A DNA stretch of 64,000 nucleotides from Lepidodermella squamata. Lineage: Eukaryota > Animalia > Gastrotricha. The notes under the pieces were generated by a model, which searched no databases, was not told where the DNA came from, and saw nothing but the letters and a program-made list of their open reading frames with translations. The stretch covers positions 3,596,001 to 3,660,000 of the forward strand of contig JBLDXI010000032.1 of NCBI GenBank assembly GCA_047495785.1. Direction: 5' to 3'. The position numbers were made by a program, and so were the translations under genes. How positions within the stretch are numbered: the first letter of the stretch is position 1; each line of letters opens with the position of its first letter. Below, in pieces: positions 1-64,000 of this stretch.

Positions 1-3000
1 CGGGAATAGCCATGACAGCCGGCGAATGACCAGGTCCAGGTGCTGCGGGGCACCATCGCCACCAGTCTGGCCTTTGAATAGATCCAAAACGAAAGAAGCC
101 CCAGATACCAAAATGAACTGGTCTTTCGGCGACTTGCGGTAATACAGCCGGTATTCGTAACTTTCTGTCAGCGAAAGCCTCATGGCCGAAGAACCGACCC
201 CAACTCGACCGGTCGGTGTCTCGATGCCTAGAGCCGACATGACCGCATCGACGACTTCCCTCACTAGAGAACAGCTGTCGACGTAAGAAGCGACCCTTCG
301 TTGCCCGGGTAAGAAAATTCGGATAAAGACTGACGAACTCGGGGTTCGGCGACCTTCGATCAAAGACCCGCAGTAGTTGATTTCGTCCTGGGACGGCAGA
401 GACCGGCGACTGCCCATCAGCGCGACTTTGGTCATAGCAGCCGCACATTCGAGGATCAGCTCCCGGTTCTTCCCGGTCGACAGCTGCTCGGCTAGGAATA
501 GGTACATGTACGGCCGCAGTGTGTCGGATAGCCGGAAGAACTTTGCGAGGATTGATAGTAAATTCAAAACTCGCTGCGTCAGTTTCGGGGTGGGCGGGTC
601 GGCATCCGGGGCGGCCAGTGGCTTCACGGTCTGCAGGAAAATTTCGTCGGTAATGCTCGGATATTGAAGCCCGGTGGACAATATGCCGGATATGAATTCG
701 CGTTGAGCTGCGATGTCATTGGCATTTTCATCCGAAAACAAAAATCGGACAATTACTGAAAATTAAAATATTAGGAATGAAATTTAAAGTAACCAAGTTA
801 CTTACGCGAAGAGCACTGAGAGCACAATGGGCGCATATCGTCGTTGACATTAAGGAAAATCATTTCATTGAAGTTCTCGACGGCATTTCCACCTGAAAAT
901 GACATAGTGAAAAACCAGTTATTTCAGGGAAAAAACAGTTATAAAAGGGCCGTAGCCTTTGACCCGGAAATGACCGTCTTTGTTATAAGGGTGAGATTAT
1001 TATTTATATTATGTTATAATTAACTCTAAAACTCTACCTAAAGCAAGTTGGTCGATGTTTTCCCTGTTTCATTTGATGAAATCAATCGCCAATAAAAAAG
1101 GAATTTCTCTCAAAAAATTGACTCACCGTTGCCGCCTTAAAGCCAGTCGAGCGATTAAGCTGGTCAAGTTGTCGCCTTTATCTGACGGCCGGTCGCCCGG
1201 GTCTCCGCGGAGAAGCCAATTTTCGACAGATGAATAGTGCTCGCTAGTAAGGGCCCCAGCATCCTTCAAAAAAATGACGGCAAATGCTACGATTAAAATG
1301 GTAAAAAGAGCCACGTTATCATGCAATATTTAATCAAATTTCTAATTTATTTGAATAATTTAGAAATTCAATTGAAAATATTGAGGGAGTTGAATAAAAA
1401 TACTCACCACAATGAGATCACAATCTTGGATCCTTTTATCGGCAAAATGGCGGCGAAGTTCAAGAGGGACAAGTGACAGATCCATCGGAACAACGGCCGC
1501 GATCGGGAAAAATCCGCAACGACCGCGACATGTGCCATACAGAAGACCATCCTGCGGCTGAGCATCCAGCACGTAGACAATGTCATTTTTCCGCAAAACC
1601 AGCTGTCGCTCGGACGGTTCAGAAGGCACTGAATCGCGAGTGGCCGAGAATTTAACGCTGGACTGAGCTTCGATGGTGAAAGCACTCAATCGATCAGCGA
1701 GCAAGTCGACATTGTCCGACGTGAAGGTGTAGTCACCCATATGAGCTACCGCGATTTTAACCGAAGACTCGCCGGCAATCACCACATCCTCAACATCAGT
1801 CCATTGGAATGATTTAACGACATCAAGGATTCGGCTCGATGTAGTCGGGTCGATTCGGCGAGAAACCATCGACAGATACTTCGGAGATAAGGCGATGTCG
1901 GTGACAATAGTCGAAGTACCCGACTCGTCGAGAACACCCGAAACCGGGTAGATAGCCGCGAAGTACAGCTTCATGTCAACCGCCATTTTGACGACCAGTT
2001 TCATGAAGTCAATATCCAAACTCGGCGCATTAGATAGCGGCGCCACGCTAGTTCCGGATACGAAGTTACCCGCCGCTAGGACGGCTTGCTTCGTCAATTT
2101 TCGCGTGTATAACATATTCATTAAGGAGGTGTGCTCCGCGGTTGACAGCCGGCTGAACATTCCTGGCCGGGTCGACTGGACATCGCCAACAATCTGGGCG
2201 AGAATCAGACGGAGAAAACTGCGGTCCGCATCCAGCAGAAACTTTGACTCGGCCGGGGTGAGAAACGCTTTGTAAGCAATTAGTTGCCATTGCGGGTTGG
2301 AGTAGGTCAAAAACGCATCACTATTATCACCAGACACCATCGCATTCGGACCCATCTGATCATCCAACATCGTAATTAGTTTGAACAAACTATTTCCTTC
2401 GTTCGTGAAAGCATTTCGAAAGTTGTTTCGTGTCAGCATAGCAACAGCAGCTTGAGATTGCGGCGCTTGAACATGAATCATTTCCGGTTTCAGAAATTTA
2501 TCCAACACCTTAGCCGCTTGTCGCACATTCGTCGTCATCGAGGCAGATAGAGGATTGTTCGGCTCCATTGCTACATTAGCGTACTCAGATCCGCTCATAT
2601 TTCCATTACCGCCACCTTGTGACATGAAAGAACTATGCCCCGAACTGTTAAGGTGGGTGTACACCGATCGAGTGTCAACAATAGCACTTGGGGCAGAGGC
2701 TGGGACTGCGGTTGACATCGTATTTCCATGCGAAATCGAGGACATAGTGCCGAAATCGAACAGATTGTTGATGTAATCGTCGATTTTAGCTAGATTGGAA
2801 TTTGTGCTTGAAACAGACGGCTGGCGTTTCAGGTCCGAAACAGGTGTGTTATCACCATCAAACGACACTTGCTTTCGATTCGAAGCTCGTAAATTTCCGA
2901 TATGTGCAGTTTTCGGGGTCGACGTCTGACGAGGCGGCGCGACTTCATTGCTTGATTTCCTACTCTTGTCAACATTAGAAAGTTGAGCGAAAAAGCCGGA

Positions 3001-6000
3001 GAGGAATGAGGACGCATTTGTAGGCGCAGGTTTCACCCCTGTCGGAGCGACAACTGCCGGCAAATTGCGGATAAGACCAAGCCCGGGGAAGCGGCCTTTC
3101 GGCTGCAACTCGGGTGGGAATTCGATGTGAGATATCAAATCGAGGACTTTCCCCTCAGGCCATATTTCAATTCGCTCAGCGCCGGCGAAAATTAGGGCAA
3201 CTCCCCACCCGGTATACAACAGTTGAGGCGGAATGTCAGTTGAAACCTGAAATTTCGTGGTAATGCACGTCGATGCGAACTCTTCGACATTGGAATGTGA
3301 AGTCACTTCTACGTAACACGCCGTTGCATCAACAAAATTGCACGATAGTGCCATCCTCAGCAGTCGAATATTCGTAATCCATTCGAGCAGACACGGCGCA
3401 AGAATTCGGCTCGATGTCCAAGGGTACCGAACCAACTGCCTGACCACAGCGAAAAGCTTTTGATAGGCGAATAGTACCAGATGCGGCGCTGTGATTGACG
3501 GGCTGTGGAGGCTATCAGCGGCTATTGTTGCCAAGACTGATTTAACAAGGGGTGGAGGAGGGTCATATGATGACACAATATGTAGAAGCAAAATCCAAAG
3601 CAAATTTTTCGAGTCAACCGGTAAATTTTGCGAAGTGAGGGATCGGATGATTTCTCCAATCACGTAATCATATGTGACGCGATTCTTGCTGCTTGAAATT
3701 GAGTCCATCGAAGTGTTTGGCGATGACTGGTGGTTAGCATGGAAATTTCTTAGCAACGCATCGACACCTTCACCATGGCAAGCCACAATAAGCAGAGAAG
3801 CCAAAACCAACTGATGCAAGCCAGAGCCTTCCTTATCGCCTACAAATAGCGAAACGATCCGTGAAACGTAATTCACGTCTTGTTGATGTGGGGTAGGGTC
3901 AGGCCGATTTTTGCCCGGAAATGACGTTTGCATGAAAGCACCGACCACGGTTTTCAACACCCCTGCATCTGATGGAACGATCGTCGCTAAATTTCTGATA
4001 TTGTTAATCGCCGGAACGATATGACGATCGTCATCGACGAGCTGCCAATTCAGCAAATACGCGATAACTTCAGGCAAAAGGTCACGAGGCGGGGCGCTCT
4101 TCGCACTGGTTTGGACCAATGGTGTAGGTTGGCCGATCGCGCTGTCTTTTGACGTATTCGCTGACGGAGTTTTCGGGGTTTGAGATTGCCGGTGTGGTGT
4201 TGTTGGTTGGACCAGATTAGGCCGAGGTTGCGGCGCTTTCGCCGCTTCTTCAGCTTTACGCTTTCTCTCCTCGGCTCTTTTGGCCTCACGACGTTCGTCC
4301 AAAAAGCGGAAAACCGACTTCTGCCACTTGGAAATAGCTGCCCATCGCTTTGAATGAACTTCAGCTTCCAGACGTCGGAACATCGAATCAGTCACGAAAA
4401 CCAGTGTTCGCCCGATTTGGTAGTCCTTCACCTCGGCGGCGCCAATTTTGTTGAGAACGTAAAGACATGCGTCGACTGGTTGAAGCGATTCAACTGCCTC
4501 GGATGAAACGAGGAGTGGGGCGTATGTCGCGACGAATTCTTGATGTTTAACCCGAACAGGATACCCGGCTTTTCGAACCCGGGCTGCATCGATGATACCG
4601 CCACATCTCAACTGGTCTAGCACACATTCAGCGTCGAAATGTCCGGATTTCTTCGTCCGATTCGGCCGAATGCAACGAACGAAGTGCGGCTGGCATCGAT
4701 TGACAACAGCAATTAGCTGATTCAGCGACTCCTGATACATAGAAGAAACGGTCGAAAAATTACGCGTCCTCCTCGGAGGCGAGTTAACAGGTGGGTCACC
4801 GCCGCCCAGCTGCATCTTGTTGCCAGATGCGAAAACGGAAGCAATGATCGGATTCTGGCTTTTCACCAACATATCAATGATGTCTGGTCGGTTAGCGTCG
4901 CGATTTTTCTCTAGGAAGCCGCGAGTCTGGTAGCGAACTTTGCCCGCATAATGCGCAATGCTGAATTCTTCACTCGACTTGGCTCGGTCATAGGCTGGGT
5001 TGTACCGATTCAACTCGTTGCATTTGTTCAAGAATGATGCATCTGAAGCCTGAAGAAAAACACCTGAATAAAAATTCCTCCTTAAAATATTTAGCAACTC
5101 ACATTCGGCATAAAACAGTGATCATCCAAAATGGTCATAATCCCAGTTTTCTTGTTGACCAGCAAATCAATGCAATTAGCGTTATCATTCATCTCAATTT
5201 TGGTCCACTTCAAGCCATCGCGAATGTAAGACTCTTGTTCCATCTTGATAACTTCTTTCAAGAAATACGCGTGGAGAGACTCGCTCGCAAAATTGATACA
5301 CAGCTGCTCGAGACTATTTTGATTCGGGAAATCTTCGAACCCGAAAATATCCAAAATACCAATGTGGCCAATTTTCGCTTCAGGATCCGAAGCAGATTGT
5401 GGATTCACACCTTGCATGGAATTCGCCAAATTAATGTTGACTTTGCTTGACAGCCAGCTGAAAAGCTTCGCGTAAATGAACTTGGCTATCGCGTCTCGTA
5501 CGACAAAAGCTTGATCAGGAGTCAGCGCGAACGTCAAACGTTCGTGACCAGCTTCAGTAGTTTTAACAGTTAAGAGACTAGCCAAAGTGCCTTCGGAGAG
5601 CCTCATCAGACTAGCGATGGTCTGAAGCGGCCTCAACGAGGCAAGTCGAAGTTCACTGACAACGCCTTGTTCATTAACCACTTTCTCAAATTTGATCGTT
5701 CCAAGGTGGCAAATTGAAGCAAGCATGGCCCATAGAGCTTTAAGCTCTTCGACATTTAGACCTAGCGCTACGAGGCGAGCGTTTATTTTCGAAAAGCGAT
5801 CTCTCAACTCGTGAGTCTGTTGAGGTAGACCAGTAGCGAAGTAGTCGCAGGTAACCAGCTGGTCGAGTTGATAACTCCTACGCTGGTCATCCGACAATCC
5901 CCCGATAAATTCGTAGAAAATGTGATAGTTCTTCTCGCTCTTGCTGTGGCACACCACGCGAGATCTTTCGAGTAAATAATCCGAGACTTGAACAGCGATC

Positions 6001-6758
6001 AAGTTACCCTGCTGAAATGCGAGATCGATCAATCGGCCGTGCCGACTTGAGTTGTAATTCAGTGATGTAGATGCATTGCCGAAAGACTCGAGAATGCCGA
6101 GGCCGTCCATGATTTGCTGGCAAATTTTACGCAGTTTGTTGTCATTCGAATTGTTGTTTTTGTTCACGATATACGAAATTAAAAGGCGAGCGCTTTCGGT
6201 TTTTCCACTACCACTTTCGCCACTGATTGAAATGATTTGATCGCCATTCAACCGTCGAATATTTTCCAACGCATCATTTCCGATTGTGTAAAGATGGGGC
6301 GGAAGAACTTTACCGCCGGATGTGCGTCTCGAGTACTCCGAAGTGGTCGCATCGGAATATAAATTGTCGACCTTCTTGTATGGATTAATTGCGAGAACTA
6401 GCCGGCCCAGGTGGGTGTAAAGCTCATCTCTAACGAAGCGGTTTCGCAATAGCTCAACTACAGCACCTGGGGCGATAGTCGGGAGTTGGAGGATGTCATC
6501 GACAAGCAGCGATGTGGTTTGTGAGATCGCCGAAGGTAGTGTCGGAGGTGAAAGCGTTAACGAGTAACCGGCGTTTTGAAATTTAGTTGGAGCCGGTAAT
6601 TGCGGTGGAGGCGGCGGCGGAACTGACTGTGATTGCGAATGCGGCTTCTGGTCTTCTTTTTGAACTTGTTTCACAGGAGCAGCTGGTTCTGTCTTCACAA
6701 TCGCATGCCCCGCTGGAGTTGAATTCGAGTTAGGGAGAAGAGACCTTAGGATATTCAT
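1..6758 (-). CDS. Unconventional MyTH4-FERM myosin, class XV-like (3' end runs off the window)
   Basis: Exons by eye: 6758-5103, 5049-1408, 1263-1127, 1063-1038, 892-806, 755-<1, all GT-AG and frame-compatible. Motor motifs GESGSGKT, NSSRHG, DIFGFE, HFVRCIRPN; one IQ-like segment; SH3 (LVLRKNDIVYV...LLYGTCRGRCGFFP); C-terminal MyTH4 (ITDEIFLQTVK) and start of FERM (IRIFLPG...LVIRRLSWLFP). Class assignment comes from domain order only. Confidence 0.85.
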
Positions 6759-7259
6759 AAAATAAAATAAAAAGCCTCCCTAAAATAACAAAAACATTTA
6801 TTTAACTTCCCATCATAGTATTCGAATTTACTGTCGTGCATGAGACCAGCCAAAATATAGAAATGAAATAGAACCGATATTACTCAAAATGAATGGTCGC
6901 AAATCACACTATGCGACTTATAAAGCAGTGTTCCTGGCAAAAGACTATAACAATAAGAAAATATTTTCGTTATAGATCTTTCTTAATAATAGCACTTGAC
7001 CCCACAACACCATAATTTTAGGATGCAAAATTATAATAAATAGGTGCGCTCCATCATTTCGTTATCGCTATTTACAAATTGATACAGAATATTTGGCCTG
7101 TAAGGGAAAATCCAGGAAACCAAGCAAGTCGAGCATTACAGTAGTAACATTTATTTTCCAAATATAACCAGGATTTAGACAGGAAGCAAGGTTAGATTAA
7201 TCAGATTGTATCATTTCAATAGCTATATATTATGAATGATTACATTGCTAGCGATAATT

Positions 7260-8807
7260 TCAAGAAGCGCCCATCGCCAAATTATTGCCACCGAATACTT
7301 GCAACTTCTGAGCGGTATGGAGGAGCAATTTCAGCGGCAACATGAACTGCCCAACCTCGCCGAAAGCGCAAGTCTTCGCCATAGTATTGTAGGCGGCCAT
7401 TGCAACGTTCAGGTCCTGCTTATCGACCGCGTCACTAACCTGACCTAAACAAGTCAAAAACGCAGGTGAAAGCTTGTTTTCCTCCAAGCTCTGGGTCAGA
7501 GCGGCTAGTTTTTTATCAACGTCTTCCAGAGTTTTCTTAGTTGGCGTAGGTGCTATTTGAGCGCACTTTGACGAGAGACTTTTCAATGACTCGATTGAGG
7601 CTTGAGCTGCTGAGGCTGACACGGGTGCAGTAGTTTGCACGGCTGTTTTCGAGCCCTTCGCCGCCGCTTTCGCGATGATGCTCACATCCGGATCGTTCCA
7701 GCCGTTGTTAGGAGTTTGAATATTCATGAAAGATACTATATTCGGGTTAAATGCCGGGTCCATTGGAGGTGGCGGCGGCATACCAGCGGTCGGAGGTTGG
7801 GACTGTACGACGCCGTATGGTGACATGTATGGATTAGGAGGTGGCACAGAACTGTTTCCCAACATAGGTGGCGCACCAGGTGTCTCAGGGCCAGTATAGG
7901 TTATCGGATTCGAGCCATACGTGTTCCCTGATGCCTGAGGAGGCGATTGAAATAGCTGGGATGGGGGTGCGACATTCGAGCCATAGGGAGCTGTGTACGG
8001 CTGGGGCTGGCTATTCATAGGCTGGGTACCGTACGGAGCCGAAAGAGCCGGATGAGGCACATAATGCTGGGCAAAATTCGCGCCGCCTGATGGAGCTGGG
8101 TTGAACGCAGTCGGCACCTGGTTCGCAAATGCCGACGGTGCGAACGGAGCGGTTGAGGGTGGTGGGGCTTGTTGATTCGCAACAGGGTTGTAGGCCGGCT
8201 GGCTCGGCACAAATGGAGCCGAAATTGGTTGGCTAGGCTGTGGTTGGAAAGCATTCACAACAGGGTTGAACGCCGACTGTGCCTGTGGCTGAAACGGCGA
8301 CGGAACAAACGGCGCTGGAGGTTGAGTTGCGGGCTGCTGGAAAGCCGTGACTGGTGCTAGAAGTGGCGCGTTTTGAGAGTAAACATTACTAGTAACATCT
8401 GCCGATGGAATACCAGAATTCGTTGGCACCGCAGCCGGGACGAACGGGGCAGGTGCCGTAATTGCGGTCTCTTGCGGTGGACTGGTCGAGTCAGGCAACA
8501 CAGGTGCGCTAGGGGCAGGGTTCGCCTCTGCTTGAGTTGCTGGTTCCACTTGAGCAGAATTCGGCAACTCAGGCTGAGATGAGCTGCTGACAGCCTCGGT
8601 AGTCGTGGTCGGTTCTGCGGGGGGTGGCGGGGCGAACGCTGCCACCGGCGCAGGTGGAACAATCGGAGGAGGCGCTGAAAAAGCGGAAAGAATCGGCTGA
8701 TCAACTGGAGGAGGCGGCACTAAAGGGTCGGACGCAGCATCGGCCTCACCGCTATTCCACGGCAATTTTGCAACGGGAGCTGGAGCGAAAACGGCAGGAT
8801 TTTGCAT
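7260..8807 (-). CDS. Stand-alone Sec31 proline-rich + C-terminal helical (SRA1/Sec31-like) protein; partial duplicate of the neighbouring Sec31
   Basis: 515-aa intronless ORF, Pro/Ala/Gln-rich, with GWNDP motif and C-terminus LEDVDKK...EVGQFMLPLKLLLHTAQKL matching the Sec31 C-terminus LEDVDKK...EVGQFLLPIKLLVHTAQQL; no WD40 or ACE1 region. Acceptor-like TCTCTTCAG (CAG at 8812-8810) 2 nt before the ATG. Confidence 0.8.
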   Translation of the reverse strand: MQNPAVFAPAPVAKLPWNSGEADAASDPLVPPPPVDQPILSAFSAPPPIVPPAPVAAFAPPPPAEPTTTTEAVSSSSQPELPNSAQVEPATQAEANPAPSAPVLPDSTSPPQETAITAPAPFVPAAVPTNSGIPSADVTSNVYSQNAPLLAPVTAFQQPATQPPAPFVPSPFQPQAQSAFNPVVNAFQPQPSQPISAPFVPSQPAYNPVANQQAPPPSTAPFAPSAFANQVPTAFNPAPSGGANFAQHYVPHPALSAPYGTQPMNSQPQPYTAPYGSNVAPPSQLFQSPPQASGNTYGSNPITYTGPETPGAPPMLGNSSVPPPNPYMSPYGVVQSQPPTAGMPPPPPMDPAFNPNIVSFMNIQTPNNGWNDPDVSIIAKAAAKGSKTAVQTTAPVSASAAQASIESLKSLSSKCAQIAPTPTKKTLEDVDKKLAALTQSLEENKLSPAFLTCLGQVSDAVDKQDLNVAMAAYNTMAKTCAFGEVGQFMLPLKLLLHTAQKLQVFGGNNLAMGAS

Positions 8808-9084
8808 TGCTGAAGAGATTCCAATAAATTAAACTTCTATAAATTTATTTGAAACAAAAAATTCAAAAGCTGTGCACCAGATTCAAAGCCAGCAACAAAC
8901 AGCACCGGAAAATAAATTCTTTCTCGTGAAATTCATATGGCAGAAAATATATCAATAGAATGAGTGAAAGTTTCAAAATGGCAAGTTAAACAACAGCAAA
9001 AGAGATAGGCAATCATGGAAGGTAGGCTCAAATAAAGATATCAATAATAATTATCTGTCAGCATCAAGCTCTTGGCTACTTGGC

Positions 9085-9369
9085 TTAGCCAGATTTAGAC
9101 TCGTCTTTTGCTGGGCCAAACAGAGCGCACTTGGTAGCAACGGGTTTGTAGTCAGGATCACCCGGAGCGGGCTCTTTCGCTTCTCCAAAGGGGGCGCAAG
9201 CTACGGCCACGGGCTCTTTTCCGTCACCAAATGGAGCACAGGTTACAGCTACAGGCTCATTTCCATCACCAAAGGGAGCGCAAGCTATTGCGACGGGCTC
9301 TTTCCCATCCCAAGACGGAGCGCATTTAGTAGCAACTGGCGTTTCCTGTTTCTCTGTTGAATTGTCCAT
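9085..9369 (-). CDS. 94-aa tandem-repeat peptide/protein with five PVAxxCA(P/L)(F/S)(G/W) units, unknown function
   Basis: ATG-initiated ORF with 14-aa (42-nt) periodicity; repeats differ heavily at synonymous positions (motif Val = GTT, GTC, GTA, GTG, GTT), supporting coding status; acceptor-like TTTTCCTTAG (TAG at 9401-9399) upstream. Confidence 0.75.
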   Translation of the reverse strand: MDNSTEKQETPVATKCAPSWDGKEPVAIACAPFGDGNEPVAVTCAPFGDGKEPVAVACAPFGEAKEPAPGDPDYKPVATKCALFGPAKDESKSG

Positions 9370-9930
9370 TTGATAATAAATAATCAGATCAAATAAATCT
9401 AAGGAAAAATAAATGCATGAAGTTAAATATACGTCGAGCCTTATAGCATAATTTTTATTTCACCGTGTGACTTACATGACAGCAGCACATATCGGATGAA
9501 CATATATATCATTTATTATGCACATTATGATTGCAACAGTTTTGATCCTCGTCGACTTGATCACACGAAAGAAGATAATGAAAGAAATTCTTGCAACCAA
9601 AAAATACACACGCAATTTTCAGCAAGGTGGTCTAGTGATTTAATCATGTTTCTCAACTAATTCGAGCACGCATTCGGGAAAATAATAATATTAATAATAC
9701 GATACTCAATCGATATCAAAATCGACCAACGCAAGCGCTAAATAGAAAATTTGTTTTCGTCTTCTCAAATTCAATTCACTCAGCAATTATAAAGCTATTT
9801 TTTTACTAGCCTTGGATATGCAGACCATTTTAATGCCCACCTACTAAATCAGTTCGCATTACTAAGCAGTGTTACCATAAAGCAATAACAAACCAGGTTC
9901 TTTGATAGTTCAATTAAATAAGCAATATTT

Positions 9931-12900
9931 TCACATTCGAATGTTGAGCTGTTGTGCTGTGTGAACGAGAAGTTTTATCGGCAGTAGAAATTGTCCAACC
10001 TCAGCGAATTGACCGGTTCCGGCAAGATGTTGACAAACCGCTGTAGCCCCGGCGAAATCCCCATTTCGAATGGCAGCGCTGAGTTGCAGCAGGCCTGCGA
10101 TAGTATTGGGTGAAATTTGTTTCAGCCGCAGCTTCTCGTACAGCATAGGCATTTTCTTGTCGACATCTTCCAACTTCTTGCGAGTTCCATGCGGAGCTGC
10201 GTCGAAGCATTTATTCAACAGCTCGCACAGCGCGTCAGCAATCGGTTGAAGATCGGCGGCAACTTGAGGTGGATTTCGGTCATGGGTGTGACTGGCAACA
10301 CTGCTGGTAGGACTCGGCTCCGGGTTAGGCGCGGCATGACCCTGGGAAGGGTCGATAGTTAGCGGGTTGTAAGCGTTGACTGGCGCTTCATTCCAGCTAT
10401 TTGGAGGACGTCTGTCAAGAAATGCATTACCCCTAGCTTGCTGCCCATCATTTTGGTTTTGCCCAGGATAGTGCTGCTGCTGCTGCTGCTGCTGATTATG
10501 AGGATTGAATTGAGAAGGGTTCTGCTGACCCGGTACAAACATTTGTGAAGAGGCTGGCGGTGGGGCATAGCCCTGTCCATTCGTCTGAGGCGGCATAGCT
10601 GCAGCTGGGTTATACGGCGTAGGCGTTACAGATGGGGGTGGATAGGCGGGTTTCGAGCCTGGTAACGCGTAATTTGACGGCATAGGCGGTGGTGGCTGGG
10701 CTTGCGCTGCTGGTTGGAACTGGCCTGGCATAGGGGGTGGCGCGACTTGTTGCTGCTGGAACTGTTGTTGCTGCTGTTGCTGTAATTGACCTGGTAGAGG
10801 AGGTGGGGGAACATGGTTTTGCGGCTGCGTCGCTTGGAACTGCCCCGGCGGAGGAGGCGGTAGTACGGACGATTGATGCTGCGCCGGTTGGAATTGACCA
10901 GGCATGGGTGGGGGCGGTATATTCTGTTGTTGCTGAGCTGGATGATATTGCCCCGGCATCGACGGCTGGTATTGACCAGGCATTGGCGGCGGAGGACCAC
11001 TAGGTTGAAACTGGCCGGGTGGATGCGCAGAATGTGCCGGCGGGAACTGCCCTGGTAATGAATTTTGAGCCTGAGCTGGCTGAAACTGGCCAGGCATGGG
11101 CGGGGGTGGGCCGGAGAGTTGAGGTTGAACAGGCTGGTATTGGCTCGGAGGTGGAGCAGTAGCTTGAGGCTGGAATTGCCCAGGAAGAGGCGGAGGAGGT
11201 ACAGCAGCTGGTTGCGGTTGAGGTTGGAATTGACCGGGTAATGGCGGTGGTGGAACGGAAGATTGCTGCTGGTATTGGTTCTGCTGGTACGGTTGAGGAG
11301 GAGACGGCGGCTGCTGAGGAATATACGGCGAAGGCCGTTGCCCAGGGGGCTGGGTCGGCGGCATTCCGGGCATGAACGGCGCGACACTAGGAGGCCGTTG
11401 CAGCTGCTGTTGCTGTAGTACAGGCGGGGCGTGAGCAGACGGGTCGTAAAATGAAGGTTGAGAGTGGGCCGGCATTGCAGCCGGGGCTAGAACATTTGAC
11501 GAATCAGGCGTGACCTGTTCCACATACTGGTTTTGATGAGCTATTGCAGGCGAATACATGTGCGGCATCGGCGGCGTTGGAGCAGCGAGGCGATTCGGCA
11601 TTTGAGTGACCCCGGTGACCGGCGGGCCTTGATACTGGTTGCTCTGGGGCTGCTGCTGGTAATGCGCAATTGGCTTCCCACCCACATGAAACGAAACCCC
11701 GGCACCAACCGGAGTCCCTGTGGTCGATCCAACGAACGATTCCTCGGTCGCGTTTGATGACCGCTGACTAGCTGCGGCGCTGATTACATTAGGCGATGGC
11801 CTGACGTCAAGTCTCCTGAACGGAGTCGAAGGAACAGGTAAACCAGTCGTCCGAGGCGATAAATTCAACGCGTGGTACAAACGATGGCGGAGTTCCAACA
11901 ACGCCAGCTTGTTATTAGGTGTCATTTTCACAACTTCAAACGCTAAATTCAGCTCGCCCTGTTCAACCAACAGTTTGGCGTACTGCGCCAATGTTTTGAT
12001 CGAAGCATCGTCAAGTTCGATATCACCCTGAGCTGATTTCGGAAGAACAGTCCCAGCATAGGCAAGCAGTAATTCAACGTGTTCCAGCAAATCTTTGGTT
12101 TCATTCGGTTTTTGGTACTTGACTCGCTCATTGATGCGCTCGCTAACGCATTTGCTGAATGACGAAATATTGGCGGAGACGAGGTGGCAAATTGCTGCTG
12201 GTCCGAACATTTGCGCGGCTTCCAGTCGGTCGGCCAAAGTTTCAGCCAAATCAGCTTGATAATCTTTATCCATTGCGTATTTCAAAATGATAGCCAAGCA
12301 AGTCGGCCATTGCCCGACGTCAAGGTACGATGCGACTGAATCGAGATCCCCAAGACAGATTCCGGAAATCAAGCGAGAAATCGGGTCTTGGGCAGATCGC
12401 ATGACGTAACGCAGAGCTTTCGCAAATAAATCTTGACTTGCAGAGGCTGATAGAACCAAAGCATTAGCATAGCGGCCCGAATGTAAACAAGCTTCGACGG
12501 CAAGCTCAGGTCGAGCGGTGAGAAGGCCCTCGACTATCATCGATTCACCTGTTGGGTCATTATCGGATTCGGGCAGACTGTAAGGATCGGTCGCTTCAAC
12601 AACAGGTTCCCCTCCATTTGTATCGCCATTAGTTCCGGCATAGCCTGTCGAATTTTGAGATGAGCTTGCATTGAAATGCACATTGTCCAAAATTCGACCA
12701 GTAGCTCCGTAAATCTAGTAGAAAAACAAGGGTTCAGTAATGCTAAGGGTAAAATCGAATGTGGGCTTCAGTAAACTTCTTCAGACTGGGGATCGGGTGG
12801 TTTCATGAGAAAAGTTTCAAATCTTTGCAATTCATTAAGCAGACTTTATGAAACACCCTGTATAAACCAACCACAGGCTTCATCAAGCCTTCATATACTA

Positions 12901-14767
12901 TCTGAGAGACGGCGTAGGAGTTTAATATAAAAAAGTGGAATGTTCCGTTCTTTTGTTTTGCTTGAAACCCACTTTTCTTTGATTTTTTATGCTTCAATAA
13001 AGAGAGTCTAAGCACGGAAAACAAACATCTTTGCTCTAGCTCCTCGCGTGCTGCTTTTCGTTCTACATTTTTTTCTATCCAAGTTTTTTTCATTTTTTTG
13101 CGGAGCTTTGAATTTAAGGAAAAATCTTGCTGCAACAACGTTTTTACCTTTTCAGGAATAGATTTAGTGTCGATACCAAGCAATGAAATGTATTGACCGG
13201 CACGCTGATCGGAAACGCTAGCATCCAAAAACTTCCAAATCAGTTGAATGTCAGCATCTTCGCAAGACGCCGCACGATGTGCCGAAAACTGACCCATCAT
13301 CTGGCGTTTAGCCTCCACTTGCTGGCTGGTCAAAACCGAGGCAACTTCGCGTGCTCTAACGGCAAGTGCTTCGTCGGTAACCACTTGACTGGTCGTAACA
13401 ACTCGGCCGTTTTCAACCGAACAGGTCACTAGCCTGTTAGCAAAGGCAAATCGAGCGCAGCATCTCGGCGCCATCCATTTAGGTGGCTTGGGCGGTACAA
13501 TATTAGGCACGTTTGCATTCTCGTCAATTTCGCATAAATCGTCACGACTCGATTCTTTAGTCATTGGTTCAGTTTCGAGCTGGTCGAAAGCGTCGAGAAC
13601 ATCACGGCGAGACGCTTTCCTCTCGCGTACTATCGAAGTCCTGGCAAAACCAAGGGCTGTTTGATGACCCGAAATGACGTTATGTAGAGACAGCATGCCA
13701 TCCTGGCGTGAAGTAATGAAGAGACCTGGGTCGATGGACGACCAGGCCACTGATTCAATTGCAGACGCTTTGCTACTAGCAAGCAAATTCCCGACCAAAT
13801 TTGCATGATTAGGGTCCCACAATAGAAGGCTACCGTCCTTTCCGGAAGATAGCAATAAACTCGAGTCTTGCGAGCACCATGACAATGAGGTAACTCCATC
13901 CTTATGGCCAAATAATGACTTTATCGGGGCAGTTGGTTGCTTCAAGTCCCATAACTGAATCACAGGTTGCGAATTAGCATAATCAGTCGAAGCTATCAGC
14001 AGTTGGGTGGCGACATCGGGCGACCAGCACAGCAGTTCAGGTTTAAGGCGGCACAAACCATCGGTCAATCGGATGACAGGCTCACTCTTCCGCAAGTCCC
14101 AAATAGTAGATTTCGCAGATGACGCTGTGCCGAGGATGTGCTGAACTTGCCTATTCCAGGCCACGGTCAAAATCGGTTCGGTATGGGCCTGGGTGCTAGC
14201 ACCATGGCCTGGTACCATGTGAGTGTTGGGTTTATTAAGATCCCAAATAAACACAGATGAATCCGCCGAGCCAGAGCACACCAAATTAGGCTGAAATCGG
14301 TTCCAATCGAACGAAGTGACAGCACCCGAATGTTGGTGGTCATATTTTGAATCATTCAAAACTTCTTCGTCTTCCAATGAATCGTCGAAAAGTTCGCAAA
14401 CTTTGGGGAAGAATACACTGCCATCATCCCCACCAAAAGCTAACACGCCGCCGTCGTGTTTTGTCCATGTAACGGCACGAATGCTAAAATAATAACATAG
14501 AAACGTGAAAGGCAATTAACGGCTGTCCAACTTACACAGTCTTTAGTTTCGTGCACTTCGAGATGTTAAATTTCCCATCAGAGTCATACTGAAAGAACTC
14601 AACCACTGATGTTGACCTAAAAGTATACATAGAATTAGTTGTCATAAGGAGAACAAGAATTAGAAATCAGCGAACCCCACATCACGGCCTTCATCGCTCT
14701 CTCCAGGCGAAATCGATAATATTTGTCCTTCTACGCAACGCGTTGGTGACCAAGCCAATAGCGACAT
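9931..14767 (-). CDS. SEC31: COPII outer-coat protein Sec31
   Basis: Exons 14767-14676, 14616-14536, 14483-13148, 12714-9931. WD40 repeats (FDWNRFQPNLVCSGS, VAWNRQVQHILGT, WSPDVATQL, IQLWDLK), KPPKWM motif, alpha-solenoid region, long Pro-rich region and C-terminal helical domain. Confidence 0.92.
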
Positions 14768-15180
14768 CGTTTTTTAAATTGTAATAAATTAACATTCACC
14801 TAAAAATTACATGAAAGACATTTGTAAAATTATATTTATTGACCACTCAAAGTCACAAACACCGATTGGGCTGTATTGCAAGTTATGCATGTTAGTTAAT
14901 TTAGTTACGTATGTAATTTTCAAGATCCTTAACAGCAGATGAAAAATTATGCTTAGCAATTCGATCGAAAATGATGTAAGAAACTTTTTCAAAGCAGCAG
15001 AAAGCAAGTGATACAAACGAAAGAAATTGACAGATCGGAAATTTTATCGAATTTAAAGCAATGACTTTGTCTGTTTTGACATGTTACACAACGTGTGTAT
15101 TAGGTTAGTATTAAAAATCACAAAATCCATTAATGTAAGTCCATAAAACTTGGGCCCGGTTGATTAATCTCACATCGGGT

Positions 15181-16386
15181 CTAATAGTTTTCCTCGGTCG
15201 ATTGCTTGACCTGAGCGAAACCAACGCGGTTATTACCCATGTCAAATTCGGCGTAGAAGCGGCCGATGAAAACATCACCGAGAATCCAGAGAGGGCCCAT
15301 TGGAGCAGGGATGTCAAGCCCCATCAAACCAGACAAGCAAATTGTCTGCCCCATTTGTTGCATGACCAGAACGTAGTCTTTATAGTTCAAGGTGAACTTG
15401 CGACCAGCAAGAATAAAATCGATAGGCGGAAGAGAGTAAATGTTCTCACACTTGAACATCCACTCGCCGTTCACAATTGGAATAGCTCCCAGGGCCTTGT
15501 TCAACGCTTCAATGTCAGCCTTTGGCCCAGCAAGGAGCGAAGTTCCGGTATCAGCAATCGCTTCGCATCCCCCTTTGCAGACCGAAACGCCGCCAATCTG
15601 GACACCGTCCATTTTAAATTGCCAGTAACCTTCGCGATCAACAGGTAGGTAGGTGAAGTTTCCGGTGTAATAATTAGGATCAGAGCCACCGAGGATAAGC
15701 TCACCGCCGATGGCAGCTTTGGGGTCACGGTTCAGCCAGAACGAAAAGACAGGTTGATCAACTTTACCCTGAGCAACCATGGTGTTGAAAACAGGAGGGA
15801 CGCCATCGACTGAAATAGTTGGATAGCCCATTCCAAGAATGCCGTCAAACTTGCCAACGGCAAATGGAATCGCAGGAACCTTAGTAGCTTCAGCGAATCC
15901 TTGGTTATCAACCGTTATGCTACCGACTCCGACAGCATCCGAGCTGATGACGCCCCAGAGTTCACCGGAACCATAAACAATGTGAAAAGCTGTTCCATTT
16001 GCTTTGTACGTGCTCGACTTGGAACTGTCATACTTCGAGTGAAGCAAGCAGGCAACATCAGTCCAAGGGCATTTTTTAGATGGTACCCACAAGTTGGATG
16101 ATCCAGTGTCGAAAACCACCTTGAAATGCTGCTGAGGGGTGCCCACTGAAATGACACCATAATACTGAGCGTCGAAGTAGTTTGACAGGGGTTCTGGAAC
16201 AGGCCCACCGACGTTCAGCGTGTGAGCCAGTTTCATGTACTTCTGACGAAGCGCTTCATGGGCAGCTTCCGTTTGAGCGATGGTACGTCGAGGGCTGTCC
16301 ATTTTGTAGAGAGAAACCCTTGACAGACCGCAGATTTCTGCTGCTGCAGCCAGGAGACACGTCAAACCAAGTATAAACTTTACCAT
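15181..16386 (-). CDS. CTSD: Cathepsin D-like lysosomal aspartic protease
   Basis: 401-aa intronless ORF; signal peptide, DAQYYG, catalytic FDTGSSNLW and [23 protein letters not shown]. Confidence 0.95.
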
Positions 16387-16961
16387 TGTAATTCTAGGAT
16401 AGAGATAATACGAATACCATTATATACATTCCGTAGCCGGTTATTCCAGCAATTTCATAAGGTTTGCTCAGAGGGCCTAGGACAATGGGATTATAGGGTC
16501 AAATAGCTGTTGCCAACCATAAAATCACTCTGGGTCAAAGGGAGAAAACAGGCAGTAGGTATTCGATGGCCTTAATAGTCTCCAGAAACCAGAAAATGAG
16601 ACCGTCTGCAAGAAAAAGAAAAAACTAACTGTTCACCATTTCGTCTTATAGTGGCCAAACAAAATATTTGTTCGATTGTGGCACGTCTAACCATTCACAA
16701 TTGTGCAAGTTTTCTGCCCTTTTACTGTGTGCATTCTCCAGTCTCAAGTCTCAACCCCGACTCATACCGCGTTAATGATGCCCCGTTTTTGGTTTAGCAA
16801 TGAGGGTCAATATTTTACGAAAATCAATTCCAAAAGCTTTCATTCCAGCTCAAATAGTTGTCAGTTGTCAGTTGTCTGTTCAGCTGTAAGGTTGCCGATG
16901 ACGCTGTCAAACGTCAAGCGTTGACGATTATCGAGGTGGTTCCGCAAAAGCTTGGATAGAA

Positions 16962-16969
16962 TGACGTCA
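16962..16969. promoter_or_regulatory. CRE palindrome TGACGTCA in the divergent intergenic region between cathepsin D and the Cys-rich gene
   Basis: Exact consensus match; function untested and an 8-mer can occur by chance. Confidence 0.3.
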
Positions 16970-17182
16970 CCATTCATACGTTTTTGAAAAGTAAATCTTA
17001 GATAATTATTAAATTGCTTAAGACTTGTTTTTCATTCATGCATTATGTTTTAACAAATTTGAGCGGGAAATTTGATTTATTAGCGCGCTTCGGAAAAATC
17101 AGCTGACGCCTTTCATGCTTCTTGGCTAGTCCAAAAGCTCTGTTCATTCATTAAGACTTGGCTCAACAAATCAGATTACAGT

Positions 17183-17189
17183 ATAAAAT
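17183..17189 (+). promoter_or_regulatory. TATA box (TATAAAA) of the secreted Cys-rich gene
   Basis: TATAAAA about 60 nt upstream of the ATG at 17242. Confidence 0.5.
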
Positions 17190-17241
17190 ACTTGCGTAAG
17201 TTACCTGCCACTCGATCGGAAATTATATCAGCACGGCATAA

Positions 17242-17565
17242 ATGGCAATGAACGCACTCTTCTTCATTTGTATTGCTGCGATGGTGTCGTGCATTGTCGC
17301 TTCTGCGGAATATTCTATTGAAGATTCAGGGTATCGCGCTGGTGCAAGCTTTGGCGCTGCTCATGATTGCGGTGTTTGCGCTCGCTTGACCGATAAGCCC
17401 ATGCGTGCCACTGGCCAACTTGCCCAGCTATTTCGACCGAGGTTGGACAATGCAGCTGGCTTGTGCAATACTCACGAAGATTGCGGCTTCAACGAAATTT
17501 GCTGCCCCGATAAAGCTGTTGCCGGCAGAATGAAATGCAAGTATGGTCTTATCGAACAGCAGTAG
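17242..17565 (+). CDS. Small secreted cysteine-rich protein with a WAP-like (four-disulfide core) C-terminal motif
   Basis: Hydrophobic signal peptide; C-x5-C-x5-CC-x10-C (CNTHEDCGFNEICCPDKAVAGRMKC) resembles the second half of a WAP domain. Confidence 0.65.
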   Translation: MAMNALFFICIAAMVSCIVASAEYSIEDSGYRAGASFGAAHDCGVCARLTDKPMRATGQLAQLFRPRLDNAAGLCNTHEDCGFNEICCPDKAVAGRMKCKYGLIEQQ

Positions 17566-17773
17566 AACAATCAAAGAACCCTCAATACTGCCGGTATAAA
17601 TGTGATGCTCTAACCTTGGCTTTCAACAATTGTTTTTTACTATGTTTTAATGAGTTGAATACTTTGAATACAAAATGATTTGCTAACAAATCGTGACAGA
17701 ATCGTAAATAAATTCGAGTTTCTTATGGCCATTGTTTTAACTGTTCCTATTAGAAATCGGTTTTAGTCATAAA

Positions 17774-19234
17774 ATGGATAACTTTGAAGATCTTCTCAAG
17801 ATTTACTATTCCAAGCTGTTCCCATATTCACCGTTCGTGCGATGGCTGACCTATAATCCAAGTTTGCTCCATTTTTGTTTCTCTGATGTCCGCATAACCA
17901 TTCTTCTCCATAGAGAATCCTGACTATTTTCGGAAACGAGAATTCTCTTTCACGCTGAAGGATGATGTTTACATACGTTACCTGTCTTTCAATGATGCGG
18001 ATGGTCTGAAACGCGAGTTGCAAAAGCGGAATCCGTACAAAATCGATATTGGAGCGGTCTATTCTCACGAGCCAAAGCAGCATTCGTCAGTTTATGGACC
18101 CTCTTTTCAAGCTCTTGAGCGTGAGCTGGTTTTCGATATTGACATGACTGACTATGATGAAGTCCGATCATGCTGCGGGTTAGTTTTAACCTGTTTATTT
18201 ATTTTACATCATCATTATTTTGTATTCACTTCTAGCGGCACAGATATTTGCAAGAAGTGCTGGCCGTTGATGAAATTTGCTGTTAAGATTCTGGACGCTG
18301 CGCTGCGTCGTATGTTTATGACATTCTCCAAATCTATAATTTTTCTTACTTTTCTTTTGCAGAGGACTTCGGCTTCGAACACATTTTATTCGTTTATTCC
18401 GGTCGGCGTGGTATCCATTGTTGGATCTGTGACGAATCTGCTCGTCGTCTGACCCAATCCGCCAGGTCGGCGATAGCGGAATATTTGACTGTGATCCGGG
18501 GTGGCGAAAATCACGCGCGGAAAGTATTATTGAATCAGCACATTCATCCAAGTGTTCAAAGAGCAATCGACATTCTTTACCAATCTCATGTTGACGACTA
18601 TGCCAATCAGCAAATCGTTCTCGATTCCGAAGAGAAAGAAACCAAGCTATTGAATACGATACAAGACCCGTCATTGCGGAAGCAGGTCAAGGTTGCCCTC
18701 GACGCTGTCGAAGCTTCGCCGAAGACCTGGAAACATGTTCGACTTGCAATCGAAAGCTGCCTGAAGGCTACCAGTATGAAAAGCAAACAACCACAGCAGG
18801 CAACGCAGAAGGACATGCAATTTCATCAAAACATCATCAACGAAATTCTGCTGCAATACGCCTATCCTCGTCTCGACGTGAATGTCACGAAGGGCGTTAA
18901 CCATTTGCTGAAAAGTCCTTTCTGCATCCATCCAAAAACTGGACGTATTTGCGTACCGTTTTCGGTGAAGAACGTTGAAGAATTCGACCCGATGACGGTT
19001 CCTACGATCGATCAAGTCGTCTCGGAAATGGACGTCGGTGATCAGAAGGCCGAGCTCGCGGAAGGCGAGAATCAGGATACAATCCCCAACTCTTCTGATG
19101 GCGTTAAACGGCGCGTCGCGGTTCCGCCGTCCCTGAAACCCTGCACGGAACTTTTTGAACAGTTTGTCAAGGGTCTTGAATCAAGTGTACGCCGTGGCCT
19201 GATTGATAAAAATGAGGCTAAACTCGAATTTTAA
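17774..19234 (+). CDS. PRIM1: DNA primase small (catalytic) subunit
   Basis: Exons 17774-17861, 17914-18178, 18236-18309, 18363-19234. Motifs REFSFTL, PYKIDIGAVY, RELVFDIDMTDYDEVR, YSGRRGIHCW, YPRLDVNVTKGVNHLLKSPFCIHPKTG. AATAAA near 19259. Confidence 0.95.
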
Positions 19235-21082
19235 CTTCGTTGCATGATCACTAACTAAAATAAACTGTGTTCTTCGTTGATCGGTTTACCTTTTTTTTAG
19301 CAAAAAGTCTGGCTTGATTTCAATTCTTGATGTAACGTTTTACTTCACAAAAAATACCAAGAGAGAAGAAAGATGGTAATAATAATAAATATTTACGCGA
19401 CTGTGGCGGTTTTCACATCATGAATTTTCGAATTGAGATGTCCAGCGTGTGTCATTTTTCATTTTATAATTATTATTACATATCAAATCTTCTTTCCATC
19501 GGAGACCGCCTTCATTCAAATTTCGATAATTATCAATCCATTAAAAGTTTAATTATAAGATCATTCTCGCAATCAATATATCATCATTATCGACAAAGGC
19601 AATTAATGAATAATGATTGATAATAATAATGAGACAGCGAGAATAAAGAGCGCGAGCGAGAGAATAGAAGCCACCATTTCAATAGCAAATTATCATCATA
19701 TCATCTTGATTTTTTCTGTATTTCTGTACACAATAATTCGAAGGCCAGCATTGATTTTTACACCGAGTCGTCGCAAATTGCTATATAATATGTATACTTT
19801 CGCGATTGATAGACAAACTCAATAAAAAGAAATCAACTCAGATGACTTGATGATTCTCCTCAGCATTGTATTTCAAGGTGGCTGTCAAACCGCATTTAGG
19901 AATAACAACAAAGACGAAAACAACGAATTGTTCGTGAGAAGAATAAGAAACAACAACAAGAACAGAACTTCTTACCTACAACGAACTAGTTTCTTTGAAT
20001 AATTAAGATTATTACGATGATGGAAATAATAAAGATAATAAGAACAAGAATAACAATTCTCGGAGGATTCGCAGCAATTCCTGAGGTCATGCCGAAAAAA
20101 GACACAAATGCACTACTACTCACTATTGAATTTATGCTCAAAAATTATATCAATAATAATAATTTGAGAAATATAAACAAACCAAATAATCAATCACTTG
20201 TCAAATCTTTATAATTATTTTCTTATAATCGTCGCGAATTTTAGCAAAAATTAATCAATGAATGGAGTTAACAAAATGCAGAATGAATGCGAGCGTTTAC
20301 AACAGCATTTTAGAAATGAATGATTTTGCTGTTGCGAAAAAGGCCCCTCGGAAATTGTGTTGTTATTCTCGTCAAATTGACATGTAAGAGTGTTCCAGGT
20401 TCCATTTGAGATGATAGAAAAACACAGAAGTTGCGTATTAACAGGAAAACTTTGAAGTGATAGCAGGTAACGTATTTACAAGGTTGATTTTATTTTTGGA
20501 TAAGGTAAAAGCGATGAATATTGGGCGGAGAAGGATTGAAAAACCGTTGTACTTTTAGCCTCGTCAAGAGCAGGCGTTTGAATTGCAACAGTAGAATGCG
20601 CCTCAGGTTAAATAATTATAGTAACAAAACACAGCAGCCAATTCGCAAGAGAAGAAGAATAAAAAAAGATCATCAGTTCAATGTGGATTTAATTTAACGT
20701 ACAGATCTCGATGAAAATGGCGGAATTTCTAACAACAATATAATATTATAACACTTCGAGAATCTTTAAGAGCCATTTATCTGACCGATGAAATGACGCA
20801 CGGGAAGACGAACGAGGTTTGGTATTGGTTAGACACGGTTTTTCAGGATCATCAGGATGTAAAATTGGGCACTCTTCATTATTTTTATATCGCGCTTCTT
20901 GCATTCATTCATTGTATGTTATAACAACAAAATTCTTTATAATATAATATTTATATATAATTTTTAATATAAGGTAAAAATGATGTTGTCAGAAATCACC
21001 GGCGTAGTTTTTGTGTTACTTATAGCAATTTTCTGCTTGCTTTTTTTGTACAAGTTACGCACAATTACACGCAGACACGCGA

Positions 21083-24000
21083 TCATGGGTCGAAAATTCC
21101 TTCGAAAGGGTCATCGCTTGTCGATGCGGGCGCCAGCACAGGCCCGGACGATGTCGAAGCGGCAACGACAACAAACTCTGAGGCAAATTGGCTAGTTTGG
21201 CACTGAGACGATGAGCCGCCTGTCTGATTATTAGTATTATTAGCACTTGAAGCCGCAGCACCGTTCGCGGCCGCTTGGCCTAGCAGCTCCTCGAAGAAGT
21301 TGATGTCAAAATCGAGTTCAGGCGCAACGCCTTGCGCGCCCTGGTTTAAGGAATTTTGCGGCATCAGCTGACCGCTAGCATTACCCTCCGCAACGAGGTC
21401 TTCGACTAGCGCACCCATCGCCACGGATCCGTTGTTAGCATTGCGATAAACAACAGTTTCGCCGTGGTGATGCGACGAGTGGTGATGAGACGAATTCGAC
21501 GGTGGGCCTCCGTTGGCACCCACCGACATGGGAGATTGAGGGGTCATTGCTATCGAGTGAGGCAATGGTCCAACAGCCTGAATAAATAAACAAGTTAAAA
21601 ACTCCACCTTAATCAAAATTCTGCGCAACTAACCGGGGTAGCGGGTTTGTTCATCATCGAAGGCGTTGGAGGAGCAACACTGCCATTGCCTGATGAGGAA
21701 GGCATCGAAGACGCCTGACTAGACGGGGCGCTGTTCTGGCCCGATCCGTTATTACTGCCGACCGACGACACGCTATCCGCCGCGTACGGCGTATTGCCTG
21801 CCGAAGAGCCTGAGCCCTGTCCTGGCACCGTTGAGGTCGGTGTTGGCGGTAAATAATTCTGGTTCTGAGCTTGCGAGTTCTGAGTCTGTTGTTGCTGCTG
21901 CTGTTGTTGTTGTTGCTGTTGCTGCTGTTGCTGCTGGTAACTAACTTGTTGTTGCTGCTGCTGATAGTTCTGGTCCTGATAACCACCAGTTTGTTGAGGA
22001 GGTTCGTTACTGTGAACCTGAGGCAAAACGCCCGGTGAGTAGTTCCAGGTCGCAACACTCGCCGGAATTTGTTGCTGCTGAACCTGTTGTGCCTGTTGTT
22101 GCTGCAACAGCATTTGCTGCTGCTGAATCTGCAGCTGTTGCTGCTGCCGATGGTACATGGCCTGAGGGTCCTGTTTAACCAACTTCCAATTGCCATCATT
22201 GTCAATCCAAGCGTCGAGAGCAGCTAACTGCTGCTGTGGTAAATTTTGCTGTTGCGCAAATTGCAAAATGTCCCACATGAACTGATCGACCTCAATGTCG
22301 TTCAAATTCATCGGCCGTGCGCATAACGGACACGCCCATATCGCCTTGTCCATGTGCATGGTTAAGAAAGCTCCTAAATCAAAGCATCGTAAATGCCGGC
22401 ATTCCGCCGACCGGCACGGCACTTGGATAAGTTGAGAAGTTAACGGGCAACGAAGTGGAACCGACTCGGCCGTCGATTCTACAACATCGTTCTCCGGCCG
22501 GTCTGGCGCCGAGTTATTCGAGGCGAAGAACACACTCTTCAGTTTTGAGATGCAAATTTCCTTTGGCACGATGCGTTTCCGCACAATGTTATGATGCAGC
22601 GAACGGAGTGTTGGCCGCTCAACCAACTCGAGGACGAACAAATGCGAACAACAGCAGTTTGTTACAGAGATCGTTAGCACGTTTTGACCAGGATGGCAGA
22701 CGTTTTTGATGAACAGGGGACGCGTCGACGAGGCGGATTTGGGCGAACCCGGCCGGTCGGTGATTTGCGTCGCCCCGGGTGACCTGTCGATCAACAACGG
22801 CTGGTTGTTGACCATGACTGACACGGAGGCCGGCCATGACGTTTGCATGTAACGGTCTTCGTGGTGGAAACACTTCAGCTGCAACTCGAGTTCGCTGTTT
22901 TTACCCATCAACATGTTGAAAATGTTGTCCCGGATCACGAATGTGTGATTCGAGGTGCTTAGCAGGTGTTCGAGGCGGAACGGGGGTAGAAGCGTGCCGT
23001 CTTTCAACGGCAGCGTCATTCGAGGCTCTGAGTCGATAACAGGCGGTAATGGCTGTGGTTGTTGCAGAGATGGCGAGTTTTCGAGTTTAACAATCTGTTG
23101 TGGCTGAGGTTGGGGCGACATGACCAGTTGCGGGCCGGGAGTTGGCAACTTGTACGGCTGCTGTTGGTGCATGGGTGGCACAACGGGCGGCGAGCTGATT
23201 TGCTGGTAACCAGCCGGCACTTGTAAGCCGGAAGACGAGTTTTGCCTCGCCGGCTGTTGTTGATAGACCTGCCGTTGTTGCTGTTGTTGCTGCTGCTGTT
23301 GAGCAGCTAATAATCGCTGTTGTTGCTGCTGTTGGTGATGCGCTTGAATCATCGCCATTTGCTGCGCGTTGTTCGAAGGGGCAGGTGCGACCGGCCCGTT
23401 GGGTCCGCCACCAACCATTTGATGCTGGTAGACGAGACCGCCGCCAGGCTGCGACTGCATGTCAACAGGCACGCGGCCGCCGCCCATTTGCACGACAGGG
23501 GCTTGCACTTTGAAGGGCGTCACGTTCGCCGGTAACGCCGAGCCGTTCATCGGCGACAACGGCGACATGATTTGAGGAGGTTGGTTTTGCACGACTTGTT
23601 GCTGCTGTTGCAATTGTTGTTGTTGCTATTTGAAAAAAGACAAAAATTAGTCGTCCGAATATCTGGGTTAAATTCCTCAAATGTCTGGGTAAATGGCCTA
23701 ATTAAGGACAAGTCGAAATAGTTTAGCCGAAGTACGGGGATAACTGTCATATTTGTCCGCTACTTATCCCATTAAAAAACCGCCCTGAGGTTGATTTCTC
23801 AGTCAATTAGCTTAGTTTCCTACAATCAAGACTTGCAAAACATTTATCCTAAACATGAAGTGGCGAGGTCAAAAAAGAAATGAACTAACCATTCTCCGCC
23901 TTGCAGCGATATCTTGCGGGTTTGGATAGGGCGCAGAACGCGACGAGGAGGCTGACATCATGACCATTTGCTGCTGTTGCTGCTGCTGTTGGGCGTATTG

Positions 24001-27000
24001 CATTCGCAGCTGAGCTAGCTGAGCCTGTTGCTGGTCGGGCGAGGGTGCGATTTGAGGCTGCTGCGCCGCCGAAAACTGCCCCGGCGCACTGCCTGGGCCG
24101 AAATTCGGTTGTTGCGATGCAGACTGCTGCGAACGCGCCATGTAATAGGCCGCGTTGCCGTTCTGCATTTGCTGTTGTTGCTGCTGTTGTGGGCCCGTTG
24201 GCAGTACCAAGGTGGCAGGCGAGGCGGCTTGTGGCGGCGCGTATAAGCCTGCCTGTTTTTGAGCCATCTGTGGGCTCGAAAAAACCTGTCCTTGTTGCTG
24301 TTGCTGCTGATAGACCTGTTGTTGCTGCGCCTGGTAAATCTGCGCCTGAGACGGCTGGCCCGGTTGCCCGCCTACATACTGCTGCTGCCGACTCGAATAA
24401 ACCGGCTGGCCTTGTTGCGGCATATGGTGATGCATCATATTCGGCATCATTTGGCTTTGTTGCTGAGACCAACCCATTTGCTCTCTATAGCAGATAAAAA
24501 AATAAAATCTCCTAACTAAAATCAAGTGTAATCAATTCACATTTGAAGAGACGATGCAGGATTTCCAGCCATATATTGGGCCTGTTGCTTGGCCTGCTGC
24601 TGACTTAGATGATGATTTTGCATCATAGCGGTGCTTTGGTCACCGCTAATGCTGTTGATTGACGAATTGTTGCTAGAGTTAACGACACGGTTCGACGGCA
24701 GCGATACCGTCGATTGCTGGCCACCAAGTCTTCGGTACCACGAAATTAATTTTTCTAGAAAAAAGGTAAAACACAGAACGATATTATCAAAAAGTGACCC
24801 TAATAAATTTCATGGCTTCTGGGCGCAAAAACAGCAGTTATTATCTTGACCGGACAGCGCGTTACGAAAGATGTTTTCTGGCTTCTATGGCGGCTTTTTT
24901 TGTCTTCATGTGGCGATTCACACCATATTACAAGAGAAGAAGAAGAAGCAGCCGCAATAATGCGCGGGTTGGGCTATAACTGTATAAAATATGCGAGGAG
25001 AGTCAGAAAAGCGCCTACAATTTGGGTTTTATGCGTGTTATTGCACAATCGCCACCCGTACACGTGGGTAAACGAGGTCGTACAGAAAAACAACGCGCAG
25101 TCGCAAATAGACAAGATGCGGCGACTCGGTATCACATCATCTTCTCGTAGACCTTACCTTCGCAGCAGTAAATAGTAATCTCGCAGAATTTAGATATAAA
25201 TACATAGATAATGCAGGTACATGTTCTTGCAAGAGAGAATATAAGTCCCATTTCTCGCTCTCGCTCTCTCTCCGACACCACGCCGAACAGTTGAGCAGTC
25301 AGGCATGCAAAAATAAAGGGCACAACTGCCAAATAATAAGAAGTAATAATTTACGTATCGTGTAATAATCGCCACGAGAAGCGGCAGCGAAAATGGTGTT
25401 ATTTCGACGTACCAGCGTGTGTACCAGTTGAATAAAAAACACGCCCAGTCTTGGCTCAGGTGTATAACAATAAAACTACATTAATTTATCATCGGCGCCG
25501 TCGGTTTTTCTTGGTATCAAGTACCTAAAATACAGCAGCAGGCGCGATAAAGCGGTGACGGTAAAATAGTAACATTAAGGTGGATGGCTGGATTTTCTAA
25601 CAGGTGCAATAACGGTGTAAATAGAGCGATGATGATGACGACGATAGCGATGACGATGATAAAAAAATGTGATGCAAGACTTCAAGTCCACGGTGTGTTT
25701 AGTATGTGATGCTGGATCTACGGTCCGCCGTTGCATTTTTTTTTATTAGCGGCACAGCGGATAGTACGAAACATGTGTAAAATGGTAAAAATTACTACGC
25801 AATAATATCGCTGCAAAGTGCACGCGAAAAGCTGTTGGGTTTGAGCTCGCATATCACTACTGCCAACTACTACAACTACACTACAACAGAAACTACGGTA
25901 AATAGTACAACGAGAGAACGAAAGAACGAGCTGACGAAGAGACGAAGCAAAGAACACAGATGTTGCGCAGAGCAGCAGTTTGTGAACAACCACGACGGAC
26001 GGCGACGATGAAGACATGGGGAGTAAACATTATTTTCATCTGTATTTAAATAATGCGGAGAAGAAAATGCCAAATTAACATTACACATTACGAGTGCGCT
26101 TTCAAAGTATCCATGACGCCGTCGCTGCCGTCGTCGCCGTCTCGCTTCTTCCACTGCCATGTATGTACTACTACTGAGCCGAGAAACCGGCAACTAATAA
26201 AGCGCACTGTGGTACAGGTTTTAAGGTGTTTGTTAAGAGCAGAAAACTGCTGTATGGCAGCATTAATAACAACAATAATAAAAATCCCTAGTTTCGCTTG
26301 AAAATGACGACAAAATAGTGCCGCGCGAAAAGGACAAGTCACGCAGGCACCTGTATCTAGAGGTCAGCTGGTTGATGCCAGCTGCAGAGGAGTCGTAGCA
26401 AAAAGACGAACAAGTAATTATTACTGAGCAGCATAAGGAGCGTATTTAATTCGGCGAGGTTAGAAAATGATGCCCTCCGGAACATCAAGCAGCAGCAGCA
26501 ACTGTCTTATTGTAATAATATCGATATTTACTGCGTTACTTGGGTAAGAAATAATAGAGCTACTATAACACACAAATAGATTGCCTGTGTGTAGAACAAC
26601 AAGATTCCAAATACATTGGGCAGCCACAACCGCCCCTAACTAAGTAAAGCCTATACACCGGCCGGCGCATTTGGTCTGCGATTACGAAACGAGTGGAGAA
26701 GAGACGATGACGATGAGGAAACGCGGGTGCGCCTCTTTCACAGTATAATAGGCGCTGTGTGGCGCGGCTGGCCTTCTGATTCCTTGTTGTATGAGATCTA
26801 CGAGAGTGCGAGAAGAGATTCTAGTACACAAGCATAGTAGCAGTAGAACATGCGCGTAGTAGTACAGTGCACACGTGGTCGGTGGGGTCGCGCCGACCAC
26901 GACCGATCTAGGCGGGCGCAACGGCCGAAAACGACGACGAACGGCAGTCAGGACGCCGAGGAAATCTAGAAGCGAGAGTAGTCGACTTATTATTACTATT

Positions 27001-30000
27001 ATTATTACTCCAGTTTGTGGTGGCTGCTGGGAGAGGAGATATAGGATACAACTTCTATAACAACAACAAACATGAGGCAAAGCGCGCGCGACTCGTACGC
27101 TCTTGTACGATGACGACAAACAGCAGTGTCGCGCGCGCGATATATTAGTGTGGAAATGTGCGCCTATTTATAATATCCCCATCATCAACAGCTACTATCA
27201 AACCTCGCTCTCCGTGTAATAATCGGGCGCTCGCAAATAGACTGACTAATGCAGCAGATTTATCGACGAGCGCAGGACATACTCCTGCTCACCTCGTTCT
27301 CGCCCAAGTAACCGGGCGCGTGCACCATGTTGCGCAATTCGGAAGCAAAAGATAAAAGTCAACTCCATTAATATTAACCACCCTAAACAGCTGTTGGGCG
27401 CCTTTAAAATCGTAAAAAATGTGCCAGAGCGAAAAATGAGAAAGATGATTGTCCAACTGAGCACTTATTTAGCACTCGTGTACGTAATGTAGCTGTAATA
27501 ATTCATACCTACCTATATCGCAATAAAGCAACAACAACAAGCAGAGACAGGGAAACACGGCGAGAAAAAAGAGCGCGTGTTGCTAGTATTTTACGCATTT
27601 TTTCCAACTCATCAAATGAATATAAAGCGGCGGAATTTCAAACCAGGTTGCGCGTACCTATGCTAGGGCGGTGAAGGAGGAAGCCGAATATGAAATAAAG
27701 AACATGATGATGTGGTGATGATAATGATTTTGATCGGCGCTTATTTATTACCACAGGCTACCCGCACAGAACAGGTGAGGTCACGGTATAGACGAGTGTA
27801 ATAAGCGCACACATGTTTATTAAGGTGGCTGTTGATTTCCGCTTAGCCGACAAAGTAGCGCGCGCGCCCTCACTCACATGTTTGTGCGTGTGAGAAAAAG
27901 ATATTGCCGATATGATCAAGCTATATTAGCACTGGAGGCCGATCAAATAATAACAAATCAAACGGGCGGGTGATAGGAAATAAGTAAAACGGGGAAATAA
28001 GTTGTAGCGAAAAGATGATGATAATAATAATTCGTGTTAACAACAATAACAAGTCGACGACTCGAGTTTGAAATAAATATAACAGCGCTGTGACGCTTTC
28101 GTTGGGTCTTTGTTTCACCAAGAAAAGGGGCCGTATGTATCGGGACGCTACAAAGAAAGTGCGCGCGCGCCAGAGGTGTGCAATAAACACGGTGTAAAAT
28201 GTTGGCCTTTTACAACTCTGCGGCGCTTTGTCATCGCGCACGGCGGCAACTGCAGAAAACCACCAACACCGAACGCCGAACTGCTGTGCGAAGTAGAAGA
28301 AGAAGAAGTCCTACTAGTAGTAAGAAGTCTAAATACAAAGCATTTGTTAAAGTGACATTGACACGGCGGTACGTCGTCATCGTTTAGCTTAGCGGCACCC
28401 ATCGAGAGTACAATAGTTTTGGTTGGTTTTGTTGCTGGGCCGGTTTGTATTTACAGTTTAGTGTACGTAAGTAAGTAATAATATAATAATAATAATACCT
28501 ACGCGAAAAGATGAGACATGACGGGAGTTGAGCGAGCGAGCCAAAACTCGACTGCGGCAGCCGCAACAGCAGAACGCTGAGCGCGAGAGAGAGCGAGCGC
28601 GCGGCAAAGCGTCAGGGTTGATGATAATTATTATTCGCGATGATGGTGTTATATTGGAGGCTCTCGCAGATGATTCTAGTAAAGGCAACAAACGGTGATA
28701 CACGCCGCACACGGTGCGCGCGCTGCTCAAGGTATACTTTTATTAAGGTGGATGATGATAATATATCTCTTTTAGCACGGTAATACACCAGTCTATAGCA
28801 GCCACAGCAGCCAAACTAACATCAACAACAACAACAACAACAAGCACAACAACAACGACGACGAGGCATTGTAGTAGTAGTAGTAGTGGTGGTGGTGGTG
28901 GTAGGTAATAACAATTTTGCGTATTATGTGTATATAAACCAAGCGCGCGGCAAGGAACGAGGCGAGACACTATGAAAAACGAGAGAATTACTATTGCGGC
29001 CATACACACTCACTTTTCACCGTCATCACAATAATCATTTGGGGTCGAGAGTGAGAGAGATCGGGATAGCCAGGTATGTTTCATACGAAAATAGAACACG
29101 CCGTAGTTTCTGCGGCTGTGGTGGTGGTGGTGTACAAAACGCTGCCGCCGCCGCTACGGCAAGTACGTGGAAGTTGTGCATAGCGCCATATTATGAGCAT
29201 TATTAGGTTGTTGTTGATGTTGTTTAGTTATGTGTGGCGCGCGCAGAGAAGGCACCGCACAGGTAGACCGGGAGTGTAAAAGAGCGTCGGTTTTGGTGGC
29301 GCCCGGGCTGGTTACAGCTAATAACATTAATGTAAGAGCGACTCGTCCACAGTGTTAACGATTACATATTAATATTACTATTGAGCGAATGAGAATCCGC
29401 TGCTGCCGTCGTGGCGGCGGCTGTGTCGCACAGTTTAGTGTAAACAAGCACACGCAATTCTAGCAGCGCAAAATAAGGCTACATTTAGCCGCCCAGGTAC
29501 TAGCAATAGCAGCAATAATAATAGTAATAATCTGACAAAAAGGTATATATATACGACTGCAAACGCGTGCGCATCAATGTGTTCGCTGGCACCGCGCTGT
29601 TCTGGAGCCCGCGCGCGCAACGCCAAAGAGTAGCTGGGTGCGGAAATGTTGTACGGGCGTTGACAATAGTTGTAATAAATAATGGAGATAGTGTGGCCGC
29701 TGCATACAAAACGCGGCGATGCGCGCGCGTCTCACGAAATAATGGCTAAAAATGTGTCCCGCTTTTCTTTTGCAGCAACAATATGGTCGTATTCTTAGTA
29801 TTAACAACAATAATGATATATGCATGTATATGTGTAAGCGAGGCGAGGCTAGCCGATTGACCATCTCAATAATAACGTAGTGATGTCTGCGCTTGTCGCC
29901 AGCTAGCGATACAAAACTCTTGCGAGCCAAATGGATGATGAGTTTACACCCAGACGCTGCTTCTGCTGCTTTTCCATAATGCAGGTCTTTATCGCGCTCG

Positions 30001-32872
30001 GTGTGCTTGATACTATTTGTCAACAAGCCGGAGAACAACAGGTGTGTTGTTATCGCTCAGCATTGCGTTGAAAACAACGCCGACCAAAAATGAGGAACGC
30101 GGAAATCCAACAAAAAAATGCCTTGATGGGCAGGTCAATTATTTAATGAAATATTAAAATACAAACTGGCTCCTATTTCGCTCGCACTAATGCGCGCGCA
30201 GCCTGCTGTATAAGTCGATGGGTGACAAAAAAATCAATGTTCGGTCATTCCGCATAGCATTAATGTGACGCATGCCGCACTTCGTAGGCGTGCAAAAAAA
30301 CGAACTCAGTCACGTTGTTGGTAATTGATTGAAATTGAGTAAGAGCGTGGAGTAAATATCCTAAAAAAACGTGTGCGGAGTTGATCAATTTGTAAAACCG
30401 ATTTTGAAGATAAAGCAAAGGACAATTTGAGATAAACGTTGTTTTCACAAGTGAAACGACAAGTTACAAGATGATACTCTAACCACACGAGCTATCTCGG
30501 TGAAAATTCTCGAGCAGTGAAAATGTTACCGGCAGCAACACGCCACTTGTCTACTTTACAACACGTTGTGTGCATTTCACTGTACCAGCTATTCATGTTT
30601 GTGTACGGGCGCCGGTTACGCATCGCACAGATGAAATTCGCGCTTGTAATCGCTGCTACCGTCGTCGTTGTCGTAACGAGCGCAGCGGGTAGCAGCCGCA
30701 GTCTCGACGGACGACGCGCGTGGGAGCGAGCGGGGCGGTACACATCAAAGCGTTGCATAGAAAGCTTGAAGAAAACTCACGCGAAAATCCAGGAGTCGAT
30801 TCGAAGCTATTCGACGCGTACTGAACAACCACGCCGAACAACCGATGAGCAAGTTCGCTGCTCTGTGCAAAGTCTGCTCGATGGCTCACTTCATTAACAA
30901 CCTAAGGTAGAGCCAGAAAAAAACCCAATCAATGAGAGGTGTCATTTTCAAATACATAAGTATGTTAAAAACATAAGCGACGAAAAGACTTGAGCGTGTT
31001 TATGACCGCGCCATCTGCTTTCAAGGGTTCACAGACGCGCCTATTTTTTTAGGATCAAAAGCGCGACGCCGACGAACAAGATAGTCCATATAAATAATTA
31101 TAGAGTGACAAACTACGGTTTTTCGGTACGCCGACTTTCCCATCATAATTTTTCTGTGAGGTTTTTATTATTTTGTCATAATATTAATGTCTCGTTTGTA
31201 ATAAATGATTTGATTTCCTTGTCCTTTACTGGCTTATTATGTTTGCATTTACGATTTGTGTGCATGTGGTGGCCTCTTGCTGCAGCAGCGATGATGATGA
31301 TGATGGTGATAATATACAAGCGCGCGACGTTGGCGGCGCCGCTCTTCGTTTTACTCGGCGTCTTGCCGTCGTCGTCATCGTCGTCGTCGTCGTTTTGTAA
31401 GAAAGTGTTCTTTATAGAGCTAGGCACAGGCAAGGGCTACTCGCGCTCGTGTGCGCGCACGCGCTAGTCCGTATCGCGTTTACGGGCGTATAATATCGAC
31501 CGCGGGGACGCGCGACCCGCATTGGCGACATTTTTACTGCTTCGCATGCGAAAAATATCCACGGCGATACATGTGTATGTTTGATCGAACCGCGACATCG
31601 AAAAGTAGTGATATTGACAGCAATCATAATAATAATAAGATATCCGCGCACCGGCATTGTGTCGTCGACCGACGAAAAGAGCGCTGTTATAACGCGGCAA
31701 AGCGCTATTATAAAATCGCTGCCTGATATTATTGTGTAAAGAAATAATTTGTTGTCGCATTGTTATGTACACTACTTTTCTTCTTCTTTACTTTTACTTT
31801 AATGCAATATACAAGGCGAGCGCGTGAGAGAGCGGCCTGAACACAGCAGTCAGCAACCAGAATCATAACTTAAAAAGGCAAAAAATCGATTGACCGCCGA
31901 TATTGTGCTCGATTGTATTTATTATTTCGCATCATCATAATATTCGAAATGCGAAATATACGGCACTAAATGTGCGTGCCCAGCGCGGCGATACCGTTGC
32001 CGCTTTCGCTCTTGTCGTCGTCGCCGTCGCATGGTGGCAAAATACTAGAGGACATACTATCAGAGAATATATCGCGCAAGAGGAGTCGTTGCCGCGAAAT
32101 CATCTACGCACATTAATATACTAACTAACTAACTAACACGGCGACGAGTGAGCAAGAGAGAGTGTGGTCGAGCCAATAATACAACATAATGACGATGTTA
32201 TAGCCAGTTTGTGTCGTCGTAGTAAAATAATAGTGTTTATGTTGTATTTGAGCGCGAGCGACACGACGGCAGTTGGCCAAAACAACTAGTAGAAAGTAGG
32301 ACCGGGAGAAGGGGCGCGCCGATAATCATTGCCAACTCTTGCTTTTGCCGCCTGCGCGATTCTTTCCTATTTTATTTTTTAACTAGCTCCGTGTATGCTT
32401 TGTAATACAATGATGAAGTGAAATACAATAATAATAATAATAATAATAGTGATACGGGCAGTAACATTTCGACTATTATTCGAAATGAGCTATCAATCCA
32501 AAATACAAGTACCAATAAAATGCTCCTGATCTGGCGATGCAGTCATAAAACACGTCAAGTACTCGCGCGTTGAAAAAACGTAAAAAAAAATGAATCTGAG
32601 TTCAACTAACCTCTAAGCAGTCGACTAGCCGAGCTTCATAGCACGATTGATAAGCTCGGGAATCTGAGACCCATTGGATGAGTTCGTTGCAAGCTTGCAC
32701 GAAAAGCTGCGGATTCCCAAGTTGCTGTGAATTAATTACAGAAATACGTAAAAAACGTAGAATTTGAAATACAATACTCTTCGCGTCTTCGACTTACCTG
32801 TCTTAAACAAACAAGCCGTTCGTTGGTTTGCTGGATATGTTTATGAATCTCAACATCAGCAGCGTTTATCAT
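21083..32872 (-). CDS. ZMIZ1: Zinc finger MIZ (SP-RING) domain protein, ZMIZ1/2 / tonalli family
   Basis: Exons 32872-32798 (HIQQTNERLVCLRQ), 32724-32611 (QLGNPQLFVQACNELIQWVSDSRAY), 30901-30781, 24754-24541, 24484-23890, 23625-21634, 21577-21083. The first exons match the Zmiz1 N-terminal domain; core LPPFRLEH, LELQLKCFHHEDR, CCCSHLFVL and SP-RING LRCPLT...CRHLRCFDL...WACPLC; polyQ tracts. Confidence 0.92.
21883..21962 (-). repeat. CAG/CAA trinucleotide tract encoding polyglutamine in ZMIZ
   Basis: Mixed (ctg/ttg)n on the + strand; several shorter tracts occur elsewhere in the gene. Confidence 0.85.
28815..28905. repeat. Compound microsatellite (CAA)n-(CGA)n-(GTA)n-(GTG)n inside the long ZMIZ intron
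   Basis: Directly visible; one of many short tandem repeats between 24.8 and 39 kb. Confidence 0.8.
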
Positions 32873-35800
32873 CGGTGGCGGTACATTAAAAGCAGAGTTG
32901 ACAGTCAAATATCGTTTTTCTGTTATCAATTATGATGAGTTATAATTAATTGGCTGACCTATTAATCAATAAATCGATTTAAGGTGAGGCTAGTGATACG
33001 ACCCACGCAATCATTTGGGAAATCGATAATGCCAAGGTTTTTGATTCAAGTGTTACGAAAAACGAATAAGTCAGAAGATCGACCAACTTAAAAAATTGAA
33101 AAGTAAGCCAGTGATCGATTTTAAATGGCAGATGTGTCTGAAGAAGATTTGTGAGAGAAAAAGATAGCATAAAAAATATATAAAAGATCGTTATTTTTTC
33201 GTTTCACTTTTGCGCGCAAAATTATCAAGACCACCATTTCAATGTCGTTGTCGTGTACTTTACCCCGCCCAATAATATGCGCTATTATATAACTTCATGT
33301 TGTAATGTTATAAAAGAGCATATTTTTGCACAACGGAGGCACAGGCATCAAAATCATTATTATTATTTATTATCGCTCTGCAAAAGTAGCGCGGCAAAAG
33401 CTTACACGCGCATAGCTATGTGTAGTATATATATATTCTTTTTCCGGAATTCCCGTTATTATTAGTTTTGTCAAGTTTAAAAGTATATATCGCCATCGCT
33501 TTACTGAGAGCGCGCGCGCACAGTGAGAGCGAGAATAGGATGATAGGCGAAAGAGTACAAATTATTGTATTATAACAACATGGATTGCCATCACGTAATA
33601 ATCATCATCAATAGAAAATACTGACAACGACCATATCATTGTAAATTGTATAGTCGTATAAAGAGTTATGTAGTAAAAGTTGTTGATAATATTATATTAT
33701 TATTGCCGCGCGCGCGGTGGCTCCTCTTCCTCTCTACTCTATCGCCGGTTCGCGGTCGCCCTCTTTACACTAGGCGCCGTTTTGCGCACATAACGCGCGC
33801 GCTGCCAATCGATCGAAAAATCATCGCTCGGGCCCGCTTATACACATTACAAGCGTATTATTGTTATTATACATTTCAGAGCAAAAAGTTTGCGCGCACA
33901 AGTCGCCTGCCGCAGCCGCCGCCCAACCAGCGCGCTCGTCCGCCACATCGCGAACGAAGTTTAAATATTATCGCAATTCAACTTGAATAGTCTCTCGCCC
34001 GTCGTCCATGTATATTGAGCGCGCACTCTCACCGCTATCACTACAGCCACTGGCAAAGGCGAATAAGAGCAATAAAAATTATTCTAATAATCAGCTAACC
34101 AACGCCATGCGAAGCGATGCGATATTTTACTACTGATAGCTAAATAGCGATTTGTCTTCGGTCTCGACGCGCGCCCAGATATTGACGACATTATGTCATC
34201 ATCTTAAGTAATACAGAAAAAACTCACCCGCAAAACAGCTTGCAATTGTTCTTGGCATCAATTATTTATCAGGTGAATGCTACAGTAATATGTGTTGATT
34301 CGCATTATTTGCCCAAGAGGTACGTATCTAAACGCTATAATAAATAGCGTCAAATGTTGATAAGACAAAAAACAGGCTCAGGGCCCGTCGATAAAATTAA
34401 AGAAGTGGCAGGAAAGAGACATGAATGACATAAATTATTCTTGACATGACTCATGTTAACAATTGACAAATCCGAAGTTAAATACCTGGAAAATGCATAC
34501 TTTCTATATTATAACTAACTCGAGTCAGCTTGACTACTGATGATTTGCAATAGTAATTTGTCGGCAAATCTCGGCAAAATGTTTTTTTGAAATTTGACTG
34601 TAAAGGTAGACTACGCGCGGATTAGTTTGTTGATCGCATGCGCAGAAGTAACCTATGCGCGCGCAGCTATGTGCGCACTGTTTTTTCATTGCGCGTGAAA
34701 ATATATTTAGCATTTAGCACGGCGGTAATTCTCGCAAAGACGCGTGCCAAGAGTGCAAAGATAGTGCAAATGTCGCACAAATAATACTATGGCGAAGGGC
34801 GAAGATCATTTTTTCATACTCATTACAAGTTGTCATGTGTTGAACTTATTCAGCTTACATAGAAGAAGCGGGAACTTCCGGGACGTATAGCGGCACATAG
34901 AAATCCGAATGACGCGAGTTCGCAACATAATTTCAAACAGGTAGCAGCTGGCTATCGCGTACTTGGCATGAGAAGTGAGGACATAGCATTTGAATTCACC
35001 AAAAAGCCGATTCAAAAGTGGGCGTTAGTGTGTTTTTGTTAACAATTTCGACAATACACTAATACTGGGTGCAATTACCGCGACTGAGCACCTTTTTTAA
35101 TAACAACTCGACTATTGGTCATATAGATTTTAGCGCCGATCACAGGAAAAGAGAGACGTAAGCATACCATCATAATAGTGATATTAGTAAAAAGTAATAA
35201 TATTGCAATAACAACACATTGATTTCTGGAAAAAGCAGCGAGAAGCGATAAAAAATAAGTGAAGCGCACTTTTGTTAACAGGTAATATAATTCCATCATA
35301 GCTACCCAATTATTGATCGCGCCCTAAAACACTCATATAATATGCATGAAATGCGCTCATTTAAAACATTAAAACGACGACTAGTCATCTTTTGCAGGTA
35401 TTAACAGTTTAATTTTGTAGCCATTGGTTGTCAAAAATTTGTCTCTTGGGTTAAAATTCATGATGACAGGAGAATATGCTGAAGTAATAGAATGACACTG
35501 TCATGAAGCATTAATATTCGGCTTTATGTGTGAACTGACCAAAATGATTTCTCAAGCGGACGATATTCCCGCGAAGGGCGAGTTGGGTGTTCGAAAATAA
35601 AGTGCGCAATATAATATAGGTAATATGGCATTAAAAACTATTTTGCGATCGCGATTGGTGCGCGCGCGCGTAGTTGAAGGTTGGTAGGTAGGTAGGTTGG
35701 AGCGGATTACAAACGCCCATCGCAGCGATACCTACCTATAACAGATGATAATAATAATAATTAGGTGTTACAACGAAAACACTATAGCCAACACGGCTGG

Positions 35801-38800
35801 CTTACGATATTTCGGCGCTCTTCTCCTTTACAAAGGCGCTCTTTCACGGGGCACCGGTAGAGCGCAACGCGGCTTTACAACATCAACTACGAGCTTCAGC
35901 GCTATAGATAGATAGATCGACGAAGTTATTATTTTGTGTTTTGACCACAAAGTATGTTGTTGGAAAACAATGCAATAATCTAATAGTAGGTAGGGCTAGG
36001 TAGTCTCGGAAAATGGAATCATCATAGTGATTACCCGCGTGATCGCGAATCTCACTCGCTTCTCGCACTGACTTTCGCTACTCGTGGCCGTAGTAGTAGT
36101 AGTAGTAGTCGTAGTAAAGAGCGCCCACCGCCAAAAACCACACACGCGCGCACAATCATCGTAGTATATTTCGCAGGAATAATATAATAACACAGCAATC
36201 GGTTCCGATATTACCGATGTGTGTAAGTAAAAGTTGCGCGCGCGATGAACAACCAAGTCGTCTTTATTCATCGTGCACGTGTAAAATTAGGTAGCATCGC
36301 GCTTTTCGAAGAGCGCGCATCTCGCGCAAAAACGAGGATGATATTCTAATACAACAACATGCGATATTATAAACCCGCGATTGATTGGTAATAATAACCT
36401 AGACCGGTAGCAACGATAATATTTTAGGGTAATTGCAATATATTTCATATAATATTGGTGTATTATTCGGCTTCTCAACAATCGCTCTCGCGTATCGCCT
36501 CCACCGGTCTTGTCCGCTATTGTGAGCGCGCTCTACGATCATCATCGGCATCATCATAATTTCACGGCGCGCTTTCAACAATTGTTGATCAACGCGAGAA
36601 TGTGGATTATCTGCACACCGATAAAGAACGAGTTAAAAGATCGAGCATCAATCCGAAGCGAGTATAGCGCCAACCCACCACATGATGGGATCGCCGCCTT
36701 AAACAGGTGGAACATAATATGTACGAGTTATAGTTGAAGACAATTTCAAGCGCCCACCTTTAATTTTCGCTATAAATGATCATGACCTAATCTGAAAATG
36801 ACCGTAGCGTGGGCATTCACGCGGAAGCAAGTGCTCATCTTAGCTTGAAATCGTACTTTTGAAAATGGTTAAAATGGATTTCTCTGAATATAAATTTAAT
36901 CGAACCGCCATGAAGTTTTGGACGCGAGATCAGATATAAAAAAACGTAGGGAAAGTTGTTGAATTGAGGAAAACAGTGTAAAAGCAGGCAAGATATTACG
37001 AGAAAGACTTCGAAGTTCTGAGTAATTCAGCCAAATAATCTTGTTTACTTTTTAAGCCACGACCTAAACGTCAAGAGCAGACCCAAAAATGTAACAAAAA
37101 ATGCAACAGAAAAAAGCAGGAGTGGGACAACTACAATGCCGTAATATGGAGGTTGGATCGTGATAATTTTGGCCGATTTTATCTCCTTCTGAGAGGTTCC
37201 GAGGTTGCTCTCAATGCGGTTTTAGTAGTCGGATGGTGTAGGATATATCTGTAAAAATAATAATACGGTGTTGTATGTACTTGCCGCCGATGCGCGTTTT
37301 TATTGCGATATCCTCATCGCCACTGCGATATTACACACACGCATACAACATGGCAATAATAATTTATACACCGTAGGTACCATATTATTGCTGCATTATA
37401 GGTATCCGCCTCCGCCTCTCTATAAATATGTGTCTACCTACTACTTGCGGGCTATAAAGCTATCAGACACCAGCAGGGCGAAACCGGGCCTCGCCCAAGT
37501 TGTTCAACAAAGCGTAGCAGCCAAAGCGGCGCGATGATGATCATCATCGCCCGGGCAAGATCAGCTCTTTTATATCGCACCGTAATGTTATTATCATCAT
37601 TTAAGCAGATACTACACCGAACAAGCGCGGCGTAAAAAGCTGGCGTGTAGCGAGGCAAACGGTAGTTGAGTAGTATGAAAAAGCTATTAATAGAAAAAGC
37701 GGCTAATATTATAATGATGATAAAAACACTACGGATACGGTGGCTGGTTCGGTTGTAGCACAAGCCGCGATACACGCGTTACCATATATGAAGCGAGCGC
37801 GCGAGGAAAAGCGCGCATTTTGTTGGAACAAGCCCCGATAATAACATTATTATAAGATTGTGCCTGTGAGGTGCAGTTTTTTATCTGCCGTCGATTATAT
37901 ACACTCTTTCCTACTAAATAAGGCGGCGCAAAAAATCACGCAATAAAACTTGGCGGCGTCAGCCAAAAAGATATCGTACCTATAGTATATCATTGTCTAC
38001 GAAGAATCATCATCACCAGACAAGTTCGAAATAATGTTTAACAAATATGGTGCGATTCGCATTGCAATAAAATGATTAGACCTCTATAAAATTGGCAATG
38101 AGTAAACTCGGAGAAATAATATGAGTGCATACAAATCAAATCTTATTATTGCCATATTCAGATGGAATCATTAATCTTACGACACGCAGTAGGATATACG
38201 AGAAAAATCCAAATTCGAAAATTGCCCAAGTTTGGCCCATGTAAGAGGATATAGCTCTTCCGGAAATAATGTCAAACGTGCGCGTAGCACACCATGTAAA
38301 TGTTGATGATAATTTGAACGAGAGTGATGATTGAAATAAAAAAAATTAGCTGATTAAACGAGATAGCGCGCTAACAGTTATTCCTACAAGCTTGCACGTA
38401 ATAATCGCCGTGTCAAGTAAATGAGTCGAATTTTATTATATTATTATTAGTATATTGCTGCTTAACCGAGGACAGGTGAGGGCTCCCGCTCGCACGGGTG
38501 TATCATGCCCCAGTGAAATATTATTATTAATTTCTAAATAAACATAGCATTCACGTTTTTTACCTACACCATTAAATGAGCGGTTACATTTTGTGATTAA
38601 ATGGAGACTACAAAATATTTTGTCGCACTTACAGCACGTTGCAACGTTTATAAGGTGGCGAAAAGAGACTATAGCTGCTTTTATTAATAAGATAATATAT
38701 ACCTAACTAGCGTTTTTGTACGGCGATGATGATGATGTGATGATGAAATGATTATAATAATATGTCAGGTCGCGTAATTTTTTCACTATTATCACTCTTA

Positions 38801-41570
38801 GCCAATAATATTACATTTATCAAATTATTTATTACTTTTTCTCCTTTTACACGTGTTTTTAAATGATCTTTTACAAAGGTACCTGAGCGCGAGATCGTCG
38901 TAAAAAGGCGACGACACCGGCTAGATTCACAATAACTTTATTAACACGGGAAGATATCAATAAAGATACACACACCTGTGAGAAAAACTTCGCACGCACG
39001 GCGTATTAGCGGTAGGCGTCTTTTCAACATTTGCCTTTCACACACGCCAGGCACACTGTAAAATGATTGGAGGGCAAATTTTGATGATAGCAGCGGAATG
39101 GCTTATGAATTTTTCAATTTTATTTGGCCGTCATTACAGTCCACGGGGATTTCCCACCGCAGTATCAGAACCAGGCGTTTCACGCAGCACACTTTATTTT
39201 AAGAAGAAAATTGTACTAAATGCGCAGACGAAATGGCGCATCTGACTAAAGGCCACGTGCACCACAGACACAGTGTCCATGCTTTATTTTTTTCTTTCAT
39301 ATTTCCATTCAATTGATTGCATTTATTTCGATACAGCTTGATTCCAAAAATCGGATCATTGCTATTTTTTTGAAGAATTAAAAGGGGTATTTGCTTCGAA
39401 ACTTCCGTAAATTACAATATCCGGGAAGCACTATGAGCAGGGTGCCTCGATGGATATTCACCCGACGACCAGCTCTGGAGACTTGAGGCGCAGCCAAAAG
39501 TAATAAGAAGTTAAATATTCAGAATTTCCGGCGTATGTGGTTGTTCCCAGCCTAAAAATCGTAAAAGTTGGAGAAAAATGCGAAAATGGGATTTATCAAT
39601 ATAGTGAATAGCTAGTTGATACAACAGGCGAAGCGTAGATTACGAACATTCAACTTTAAGTTTTATTCGAAGAATTGCCAATTGTCCATTGATCTGAACC
39701 CCATTCTGCCTTGAAATTAAAAAAAATCTCAGCTCCCTCTGATGACGGAGAAGAAGTTGCTTAACATAACTCAGTTATCTCTTGAAATATGGAATACCTG
39801 CTTTCAGCCAGTTTGAGTCTTGGACTTGCGGAGGATTTGTCCCACATTTCAAATTGATCAGACATGGCTAAAACAAGATTTATGAACCTGATATTGCTTG
39901 ATAAACATTTGAGACGAAGCTGAAGCGGTAAAAGGCATATTAGATTAAAATGGAATAAGCTGGAACACCTTTTGATTAAGCAATCCTATGCGTAGTAATA
40001 TTCTTAAATTGTGTTTTCATCGAAATAACGTACAACCGTGTTGCTTGAAGACAACTTGGACTGAACTTGGGACAGGTCGCAACTGTAAGGTTAACAAACC
40101 GACGACTATTAAATACACTTGAGGCTTTTTAACCTAGCTTATAAATGTCTGTTGCAATTATCAGTGGAAAGCAAGTGTCTTTCAATTTAACTGGTGAACA
40201 GTCCTATTTGCCAATCAAACAGACGTAGTTTAACCTTGATTCAATTTTTGTAATACGGCTTGACGCGTACTGATTTGCCTATCGTGACATTGTCAGCTCA
40301 ATTCCTTAATATATCCCAGACAAAACAACGCATGATTGAATGTTTCACCCACGAATAGTATTGAACCTAATCACTAAATACTTAGCACGCCTATAACTGT
40401 CAATTAAATGTTGTCTGTTGCCAATGTACTGTTCAAAACAATCAGCCAAAACACGTGCAATTACCCAACATCTATAATTTTTGTGTCTTAGTCATGGTCT
40501 TCGGAGTACCTATTGACTCGTGACGAGGTATTCAATTAAAAAGCTGACACACGAGCGAGTTTTCATTGAATGATGAATCGTTCATGTAATATGGACATGC
40601 AAAATGTGACGAATTTCGGCCTATATTATTGGCAATCAGCACCCTGGTTTGTCCAAACGACAAAATGTTTGAAGATTAATCGAATTTTCACGCTTGAATA
40701 ATTTGACGGTATAAAAGTGTAAATTAAACCTCTATAATTTTAAAATAAATCTCTTCGAAAATCGGAGAACTTCGCATGAGGTGGGAACGAATCTAGCGGA
40801 AGCAATTTCTATACCTTACCGCTATAAAATTTCCGCTTCTCAGCTGCGACCGCGCAATGCCTGGACGAACCTGGCCTCGAAGAGTATTTATAGCGCCTCT
40901 CTGGGATCGGTTGAACTGCCTAGCTTTGCCCATTTCGAATCAAAATTAAGTCGGTATTCTGGCCTCAATTTATCAAATGTCCCCAGGCGATTTTCTCGTA
41001 GTAAAGAAGGCGTTCAATCAATGAGCCACGTCTTTGCCTTCGCGCATATTTTTTTTGCAATGAATTTATAGTAGGAATGCGATTTCCGGAAGGTAGGCGG
41101 GATTTACTATGCGGTTCTTCTTGTATTGAGACGGCCGGAGTTCAATACGGTCAGTGCGGGGTAATTAGAAAGTTAAAATTAACGAAGGCCATGTCTCAGC
41201 TGAGTAGGTGCGACATGACCTGATATATAATTTCCTAGTTCGCGAAAACCTAAATAAAAATATTTTATATCCCGCGATCATTTATGATGTACTGTTTTCG
41301 AAAGGACCGGTCCGAGTGACCAAAAAAAGTTACCAAGGAACAAGCAGTAGTGATGAATTTCGAAACTATAGACACACAAGCGTGAAATAATTTTTAGCGC
41401 GCATTCACATTTTGTCAGTCCACAATCGCGTGCCTAGTGCACAAAGTCTGCGCCTTTGTGAAATCATCATTCGTTTTTTTGGGTGGACTGATTGTTGTAC
41501 GTGGGGCGGTGCTGTCATTTCATTTCGGTCTAAAATGATTAGTTGTACACAAAACAGTCTGCCATAAGTA

Positions 41571-42773
41571 ATGCTTCCGAACTTGAAACTTTTAGTTCCT
41601 CGGTTATTAAAATTAGTAACGCCAACAATGCTGAGCGTTGTCGAACTGGGAACCGCCGTGCCCCTTCATCCGGCTTCTGGCAATCAGGAAATATATTATG
41701 CGGCTCTTTTGGCGCCAATATTAATATACGTCATGCTGAAACGACGGGCTCGAAGCGCAGCTTTGACATCAGCCAACCTGTCACCCGAGGCTGCAGTCGG
41801 CAAAGTTGTTATTGTCACTGGTGCCGACACTGGTTTCGGATCATTGGTATCAATCTGCCTCGTCAAGCTCGGCTATACTGTCTTTGCTGCATGCCTGGAT
41901 GCCGACAAGTCGATGGCTTCGCCTTTGTTTGCTGAAGCTAAACGCGAACATCCCGATTCTTTCCATGCTATTCAGATGGATGTCACCAAGCCTGATCAAA
42001 TTGAATCTGCATTCGCCGGGATCAAGGATTGGATTTCCAAAAACCAGGCGTTCCGTAAGTAATTGCATCTCAAACATTTCGCTTTTTAACAATATTTCGA
42101 CCTTTCAGGCCTTCATGCCATTGTAAACAACGCTGGTATAACCTATCCGTTGGTTCCACTCGAACTGTGCTCTTTGCCTTCGTTTTCCAACGTCATGGAT
42201 GTCAATTTTTTCGGAGCTGTCCGGGTGTTGAAAAATTTCTTGCCTCTTCTTCGGGGAAGTAAAGGTGCTCGGATCATTTTTATGGCAAGCCTCGCCGGCG
42301 AGCTGACTTGCCCGATGATGTCTGCTTATTGCGCTTCAAAATGGGCTCTTCTGGCTGTCAGTGACACCCTTCGCTATGAGCTGGGACAATTCGGAATATC
42401 AGTTTCCGCCATTCTACCCGACCTCTATCGAACACAACTCGTCCGTAACAAGAGTCTTCTTCACTCATCATTGGAGCGTGAGTTGGGAAGGTCAGATGCC
42501 GACGTTATTGAAGCTTACGGTGGAGATCACGGCGTGGGGTTAATGCGAAAATTCATTGAAGCTATGGACGAAAATGCTAATCCAGACTTGTCACCCGTCA
42601 TCAATACTATAATAGAGGCTGTGAGTTGCGTCAGTCCACAACGGCGATACTACCCCATAAGCTGGAAATCACTTCTGGTTACATCTTTTGCACGATGGTT
42701 TCCTTCCCTGTTGGACAACATGGTAAATATTGGACAAAGCATGGCGATAAAAAACGCAAAAGCGAATAAGTGA
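41571..42773 (+). CDS. Short-chain dehydrogenase/reductase, SDR9C (retinol / hydroxysteroid / BDH1-like) type
   Basis: Exons 41571 (or ATG 41628)-42054 and 42109-42773; N-terminal hydrophobic anchor, TGADTGFG, VNNAG, MDVNFFG, catalytic YCASK. Confidence 0.9.
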
Positions 42774-43603
42774 ACAAACTATGAACCATTGGTGGACTAA
42801 TTTATTCTGAATGAAAAATGTTGTTGAAACTTTTGATATTAGTCTTCTCAGTTTAGATGTGCATCTATTGAGTGATATTGAATAGCCATAGCGCGACTGC
42901 GTGTCTTCGAACCTTTGTATACAGATTTTATATCCTGCTCGGGTTCAAATAAATTGTGCGTTATGATAACTAGAACCGTCAACAATTATAGAAGGGTTTA
43001 AGCCATAGTATCTGGTGCGTAAATTTTTGCAAAGGGTACTACAAAGATCCTGGTTAGGAGATTTCTTAGCAGATACAGGCACATCCAAGGTATTTTATCG
43101 TTAGGCAATGTCCTACATCCTGGTTCAAAACCGCTCCGTAGCTTTCCTCAGATCCTCATGCTCGATTTGTAGCGCTTACAATAATAATTTTTCGTTTCCA
43201 GACAAGGTTTCCAGAAAGCAATATCCCATTGCTGTGGCATTCATGTCGTAAATCAAGGATTGTATACAGTACGGAGCATTTTTATTGATAATGAGTCACA
43301 TATTAGTTGAGTAGGATTGGACCGAATTCTCTGGACATGAGCCATGAGTTCGCGTTCTTCAGGCTATTCTGGCTATCGGCAAGAAAAGTCATTTTACAAG
43401 CCGAACGTGAGCTTATTCTGACCATTTCTCATGAAATAAGTAGGTATATTTAAGATTTTTCTCCGTTAACCTGGCATCAGAATAACAAAGAAACGGCTGT
43501 AATCACTATGAATTAAACTGCTGGACAGACCTACTGTAAAGTAACACGGCCATGTTTTTATTCGGATCTGTCGGACCACACACGCTGTCAGCAAAAAAAT
43601 TCA

Positions 43604-43749
43604 TCGTGCGTGCGGTCAATACTCCTATGTCCATCTAAAATCGGAATTTAGATTTCTGCCTCAATGAGAATAAATAATAATAATAATGATTTTTCGATTT
43701 ATCTCAAAATAAAATCTCGTGGACATACGACTATTGGCCGCACGCACGA
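43604..43749. mobile_element. Small MITE-like element with 30-bp imperfect terminal inverted repeats
   Basis: TCGTGCGTGCGGTCAATACTCCTATGTCCA (43604-43633) is 27/30 reverse-complementary to 43720-43749; AT-rich interior; no clear target-site duplication. Confidence 0.5.
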
Positions 43750-45946
43750 AGGTTCAATCAATATCGAAACTAGACACTCATATGAGACGTGGCAAGTGAT
43801 TCGGGCTCTTTCGCATCTAAGAGTGCTTCGCCAGTTGATGCCACGTCTCATAGAAGCCATCATCTTATAGCTTATTTCTACCTGATCAGGTGAGCATCCA
43901 TACCTGGATTTTTGCCGGTACACCTGTCCATGTGATTCTGTTGCGAAACGGATTGCACGGAAGTTATCGGAAATTCCGGCAGAATGCCAACAGAAGGTGT
44001 TATCGCGGTGCGTTTTTTCGACTAGGCATTAAGAACTGGAGGAGGGAGTAGGCATAACATTGAGCCAAACCGACAGCAAGAGACCACGTCAACATCAACA
44101 TCCACTCCAAGATTTTCAACCAAAGGACTTCAAACCTAAATCGCGTTACTCATAGCGGTTAGCGGGCTGCGACGCTATATTCTTTGGACAAAGCGATCAC
44201 ATGCATTTTACACCTCCGCTTGTGGATGGGGCGCAGGAGCCACTGCTGTTTTGCCCAAAAGCCGGCAGCCAACGAAAGAAGAACTTGCAGACTCATCCGA
44301 TACCCTTTTCTACTGCGGCTGTTAAGTTCCGCAAAATGTATAAATAATTTCACCATATTTTTTAAAACATGTTTTCTTATTCAAAATATAATATTTAATT
44401 TTTAACATTTGTGGTTTTTGACTCTTCCTCGCGGCGGCCCTTTTGAAACCGAGAAACGTGCCAATATCGCGTCTGGAGTCTGGAGACTTTGCCGAGTACT
44501 TTGAGTACTAATGCCTCGGCTTTCGGCTTTAGAGAAGCGGTCAGCGAATCCTGGATTACTGGCAGGGATCTCATTAGAAAGTAGACCTAACTTCTTCTCT
44601 CGTCAGTTCACAATTTATCTTCGCATAAGATAGTGACGGTTTACGACGCCCGGTGCCCGTATGCGGAAGAAATCCCTGAGATCGAGACTCCTGAAAACTT
44701 CAGATTCGGAAAAGTGGGTCGAAATATTGAAGCATTTCTAAGTTAGTCCCCGAGTATTATTTTCAAAAAGTAGCGTTAGCTAAAGCTCGCTTCGCTCGCA
44801 TGGATATAGATTTTTTGTGTCTTCATTGGTAGCTTTTCAAACTATCTCATATTTCAACGTTCAGCTACAGTCTTTCACACACATACACGCAAAATACGAC
44901 ATGTTTGCTAGCCCAGCTCGCCCCCTGACCGCAGAACCCTGAAGCCGTCCCTGCTTCGCATACCCGGACACAAGATGTTGCGAGCGGAGTTAGTGAACAA
45001 AAATCACGAATTCGTTTGTGATCACTCTGCGCTTGTTCACTGTAAACGTAGCTTTGCTGGGCGTTGGTTGAGAAAAGAGAGAAGCCGATGTCGTTTGTCG
45101 TGGACCACGGTAATAGTGATTAGTGACAAGCCATCTTTCCGAAGTGGGTCAAGGGACAACTGCTTACACCTTACACTCAAAAGACTTGGTTTGTTACTCG
45201 GTTTCAATACTTCCAGCAATTGTTTTGAGAAGGCGTTTCGGTATTCGGTATTCTGCTTACGTGAAGCCGCCCGGTGTGTCTCGTATACGTTATTAGAGGC
45301 CTGGGATTTTTCGCTAATCTTCGCTCTATATCTCGGCTCTCCAGTATGGACATGTAAATTTCACCAGTAATGCGAGCGGAACGAGAAAAGTTTTAAGATT
45401 TTCCACTAGAAAAGGTTCTAAAACCTCGGATGATAAAATTGGCTTTTTGCTTTTTCAAAGGCTGCTTCCATTTTGGTTGTTGCACTCGGTCCGATTGGTT
45501 GTTAAATTGTAACATGTGTAACAGGCTGGTTTCTCGCTTTTTTGAGATAACATCAGATTCTCGTTTGATCAATCTTCTATTATTGGCGTCGGTGTCGTTT
45601 CGCCTACTTAGGGTCTCATTGCTACAGCGAAACCACTGAAACTTCCACCTTCGAACTTTTATGGGAATGAGCCATGAGCCTCCTGCCTCCTTTAGTCACT
45701 ACCTCGATTCTTGCAAATGATTGATAATTCATCGTTCAGAAGAATTAAAAAGACCTTTCAATCCTTTAGGTTCTATTGTGGGTTCTGAATGCGACTTGAT
45801 TGAAATTGACATTGAGTGATTTTTGATCTACGATTTACTTAATAAATCCCGCTCGTTGTTATCTCTAGATCTAAACCAAGATCTTAGTTAAGATTCGTAC
45901 CTTCATTTTTTGTTCTTCACAAGTTTTTAGACTATTTATAAATAAC

Positions 45947-46354
45947 ATGAGTCTTCAAAGGTGGCACGGAACTGAGTCCTCTGTCAGTTTCCAGCCAAAA
46001 CATCGAAAATCGAATCCCAAGTTTAACTCACTTAATTCCTTCATTACTCGGATGTTGTCGCTTATGTGCTGGTTTCATCCTCTCGATCGGCGTAACAGCG
46101 ATGACTCATCTGAAAACTCAGATTGCGATGGTACCGAGTCTTACACTTCAATTGAAGTTTCGCGTTCGTCTGAGCCGTCAGCTTTGGATGATATTTTTTC
46201 GACTGATTCATTTGAGCAAAGCAGTGAAGATACGGAATTGGATCGTAGACGCAATTGGAAAGGACTGTTTACTATATTATCCACGATCCCCGAAGAAGAA
46301 GATGCTAATCAAATGGAAAGTCAAGCAGGCAATTCTCATACGATCCTCTGCTGA
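45947..46354 (+). CDS. Small acidic Ser-rich orphan protein
   Basis: 135-aa ATG ORF preceded by AT-rich context and acceptor-like TTTTTAG; low-complexity acidic C-half with LSTIPEEED. Confidence 0.55.
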   Translation: MSLQRWHGTESSVSFQPKHRKSNPKFNSLNSFITRMLSLMCWFHPLDRRNSDDSSENSDCDGTESYTSIEVSRSSEPSALDDIFSTDSFEQSSEDTELDRRRNWKGLFTILSTIPEEEDANQMESQAGNSHTILC

Positions 46355-46534
46355 TTTATTTACTCCTGCCACTGACATAGTCCCTAAAAGAGTTTTCTAT
46401 GCTTATGTTATTGAGATTTACTTAGGAATTATTGACTAATTGCACACTCATTTGTTTTTTGTGATGTTCGATGACAAAAGTTGTTTTTTTGCTCACTAAC
46501 TTATGTTTCTACTTTTTAGGTTGAAATTCTTGCA

Positions 46535-47028
46535 ATGAGCTTTTTATACGATAGATGCGAGGTAGAACACACCAAACTTTGTAAACTCTGTGATAAAGCT
46601 ATCTTCGCAGCGTTACCATGTGGCCACAACTTCTGTCAAACTTGCATATCGGCTGGTTTCAGTGGCCAATGTATTGAATGCCTCAGCAATGGCGGCCATG
46701 TAACAACTTGGGAAAGTCCAGCTGGTATTTGGCGCTTAGTCAAACTCGCCGATGGTTCGCAATATTTATTCGAACGTCATTCAACTGATCACAAAATCGA
46801 GCCGTTGGATCCTGCTAAGGTTTGACTTGGTATCTGCCATTTAAATTATCACTGCGTCTATATAACGGATTTCAGCCTCTATGTGTAAATGAATCGGAGC
46901 TGCCAGTTCAGGATTGTGTGGATGCTGGTTACGACAGTGGGGAAGATATCAAGCGGAAAATCGAAAAACTGTCTTCCTCTGATCCGTTAACTGTAGAAGT
47001 AGGCCACAAACGTCTGAGACGTTTTTGA
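46535..47028 (+). CDS. Small RING-finger (C3HC4) protein
   Basis: Exons 46535-46819 and 46876-47028 (phase-0 GT-AG intron); CKLC...LPCGHNFCQTC...CIEC. Confidence 0.8.
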
Positions 47029-47673
47029 AGCTTCTCGATCGGGAAAACTCATTTCATGTAATTCTTGCAACTGGACTTTCAAATGTTTGAAATTAACGTT
47101 TTTATCACTTTGTGCAACTCAAAACTCGTAATAAAAACACAAATACGGTAGCGTTGTGCTCTTTCTTCAGTTGCGTGCGTGTGACAGTATCTGATGATGT
47201 AGCTAAATTGAATCAAGATTAATAGTTTAAGACAGCTTTCCTTGATTATTACTTGATAACTACGTTTCATGCTGCTATGAATATTACTATAGCGAGATCG
47301 GCATCCTTTAATGCTGAGTAAGAAGGATTAATCTGAGTGGTTCTTGTTTGGACACAGTTTTTTTAGCGGCTACAAGAGTAAACAAAGAAATAATAACAGG
47401 GCGCACGCAGTTGTCATGAATCATCTCGTCATTTGAGAGCCGAGCGGGCTTATTGTCTTGAGCTACTCATGCATGACCGGTTCATGCTGTAGTCTTCGCT
47501 GAACACAAAACCAGTATGGCAACGTACCAAAAGTGCAATTCAATGATTCGCTGGGTAAAATTTTTTTAGCATGATGATCTCTAAATTTAATCTAAATGTA
47601 AACAAGCCGCCGCCTTTTGCATTGAAATTTTTCCTCTGTTTACTAACAAGTCGATTTTTTCGTTCAAGAGGAA

Positions 47674-49345
47674 ATGTTCAGCTTCATGCGAAAGGCCGGC
47701 CGAGGTCCGTGGATAATTTCTTCCATATAATATATTGATTCTTACAATGATTTCCAATAGCTTTATTTAGCCCTAGTCGAAGCGATAACCAAGATCTTGA
47801 ACAATGCGACGCAATAATGCCTAACGAAGCTTATTTCGCGCGATTCCCATCAAATCGCTCAAAGAACGGATTCCAGGGCAGTTATCACAATCAACGCCAC
47901 GTGATCGAATACTATCCACCAATGCAAATCCAACCGAATCAAAACCTCAATTACTATCAGCCGCGCAGATTACGATCAAGGGCAAAATTAGCACCTCGTT
48001 CCTGCGCAGATGAATGTCAAAACGTGCTAGCTCTCGTCTGTTGCTGCGTTGCTCTAATCGTCAAGGGCGTTGCATATGGAAACTCACATTGGGCAAATCA
48101 CGACGAGGTGGATTTCCACAAAAATAAGGAGAAATTTCCTATTATGACTAATTTCATAGGTAAGCGAATTCCCGATATGAAGAACTCGATTGAAAAGTTC
48201 GAAACGTCTTAATCTAGATATGCGGAATGGCAAGCATGATAGCCTATGCGAAGACGCCAAATGTCAAATATTTTTCGATGAGTACAACTCCCTGCAAACA
48301 GTAGCTCTTTCGAAAGGATATCCGCCGCCGCCTTTGCGCGGAAAGTTTAGCCGAGGAGTTTATAGTCGATGTGAAGCGTTGCAACAAACCGACTCAGCGA
48401 ACAACGGCGCCAAATACGAAAAATGCGTCGTTGACAAGCAAACAGAAGTCAATGGTCAGTTCTTAAACAAATTCTCTCATCTAATACCTATTTTATTTGA
48501 AAATTCAGCTTTTGCTAAATTGATTTACACTTTTTTCCGTATTTTTTTTAGAATTCCGCACAATCAGAGTTTTAATGGTAACAAGCATGGTCGCCGATGG
48601 TGTTGGAATCTTGGTTTGGATTGTTGTTTTTGTGCGGCCACCTCGTGCCAGCCTAAACCGGTTATCTCTGATAATAGCCGCCTTGCTCGGATTCATTTCC
48701 GCCCTGCTGGTCGCATTGGCCCTTGGCCTTTTCACTCAGGCTGTGGACATCTATGATGATGCGTTGATGACTTTAGGTTGGCCGTTCTACCTTACGGCTG
48801 GTGCGGGAATTTTAGCTCTCCTCACGGCTGCCACGGCTGGCTATATGCTGTACCAAGAGCGAGTTGTAAGAAAACGTCGCCACCTCATGAAACATGGCCA
48901 TCAAATTGCCGAAAATGCAGTATCGCCGTCAGTCAGCGTAATTGAGATGGAGAATAGCTCTGGAACAATAGTGCACAGCAACCTACCGGCCTTAGTTGCC
49001 GAATCTGATAACAGCCCAAGAGCTCTGCCTGCACCAGCTACGCCTGAAATTCCGGCCAGAGCGAAACCGCGTGATCGATTAGCTGTCAGTCAGGACGATA
49101 AAAGCTACGACGGTTCGGTTGGTTCGATGAGTCGCCTAACTCCAAGTAACAGCAACGCGACTGTTAATCAAAACCGCAATCCTTACGAAAGGCATGAAAC
49201 TTTTCGTCGAAACGAGGCTAGAATGCAATCAAATCGAAGCGCAGCTGACAGCTTGGATGTTGACGTTGATCGTCTCTATCAAGGCTATAGGCGTGATCAT
49301 TCAGCACAGCGCTCAAACCGAAGCGCCTTTGACAATGCAATGTAG
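47674..49345 (+). CDS. Four-TM claudin/PMP22-like membrane protein, paralogue A
   Basis: Exons 47674-47704, 47761-48159, 48218-48454, 48552-49345; TM1 followed by W, large Cys-containing first loop, three further TMs with the LGWPFY motif before TM4, long cytoplasmic tail. Confidence 0.75.
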
Positions 49346-49715
49346 ATGTGAGTGCAATTGAATAACTTCATATTTTTGAGGAAATCTTGTCCGAATCCCT
49401 GAGTTTAGTATTCATTGAAATGCTTCAATATAACTTCTTTGCATTGCTCCACAGTTATTTTTTAATAAAAATGATGCTCCCGTTGCTTGCTATTGGAATC
49501 TGAGCTCGCCACTTAACACATTTGAAGTGCCGCCGTTAAGGTTAAATTGAGAGAAAAAGCTAGGTGCATTTCCAACACTCCTTTATTTGCATAAATCAAG
49601 ATTTTTACAATTGGAATTGGAAATTTGCATTCTGAGTTAGTAGAATCAGCACGAAATAGATCAGGAAGCAACAAAAAATGAAAATGTTAACCACAAGCAA
49701 ATATAAATCTATAAT

Positions 49716-51205
49716 TCAATCACCTTGAGCTTTGCATGAATGTTTACTGGATCCTGGACTTCCGCAATCACAGTAAAATTCACAACGATCACGAAATGAC
49801 GTGTCATGGCCTGCATGACATTTTTCGACGCAAGTGCGACACAGCCCGTGGTCAGATTTGTAAGGAAAGCAAGTGTCACAAGCGAACATATCCTGGACGA
49901 CAAACTCTGGAGTGATTCTGCGCGTGCAAATTTTAACTCTGTGACTAGCTTTGCCACAAGCACAGTAAGTGTCCAACACACTGATTTCAGGATTTTCAAC
50001 CACAACATGACCTACGTGATGAACCAATGCGCATCCTCGACAGAGCCGGAAAGAAGCGTCTTGGCCAAAGCAAGTAATACATTCGAATCTCCCAAAGTTC
50101 TCATTTTTCGCGCCAGAATTGTTCGTAGGGCACGATACCTGTTGGCTCGGTTGGCTCCAAGTTACTTTCGTCCGATTCGACAAAGCCTTATTCAGGCCTT
50201 TGGAGAGATCAGGGAATACCAAGGCGGGCTTCATTCTCGTTTGAGCGATTCTAACCGAGTTCATCTATTTTATAGCCGTCAAAATTACAAATTTAATCAA
50301 TATGAAAAACTAACGAGTTCTCGAACGCCGTCTAAGTCCGCATGCAAGGCAGCTATTTGGCCTATAGAGGCGCTGGCATCAACAATGTTAGCGCTATTGC
50401 CACACATCTTATCGTAACTGGATAGCCATGCGCTGATGTTGCTTGTGTCGATACTACACGGACGAGCTTCGGTCGATTTTTGAGTTTGTTTGACTTCCGC
50501 AATCAGTCTGTCCTTATTAAGGTCAATGAGCCGCGTGGTTGTAGTTTTGAGATTCTCAGAGGCTTGCGTAATTTTTTGTATTGTTTCAGCCACGTCATTT
50601 TCCAACTCGGCATTCAATGACTTTTGATCTTTAAGAGAGCTCGCGTAACGGCTAAATTCACGAATCTAGGAACAGGATTTGGAAGAAGCTATATTTGAGA
50701 ATTGCATGACTTACTTTTACCGATTCTTGATTTACTTCGCTCAACAGGGTATCTTTATGCTGAATCAAGCAAGTTTTGCAAAATCGTCGCTTGCAATGCT
50801 GACAAGTTCCATCAGCAGAGATCAAGGCGGCTTTGTTACATTCGGCAACTGAACATTTGACTTGCTCAACAACTTTGAGAAGCGGATAGTTGGTGGGTAA
50901 AGCTGTAGTCAAATTGCAAGTCCTCGTTACGCGCGTCAAAGTGTAAGTGAATCGTATTTACCTTCGATTCCGCCAGTGCCAATTACAGTTGGGCGGCGAC
51001 ATTCAGGGCACGATAACTGATAATACTTGAAGATGGATTTTAAACATGCCGTGCAAAACGAATGACCACATGATAGCGATTTCGGGATATTGTAAATACC
51101 AAGACAAATTGAACAATCCAGTCCCTAATCATGATGCCAGTGTAATATTCTTTGTGAAAAAGCATGCATTCATCTTACACTGGGAAGAGAACGTCCAGGT
51201 TCCAT
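49716..51205 (-). CDS. TRIM-like E3 ligase: RING + B-box-like + coiled coil + two UBR-type zinc fingers
   Basis: Exons 51205-51179, 51124-50962, 50902-50715, 50665-50315, 50264-49716. RING CSIC...CGHSFCTAC...CPECR then LPTNYPL; CQHCKRRFCKTCLIQH; heptad-rich exon 4; C-terminal QDMFACDTC...LCRTCVEKCHAGH...FYCDCG preceded by a similar unit. Confidence 0.8.
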
Positions 51206-51965
51206 TAAAAAGCAAAACTCCTGAAACAGCTAAAAGTAAAACATAAATGGTCAGTCAGCGAATAATGAATGAAATGTGAGAAAAAATAAGTGAATTAAAG
51301 TGGTAGTGAGTGGGCCCAGGTCCATCTTCCCATATATTATTCGCCCGGGATCGTCATTGTTCACAGGTATTGCGTGCAATCTCCGCCGAATCGTCACCGT
51401 GTCTTCAATGAAGGATATAGGAACGGTTGGCGCGGATGCCACATGCAAGTTAGGCACTCTCCAACTTGCGGCTTGTTGCCGTGCTTAGGTCACAAATCAC
51501 TAGGGAAGCCGTGTGACGGGCCGCGAAATCCATGATGCACAAAAAAGCGCCAAAATGGAAAAGAAAACTTCCATGTCCTCACTGTGGGCTGTGGGTACCA
51601 GGAGAAAGGGGGCATGGCAGTCCATTTCAAAAGGGAGAGGTAGCGAAGACCCCCAGTGCACTCCCAGCCACCCTACCATCTCCGCCACAGAGGCCGTCGC
51701 GTTCGTTGATGCCAAGGCACACACACGTGTTTTGACTTGACAACGGTTGAAATTGGCGGCAGAAAAAAGTCAAGGCCACAACTACTTTTATAGTTTTTAT
51801 GATGTTAAAATAGTAAAATAAAAAGTAAACTCATTTATTTTATTATTTTCATTATGTTAATTAGCCGAATGCCATGGAGCCAGCCGATTTGAAGTGCCGA
51901 GTTTTGCTTTTTAATGGAACCTGGACGTTCTCTTCCCAGTGTAAGATGAATGCATGCTTTTTCAC
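51154..51965. repeat. 67-bp perfect inverted duplication (51154-51220 vs 51899-51965) of the first coding exon region of the RING/UBR gene
   Basis: GAGTTTTGCTTTTTAATGGAACCTGGACGTTCTCTTCCCAGTGTAAGATGAATGCATGCTTTTTCAC is present on opposite strands at the two positions. Confidence 0.92.
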
Positions 51966-52883
51966 CCGTTGTAGTGGGGCGTCTTCGTTCGTTCTGTCCG
52001 TCCGTTCAGCCTGCGTTCCATTCACGAGAGACGGCATGACTGAACGCAGTAACCACGTGGAGTTCCCCGTCAACTGTCAAAGGCCGCAGGCCGACAGTGG
52101 TAATTACCTGGAACTTAAGTGTTCGAATATTGTCTGTTGTAATTTATAGTCCAAACCAGCCGTACCGCTTATCACGGCACATTGGCAAGTCCCAAAATAC
52201 AACTGTAAAGTGTCGGAAACGTTAAGTTGGCAACAACCCAACAAGCTAGCAGCCCATTCATCTCTCCAGCAAACTGTTCACTGCGGTCGAAATGAAACTT
52301 ATGTTCTCGCTATCCTGCACTTGCCATAGACCTTGACGAAGCTGAAGCATTCCTCTAGAGACCCGTGTGATTTGACGCTCGTTGTTTCTCCTTGGAACCA
52401 TCAGGTGGATCGCCGAAGAGAAAATCTGATACTGATACTGATACTGTTTTATTTTGCAATTTGTCTTTCAACATTTAGCAATTAGGAATTAACAATACGT
52501 TAAGTTATGGCGCCTCACCACAGAAATTGTGAATTTTCCCAAGTCAGTAATACATTTACATAAGATTACATAAGATACAATAAGAGATGAATGGGCTGCT
52601 AGCTTGTTGGGTTGTTGCCAACTTAACGTTTCCGACACTTTACAGTTGTATTTTGGGACTTGCCAATGTGCCGTGATAAGCGGTACGGCTGGTTTGGACT
52701 ATAAATTACAACAGACAATATTCGAACACTTAAGTTCCAGGTAATTACCACTGTCGGCCTGCGGCCTTTGACAGTTGACGGGGAACTCCACGTGGTTACT
52801 GCGTTCAGTCATGCCGTCTCTCGTGAATGGAACGCAGGCTGAACGGACGGACAGAACGAACGAAGACGCCCCACTACAACGGG
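51965..52883. mobile_element. Non-autonomous DNA transposon / foldback-type element with 301-bp terminal inverted repeats
   Basis: 51965-52265 is the reverse complement of 52583-52883 with no mismatch seen by eye; ends CCCGTTGTAGTGGGGC...GCCCCACTACAACGGG; TA follows the right end; no transposase ORF in the 317-bp interior. Confidence 0.85.
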
Positions 52884-54540
52884 TAGTTCCGCGTCATTAA
52901 TCTACTGTCTCGCTTTCTTTGCAAATCCTCAAAATTATGCTTTAATTAACAGGGGGATCTCGAAACAAGCGATACACTATCGTCGAGTAATTAGCGCCTT
53001 AAACTTTGTCAACACACCTCATAATAAATTTGATACTTATCAAATATCGTAGAAATCATCCACTCACTGGCAATTTATTGATTCCTTGAATTTTATGGAC
53101 CGAGACGTATTTGCCGTTAGCAAGTGTACACATTGTTGCCTGACCTATCAATGGTCATCGAAACTTGTTTGTAGATAGTGGGTATTACCTACTAGCGTTC
53201 AACTCGGCCGATTGTTTGGGCTATGAGGTGAATGCGGTTATCTTTTCGGGATTCGTGGCTCGTGATTGAGGTATCTTTTTAATCAAGCTCACTTTAATAA
53301 GTTGTTTCAGTGTTTCAATAGTTTACTGCCGAAACTTCCAATTTTAAACTCCAAGAGTATCAAGAACATCTTTGTTTAATATCCCAATCGCCCCAGTCAT
53401 TTCTTGAGTCATCTAATCGATTTACAAGTCTGTGTGACATAAATTGTCACAAATTGAGGCGAAAGACTGAGATGTTCATATAGCTTGAGCTGAATCGCTA
53501 AATTGCTATAATGCTTGCCTCGGAAAGTCCGACGAAATACCGAGAACTGACCGAGAAATGTTCATAAGAGACTCTTAACGGTAATCCGAGGAATTTGGTA
53601 ATGCGAGAGTGAACGAAAAGCTGCCGCCTATTTTAACCCAGAGGCTTTAGACATGGGCATCCGTGTAGTAATTATTTCAATAAAACCCAATAAAAATAAT
53701 GAGGATTGAGGGCACACTAGACAATAAAATCTAATTTGGTCTATGTTTTCGAGGTACAATCTTTCAGTGTGAACAATCAGTCATCAAAACAAGTGTAATT
53801 TAAAATCATCAAACTAACGCGCATGATTCATCAGTGAGGCGAGAAAGCACCAGTATGCAAGATATGCCTTGAGCATGAGTTCACAGCCTTTTAATGCCAT
53901 TCTTTCGCAGTTATTTCAATTTCTTTTGAATATTTCACACCTTGATTTCAGATTGCGGCTCCTCGTCATCCTGACAAATCAGGCTTGCTTAGGTCACGAT
54001 TCATATTATATGCAACATGGACACGTATTGGTTCTGATCTCAGCTGAATCCCACAAATTCATAGCTTATAGGACCCGCATATAACTTCCCCTTGGCTATT
54101 CCCTCTCATCGGACACATATACCTTAAAGTCAAACTCCTAATAATGCGCTGTCTGCTCATACGATATCTTGGCTTGAAACGCGCCATCTACTCATGGGCA
54201 AACAACGGGTGGCTCGTCACGGTGCACTCTGTTTTTTGCTCTCTCGAACCTCATCGGCGTAACACAGCAATACCTCAGAGTTGAATAATAACGCACCTGT
54301 CATCTTTGGCCAACCAGTAGTTTTTATTATTAAGCATTTGATGCCAATGCTTTATTCATATAAATGTATTATTCATATATTAAACGCTTTTGTAACACGA
54401 ACTAAAGCTGCTGGTTAACTTTGTCACATTCGCGCGTAAAAAAATTACGTGCTGCATTCACTCTCACCTTTCCATGCTGGCCATAGATATATTGTTATAC
54501 TGCATACCCAAAAAACGCTTCTTGCTACTATCTTGAATTG

Positions 54541-56386
54541 ATGTTTCAAATCGCTGGAGGTAAATTTGACTGGCTTAAATGCTGAAATTAGCGTGACTTT
54601 GGTTATAACGATCACTTTGTCCAACTTGTTCTAGCGCTTATTGGCAAATATAAAAAGCGACAAGAGAGGAAACGCCAGGAAAAAGAAGCCGAGGAACTTG
54701 AAGAACAGCAATACGAAGAATATCAGCGACAGCAGTTTGAGCAGCGTCGGTTTAAACAACAGCAGCAGCTCCAACAAGAGCAATTCGGTGACGATTTCAT
54801 TGAGGAAGTCCCAGGTCCATCGCGCCAAGCACCGCCCCCAAATTACAACGCGCGGCCACTACCGCCTAATCCGCCAGTTCGAAAAGCGGCTCCGAAGTAT
54901 TTTTATCAAGAACCAGGTGAATCTCAACCGGTTGGAGTAATGGAAGTCGTCCCAATGCAGCCCCGATACGGGCAAATGCAAATGATGCCTGCTGGCAACT
55001 ACCCGCCTCCTCCAGCTTCGTTTATGAATCAGGGCCGGCCTGCTGGCGGGGGTTACTACCAACAACCCGTTTATCAAGTAGGTATGGACAGCTACGACTC
55101 ACCCCCACCACCACCCAGAAGAAAGCGTCAAAAGCGCAAACGCACTGGAATGGAGGAGTTTCGAACGATTTTGGCGATGATCGCTTTTTGTGTCAGCATA
55201 ATATTGAAAGGCGTCGCATATTCTAGCGCATACTGGTCGACGTCCGATCGAAGAGATGTATACAAGTCATTGGAAAAATTCCCGTTGATGACCCGATTTC
55301 TCGACCGAACAAATGGCAACTACGTCAGCGATTGCGATGATCAAAAATGCAAAATTTTCTTCGCGAATTACAATGCTCAACGCACCGTCAATGAACTATT
55401 GGTAAAAAGTTCCCATTCATTTTTCGCACATTTTTGTAAAATTTGCATATTTTGTAGGGAAAACCTCCACCTCCGTTGTTTGGAACGTATAATCGAGGTG
55501 CGAATGTGCGCTGCGAGCAGATAGAGACTAGTGCCACAACAGATTCTGGCGCAGTTGTTAGCGGCTACTCATCTGGTACTGCGAAGTATGAGAAATGCGC
55601 TGTCGACAAAGAATCGGAAATTAATGGTTTGGAAATTACAATTATCTTAAGTATTGATTCTAACTAAGGCTATTCGTTCTAGATTTTAAAACTGTTCGCG
55701 TGTTGATGGTAGTATCAATGGTAGCTGATGGCGCATCTATTCTAGCGTGGATTGTTACGTTTATCAAAGATGGTTCTCAGATCATCGGTCGAGCAGCGCT
55801 AGCCGTAGCCGCTCTTTTTGGCCTCATTTCGACGCTGTTAGCCTCACTGTCCCTCGGATTGTTCGCGCAGGCTGTCGATATCTTCAACGAAAGTGGTCTC
55901 ACTCTCGGTTGGCCGTTCTACATTGTCTTAGTGGCGGCTGTCCTAGCCTTTACTTCGACCATGCTGGCTGCTTACACGCTGTACGAGGGTCGAGCTCGTG
56001 AGAAGCGCGAGGAGAGGGAACGAGCCGATCGGGCAGCGGAACTAAATGAGTTCGAGCAGAATCGCGCTGCGTTTGAGGAATTTCAGCGCCAAAATCGCAT
56101 GATGCAAATGCGCCAACAGCAACAGGCCATCGCGCCACCACCGAAAGCCGGGCAGCAAAGCGAGGATGAAGAGGTAGACGTGAGTCAGCAGCGCGAGGAG
56201 CCGCAAAAGGATGCCAAAATGAAGGGGAAACCGACGCCGTTCGATTCGGAAGGATCAACGCGCGGTGGCTATCGAAGCCGTGATCCTAGCCCTGATCGTG
56301 ATCGAGATCATGCCGGTGGTAGTAATTTCAAACGAGGTGATCCCGGACTCAAGTCAGGAGGCCGTGGACCTTTCCAAGCCATGTGA
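54541..56386 (+). CDS. Four-TM claudin/PMP22-like membrane protein, paralogue B
   Basis: Exons 54541-54559, 54635-55401, 55458-55626, 55683-56386; shares KGVAY, EKFPxMT, CxDxKCxIFF, AKYEKCxVDK, SMVADG, LGLFxQAVDI and TLGWPFY with paralogue A. Confidence 0.8.
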
Positions 56387-57759
56387 AATCTATCGCATCA
56401 TAGTATTTTGCAATTGATTATACGTTTTTGTTTTGCTTTTTCACGATCGGATCGAAAATCGCGCTTTGTTTCAGTGACGCCAAAAAGTCAAAAGTATATA
56501 AATACATTATTTTCGCTTCTTACACTGTACAAATAAAGTTGTCTGCAAGAAATAATTCAATGGTTTCTACGTTATGAAATTTCGACGATGAAAATTTAAA
56601 AAATTATCGAGTTTTTTTTACGAAATCAAAAATATTTTTTCACATTTTCAGTCCAATATTCTTTCGTAGATATTTTCTGTCCCTCGCTATGCCATACTTG
56701 AGCAGCATTTGACCGCTAATAAAAGACTGAGGAGTGCAGGGATGAGATATACTATGTACTCTGAAACAAGATCATAATCGATGATCCTTTAGCTATACGC
56801 CGCACATCGTAATGAGAGACAGGGATACGGATCTTCGCATTGGCTCATCGTCATATTTTCGCGCTTTGCGCTGTAAATAAATTTATAGCGCGTGTATATT
56901 TATAGTCTAGGTTTTTTCTCATTGATTATCTGACTTTCCTCTATTCGTATTGTGCGTCTGTACTGTAGTGCAGTTTAGTATGCGCAGGATATAGTAGTAA
57001 AATATGCTGTCGAATTCCGCGCAAACAAAAATCTTTCAATTCAGAGCAATCACGATCGGCGATCTGAGCAACGCATTTCTTTTGTTTGTGATATTTTTCT
57101 ATATATTCGCAGCTTATGCAAGACCAATAAATTCTTATAATATTATAATATCGATACTTGTTATCTGGGTTTACGGTTTTTTTCATATTACAGCAACCAC
57201 GAGAGCAGCCTTGTATACCTTGTGCTCATAATAATGTTTCAAAATTATTCTAGACTAGATGAGCACTTCTCGTCCTTATTAGACTTTGCTACTGACCTTT
57301 TACGTGGTTGTTTCGATCAAAATTTCGAAAACAATTAAGTTGAACTACGGCCAGCAAGTTTTTACTCTTATCACAACCCAAAAGCAACCGTCAATATTTG
57401 CAGCCTGCAGTTTATGAAAGCTGAAAGCTTATTACTGGAATTATTAAGCTTCACACATTTTTTATGGTACATACACAGCCCTAAGCAAGAATCTGAGATA
57501 GCCATCGCGAGTTCATGTTTTAGCAGTTGCATAAGGGCATCTAAGGCGCATGTCTATAAAGCGATCGTCGTCATTTTCTTCGTGCATGCCTCATTTCATG
57601 TTTTAGCCCTCTGTATTAAACAATACAGTCAGATTCTTTATTTTTGGCTGTAATATTCAGATATTTTTAGGTTTTCCACGGTATTATATAGCTAATAAGC
57701 TTGCTACGAGCATATGCCAGTTTAATCGCGATCAAAGGTGCTGAGGTCAATGAGCAAAA

Positions 57760-60261
57760 ATGAAATTTGGCGAATTGCTGAATTCTCAGCTGCAAACAGA
57801 ATGGAAGTCTCAGTATTTTCAATATGGGGTATGCATTTTTTCTCCAACGTATAAGATTGTTTTATCAGTCGAGTCGACGATGCCATTTTAGGTTGCCAAA
57901 GAGATGCTCTATCATTACAAGGAAAATGCCCCGGCACAAGATGGTAAGTTTCTGACCTTTTTCCTACGGATTTTTTCAAACAGTTTTTTATAGAAGAGCA
58001 TCCTGGTGACTTTGCTATAGCCTTCTGTCATTTTGAAGGCATATTTTTCGAATTTCTAACTCGGGAGCTGACCAAAATCAATACGTTTTTCTTAGGTTTG
58101 GCTCTTAACCGATGTTCCATTAGCAATATTCAAGAAAATACGTTCTATTTTAGAAAAGTTGAATGAAAGTACAAGGAAACTGGCGAGCCTTAAAACCGAG
58201 CTAGATGATTTCATCAAACACGAGCGCGAGATGAAAAGATCTGGCCGCAAGCATGACTTCGTTAGAAGAGTAAGCTAGATCAATCTGACGCTTTTATCCA
58301 CATTAATGAACTCGCCCAAAATAGATGCTGACCAAATCCAAGGATAGCCACGATTTCAAAGTTGCCTTCAGCGAATTTTATTACACCATAGTTCTGCTGC
58401 AAAATTATCAGCAACTCAATCTTACTGCTTTCCGGAAAATTCTCAAGAAACACGACAAAGTCAGCTTGACGTTACCCCAAGTGAATGAGGTTATAATTAA
58501 GGTTTTATTCCCAGATTTTGATGACCACTGATGGGCAGAAGTGGCACGAGCGAAATGTATTATCCGCTGAATTTGCCACAACGAAAGCTGGTGAAGAATT
58601 AGCAACTGACGTAGAACGTTTGGTATCGGAACGCCTGGAAAACGGCGACCACAAGCGGGCAATGAAAATGCTGAGAGTTGCCCCGGTAAGCCAGCGACCC
58701 TACACACCTTGGTCGATTTTTCGTATTGGGCTTCTAAGCGGCTACATTTTCCTGCTTGTTGTCGTCATCTTGCTTCTCCTGCCTTGGTTCAATTGTAAAG
58801 CAGGAGTTCGGGGGTGTTGGCGACGACTAAACAGCCCTCAAAATTCGACAGGCGATCTCCTAGCTGCAGATAATGAAACGTTCTGGCTGGTCACAATTCG
58901 GTTGTACCGAGGTGTTTTTCTAGTCGCCACGCTGGTCATTTTATTCGGCGTCAATGTTCAGGGCTGGCGAAAAGCAGGAATAAACCACATTGTTCTCTTC
59001 GAGTTGGATATTCGTGATGCTGCATCGTCGTTATCGCTGATCGAATTCGGCCTTGTCATCATAGCAGCTTCGGCAAGCTCTCTCCTGCTATGGCTCATGC
59101 AATTTTTCATTGGCTTTGTGCTGAATTTATCTTTTGTTGCGATTCGGTCAATTTCCTTGTCATATTTGGCTCTTCTTGTCATTGTCATTATCAACCCGGT
59201 GCCTATTCTCATGTACAAAACACGATTTTGGTTGCTAAGAACCTTGGTAAATCGACTGCATTTTTTTGTAAAAGTGTTCTCATTTTTGAATTGCCATATA
59301 GATTCGAGTTATAACTGCCCCATTTCACGCTATTCGGTTGCCAGAGTATTTTCTTGCCGAGCAATTGGTCTCTCTGGCGTTGATAAATCAGGACTTCGCT
59401 TTTATTACGTGCAGCAGTGTCGTTGGATTCGAGCCCACTGAAACTCAAAGCATATGTAATCGCCAACTTTCGGCACTATACGCCGTGCTAACGTGTTTGC
59501 CGTTTATTTTTCGCTTTGCTCAATGTCTGCGGTCTTTCTATGAACTGAGCGCCAATCATCGACGGTTGCTGCATCCACATTTGATCAATGCGCTGAAATA
59601 TTTAGTCGCATTCTCTCTCCTTATTTTTCAAGGCGCGATAATATACTGGAACGGAGCGCCTTCTTCAGGCGAAACGGTCACTAAAACAGATCTCAATGTC
59701 ACTACTCCAACGGTTGTTGAAAGCACAGGAGATGTTGGTGATCGAGTTAACCCTTTTCATGTAGCTTCTATCGTTCTTGCATTCGTCACTGTGTTCTACT
59801 GGTTTTTATGGGACGTGAAAATGGACTGGAAGCTGTTGACCCGGCATGAAATGGCAAATCGTTTTCTCAGAGAGCAACTTGCATATCGCCAGGCATGGTA
59901 TTACTATACTTGCATTGCGGTCAACTTCATCCTACTGGCTAGTTACTGGGCTGTTTTCGTCATCGATCCTCGAGTAAGTGGTCAGAAAGCGCACACCTAT
60001 ACTTCTGAACTGGCCGTAACACTACTGATTTTCGTTGAAATATTGCGCCGTTTTCTATGGAACTTCTTCCGACTAGAAAATGAACATATATACCATCCCG
60101 TGAAATTGATGATACATACAACTCATTCAGTAGCACATCACTACTCAATGAAGCCGCTTCTAAACGATGAGTTCGAAGACGTAGATAGAATGATGCTACT
60201 GCCGGACGGTGTTAACGAAATTCGTCGAGAAAAAGCCAGTCGGAACAATTTAGTCTATTGA
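57760..60261 (+). CDS. XPR1: SPX-EXS phosphate exporter, XPR1/SYG1 family (divergent)
   Basis: Exons 57760-57828, 57892-57943, 57994-58095, 58154-58269, 58325-58459, 58515-59246, 59302-60261. MKFG...[65 protein letters not shown]. Confidence 0.92.
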
Positions 60262-60331
60262 AAGTCAGTTTTATTTGTTTCACTCATCTCAAGTTGCATA
60301 GATTTTCATAAAAAGTACAAATAAACTAAGG

Positions 60332-60880
60332 TCATACTTTGACTGCTTTGTTGGCATTTACTTTTGATTTACCATCGAAAATAGATATAGATTTTTTTAT
60401 CCGCGATAGGACAACTGCATTGGTCCCGGAGCAAGACTTCACAGAATACGGGCTCGTTATTGTAACAACATCGGCTACTTTAATATTTTCGCCGTCAATC
60501 TCTACAGGAAAGCGATTGTCGTTCAACCATTTGCGTAGATTTTCCCTCCGTTCAAGCAGTTGATCAGGGTCCAATATTGACGCTGAGCAGTTCATCAACA
60601 GGTCATTAGGATTAAGACTGCTAAGGTAAGAGTCAATTTTTTCATCCAGGATATCAAAGGGAGCTATATCAGCAACATTCAAACCAGGCAAGACAGTGAT
60701 TTTCACGCCAGTCGAGTCGCCAGAGGCTGGGACGAACAGCACCACGGTGTGTGAAAGGGGATCAACAGTGTACAAACGGCCAAATACAGAAGACCCATCA
60801 ATCAGCTTGACTTGAACAGAATTTTCCAAAAGTGAATGCCATTCAATCAATTTTTTCTGATAAGAATTAGACCATGACAT
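60332..60880 (-). CDS. GEMIN6: Gem-associated protein 6 (Sm-like + AD domain)
   Basis: GRLYTVDPLSHTVVL Sm-like fold; RRENLRKWLNDNRFPV...ITSPY...CSGTNAVVLSRI. Confidence 0.85.
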   Translation of the reverse strand: MSWSNSYQKKLIEWHSLLENSVQVKLIDGSSVFGRLYTVDPLSHTVVLFVPASGDSTGVKITVLPGLNVADIAPFDILDEKIDSYLSSLNPNDLLMNCSASILDPDQLLERRENLRKWLNDNRFPVEIDGENIKVADVVTITSPYSVKSCSGTNAVVLSRIKKSISIFDGKSKVNANKAVKV

Positions 60881-60978
60881 ATTTTATGCAGCCTAAAAAC
60901 AAATATCGCAAGGTTAATGAACCACGTTTAGTTCAATACAACTGGTAGAGGTTGATCTAATATTTCCTAAAGCAAATG

Positions 60979-61401
60979 TTATTTTTCACTGGATGGAGCT
61001 GCATGGGGAGACTTGATTCCAGCTTTTGCAAGACGTTCGATCAGTTCGCCAGACTTATGCATTTGGATTAAAATATCGCAGCCCCCAATAAATTCTTGCT
61101 CCACGAAAATTTGAGGAATTGTCGGCCAATTCGAATATTCTTTGATGCCATTCCTCAGGCGATCATCAGCCAAGACATTGTGGTCTTTGAAGGGTACTTT
61201 GTGAAAGTTGAGTACTTGAACAACAGCATTACTAAAGCCGCATTGAGGTTGTTTGGCAGTTCCTTTCATGAAAACGACAACTTTATCGGCCTTGACCAGG
61301 CTATCTATGTGCGCTTTTGATCCAATTTCAGGAGCTGCATTGGCCAAATTTCGGCAAGCAAGTCGCAAAGCAGAACCCGTATTCCTCAACAACAAAGTCA
61401 T
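60979..61401 (-). CDS. GLRX5: Mitochondrial monothiol glutaredoxin 5
   Basis: ATG at 61401, basic targeting peptide, [12 protein letters not shown] active site, [19 protein letters not shown]. Confidence 0.95.
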
Positions 61402-61989
61402 TTCCAAATTAAGTTCGGCTATATTAAAACTGTAAAATGCATTCAAAATTGCTTCACTGGAGAAAAACGAAAAAGAAAAGGAAAGAAAAGTCAGTCGTGC
61501 GAATCTCAAAAGGCAAATGCATTATGTGACTGATATAAATCGCTTACGAAAGATGTCGTAAAAACGAGAAACTTAGTACAGCAGCCGATCTGCAACGATC
61601 CATGGCAAATTGCAAAACGGAGCGAATTGAAGCAACAATAGGACATGGATTGTTAACTGGTCGCACAAACTTAGAAGAGCAATTATAGCAGTCATTTAGT
61701 GGCTAATGCGATAGGCCTAACTTTCGCCCGTCTTTCCTCCAGACTTCAGGCAACCACATGACCCACTTTAGGGCTTAGGGGAACCTCCCATAATTCGATC
61801 TAAGCCTTTCGACATTTCACTCAACTTCGCGGGCCCGGATCATAATAAAAACGAGGTTAAAAAAAAAATAAACCCGCCATTTAATACTGTCAAGGTCAGG
61901 ATAATAATCATTATAATTTTCTCTGAACAATTGTTAAATACACTATTATACATAACTTGTATAATTAGAGCGCTATTTTTGAAAAAGTC

Positions 61990-63137
61990 TGCTTTTATCT
62001 GGCGTGTGCGCGTCTGGAGTCTGGAGTTCCTCCTGTTAGACGTTGCAACTTGCGCCCGGGGCCTGGGTGGAAGCCGTTGAAGCTGGTTGGGGGCGTGATA
62101 CCAAGCTGGTCTTTCTATCCTTCCTTGGCGAAGCACTTTTCGAACTCATCGAATTGTTATAGGCGAAAACCGAGGTGAAAATGAGACTCGTGTCCGGAAC
62201 ACATTTACTCGTCGTTTTTCAATTTCGTGGGTAAAACCTCTCAGAGATTCTTTTGAATTCGTCACCAGCATCGCGCAGGCTGCGATCGGCGGATAGAACC
62301 ATTCTTTTTCCCTAGACCGTGGCCACTTTAGGGCGTAGGGGTCTGGGTTTAGGCCCGGCGACCGGCTCTGCTGCCTCTGGTCACAACCAGGGTATTGATA
62401 CTTACTTTCAGTGTATCGCTGAGCTTCTTGAGAGAGGGAGCTTCCGCTTCCGCGAGATCACCTCCGTTGGTCGCTTCGAGGCACCAAAAACCACCACATC
62501 ACACATTACACGATCGGCGCTCACGGCTAATGGCCTCATCGATAATGTCTTTGACACTCGAGAGATCCACGGATTTCAGCTTGCTGAGCTCCGCAAATCT
62601 TGCTTCCATCTACTCTTGCTTTCAGGGTGATTCCCTCGTTAGCAGTAGTATTTTATTTATTTATTCAAGAGCATTTATCCCACTGTTGAGAGCTCGGTTA
62701 TAAAAAATTGTCAGTGAGAAAAAAGGTGACAAAGTCATGATTATTCAGTCCTGTTCAGAATTCAAGAGTCAAGTAGATGTATAAAAATAAACAATTATTT
62801 GGGATCGACAGCAGCTTGTTATATACACGCTCATCCGTTATTGAAATCAGGTGTTTATAAACAACTTGACGGCACGCGTTCGCGCTGTGGCAAGCATTAA
62901 ATCCACAAGTACAAGCCGGATGTAATTCTGTGTAAGCAAGAATATCAATAGGACGACGGTAAGGATGTACAAAGGACCAGGGCACACATAGCCGACTTTG
63001 GTCGTGATGAGGTAGGTCGTAGGTCCAAGCATTTTTAGGCATGCCGAATGCCGATGCACCTTGACCAGGCCGCAAACCGAGCAGGTAATAGTTTAACATC
63101 CAGCGGTAAGAGGCTTTTCGCAATTGCAACATGCCAT
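61990..63137 (-). mobile_element. Decayed non-LTR retrotransposon (CR1/L2-like) ORF1 with PHD finger
   Basis: From ATG 63137: MACCNCEKPLTAGC*TITCSVC...HSAC...YVCP (PHD-like, with a stop); downstream DIIDEAISRERRSCNV..VVFG and KPRPLR, typical of LINE ORF1; frameshifts and stops; AT-rich interruption at about 62640-62960. Confidence 0.55.
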
Positions 63138-63274
63138 CTTGGTAATATCAACAAATAGTGTAAACGTCCCCAACCTCAGAAAGTTATAATTCGCTAGCAG
63201 ATATGTGGAAGCCAACTCATCTGAAATCTGAAGTCATCTGAAATTCTATTCATTATTTAGATTTCCAAGATTGA

Positions 63275-64000
63275 ATGATGTCTAAGATTGTTGATAGCGA
63301 TGTAATAATTGTTGGCGCCGGAATTTCCGGTTTGGTTGCAGCTTATCACTTGAAGAGAACTCGACCTGATGTAAGCTTCAAAATTCTAGAAGCTCGATCT
63401 CGAGTTGGCGGACGTACGTTGGCTGTTGATATGAAAGTGTCCGGTGGTGGGACCGAAAAGTTTGACGTTGGAGGTCAATGGGTCGGCCCGGTTCAAACCG
63501 ATTTGTTGGAGTTATTTCAAGAGCTTGGATTGTCTGACAAACTCTATCCCCAATATCTATCTGGTACTAAAATTTGTTGGGTAGATCCTGGCCATGTTGT
63601 CAAATACACGACTGAACTGCCGCTTTATAACCCGATGATTTATTTGGAATGCTACACCTTCTTGAAGAAAATCGACTGCTTCGCCGAACAACTCGATATA
63701 AACAATCCTTACTTACGCAACCAAGCGTTAGCTGAATATCTAGATTCAATGACCCTGGAAGGTCTTATTCGGCTACATATTTACAGTCCAGAGCTACGTG
63801 AACTGATCAGAATCGGTATTAGAACTGCATTCGGCTTCGAAGCAAGCCAAATATCCGCGTTATACGGAGTGCTTTACGGAAAATCGTCCGGCCGAATGGA
63901 AAATTTATTTACTTCAACGAATGACGGCGCTCAGAAGCTGAAGTTGAAGGGCAGCATGTACCAGCTTAGTCTTTGTTTGAGAGATATTATCGGAGAGCAG
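63275..64000 (+). CDS. Flavin-containing monoamine oxidase (runs off the window)
   Basis: DVIIVGAGISGLVAA dinucleotide-binding motif, LEARSRVGGRT, FDVGGQWVGP; open to the window end. Confidence 0.92.
   Translation, partial: MMSKIVDSDVIIVGAGISGLVAAYHLKRTRPDVSFKILEARSRVGGRTLAVDMKVSGGGTEKFDVGGQWVGPVQTDLLELFQELGLSDKLYPQYLSGTKICWVDPGHVVKYTTELPLYNPMIYLECYTFLKKIDCFAEQLDINNPYLRNQALAEYLDSMTLEGLIRLHIYSPELRELIRIGIRTAFGFEASQISALYGVLYGKSSGRMENLFTSTNDGAQKLKLKGSMYQLSLCLRDIIGEQ

Follow-up and report, generated by a model that had tools for sequence, protein, structure and literature searches.

Sec31 is a building block of the COPII outer coat, which drives vesicle budding from the endoplasmic reticulum, and to our knowledge its tail has been dissected in COPII work only by engineered truncations. 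Some stand-alone proteins resemble this tail. SRA1/SRAP (PF07304; structures 4NBO, 2MGX and 2YRU), described as a nuclear coregulator, joins an N-terminal GWNDPP motif, a short Pro-rich linker and a five-helix domain in about 230 aa (238 aa in a wasp SRA1). Small fungal SRA1/Sec31-domain proteins (about 143 aa in Glomeromycota, about 300 aa in chytrids) are cage-less and combine the domain with a WND(P/I)P motif. TANGO1, which is membrane-anchored, cTAGE5 and Sec16 are non-cage proteins with PPP motifs in their Pro-rich domains. The PPP motifs of Sec31 and TANGO1 bind the gelsolin domain of Sec23, and those of TANGO1, cTAGE5 and Sec16 do so in competition with Sec31, which sets a functional precedent for Sec23 binding by a cage-less protein (PMC7594496). 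The functions of the Sec31-tail modules have been described in the same paper and in PMC8016994. The relation of SRA1 to Sec31 is scarcely discussed in the literature searched, and is termed unclear where it is.

Here we analyse a window of 64,000 nucleotides from the gastrotrich Lepidodermella squamata in which a single-exon gene, hereafter the tail gene, starts 1.1 kb 3' of Sec31 on the same minus strand. The initial annotation had described it as an intact 515-aa ORF; the ORF, and the positions given for its GWNDP motif and for the SWNEAP motif of Sec31, were confirmed (Table 1). We favour, with a probability of roughly 60%, the reading that this is an independent, maintained gene, derived from a tandem duplication of the Sec31 tail, that acts on the COPII coat.

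Table 1. Features of the Sec31 and tail-gene locus, in window coordinates
Feature	Position	Strand	Basis
Sec31 exons 1 and 2	14676-14767, 14536-14616 (span 14536..14767)	-	read by eye from the sequence; phases fit
Sec31 exon 3 (WD40 beta-propeller and following part)	13148..14483	-	WD40 Pfam matches; donor after ...SIPEK at 13148
Sec31 last exon (alpha-solenoid part, Pro-rich region, SWNEAP, C-terminal domain, stop)	9931..12714	-	spliced RNA contigs
SWNEAP in Sec31	10381-10398	-	
Sec31 C-terminal domain	9934-10269	-	
Sec31 mRNA poly(A) site	9430	-	run X3 loose end, 24 T before 9430; AATAAA about 25 nt upstream
94-aa repeat-peptide gene, outside the Sec31 family	9085..9369	-	ORF, RNA contigs, poly(A)
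Poly(A) site of the 94-aa gene	8835	-	run X1 loose end, 21 T before 8835; AATAAA 8849-8844
AG splice acceptor, candidate trans-splice site, 2 nt before the tail-gene ATG	8810..8811	-	sequence
Tail gene CDS (single exon, 515 aa)	7260..8807	-	ATG 8807; stop 7260-7262
LPWNSG, N-terminal second WN motif (residues 15-20)	8748..8765	-	conserved
Pro-rich low-complexity region (19% Pro; 8 PPP-type motifs, PPPn and PPAP)	7728..8747	-	
GWNDP, core of the Sec31 active fragment (residue 369 of 515)	7689..7703	-	motif match
Tail-gene C-terminal domain, five-helix bundle (residues 395-506)	7290..7625	-	homology and model
Myosin-head gene downstream of the tail gene	5091..6758	-	ORF; neighbourhood conserved

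The same order of Sec31, tail gene and myosin was found in a distant relative, represented by a metagenome scaffold (L001), on which myosin-head genes lie directly after a tail-gene orthologue (P0002/P0151) that has the same start and motifs. Since the Met start is conserved in the orthologue, missing 5' exons of the tail gene are excluded. The 1.1-kb spacer between Sec31 and the tail gene is not empty in Lepidodermella: two poly(A) sites and an expressed gene of 94 aa lie within it. The 94-aa gene is not present on the L001 scaffold.

As read from its sequence, the tail gene keeps the modules of the Sec31 C-terminal half in the same order: a disordered, PPP-bearing Pro-rich region, a WN motif and a helical C-terminal domain. 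A Pfam scan gave no WD40 or Sec16/ACE1 match in the 515-aa product, whereas the Sec31 exons next door, analysed singly, have both; lacking the WD40 propeller and the alpha-solenoid, the tail protein cannot form the rods or vertices of the cage. The orthologue on L001 has GWNDP and 7 PPP-type motifs, against GWNDP and 8 in Lepidodermella, and the Pro-rich region itself aligns poorly between the two species. The metazoan Sec31 consensus, drawn from 45 long Sec31 proteins, is GWNDPP, with the second Pro present in 44 of the 45; the tail genes have D or N in its place. They also carry an extra N-terminal motif, A(K/R)LPWNS in both species, which was missing from the Sec31 tail region examined. From the WN motif to the C-terminus there are 145 residues in the tail gene and 153 in the Sec31 of its own lineage, compared with 165-250 in other metazoan Sec31 proteins (one outlier, 553), so that the short distance is common only to these two. 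Like SRA1, the tail protein is stand-alone and combines a WNDP motif with a Pro-rich stretch and the five-helix fold; in contrast to SRA1, about 350 Pro-rich residues precede its motif, which adjoins the domain, and the N-terminus has LPWNSG. The small fungal proteins are much shorter, and their domains are 26-27% identical to Sec31 domains and more weakly similar to the tail gene. TANGO1, cTAGE5 and Sec16 are unrelated to it in sequence and have neither a WN motif nor an SRA1/Sec31 domain.

The proposal that the C-terminal domain is paralogous to that of Sec31 was borne out by BLASTP, in which the tail product matched the neighbouring Sec31 with 44% identity over 99 aa (E 4e-23) and named arthropod and vertebrate-type Sec31 proteins with E 1e-12 to 1e-17; the two adjoining domains are 43-44% identical. 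The AlphaFold model of the domain has five helices (core pLDDT about 95). Its best match in the PDB is 4NBO, the C-terminal domain of human SRA1p (TM 0.85, rmsd 1.5 Å), followed in Foldseek by 2MGX, 2YRU and then PRP18, with weak E-values (0.011), and the domain is accordingly modelled as the SRA1/Sec31 five-helix bundle, as in SRA1p and PRP18. A single-sequence PDB search with the domain returned chance matches only, such as thrombopoietin. Neither the whole protein nor residues 355-515 gave matches in word-based protein searches; Pro-rich words swamped the whole-protein query, and the length window of the search excludes Sec31 and SRA1.

Do these matches identify an ordinary SRA1 orthologue that lies beside Sec31 by chance? 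The top structural match is SRA1p, a language-model search with the tail protein ranked SRA1-domain clusters first, and there is a weak Pfam match to PF07304 (SRA1) at 15.3 bits. Such matches reflect the domain family that SRA1 and Sec31 share: the Sec31 of Lepidodermella itself scores 22.7 bits, and since both proteins fall below the gathering cut-off of 23.3 the whole lineage is divergent. The tail domain is 40-43% identical to the Sec31 domain of its own lineage and 30-36% to other metazoan Sec31 domains, against 24% over 46 aa to a true SRA1. In a PDB search, a two-sequence profile found the yeast Sec31 domain (E 1.2e-8) and no SRA1 chain up to E 10, while a wasp SRA1 query found SRA1 chains at 1e-10. 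In a tree of 45 rows that included one true SRA1 sequence, from a wasp, the topology was ((tail, tail) 100/99, (Sec31, Sec31) 99/95) 95/89, so that the tail domain was sister to the Sec31 domain of its lineage and did not group with that single SRA1 sequence; grouping with ordinary SRA1 orthologues was what the initial annotation had named as a ground for rejecting its proposal. Constraining the tail and SRA1 into one clade cost 5.7 lnL (AU p 0.044), a marginal value obtained with a single, long SRA1 branch. The SRA1-orthologue reading is thus largely refuted by these comparisons, and we regard it as very improbable. The lineage-specific duplication that had been postulated agrees with the 95/89 node, and the tail gene arose in the lineage of Lepidodermella, probably within the gastrotrichs, when the 3' part of Sec31 was duplicated in tandem. 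It had also been suggested that the ORF could serve Sec31 as an alternative terminal exon, because a splice acceptor stands just 2 nt ahead of the ATG. The AG is where it was said to be (8811-8810, with the ATG at 8807), and it is a good acceptor on the strand of Sec31. The transcripts argue otherwise: the poly(A) tail of Sec31 mRNA is added at 9430, and between this site and the tail ORF comes another expressed gene, polyadenylated at 8835. No read joints linked Sec31 to the tail ORF in three RNA runs, although contigs can miss rare isoforms. With a phase-0 donor like that at 13148, the only one confirmed by RNA, the frame entered at 8809 would meet a stop after 29 codons. There is an in-frame TAA 8 codons 5' of the ATG, and in the orthologue the same Met start stands at another distance from its acceptor. 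The tail ORF is an independent gene, and we give the terminal-exon proposal almost no weight.

A duplicate may, of course, be decaying or neutral and have no function, and the low-complexity composition of the tail gene, together with the poor alignability of its Pro-rich region across species, could be taken in that sense. Against decay, the 515-codon frame is intact and the orthologue has been kept over a divergence that saturates synonymous sites (pS 0.77-0.91 between Lepidodermella and L001). Because of this saturation a dN/dS ratio between the species is not computable, and constraint was gauged by pN versus pS and by variants within the lineage: non-synonymous pN in the C-terminal domain is 0.31, and 13 of the 15 listed variants in the tail ORF are synonymous. 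RNA contigs cover the ORF. The tail gene is expressed and selectively maintained, and a functionless duplicate is hardly credible.

How the tail mRNA is made is suggested by the arrangement of the locus. Sec31, the 94-aa gene and the tail gene follow one another on the same strand, with acceptors a few tens of bases past the poly(A) sites: a candidate acceptor lies near 9400, after the Sec31 site, and 24 nt separate the poly(A) site at 8835 from the acceptor at the tail-gene ATG. Given this short gap and the acceptor at the ATG, the tail mRNA is probably part of a polycistronic transcript headed by Sec31, from which spliced-leader trans-splicing would release it, and such a shared transcript would couple expression of the tail gene to that of Sec31. 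No spliced leader or loose end at 8809 was seen in the RNA contigs, which drop rare ends. In run X1, a loose end at 8768 was considered as a 5' end and rejected, the orientation of the cDNA adaptor being wrong.

We infer that the tail protein, which had been put forward as a possible soluble uncoating factor or competitor, probably tunes the COPII coat, by analogy with the Sec31 tail. Like that tail, it would dock on Sec23-Sar1, through its PPP and GWNDP motifs, and its C-terminal domain would bind the alpha-solenoid rod of Sec31, as reported for yeast Sec31; in this way a free tail would act on the coat. SRA1 shares the architecture yet is described as a nuclear coregulator, so that architecture alone is no proof of a COPII role. 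The tail gene might have kept the Sec31-tail architecture for a job outside COPII, for instance as a nuclear or RNP-associated scaffold comparable to vertebrate SRAP; its Pro-rich region would then be a generic platform for interactions. SRA1/SRAP shares the modules (GWNDPP, Pro-rich stretch and fold), and PMC8016994 describes it as unrelated to Sec31 in function. The C-terminal domain of the tail gene changes about twice as fast as that of Sec31 (dN 0.39 versus 0.20), which could mean a changed partner, and the conserved N-terminal LPWNS is new. Set against this, the tight linkage to Sec31 persists over deep divergence, both species have conserved PPP and GWNDP, motifs of the types that bind Sec23, and Pfam scans found no nuclear-localisation or RNA-binding feature. 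We therefore consider a function outside COPII rather unlikely, if worth keeping in mind, and prefer the action on the COPII coat.

A natural, separate tail kept across a divergence that saturates synonymous sites is a reagent in which the action of the tail is untied from the cage, be it GAP stimulation, bridging of the inner coat or binding of Sec31 rods in trans, although the practical reach is limited by the obscurity of the organism. The tail gene is also a dated, clearly Sec31-derived parallel to SRA1. Much more speculatively, and we hold this to be doubtful, free Sec31 tails might form a recurrent, unrecognised class of soluble COPII modulators, with SRA1/SRAP and the small fungal proteins as older cases. 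If so, the gastrotrich gene would be a young case, still linked to Sec31 and perhaps co-transcribed with it, and the SRA1 family would have an overlooked function in ER export.

The Sec31 gene itself has kept its tail. It had been proposed that the duplication separated GAP stimulation from cage building, the full-length gene having the diverged SWNEAP. That form was found in Lepidodermella Sec31 only, where it retains the W and the N, and the Sec31 of the L001 relative reads NWNDPP. The Sec31 genes of both species retain PPP motifs (12 in the Pro-rich region of the Lepidodermella last exon) and the C-terminal domain, so that a division of labour of this kind, or a loss of the motif from Sec31, is not supported by the sequences. 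The last exon is spliced in RNA runs X1 and X3, with the intron bin nearly empty; the contigs place the junction at 12716, 2 bases being ambiguous, and 12714, given originally as the end of the Sec31 and tail-gene region, is the true first base of this exon.

The tail gene, a 515-aa ORF that is a paralogue of the Pro-rich region and C-terminal domain of Sec31, lies on the same strand as Sec31 and an expressed 94-aa repeat-peptide gene. The coordinates given in the initial annotation were all correct. Sec31 itself was analysed exon by exon. A cathepsin-D-like aspartic protease, a complete 401-aa ORF with a signal peptide (15181-16386, minus strand), lies directly upstream of Sec31, also on this strand.

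Features of the Sec31 locus (window positions)
Feature	Position	Strand	Remarks
Sec31	about 14767 to 9931	minus	
Sec31 exons 1 and 2		minus	read by eye
Sec31 exon 3, WD40 propeller	14483-13148	minus	Pfam matches
Sec31 last exon	12714-9931	minus	alpha-solenoid part, Pro/Gln-rich region with 12 PPP motifs, SWNEAP, helical C-terminal domain
SWNEAP in Sec31 last exon	10381-10398	minus	
94-aa repeat-peptide ORF	9369-9085	minus	repeats of CAPFGDGKEPVA type
Tail gene	8807-7260	minus	515-aa ORF
LPWNSG in tail-gene N-terminus	8748-8765	minus	N-terminus is short
Tail-gene Pro-rich part			about 340 residues, 19% Pro, 8 PPP-type motifs
Tail-gene GWNDP	7689-7703	minus	
Tail-gene C-terminal domain			112 residues
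Myosin-head gene	from 6758	minus	next after tail gene

The stretch is present in three public runs. One of them (X2) matches the window exactly in very long contigs, and so was taken as DNA and probably as the source of the window. The other two look like RNA: X1, which is from a close relative ("organism A"), and X3. In both, contigs pass directly from 12716 to the exon upstream, leaving very little in the intron bin (0.73 in X1 and 0.1 in X3, with neighbouring exon bins at 34 and 4-5). Polyadenylation of the Sec31 mRNA shows as an X3 contig that ends in 24 T before 9430, and AATAAA is found about 25 nt before this site. That of the 94-aa gene shows as an X1 contig with 21 T at its end, before 8835. 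RNA contigs cover the 94-aa gene and also the 515-aa ORF (X1, plus a few from X3). Another X1 contig end, at 8768, was rejected as a transcript end: it carries a SMART-type cDNA adaptor in an unexpected orientation and was taken for a library chimera.

The initial annotation had offered the possibility that the tail gene is an alternative terminal exon of Sec31. This idea is unsupported, because both poly(A) sites intervene, because no joints of any kind were reported across 7000-12900 in the contigs of the three runs (contigs may miss rare isoforms), because an in-frame TAA lies 8 codons upstream of the tail-gene ATG, and because joining 8809 to a phase-0 donor, such as the one that RNA confirms at 13148, would open a frame that closes after 29 codons. 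The tail gene is a separate gene. Its acceptor AG (8811-8810) lies 24 nt past the poly(A) site at 8835. In both gaps, 9400-9430 and 8810-8835 (minus strand), the next acceptor is within about 24-30 nt of the preceding poly(A) site, and this close trailing suggests an operon-like chain running from Sec31 through the 94-aa gene to the tail gene. The contig data showed no spliced leader at 8809; trans-splicing of the tail gene there is likely but unproven.

From which protein does the tail gene derive? The Pfam SRA1 model spans both SRA1 and Sec31 C-termini, and the tail gene (15.3 bits) and the neighbouring Sec31 (22.7 bits) both score under its cut-off of 23.3 bits. With BLASTP, the tail-gene product is 44% identical to the Sec31 exon over 99 aa (E 4e-23). 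When a mixed alignment was used for a word search, it retrieved P0251, a wasp protein that bears the name steroid receptor RNA activator 1; this protein matches solved SRA1 structures at 1e-10 and is thus a true SRA1. The tail-gene domain is 40-43% identical to the two local-lineage Sec31 domains, 30-36% to named arthropod and vertebrate-type Sec31A, and 24% over 46 aa to the wasp SRA1. A profile of the two window domains matched the yeast Sec31 domain (1.2e-8) and no SRA1 chain. The phylogeny proposed in the initial annotation bore out the Sec31 affinity: in a careful maximum-likelihood analysis that included 45 domains, the two tail genes (100/99) are sister to the two local Sec31 domains (99/95) with support of 95/89, and SRA1 is placed elsewhere on a very long branch. 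Forcing the tail genes with SRA1 cost 5.7 log-likelihood units (AU p 0.044), a marginal rejection that depends on one SRA1 sequence. Derived characters are shared by the two paralogues as well: the motif G(Q/K)F.LP.K.L.HTAQ (F.MPG.K.L.Q in other animals), and a WN motif only 145-153 residues away from the C-terminal end (in the Sec31 of other metazoans 165-250, and 553 in a single outlier). By these comparisons the tail gene derives from Sec31, not SRA1, and the tree and shared derived characters place the duplication in this lineage, before the split of the two sampled species. Gene conversion could have inflated the similarity of the paralogues, but it would not yield reciprocal monophyly across the two species.

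The second species emerged when 1.84 billion representative proteins were searched exhaustively with a profile. Of the 247 relatives retrieved, two were far above the others: P0001, a Sec31 tail, and P0002, the tail-gene orthologue (422 aa, starting M..LPWNS, with 7 PPP-type motifs, GWNDP and the same domain at its end), both from metagenome scaffolds of one environmental series. On scaffold L001 the Sec31 tail is followed by a 430-nt spacer, the tail gene and myosin-head genes. The 94-aa gene is absent from this spacer and is therefore a recent insertion between two genes whose pairing is conserved. Synonymous sites are saturated between the two species (pS 0.77-0.91), but non-synonymous differences in the domain are 0.31 for the tail gene and 0.18 for Sec31, so both domains are constrained, with the tail gene evolving about twice as fast. 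Within the lineage of the window, 15 variants are listed for the tail-gene ORF; 13 of them are third-position changes that leave the amino acid as it is (p = 3e-5, tested against one third), several of the 13 in the Pro-rich region.

The modelled tail-gene domain (AlphaFold, 45-row alignment) has five helices with core pLDDT about 95. In the PDB it is matched best by the C-terminal domain of SRA1p from human (4NBO: target-normalised TM 0.85, rmsd 1.5 Å over 99 columns) and mouse, and next by PRP18; the predicted fold is as expected for an SRA1/Sec31 domain. Both tail-gene orthologues keep a second, N-terminal WN motif, A(K/R)LPWNS (1417-1434 in L001), and the part of the Sec31 tail that was examined has nothing corresponding to LPWNS.

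In yeast and human Sec31, the PPP motifs of the tail bind the Sec23 gelsolin domain, and W922 and N923 of the active fragment enter the Sar1-Sec23 active site, speeding GTP hydrolysis (PMC7594496); the C-terminal domain, which yeast needs to live, attaches to the alpha-solenoid rod of Sec31 (PMC8016994). All three module types are kept in the tail gene, whereas the cage-forming domains are not. The most economical reading is that its product would be a soluble COPII accessory factor, which may supply Sec31 rods with further inner-coat contacts in trans or may occupy Sec23-Sar1 without a cage. We put the whole explanation, an independent Sec31-derived gene with a COPII role, at about 0.6; the gene and its origin are very probable, and the COPII mechanism is tentative, at slightly worse than even odds. 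The proposal that GAP stimulation was handed from Sec31 to the copy does not hold, as Sec31 still has the W and N, and the relative's Sec31 reads NWNDPP. The active-fragment core is SWNEAP here and NWNDPP in the related species (L001, about 486-503). Since GWNDPP is nearly invariant among 45 other long Sec31 proteins, the Sec31 of this animal is unusually diverged at this motif. The tail genes, reading GWNDP(D/N), have also drifted at one position.

In the literature searched, one paper treats SRA1 and Sec31 together; it describes SRA1 as restricted to mammals and the relation between the two as unclear (PMC8016994). The searches show that proteins consisting of a WNDP motif and the domain, standing alone, are spread wider than mammals: true SRA1 in the wasp, 143-aa proteins in Glomeromycota and about 300-aa proteins in chytrids. 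Among these, the gastrotrich tail gene is the sole case in which derivation from Sec31 is directly visible. The short fungal proteins, from early-diverging Glomeromycota (P0149, P0201, P0216) and chytrids (P0139, P0194), carry WND(P/I)P N-terminally or internally. None of the stand-alone fungal and environmental proteins seems to have been characterised. An environmental clade (P0022, P0153, P0076, P0095, P0125) has short stand-alone SRA1/Sec31-domain proteins without the WN motif, and P0076 matches the yeast Sec31 domain.
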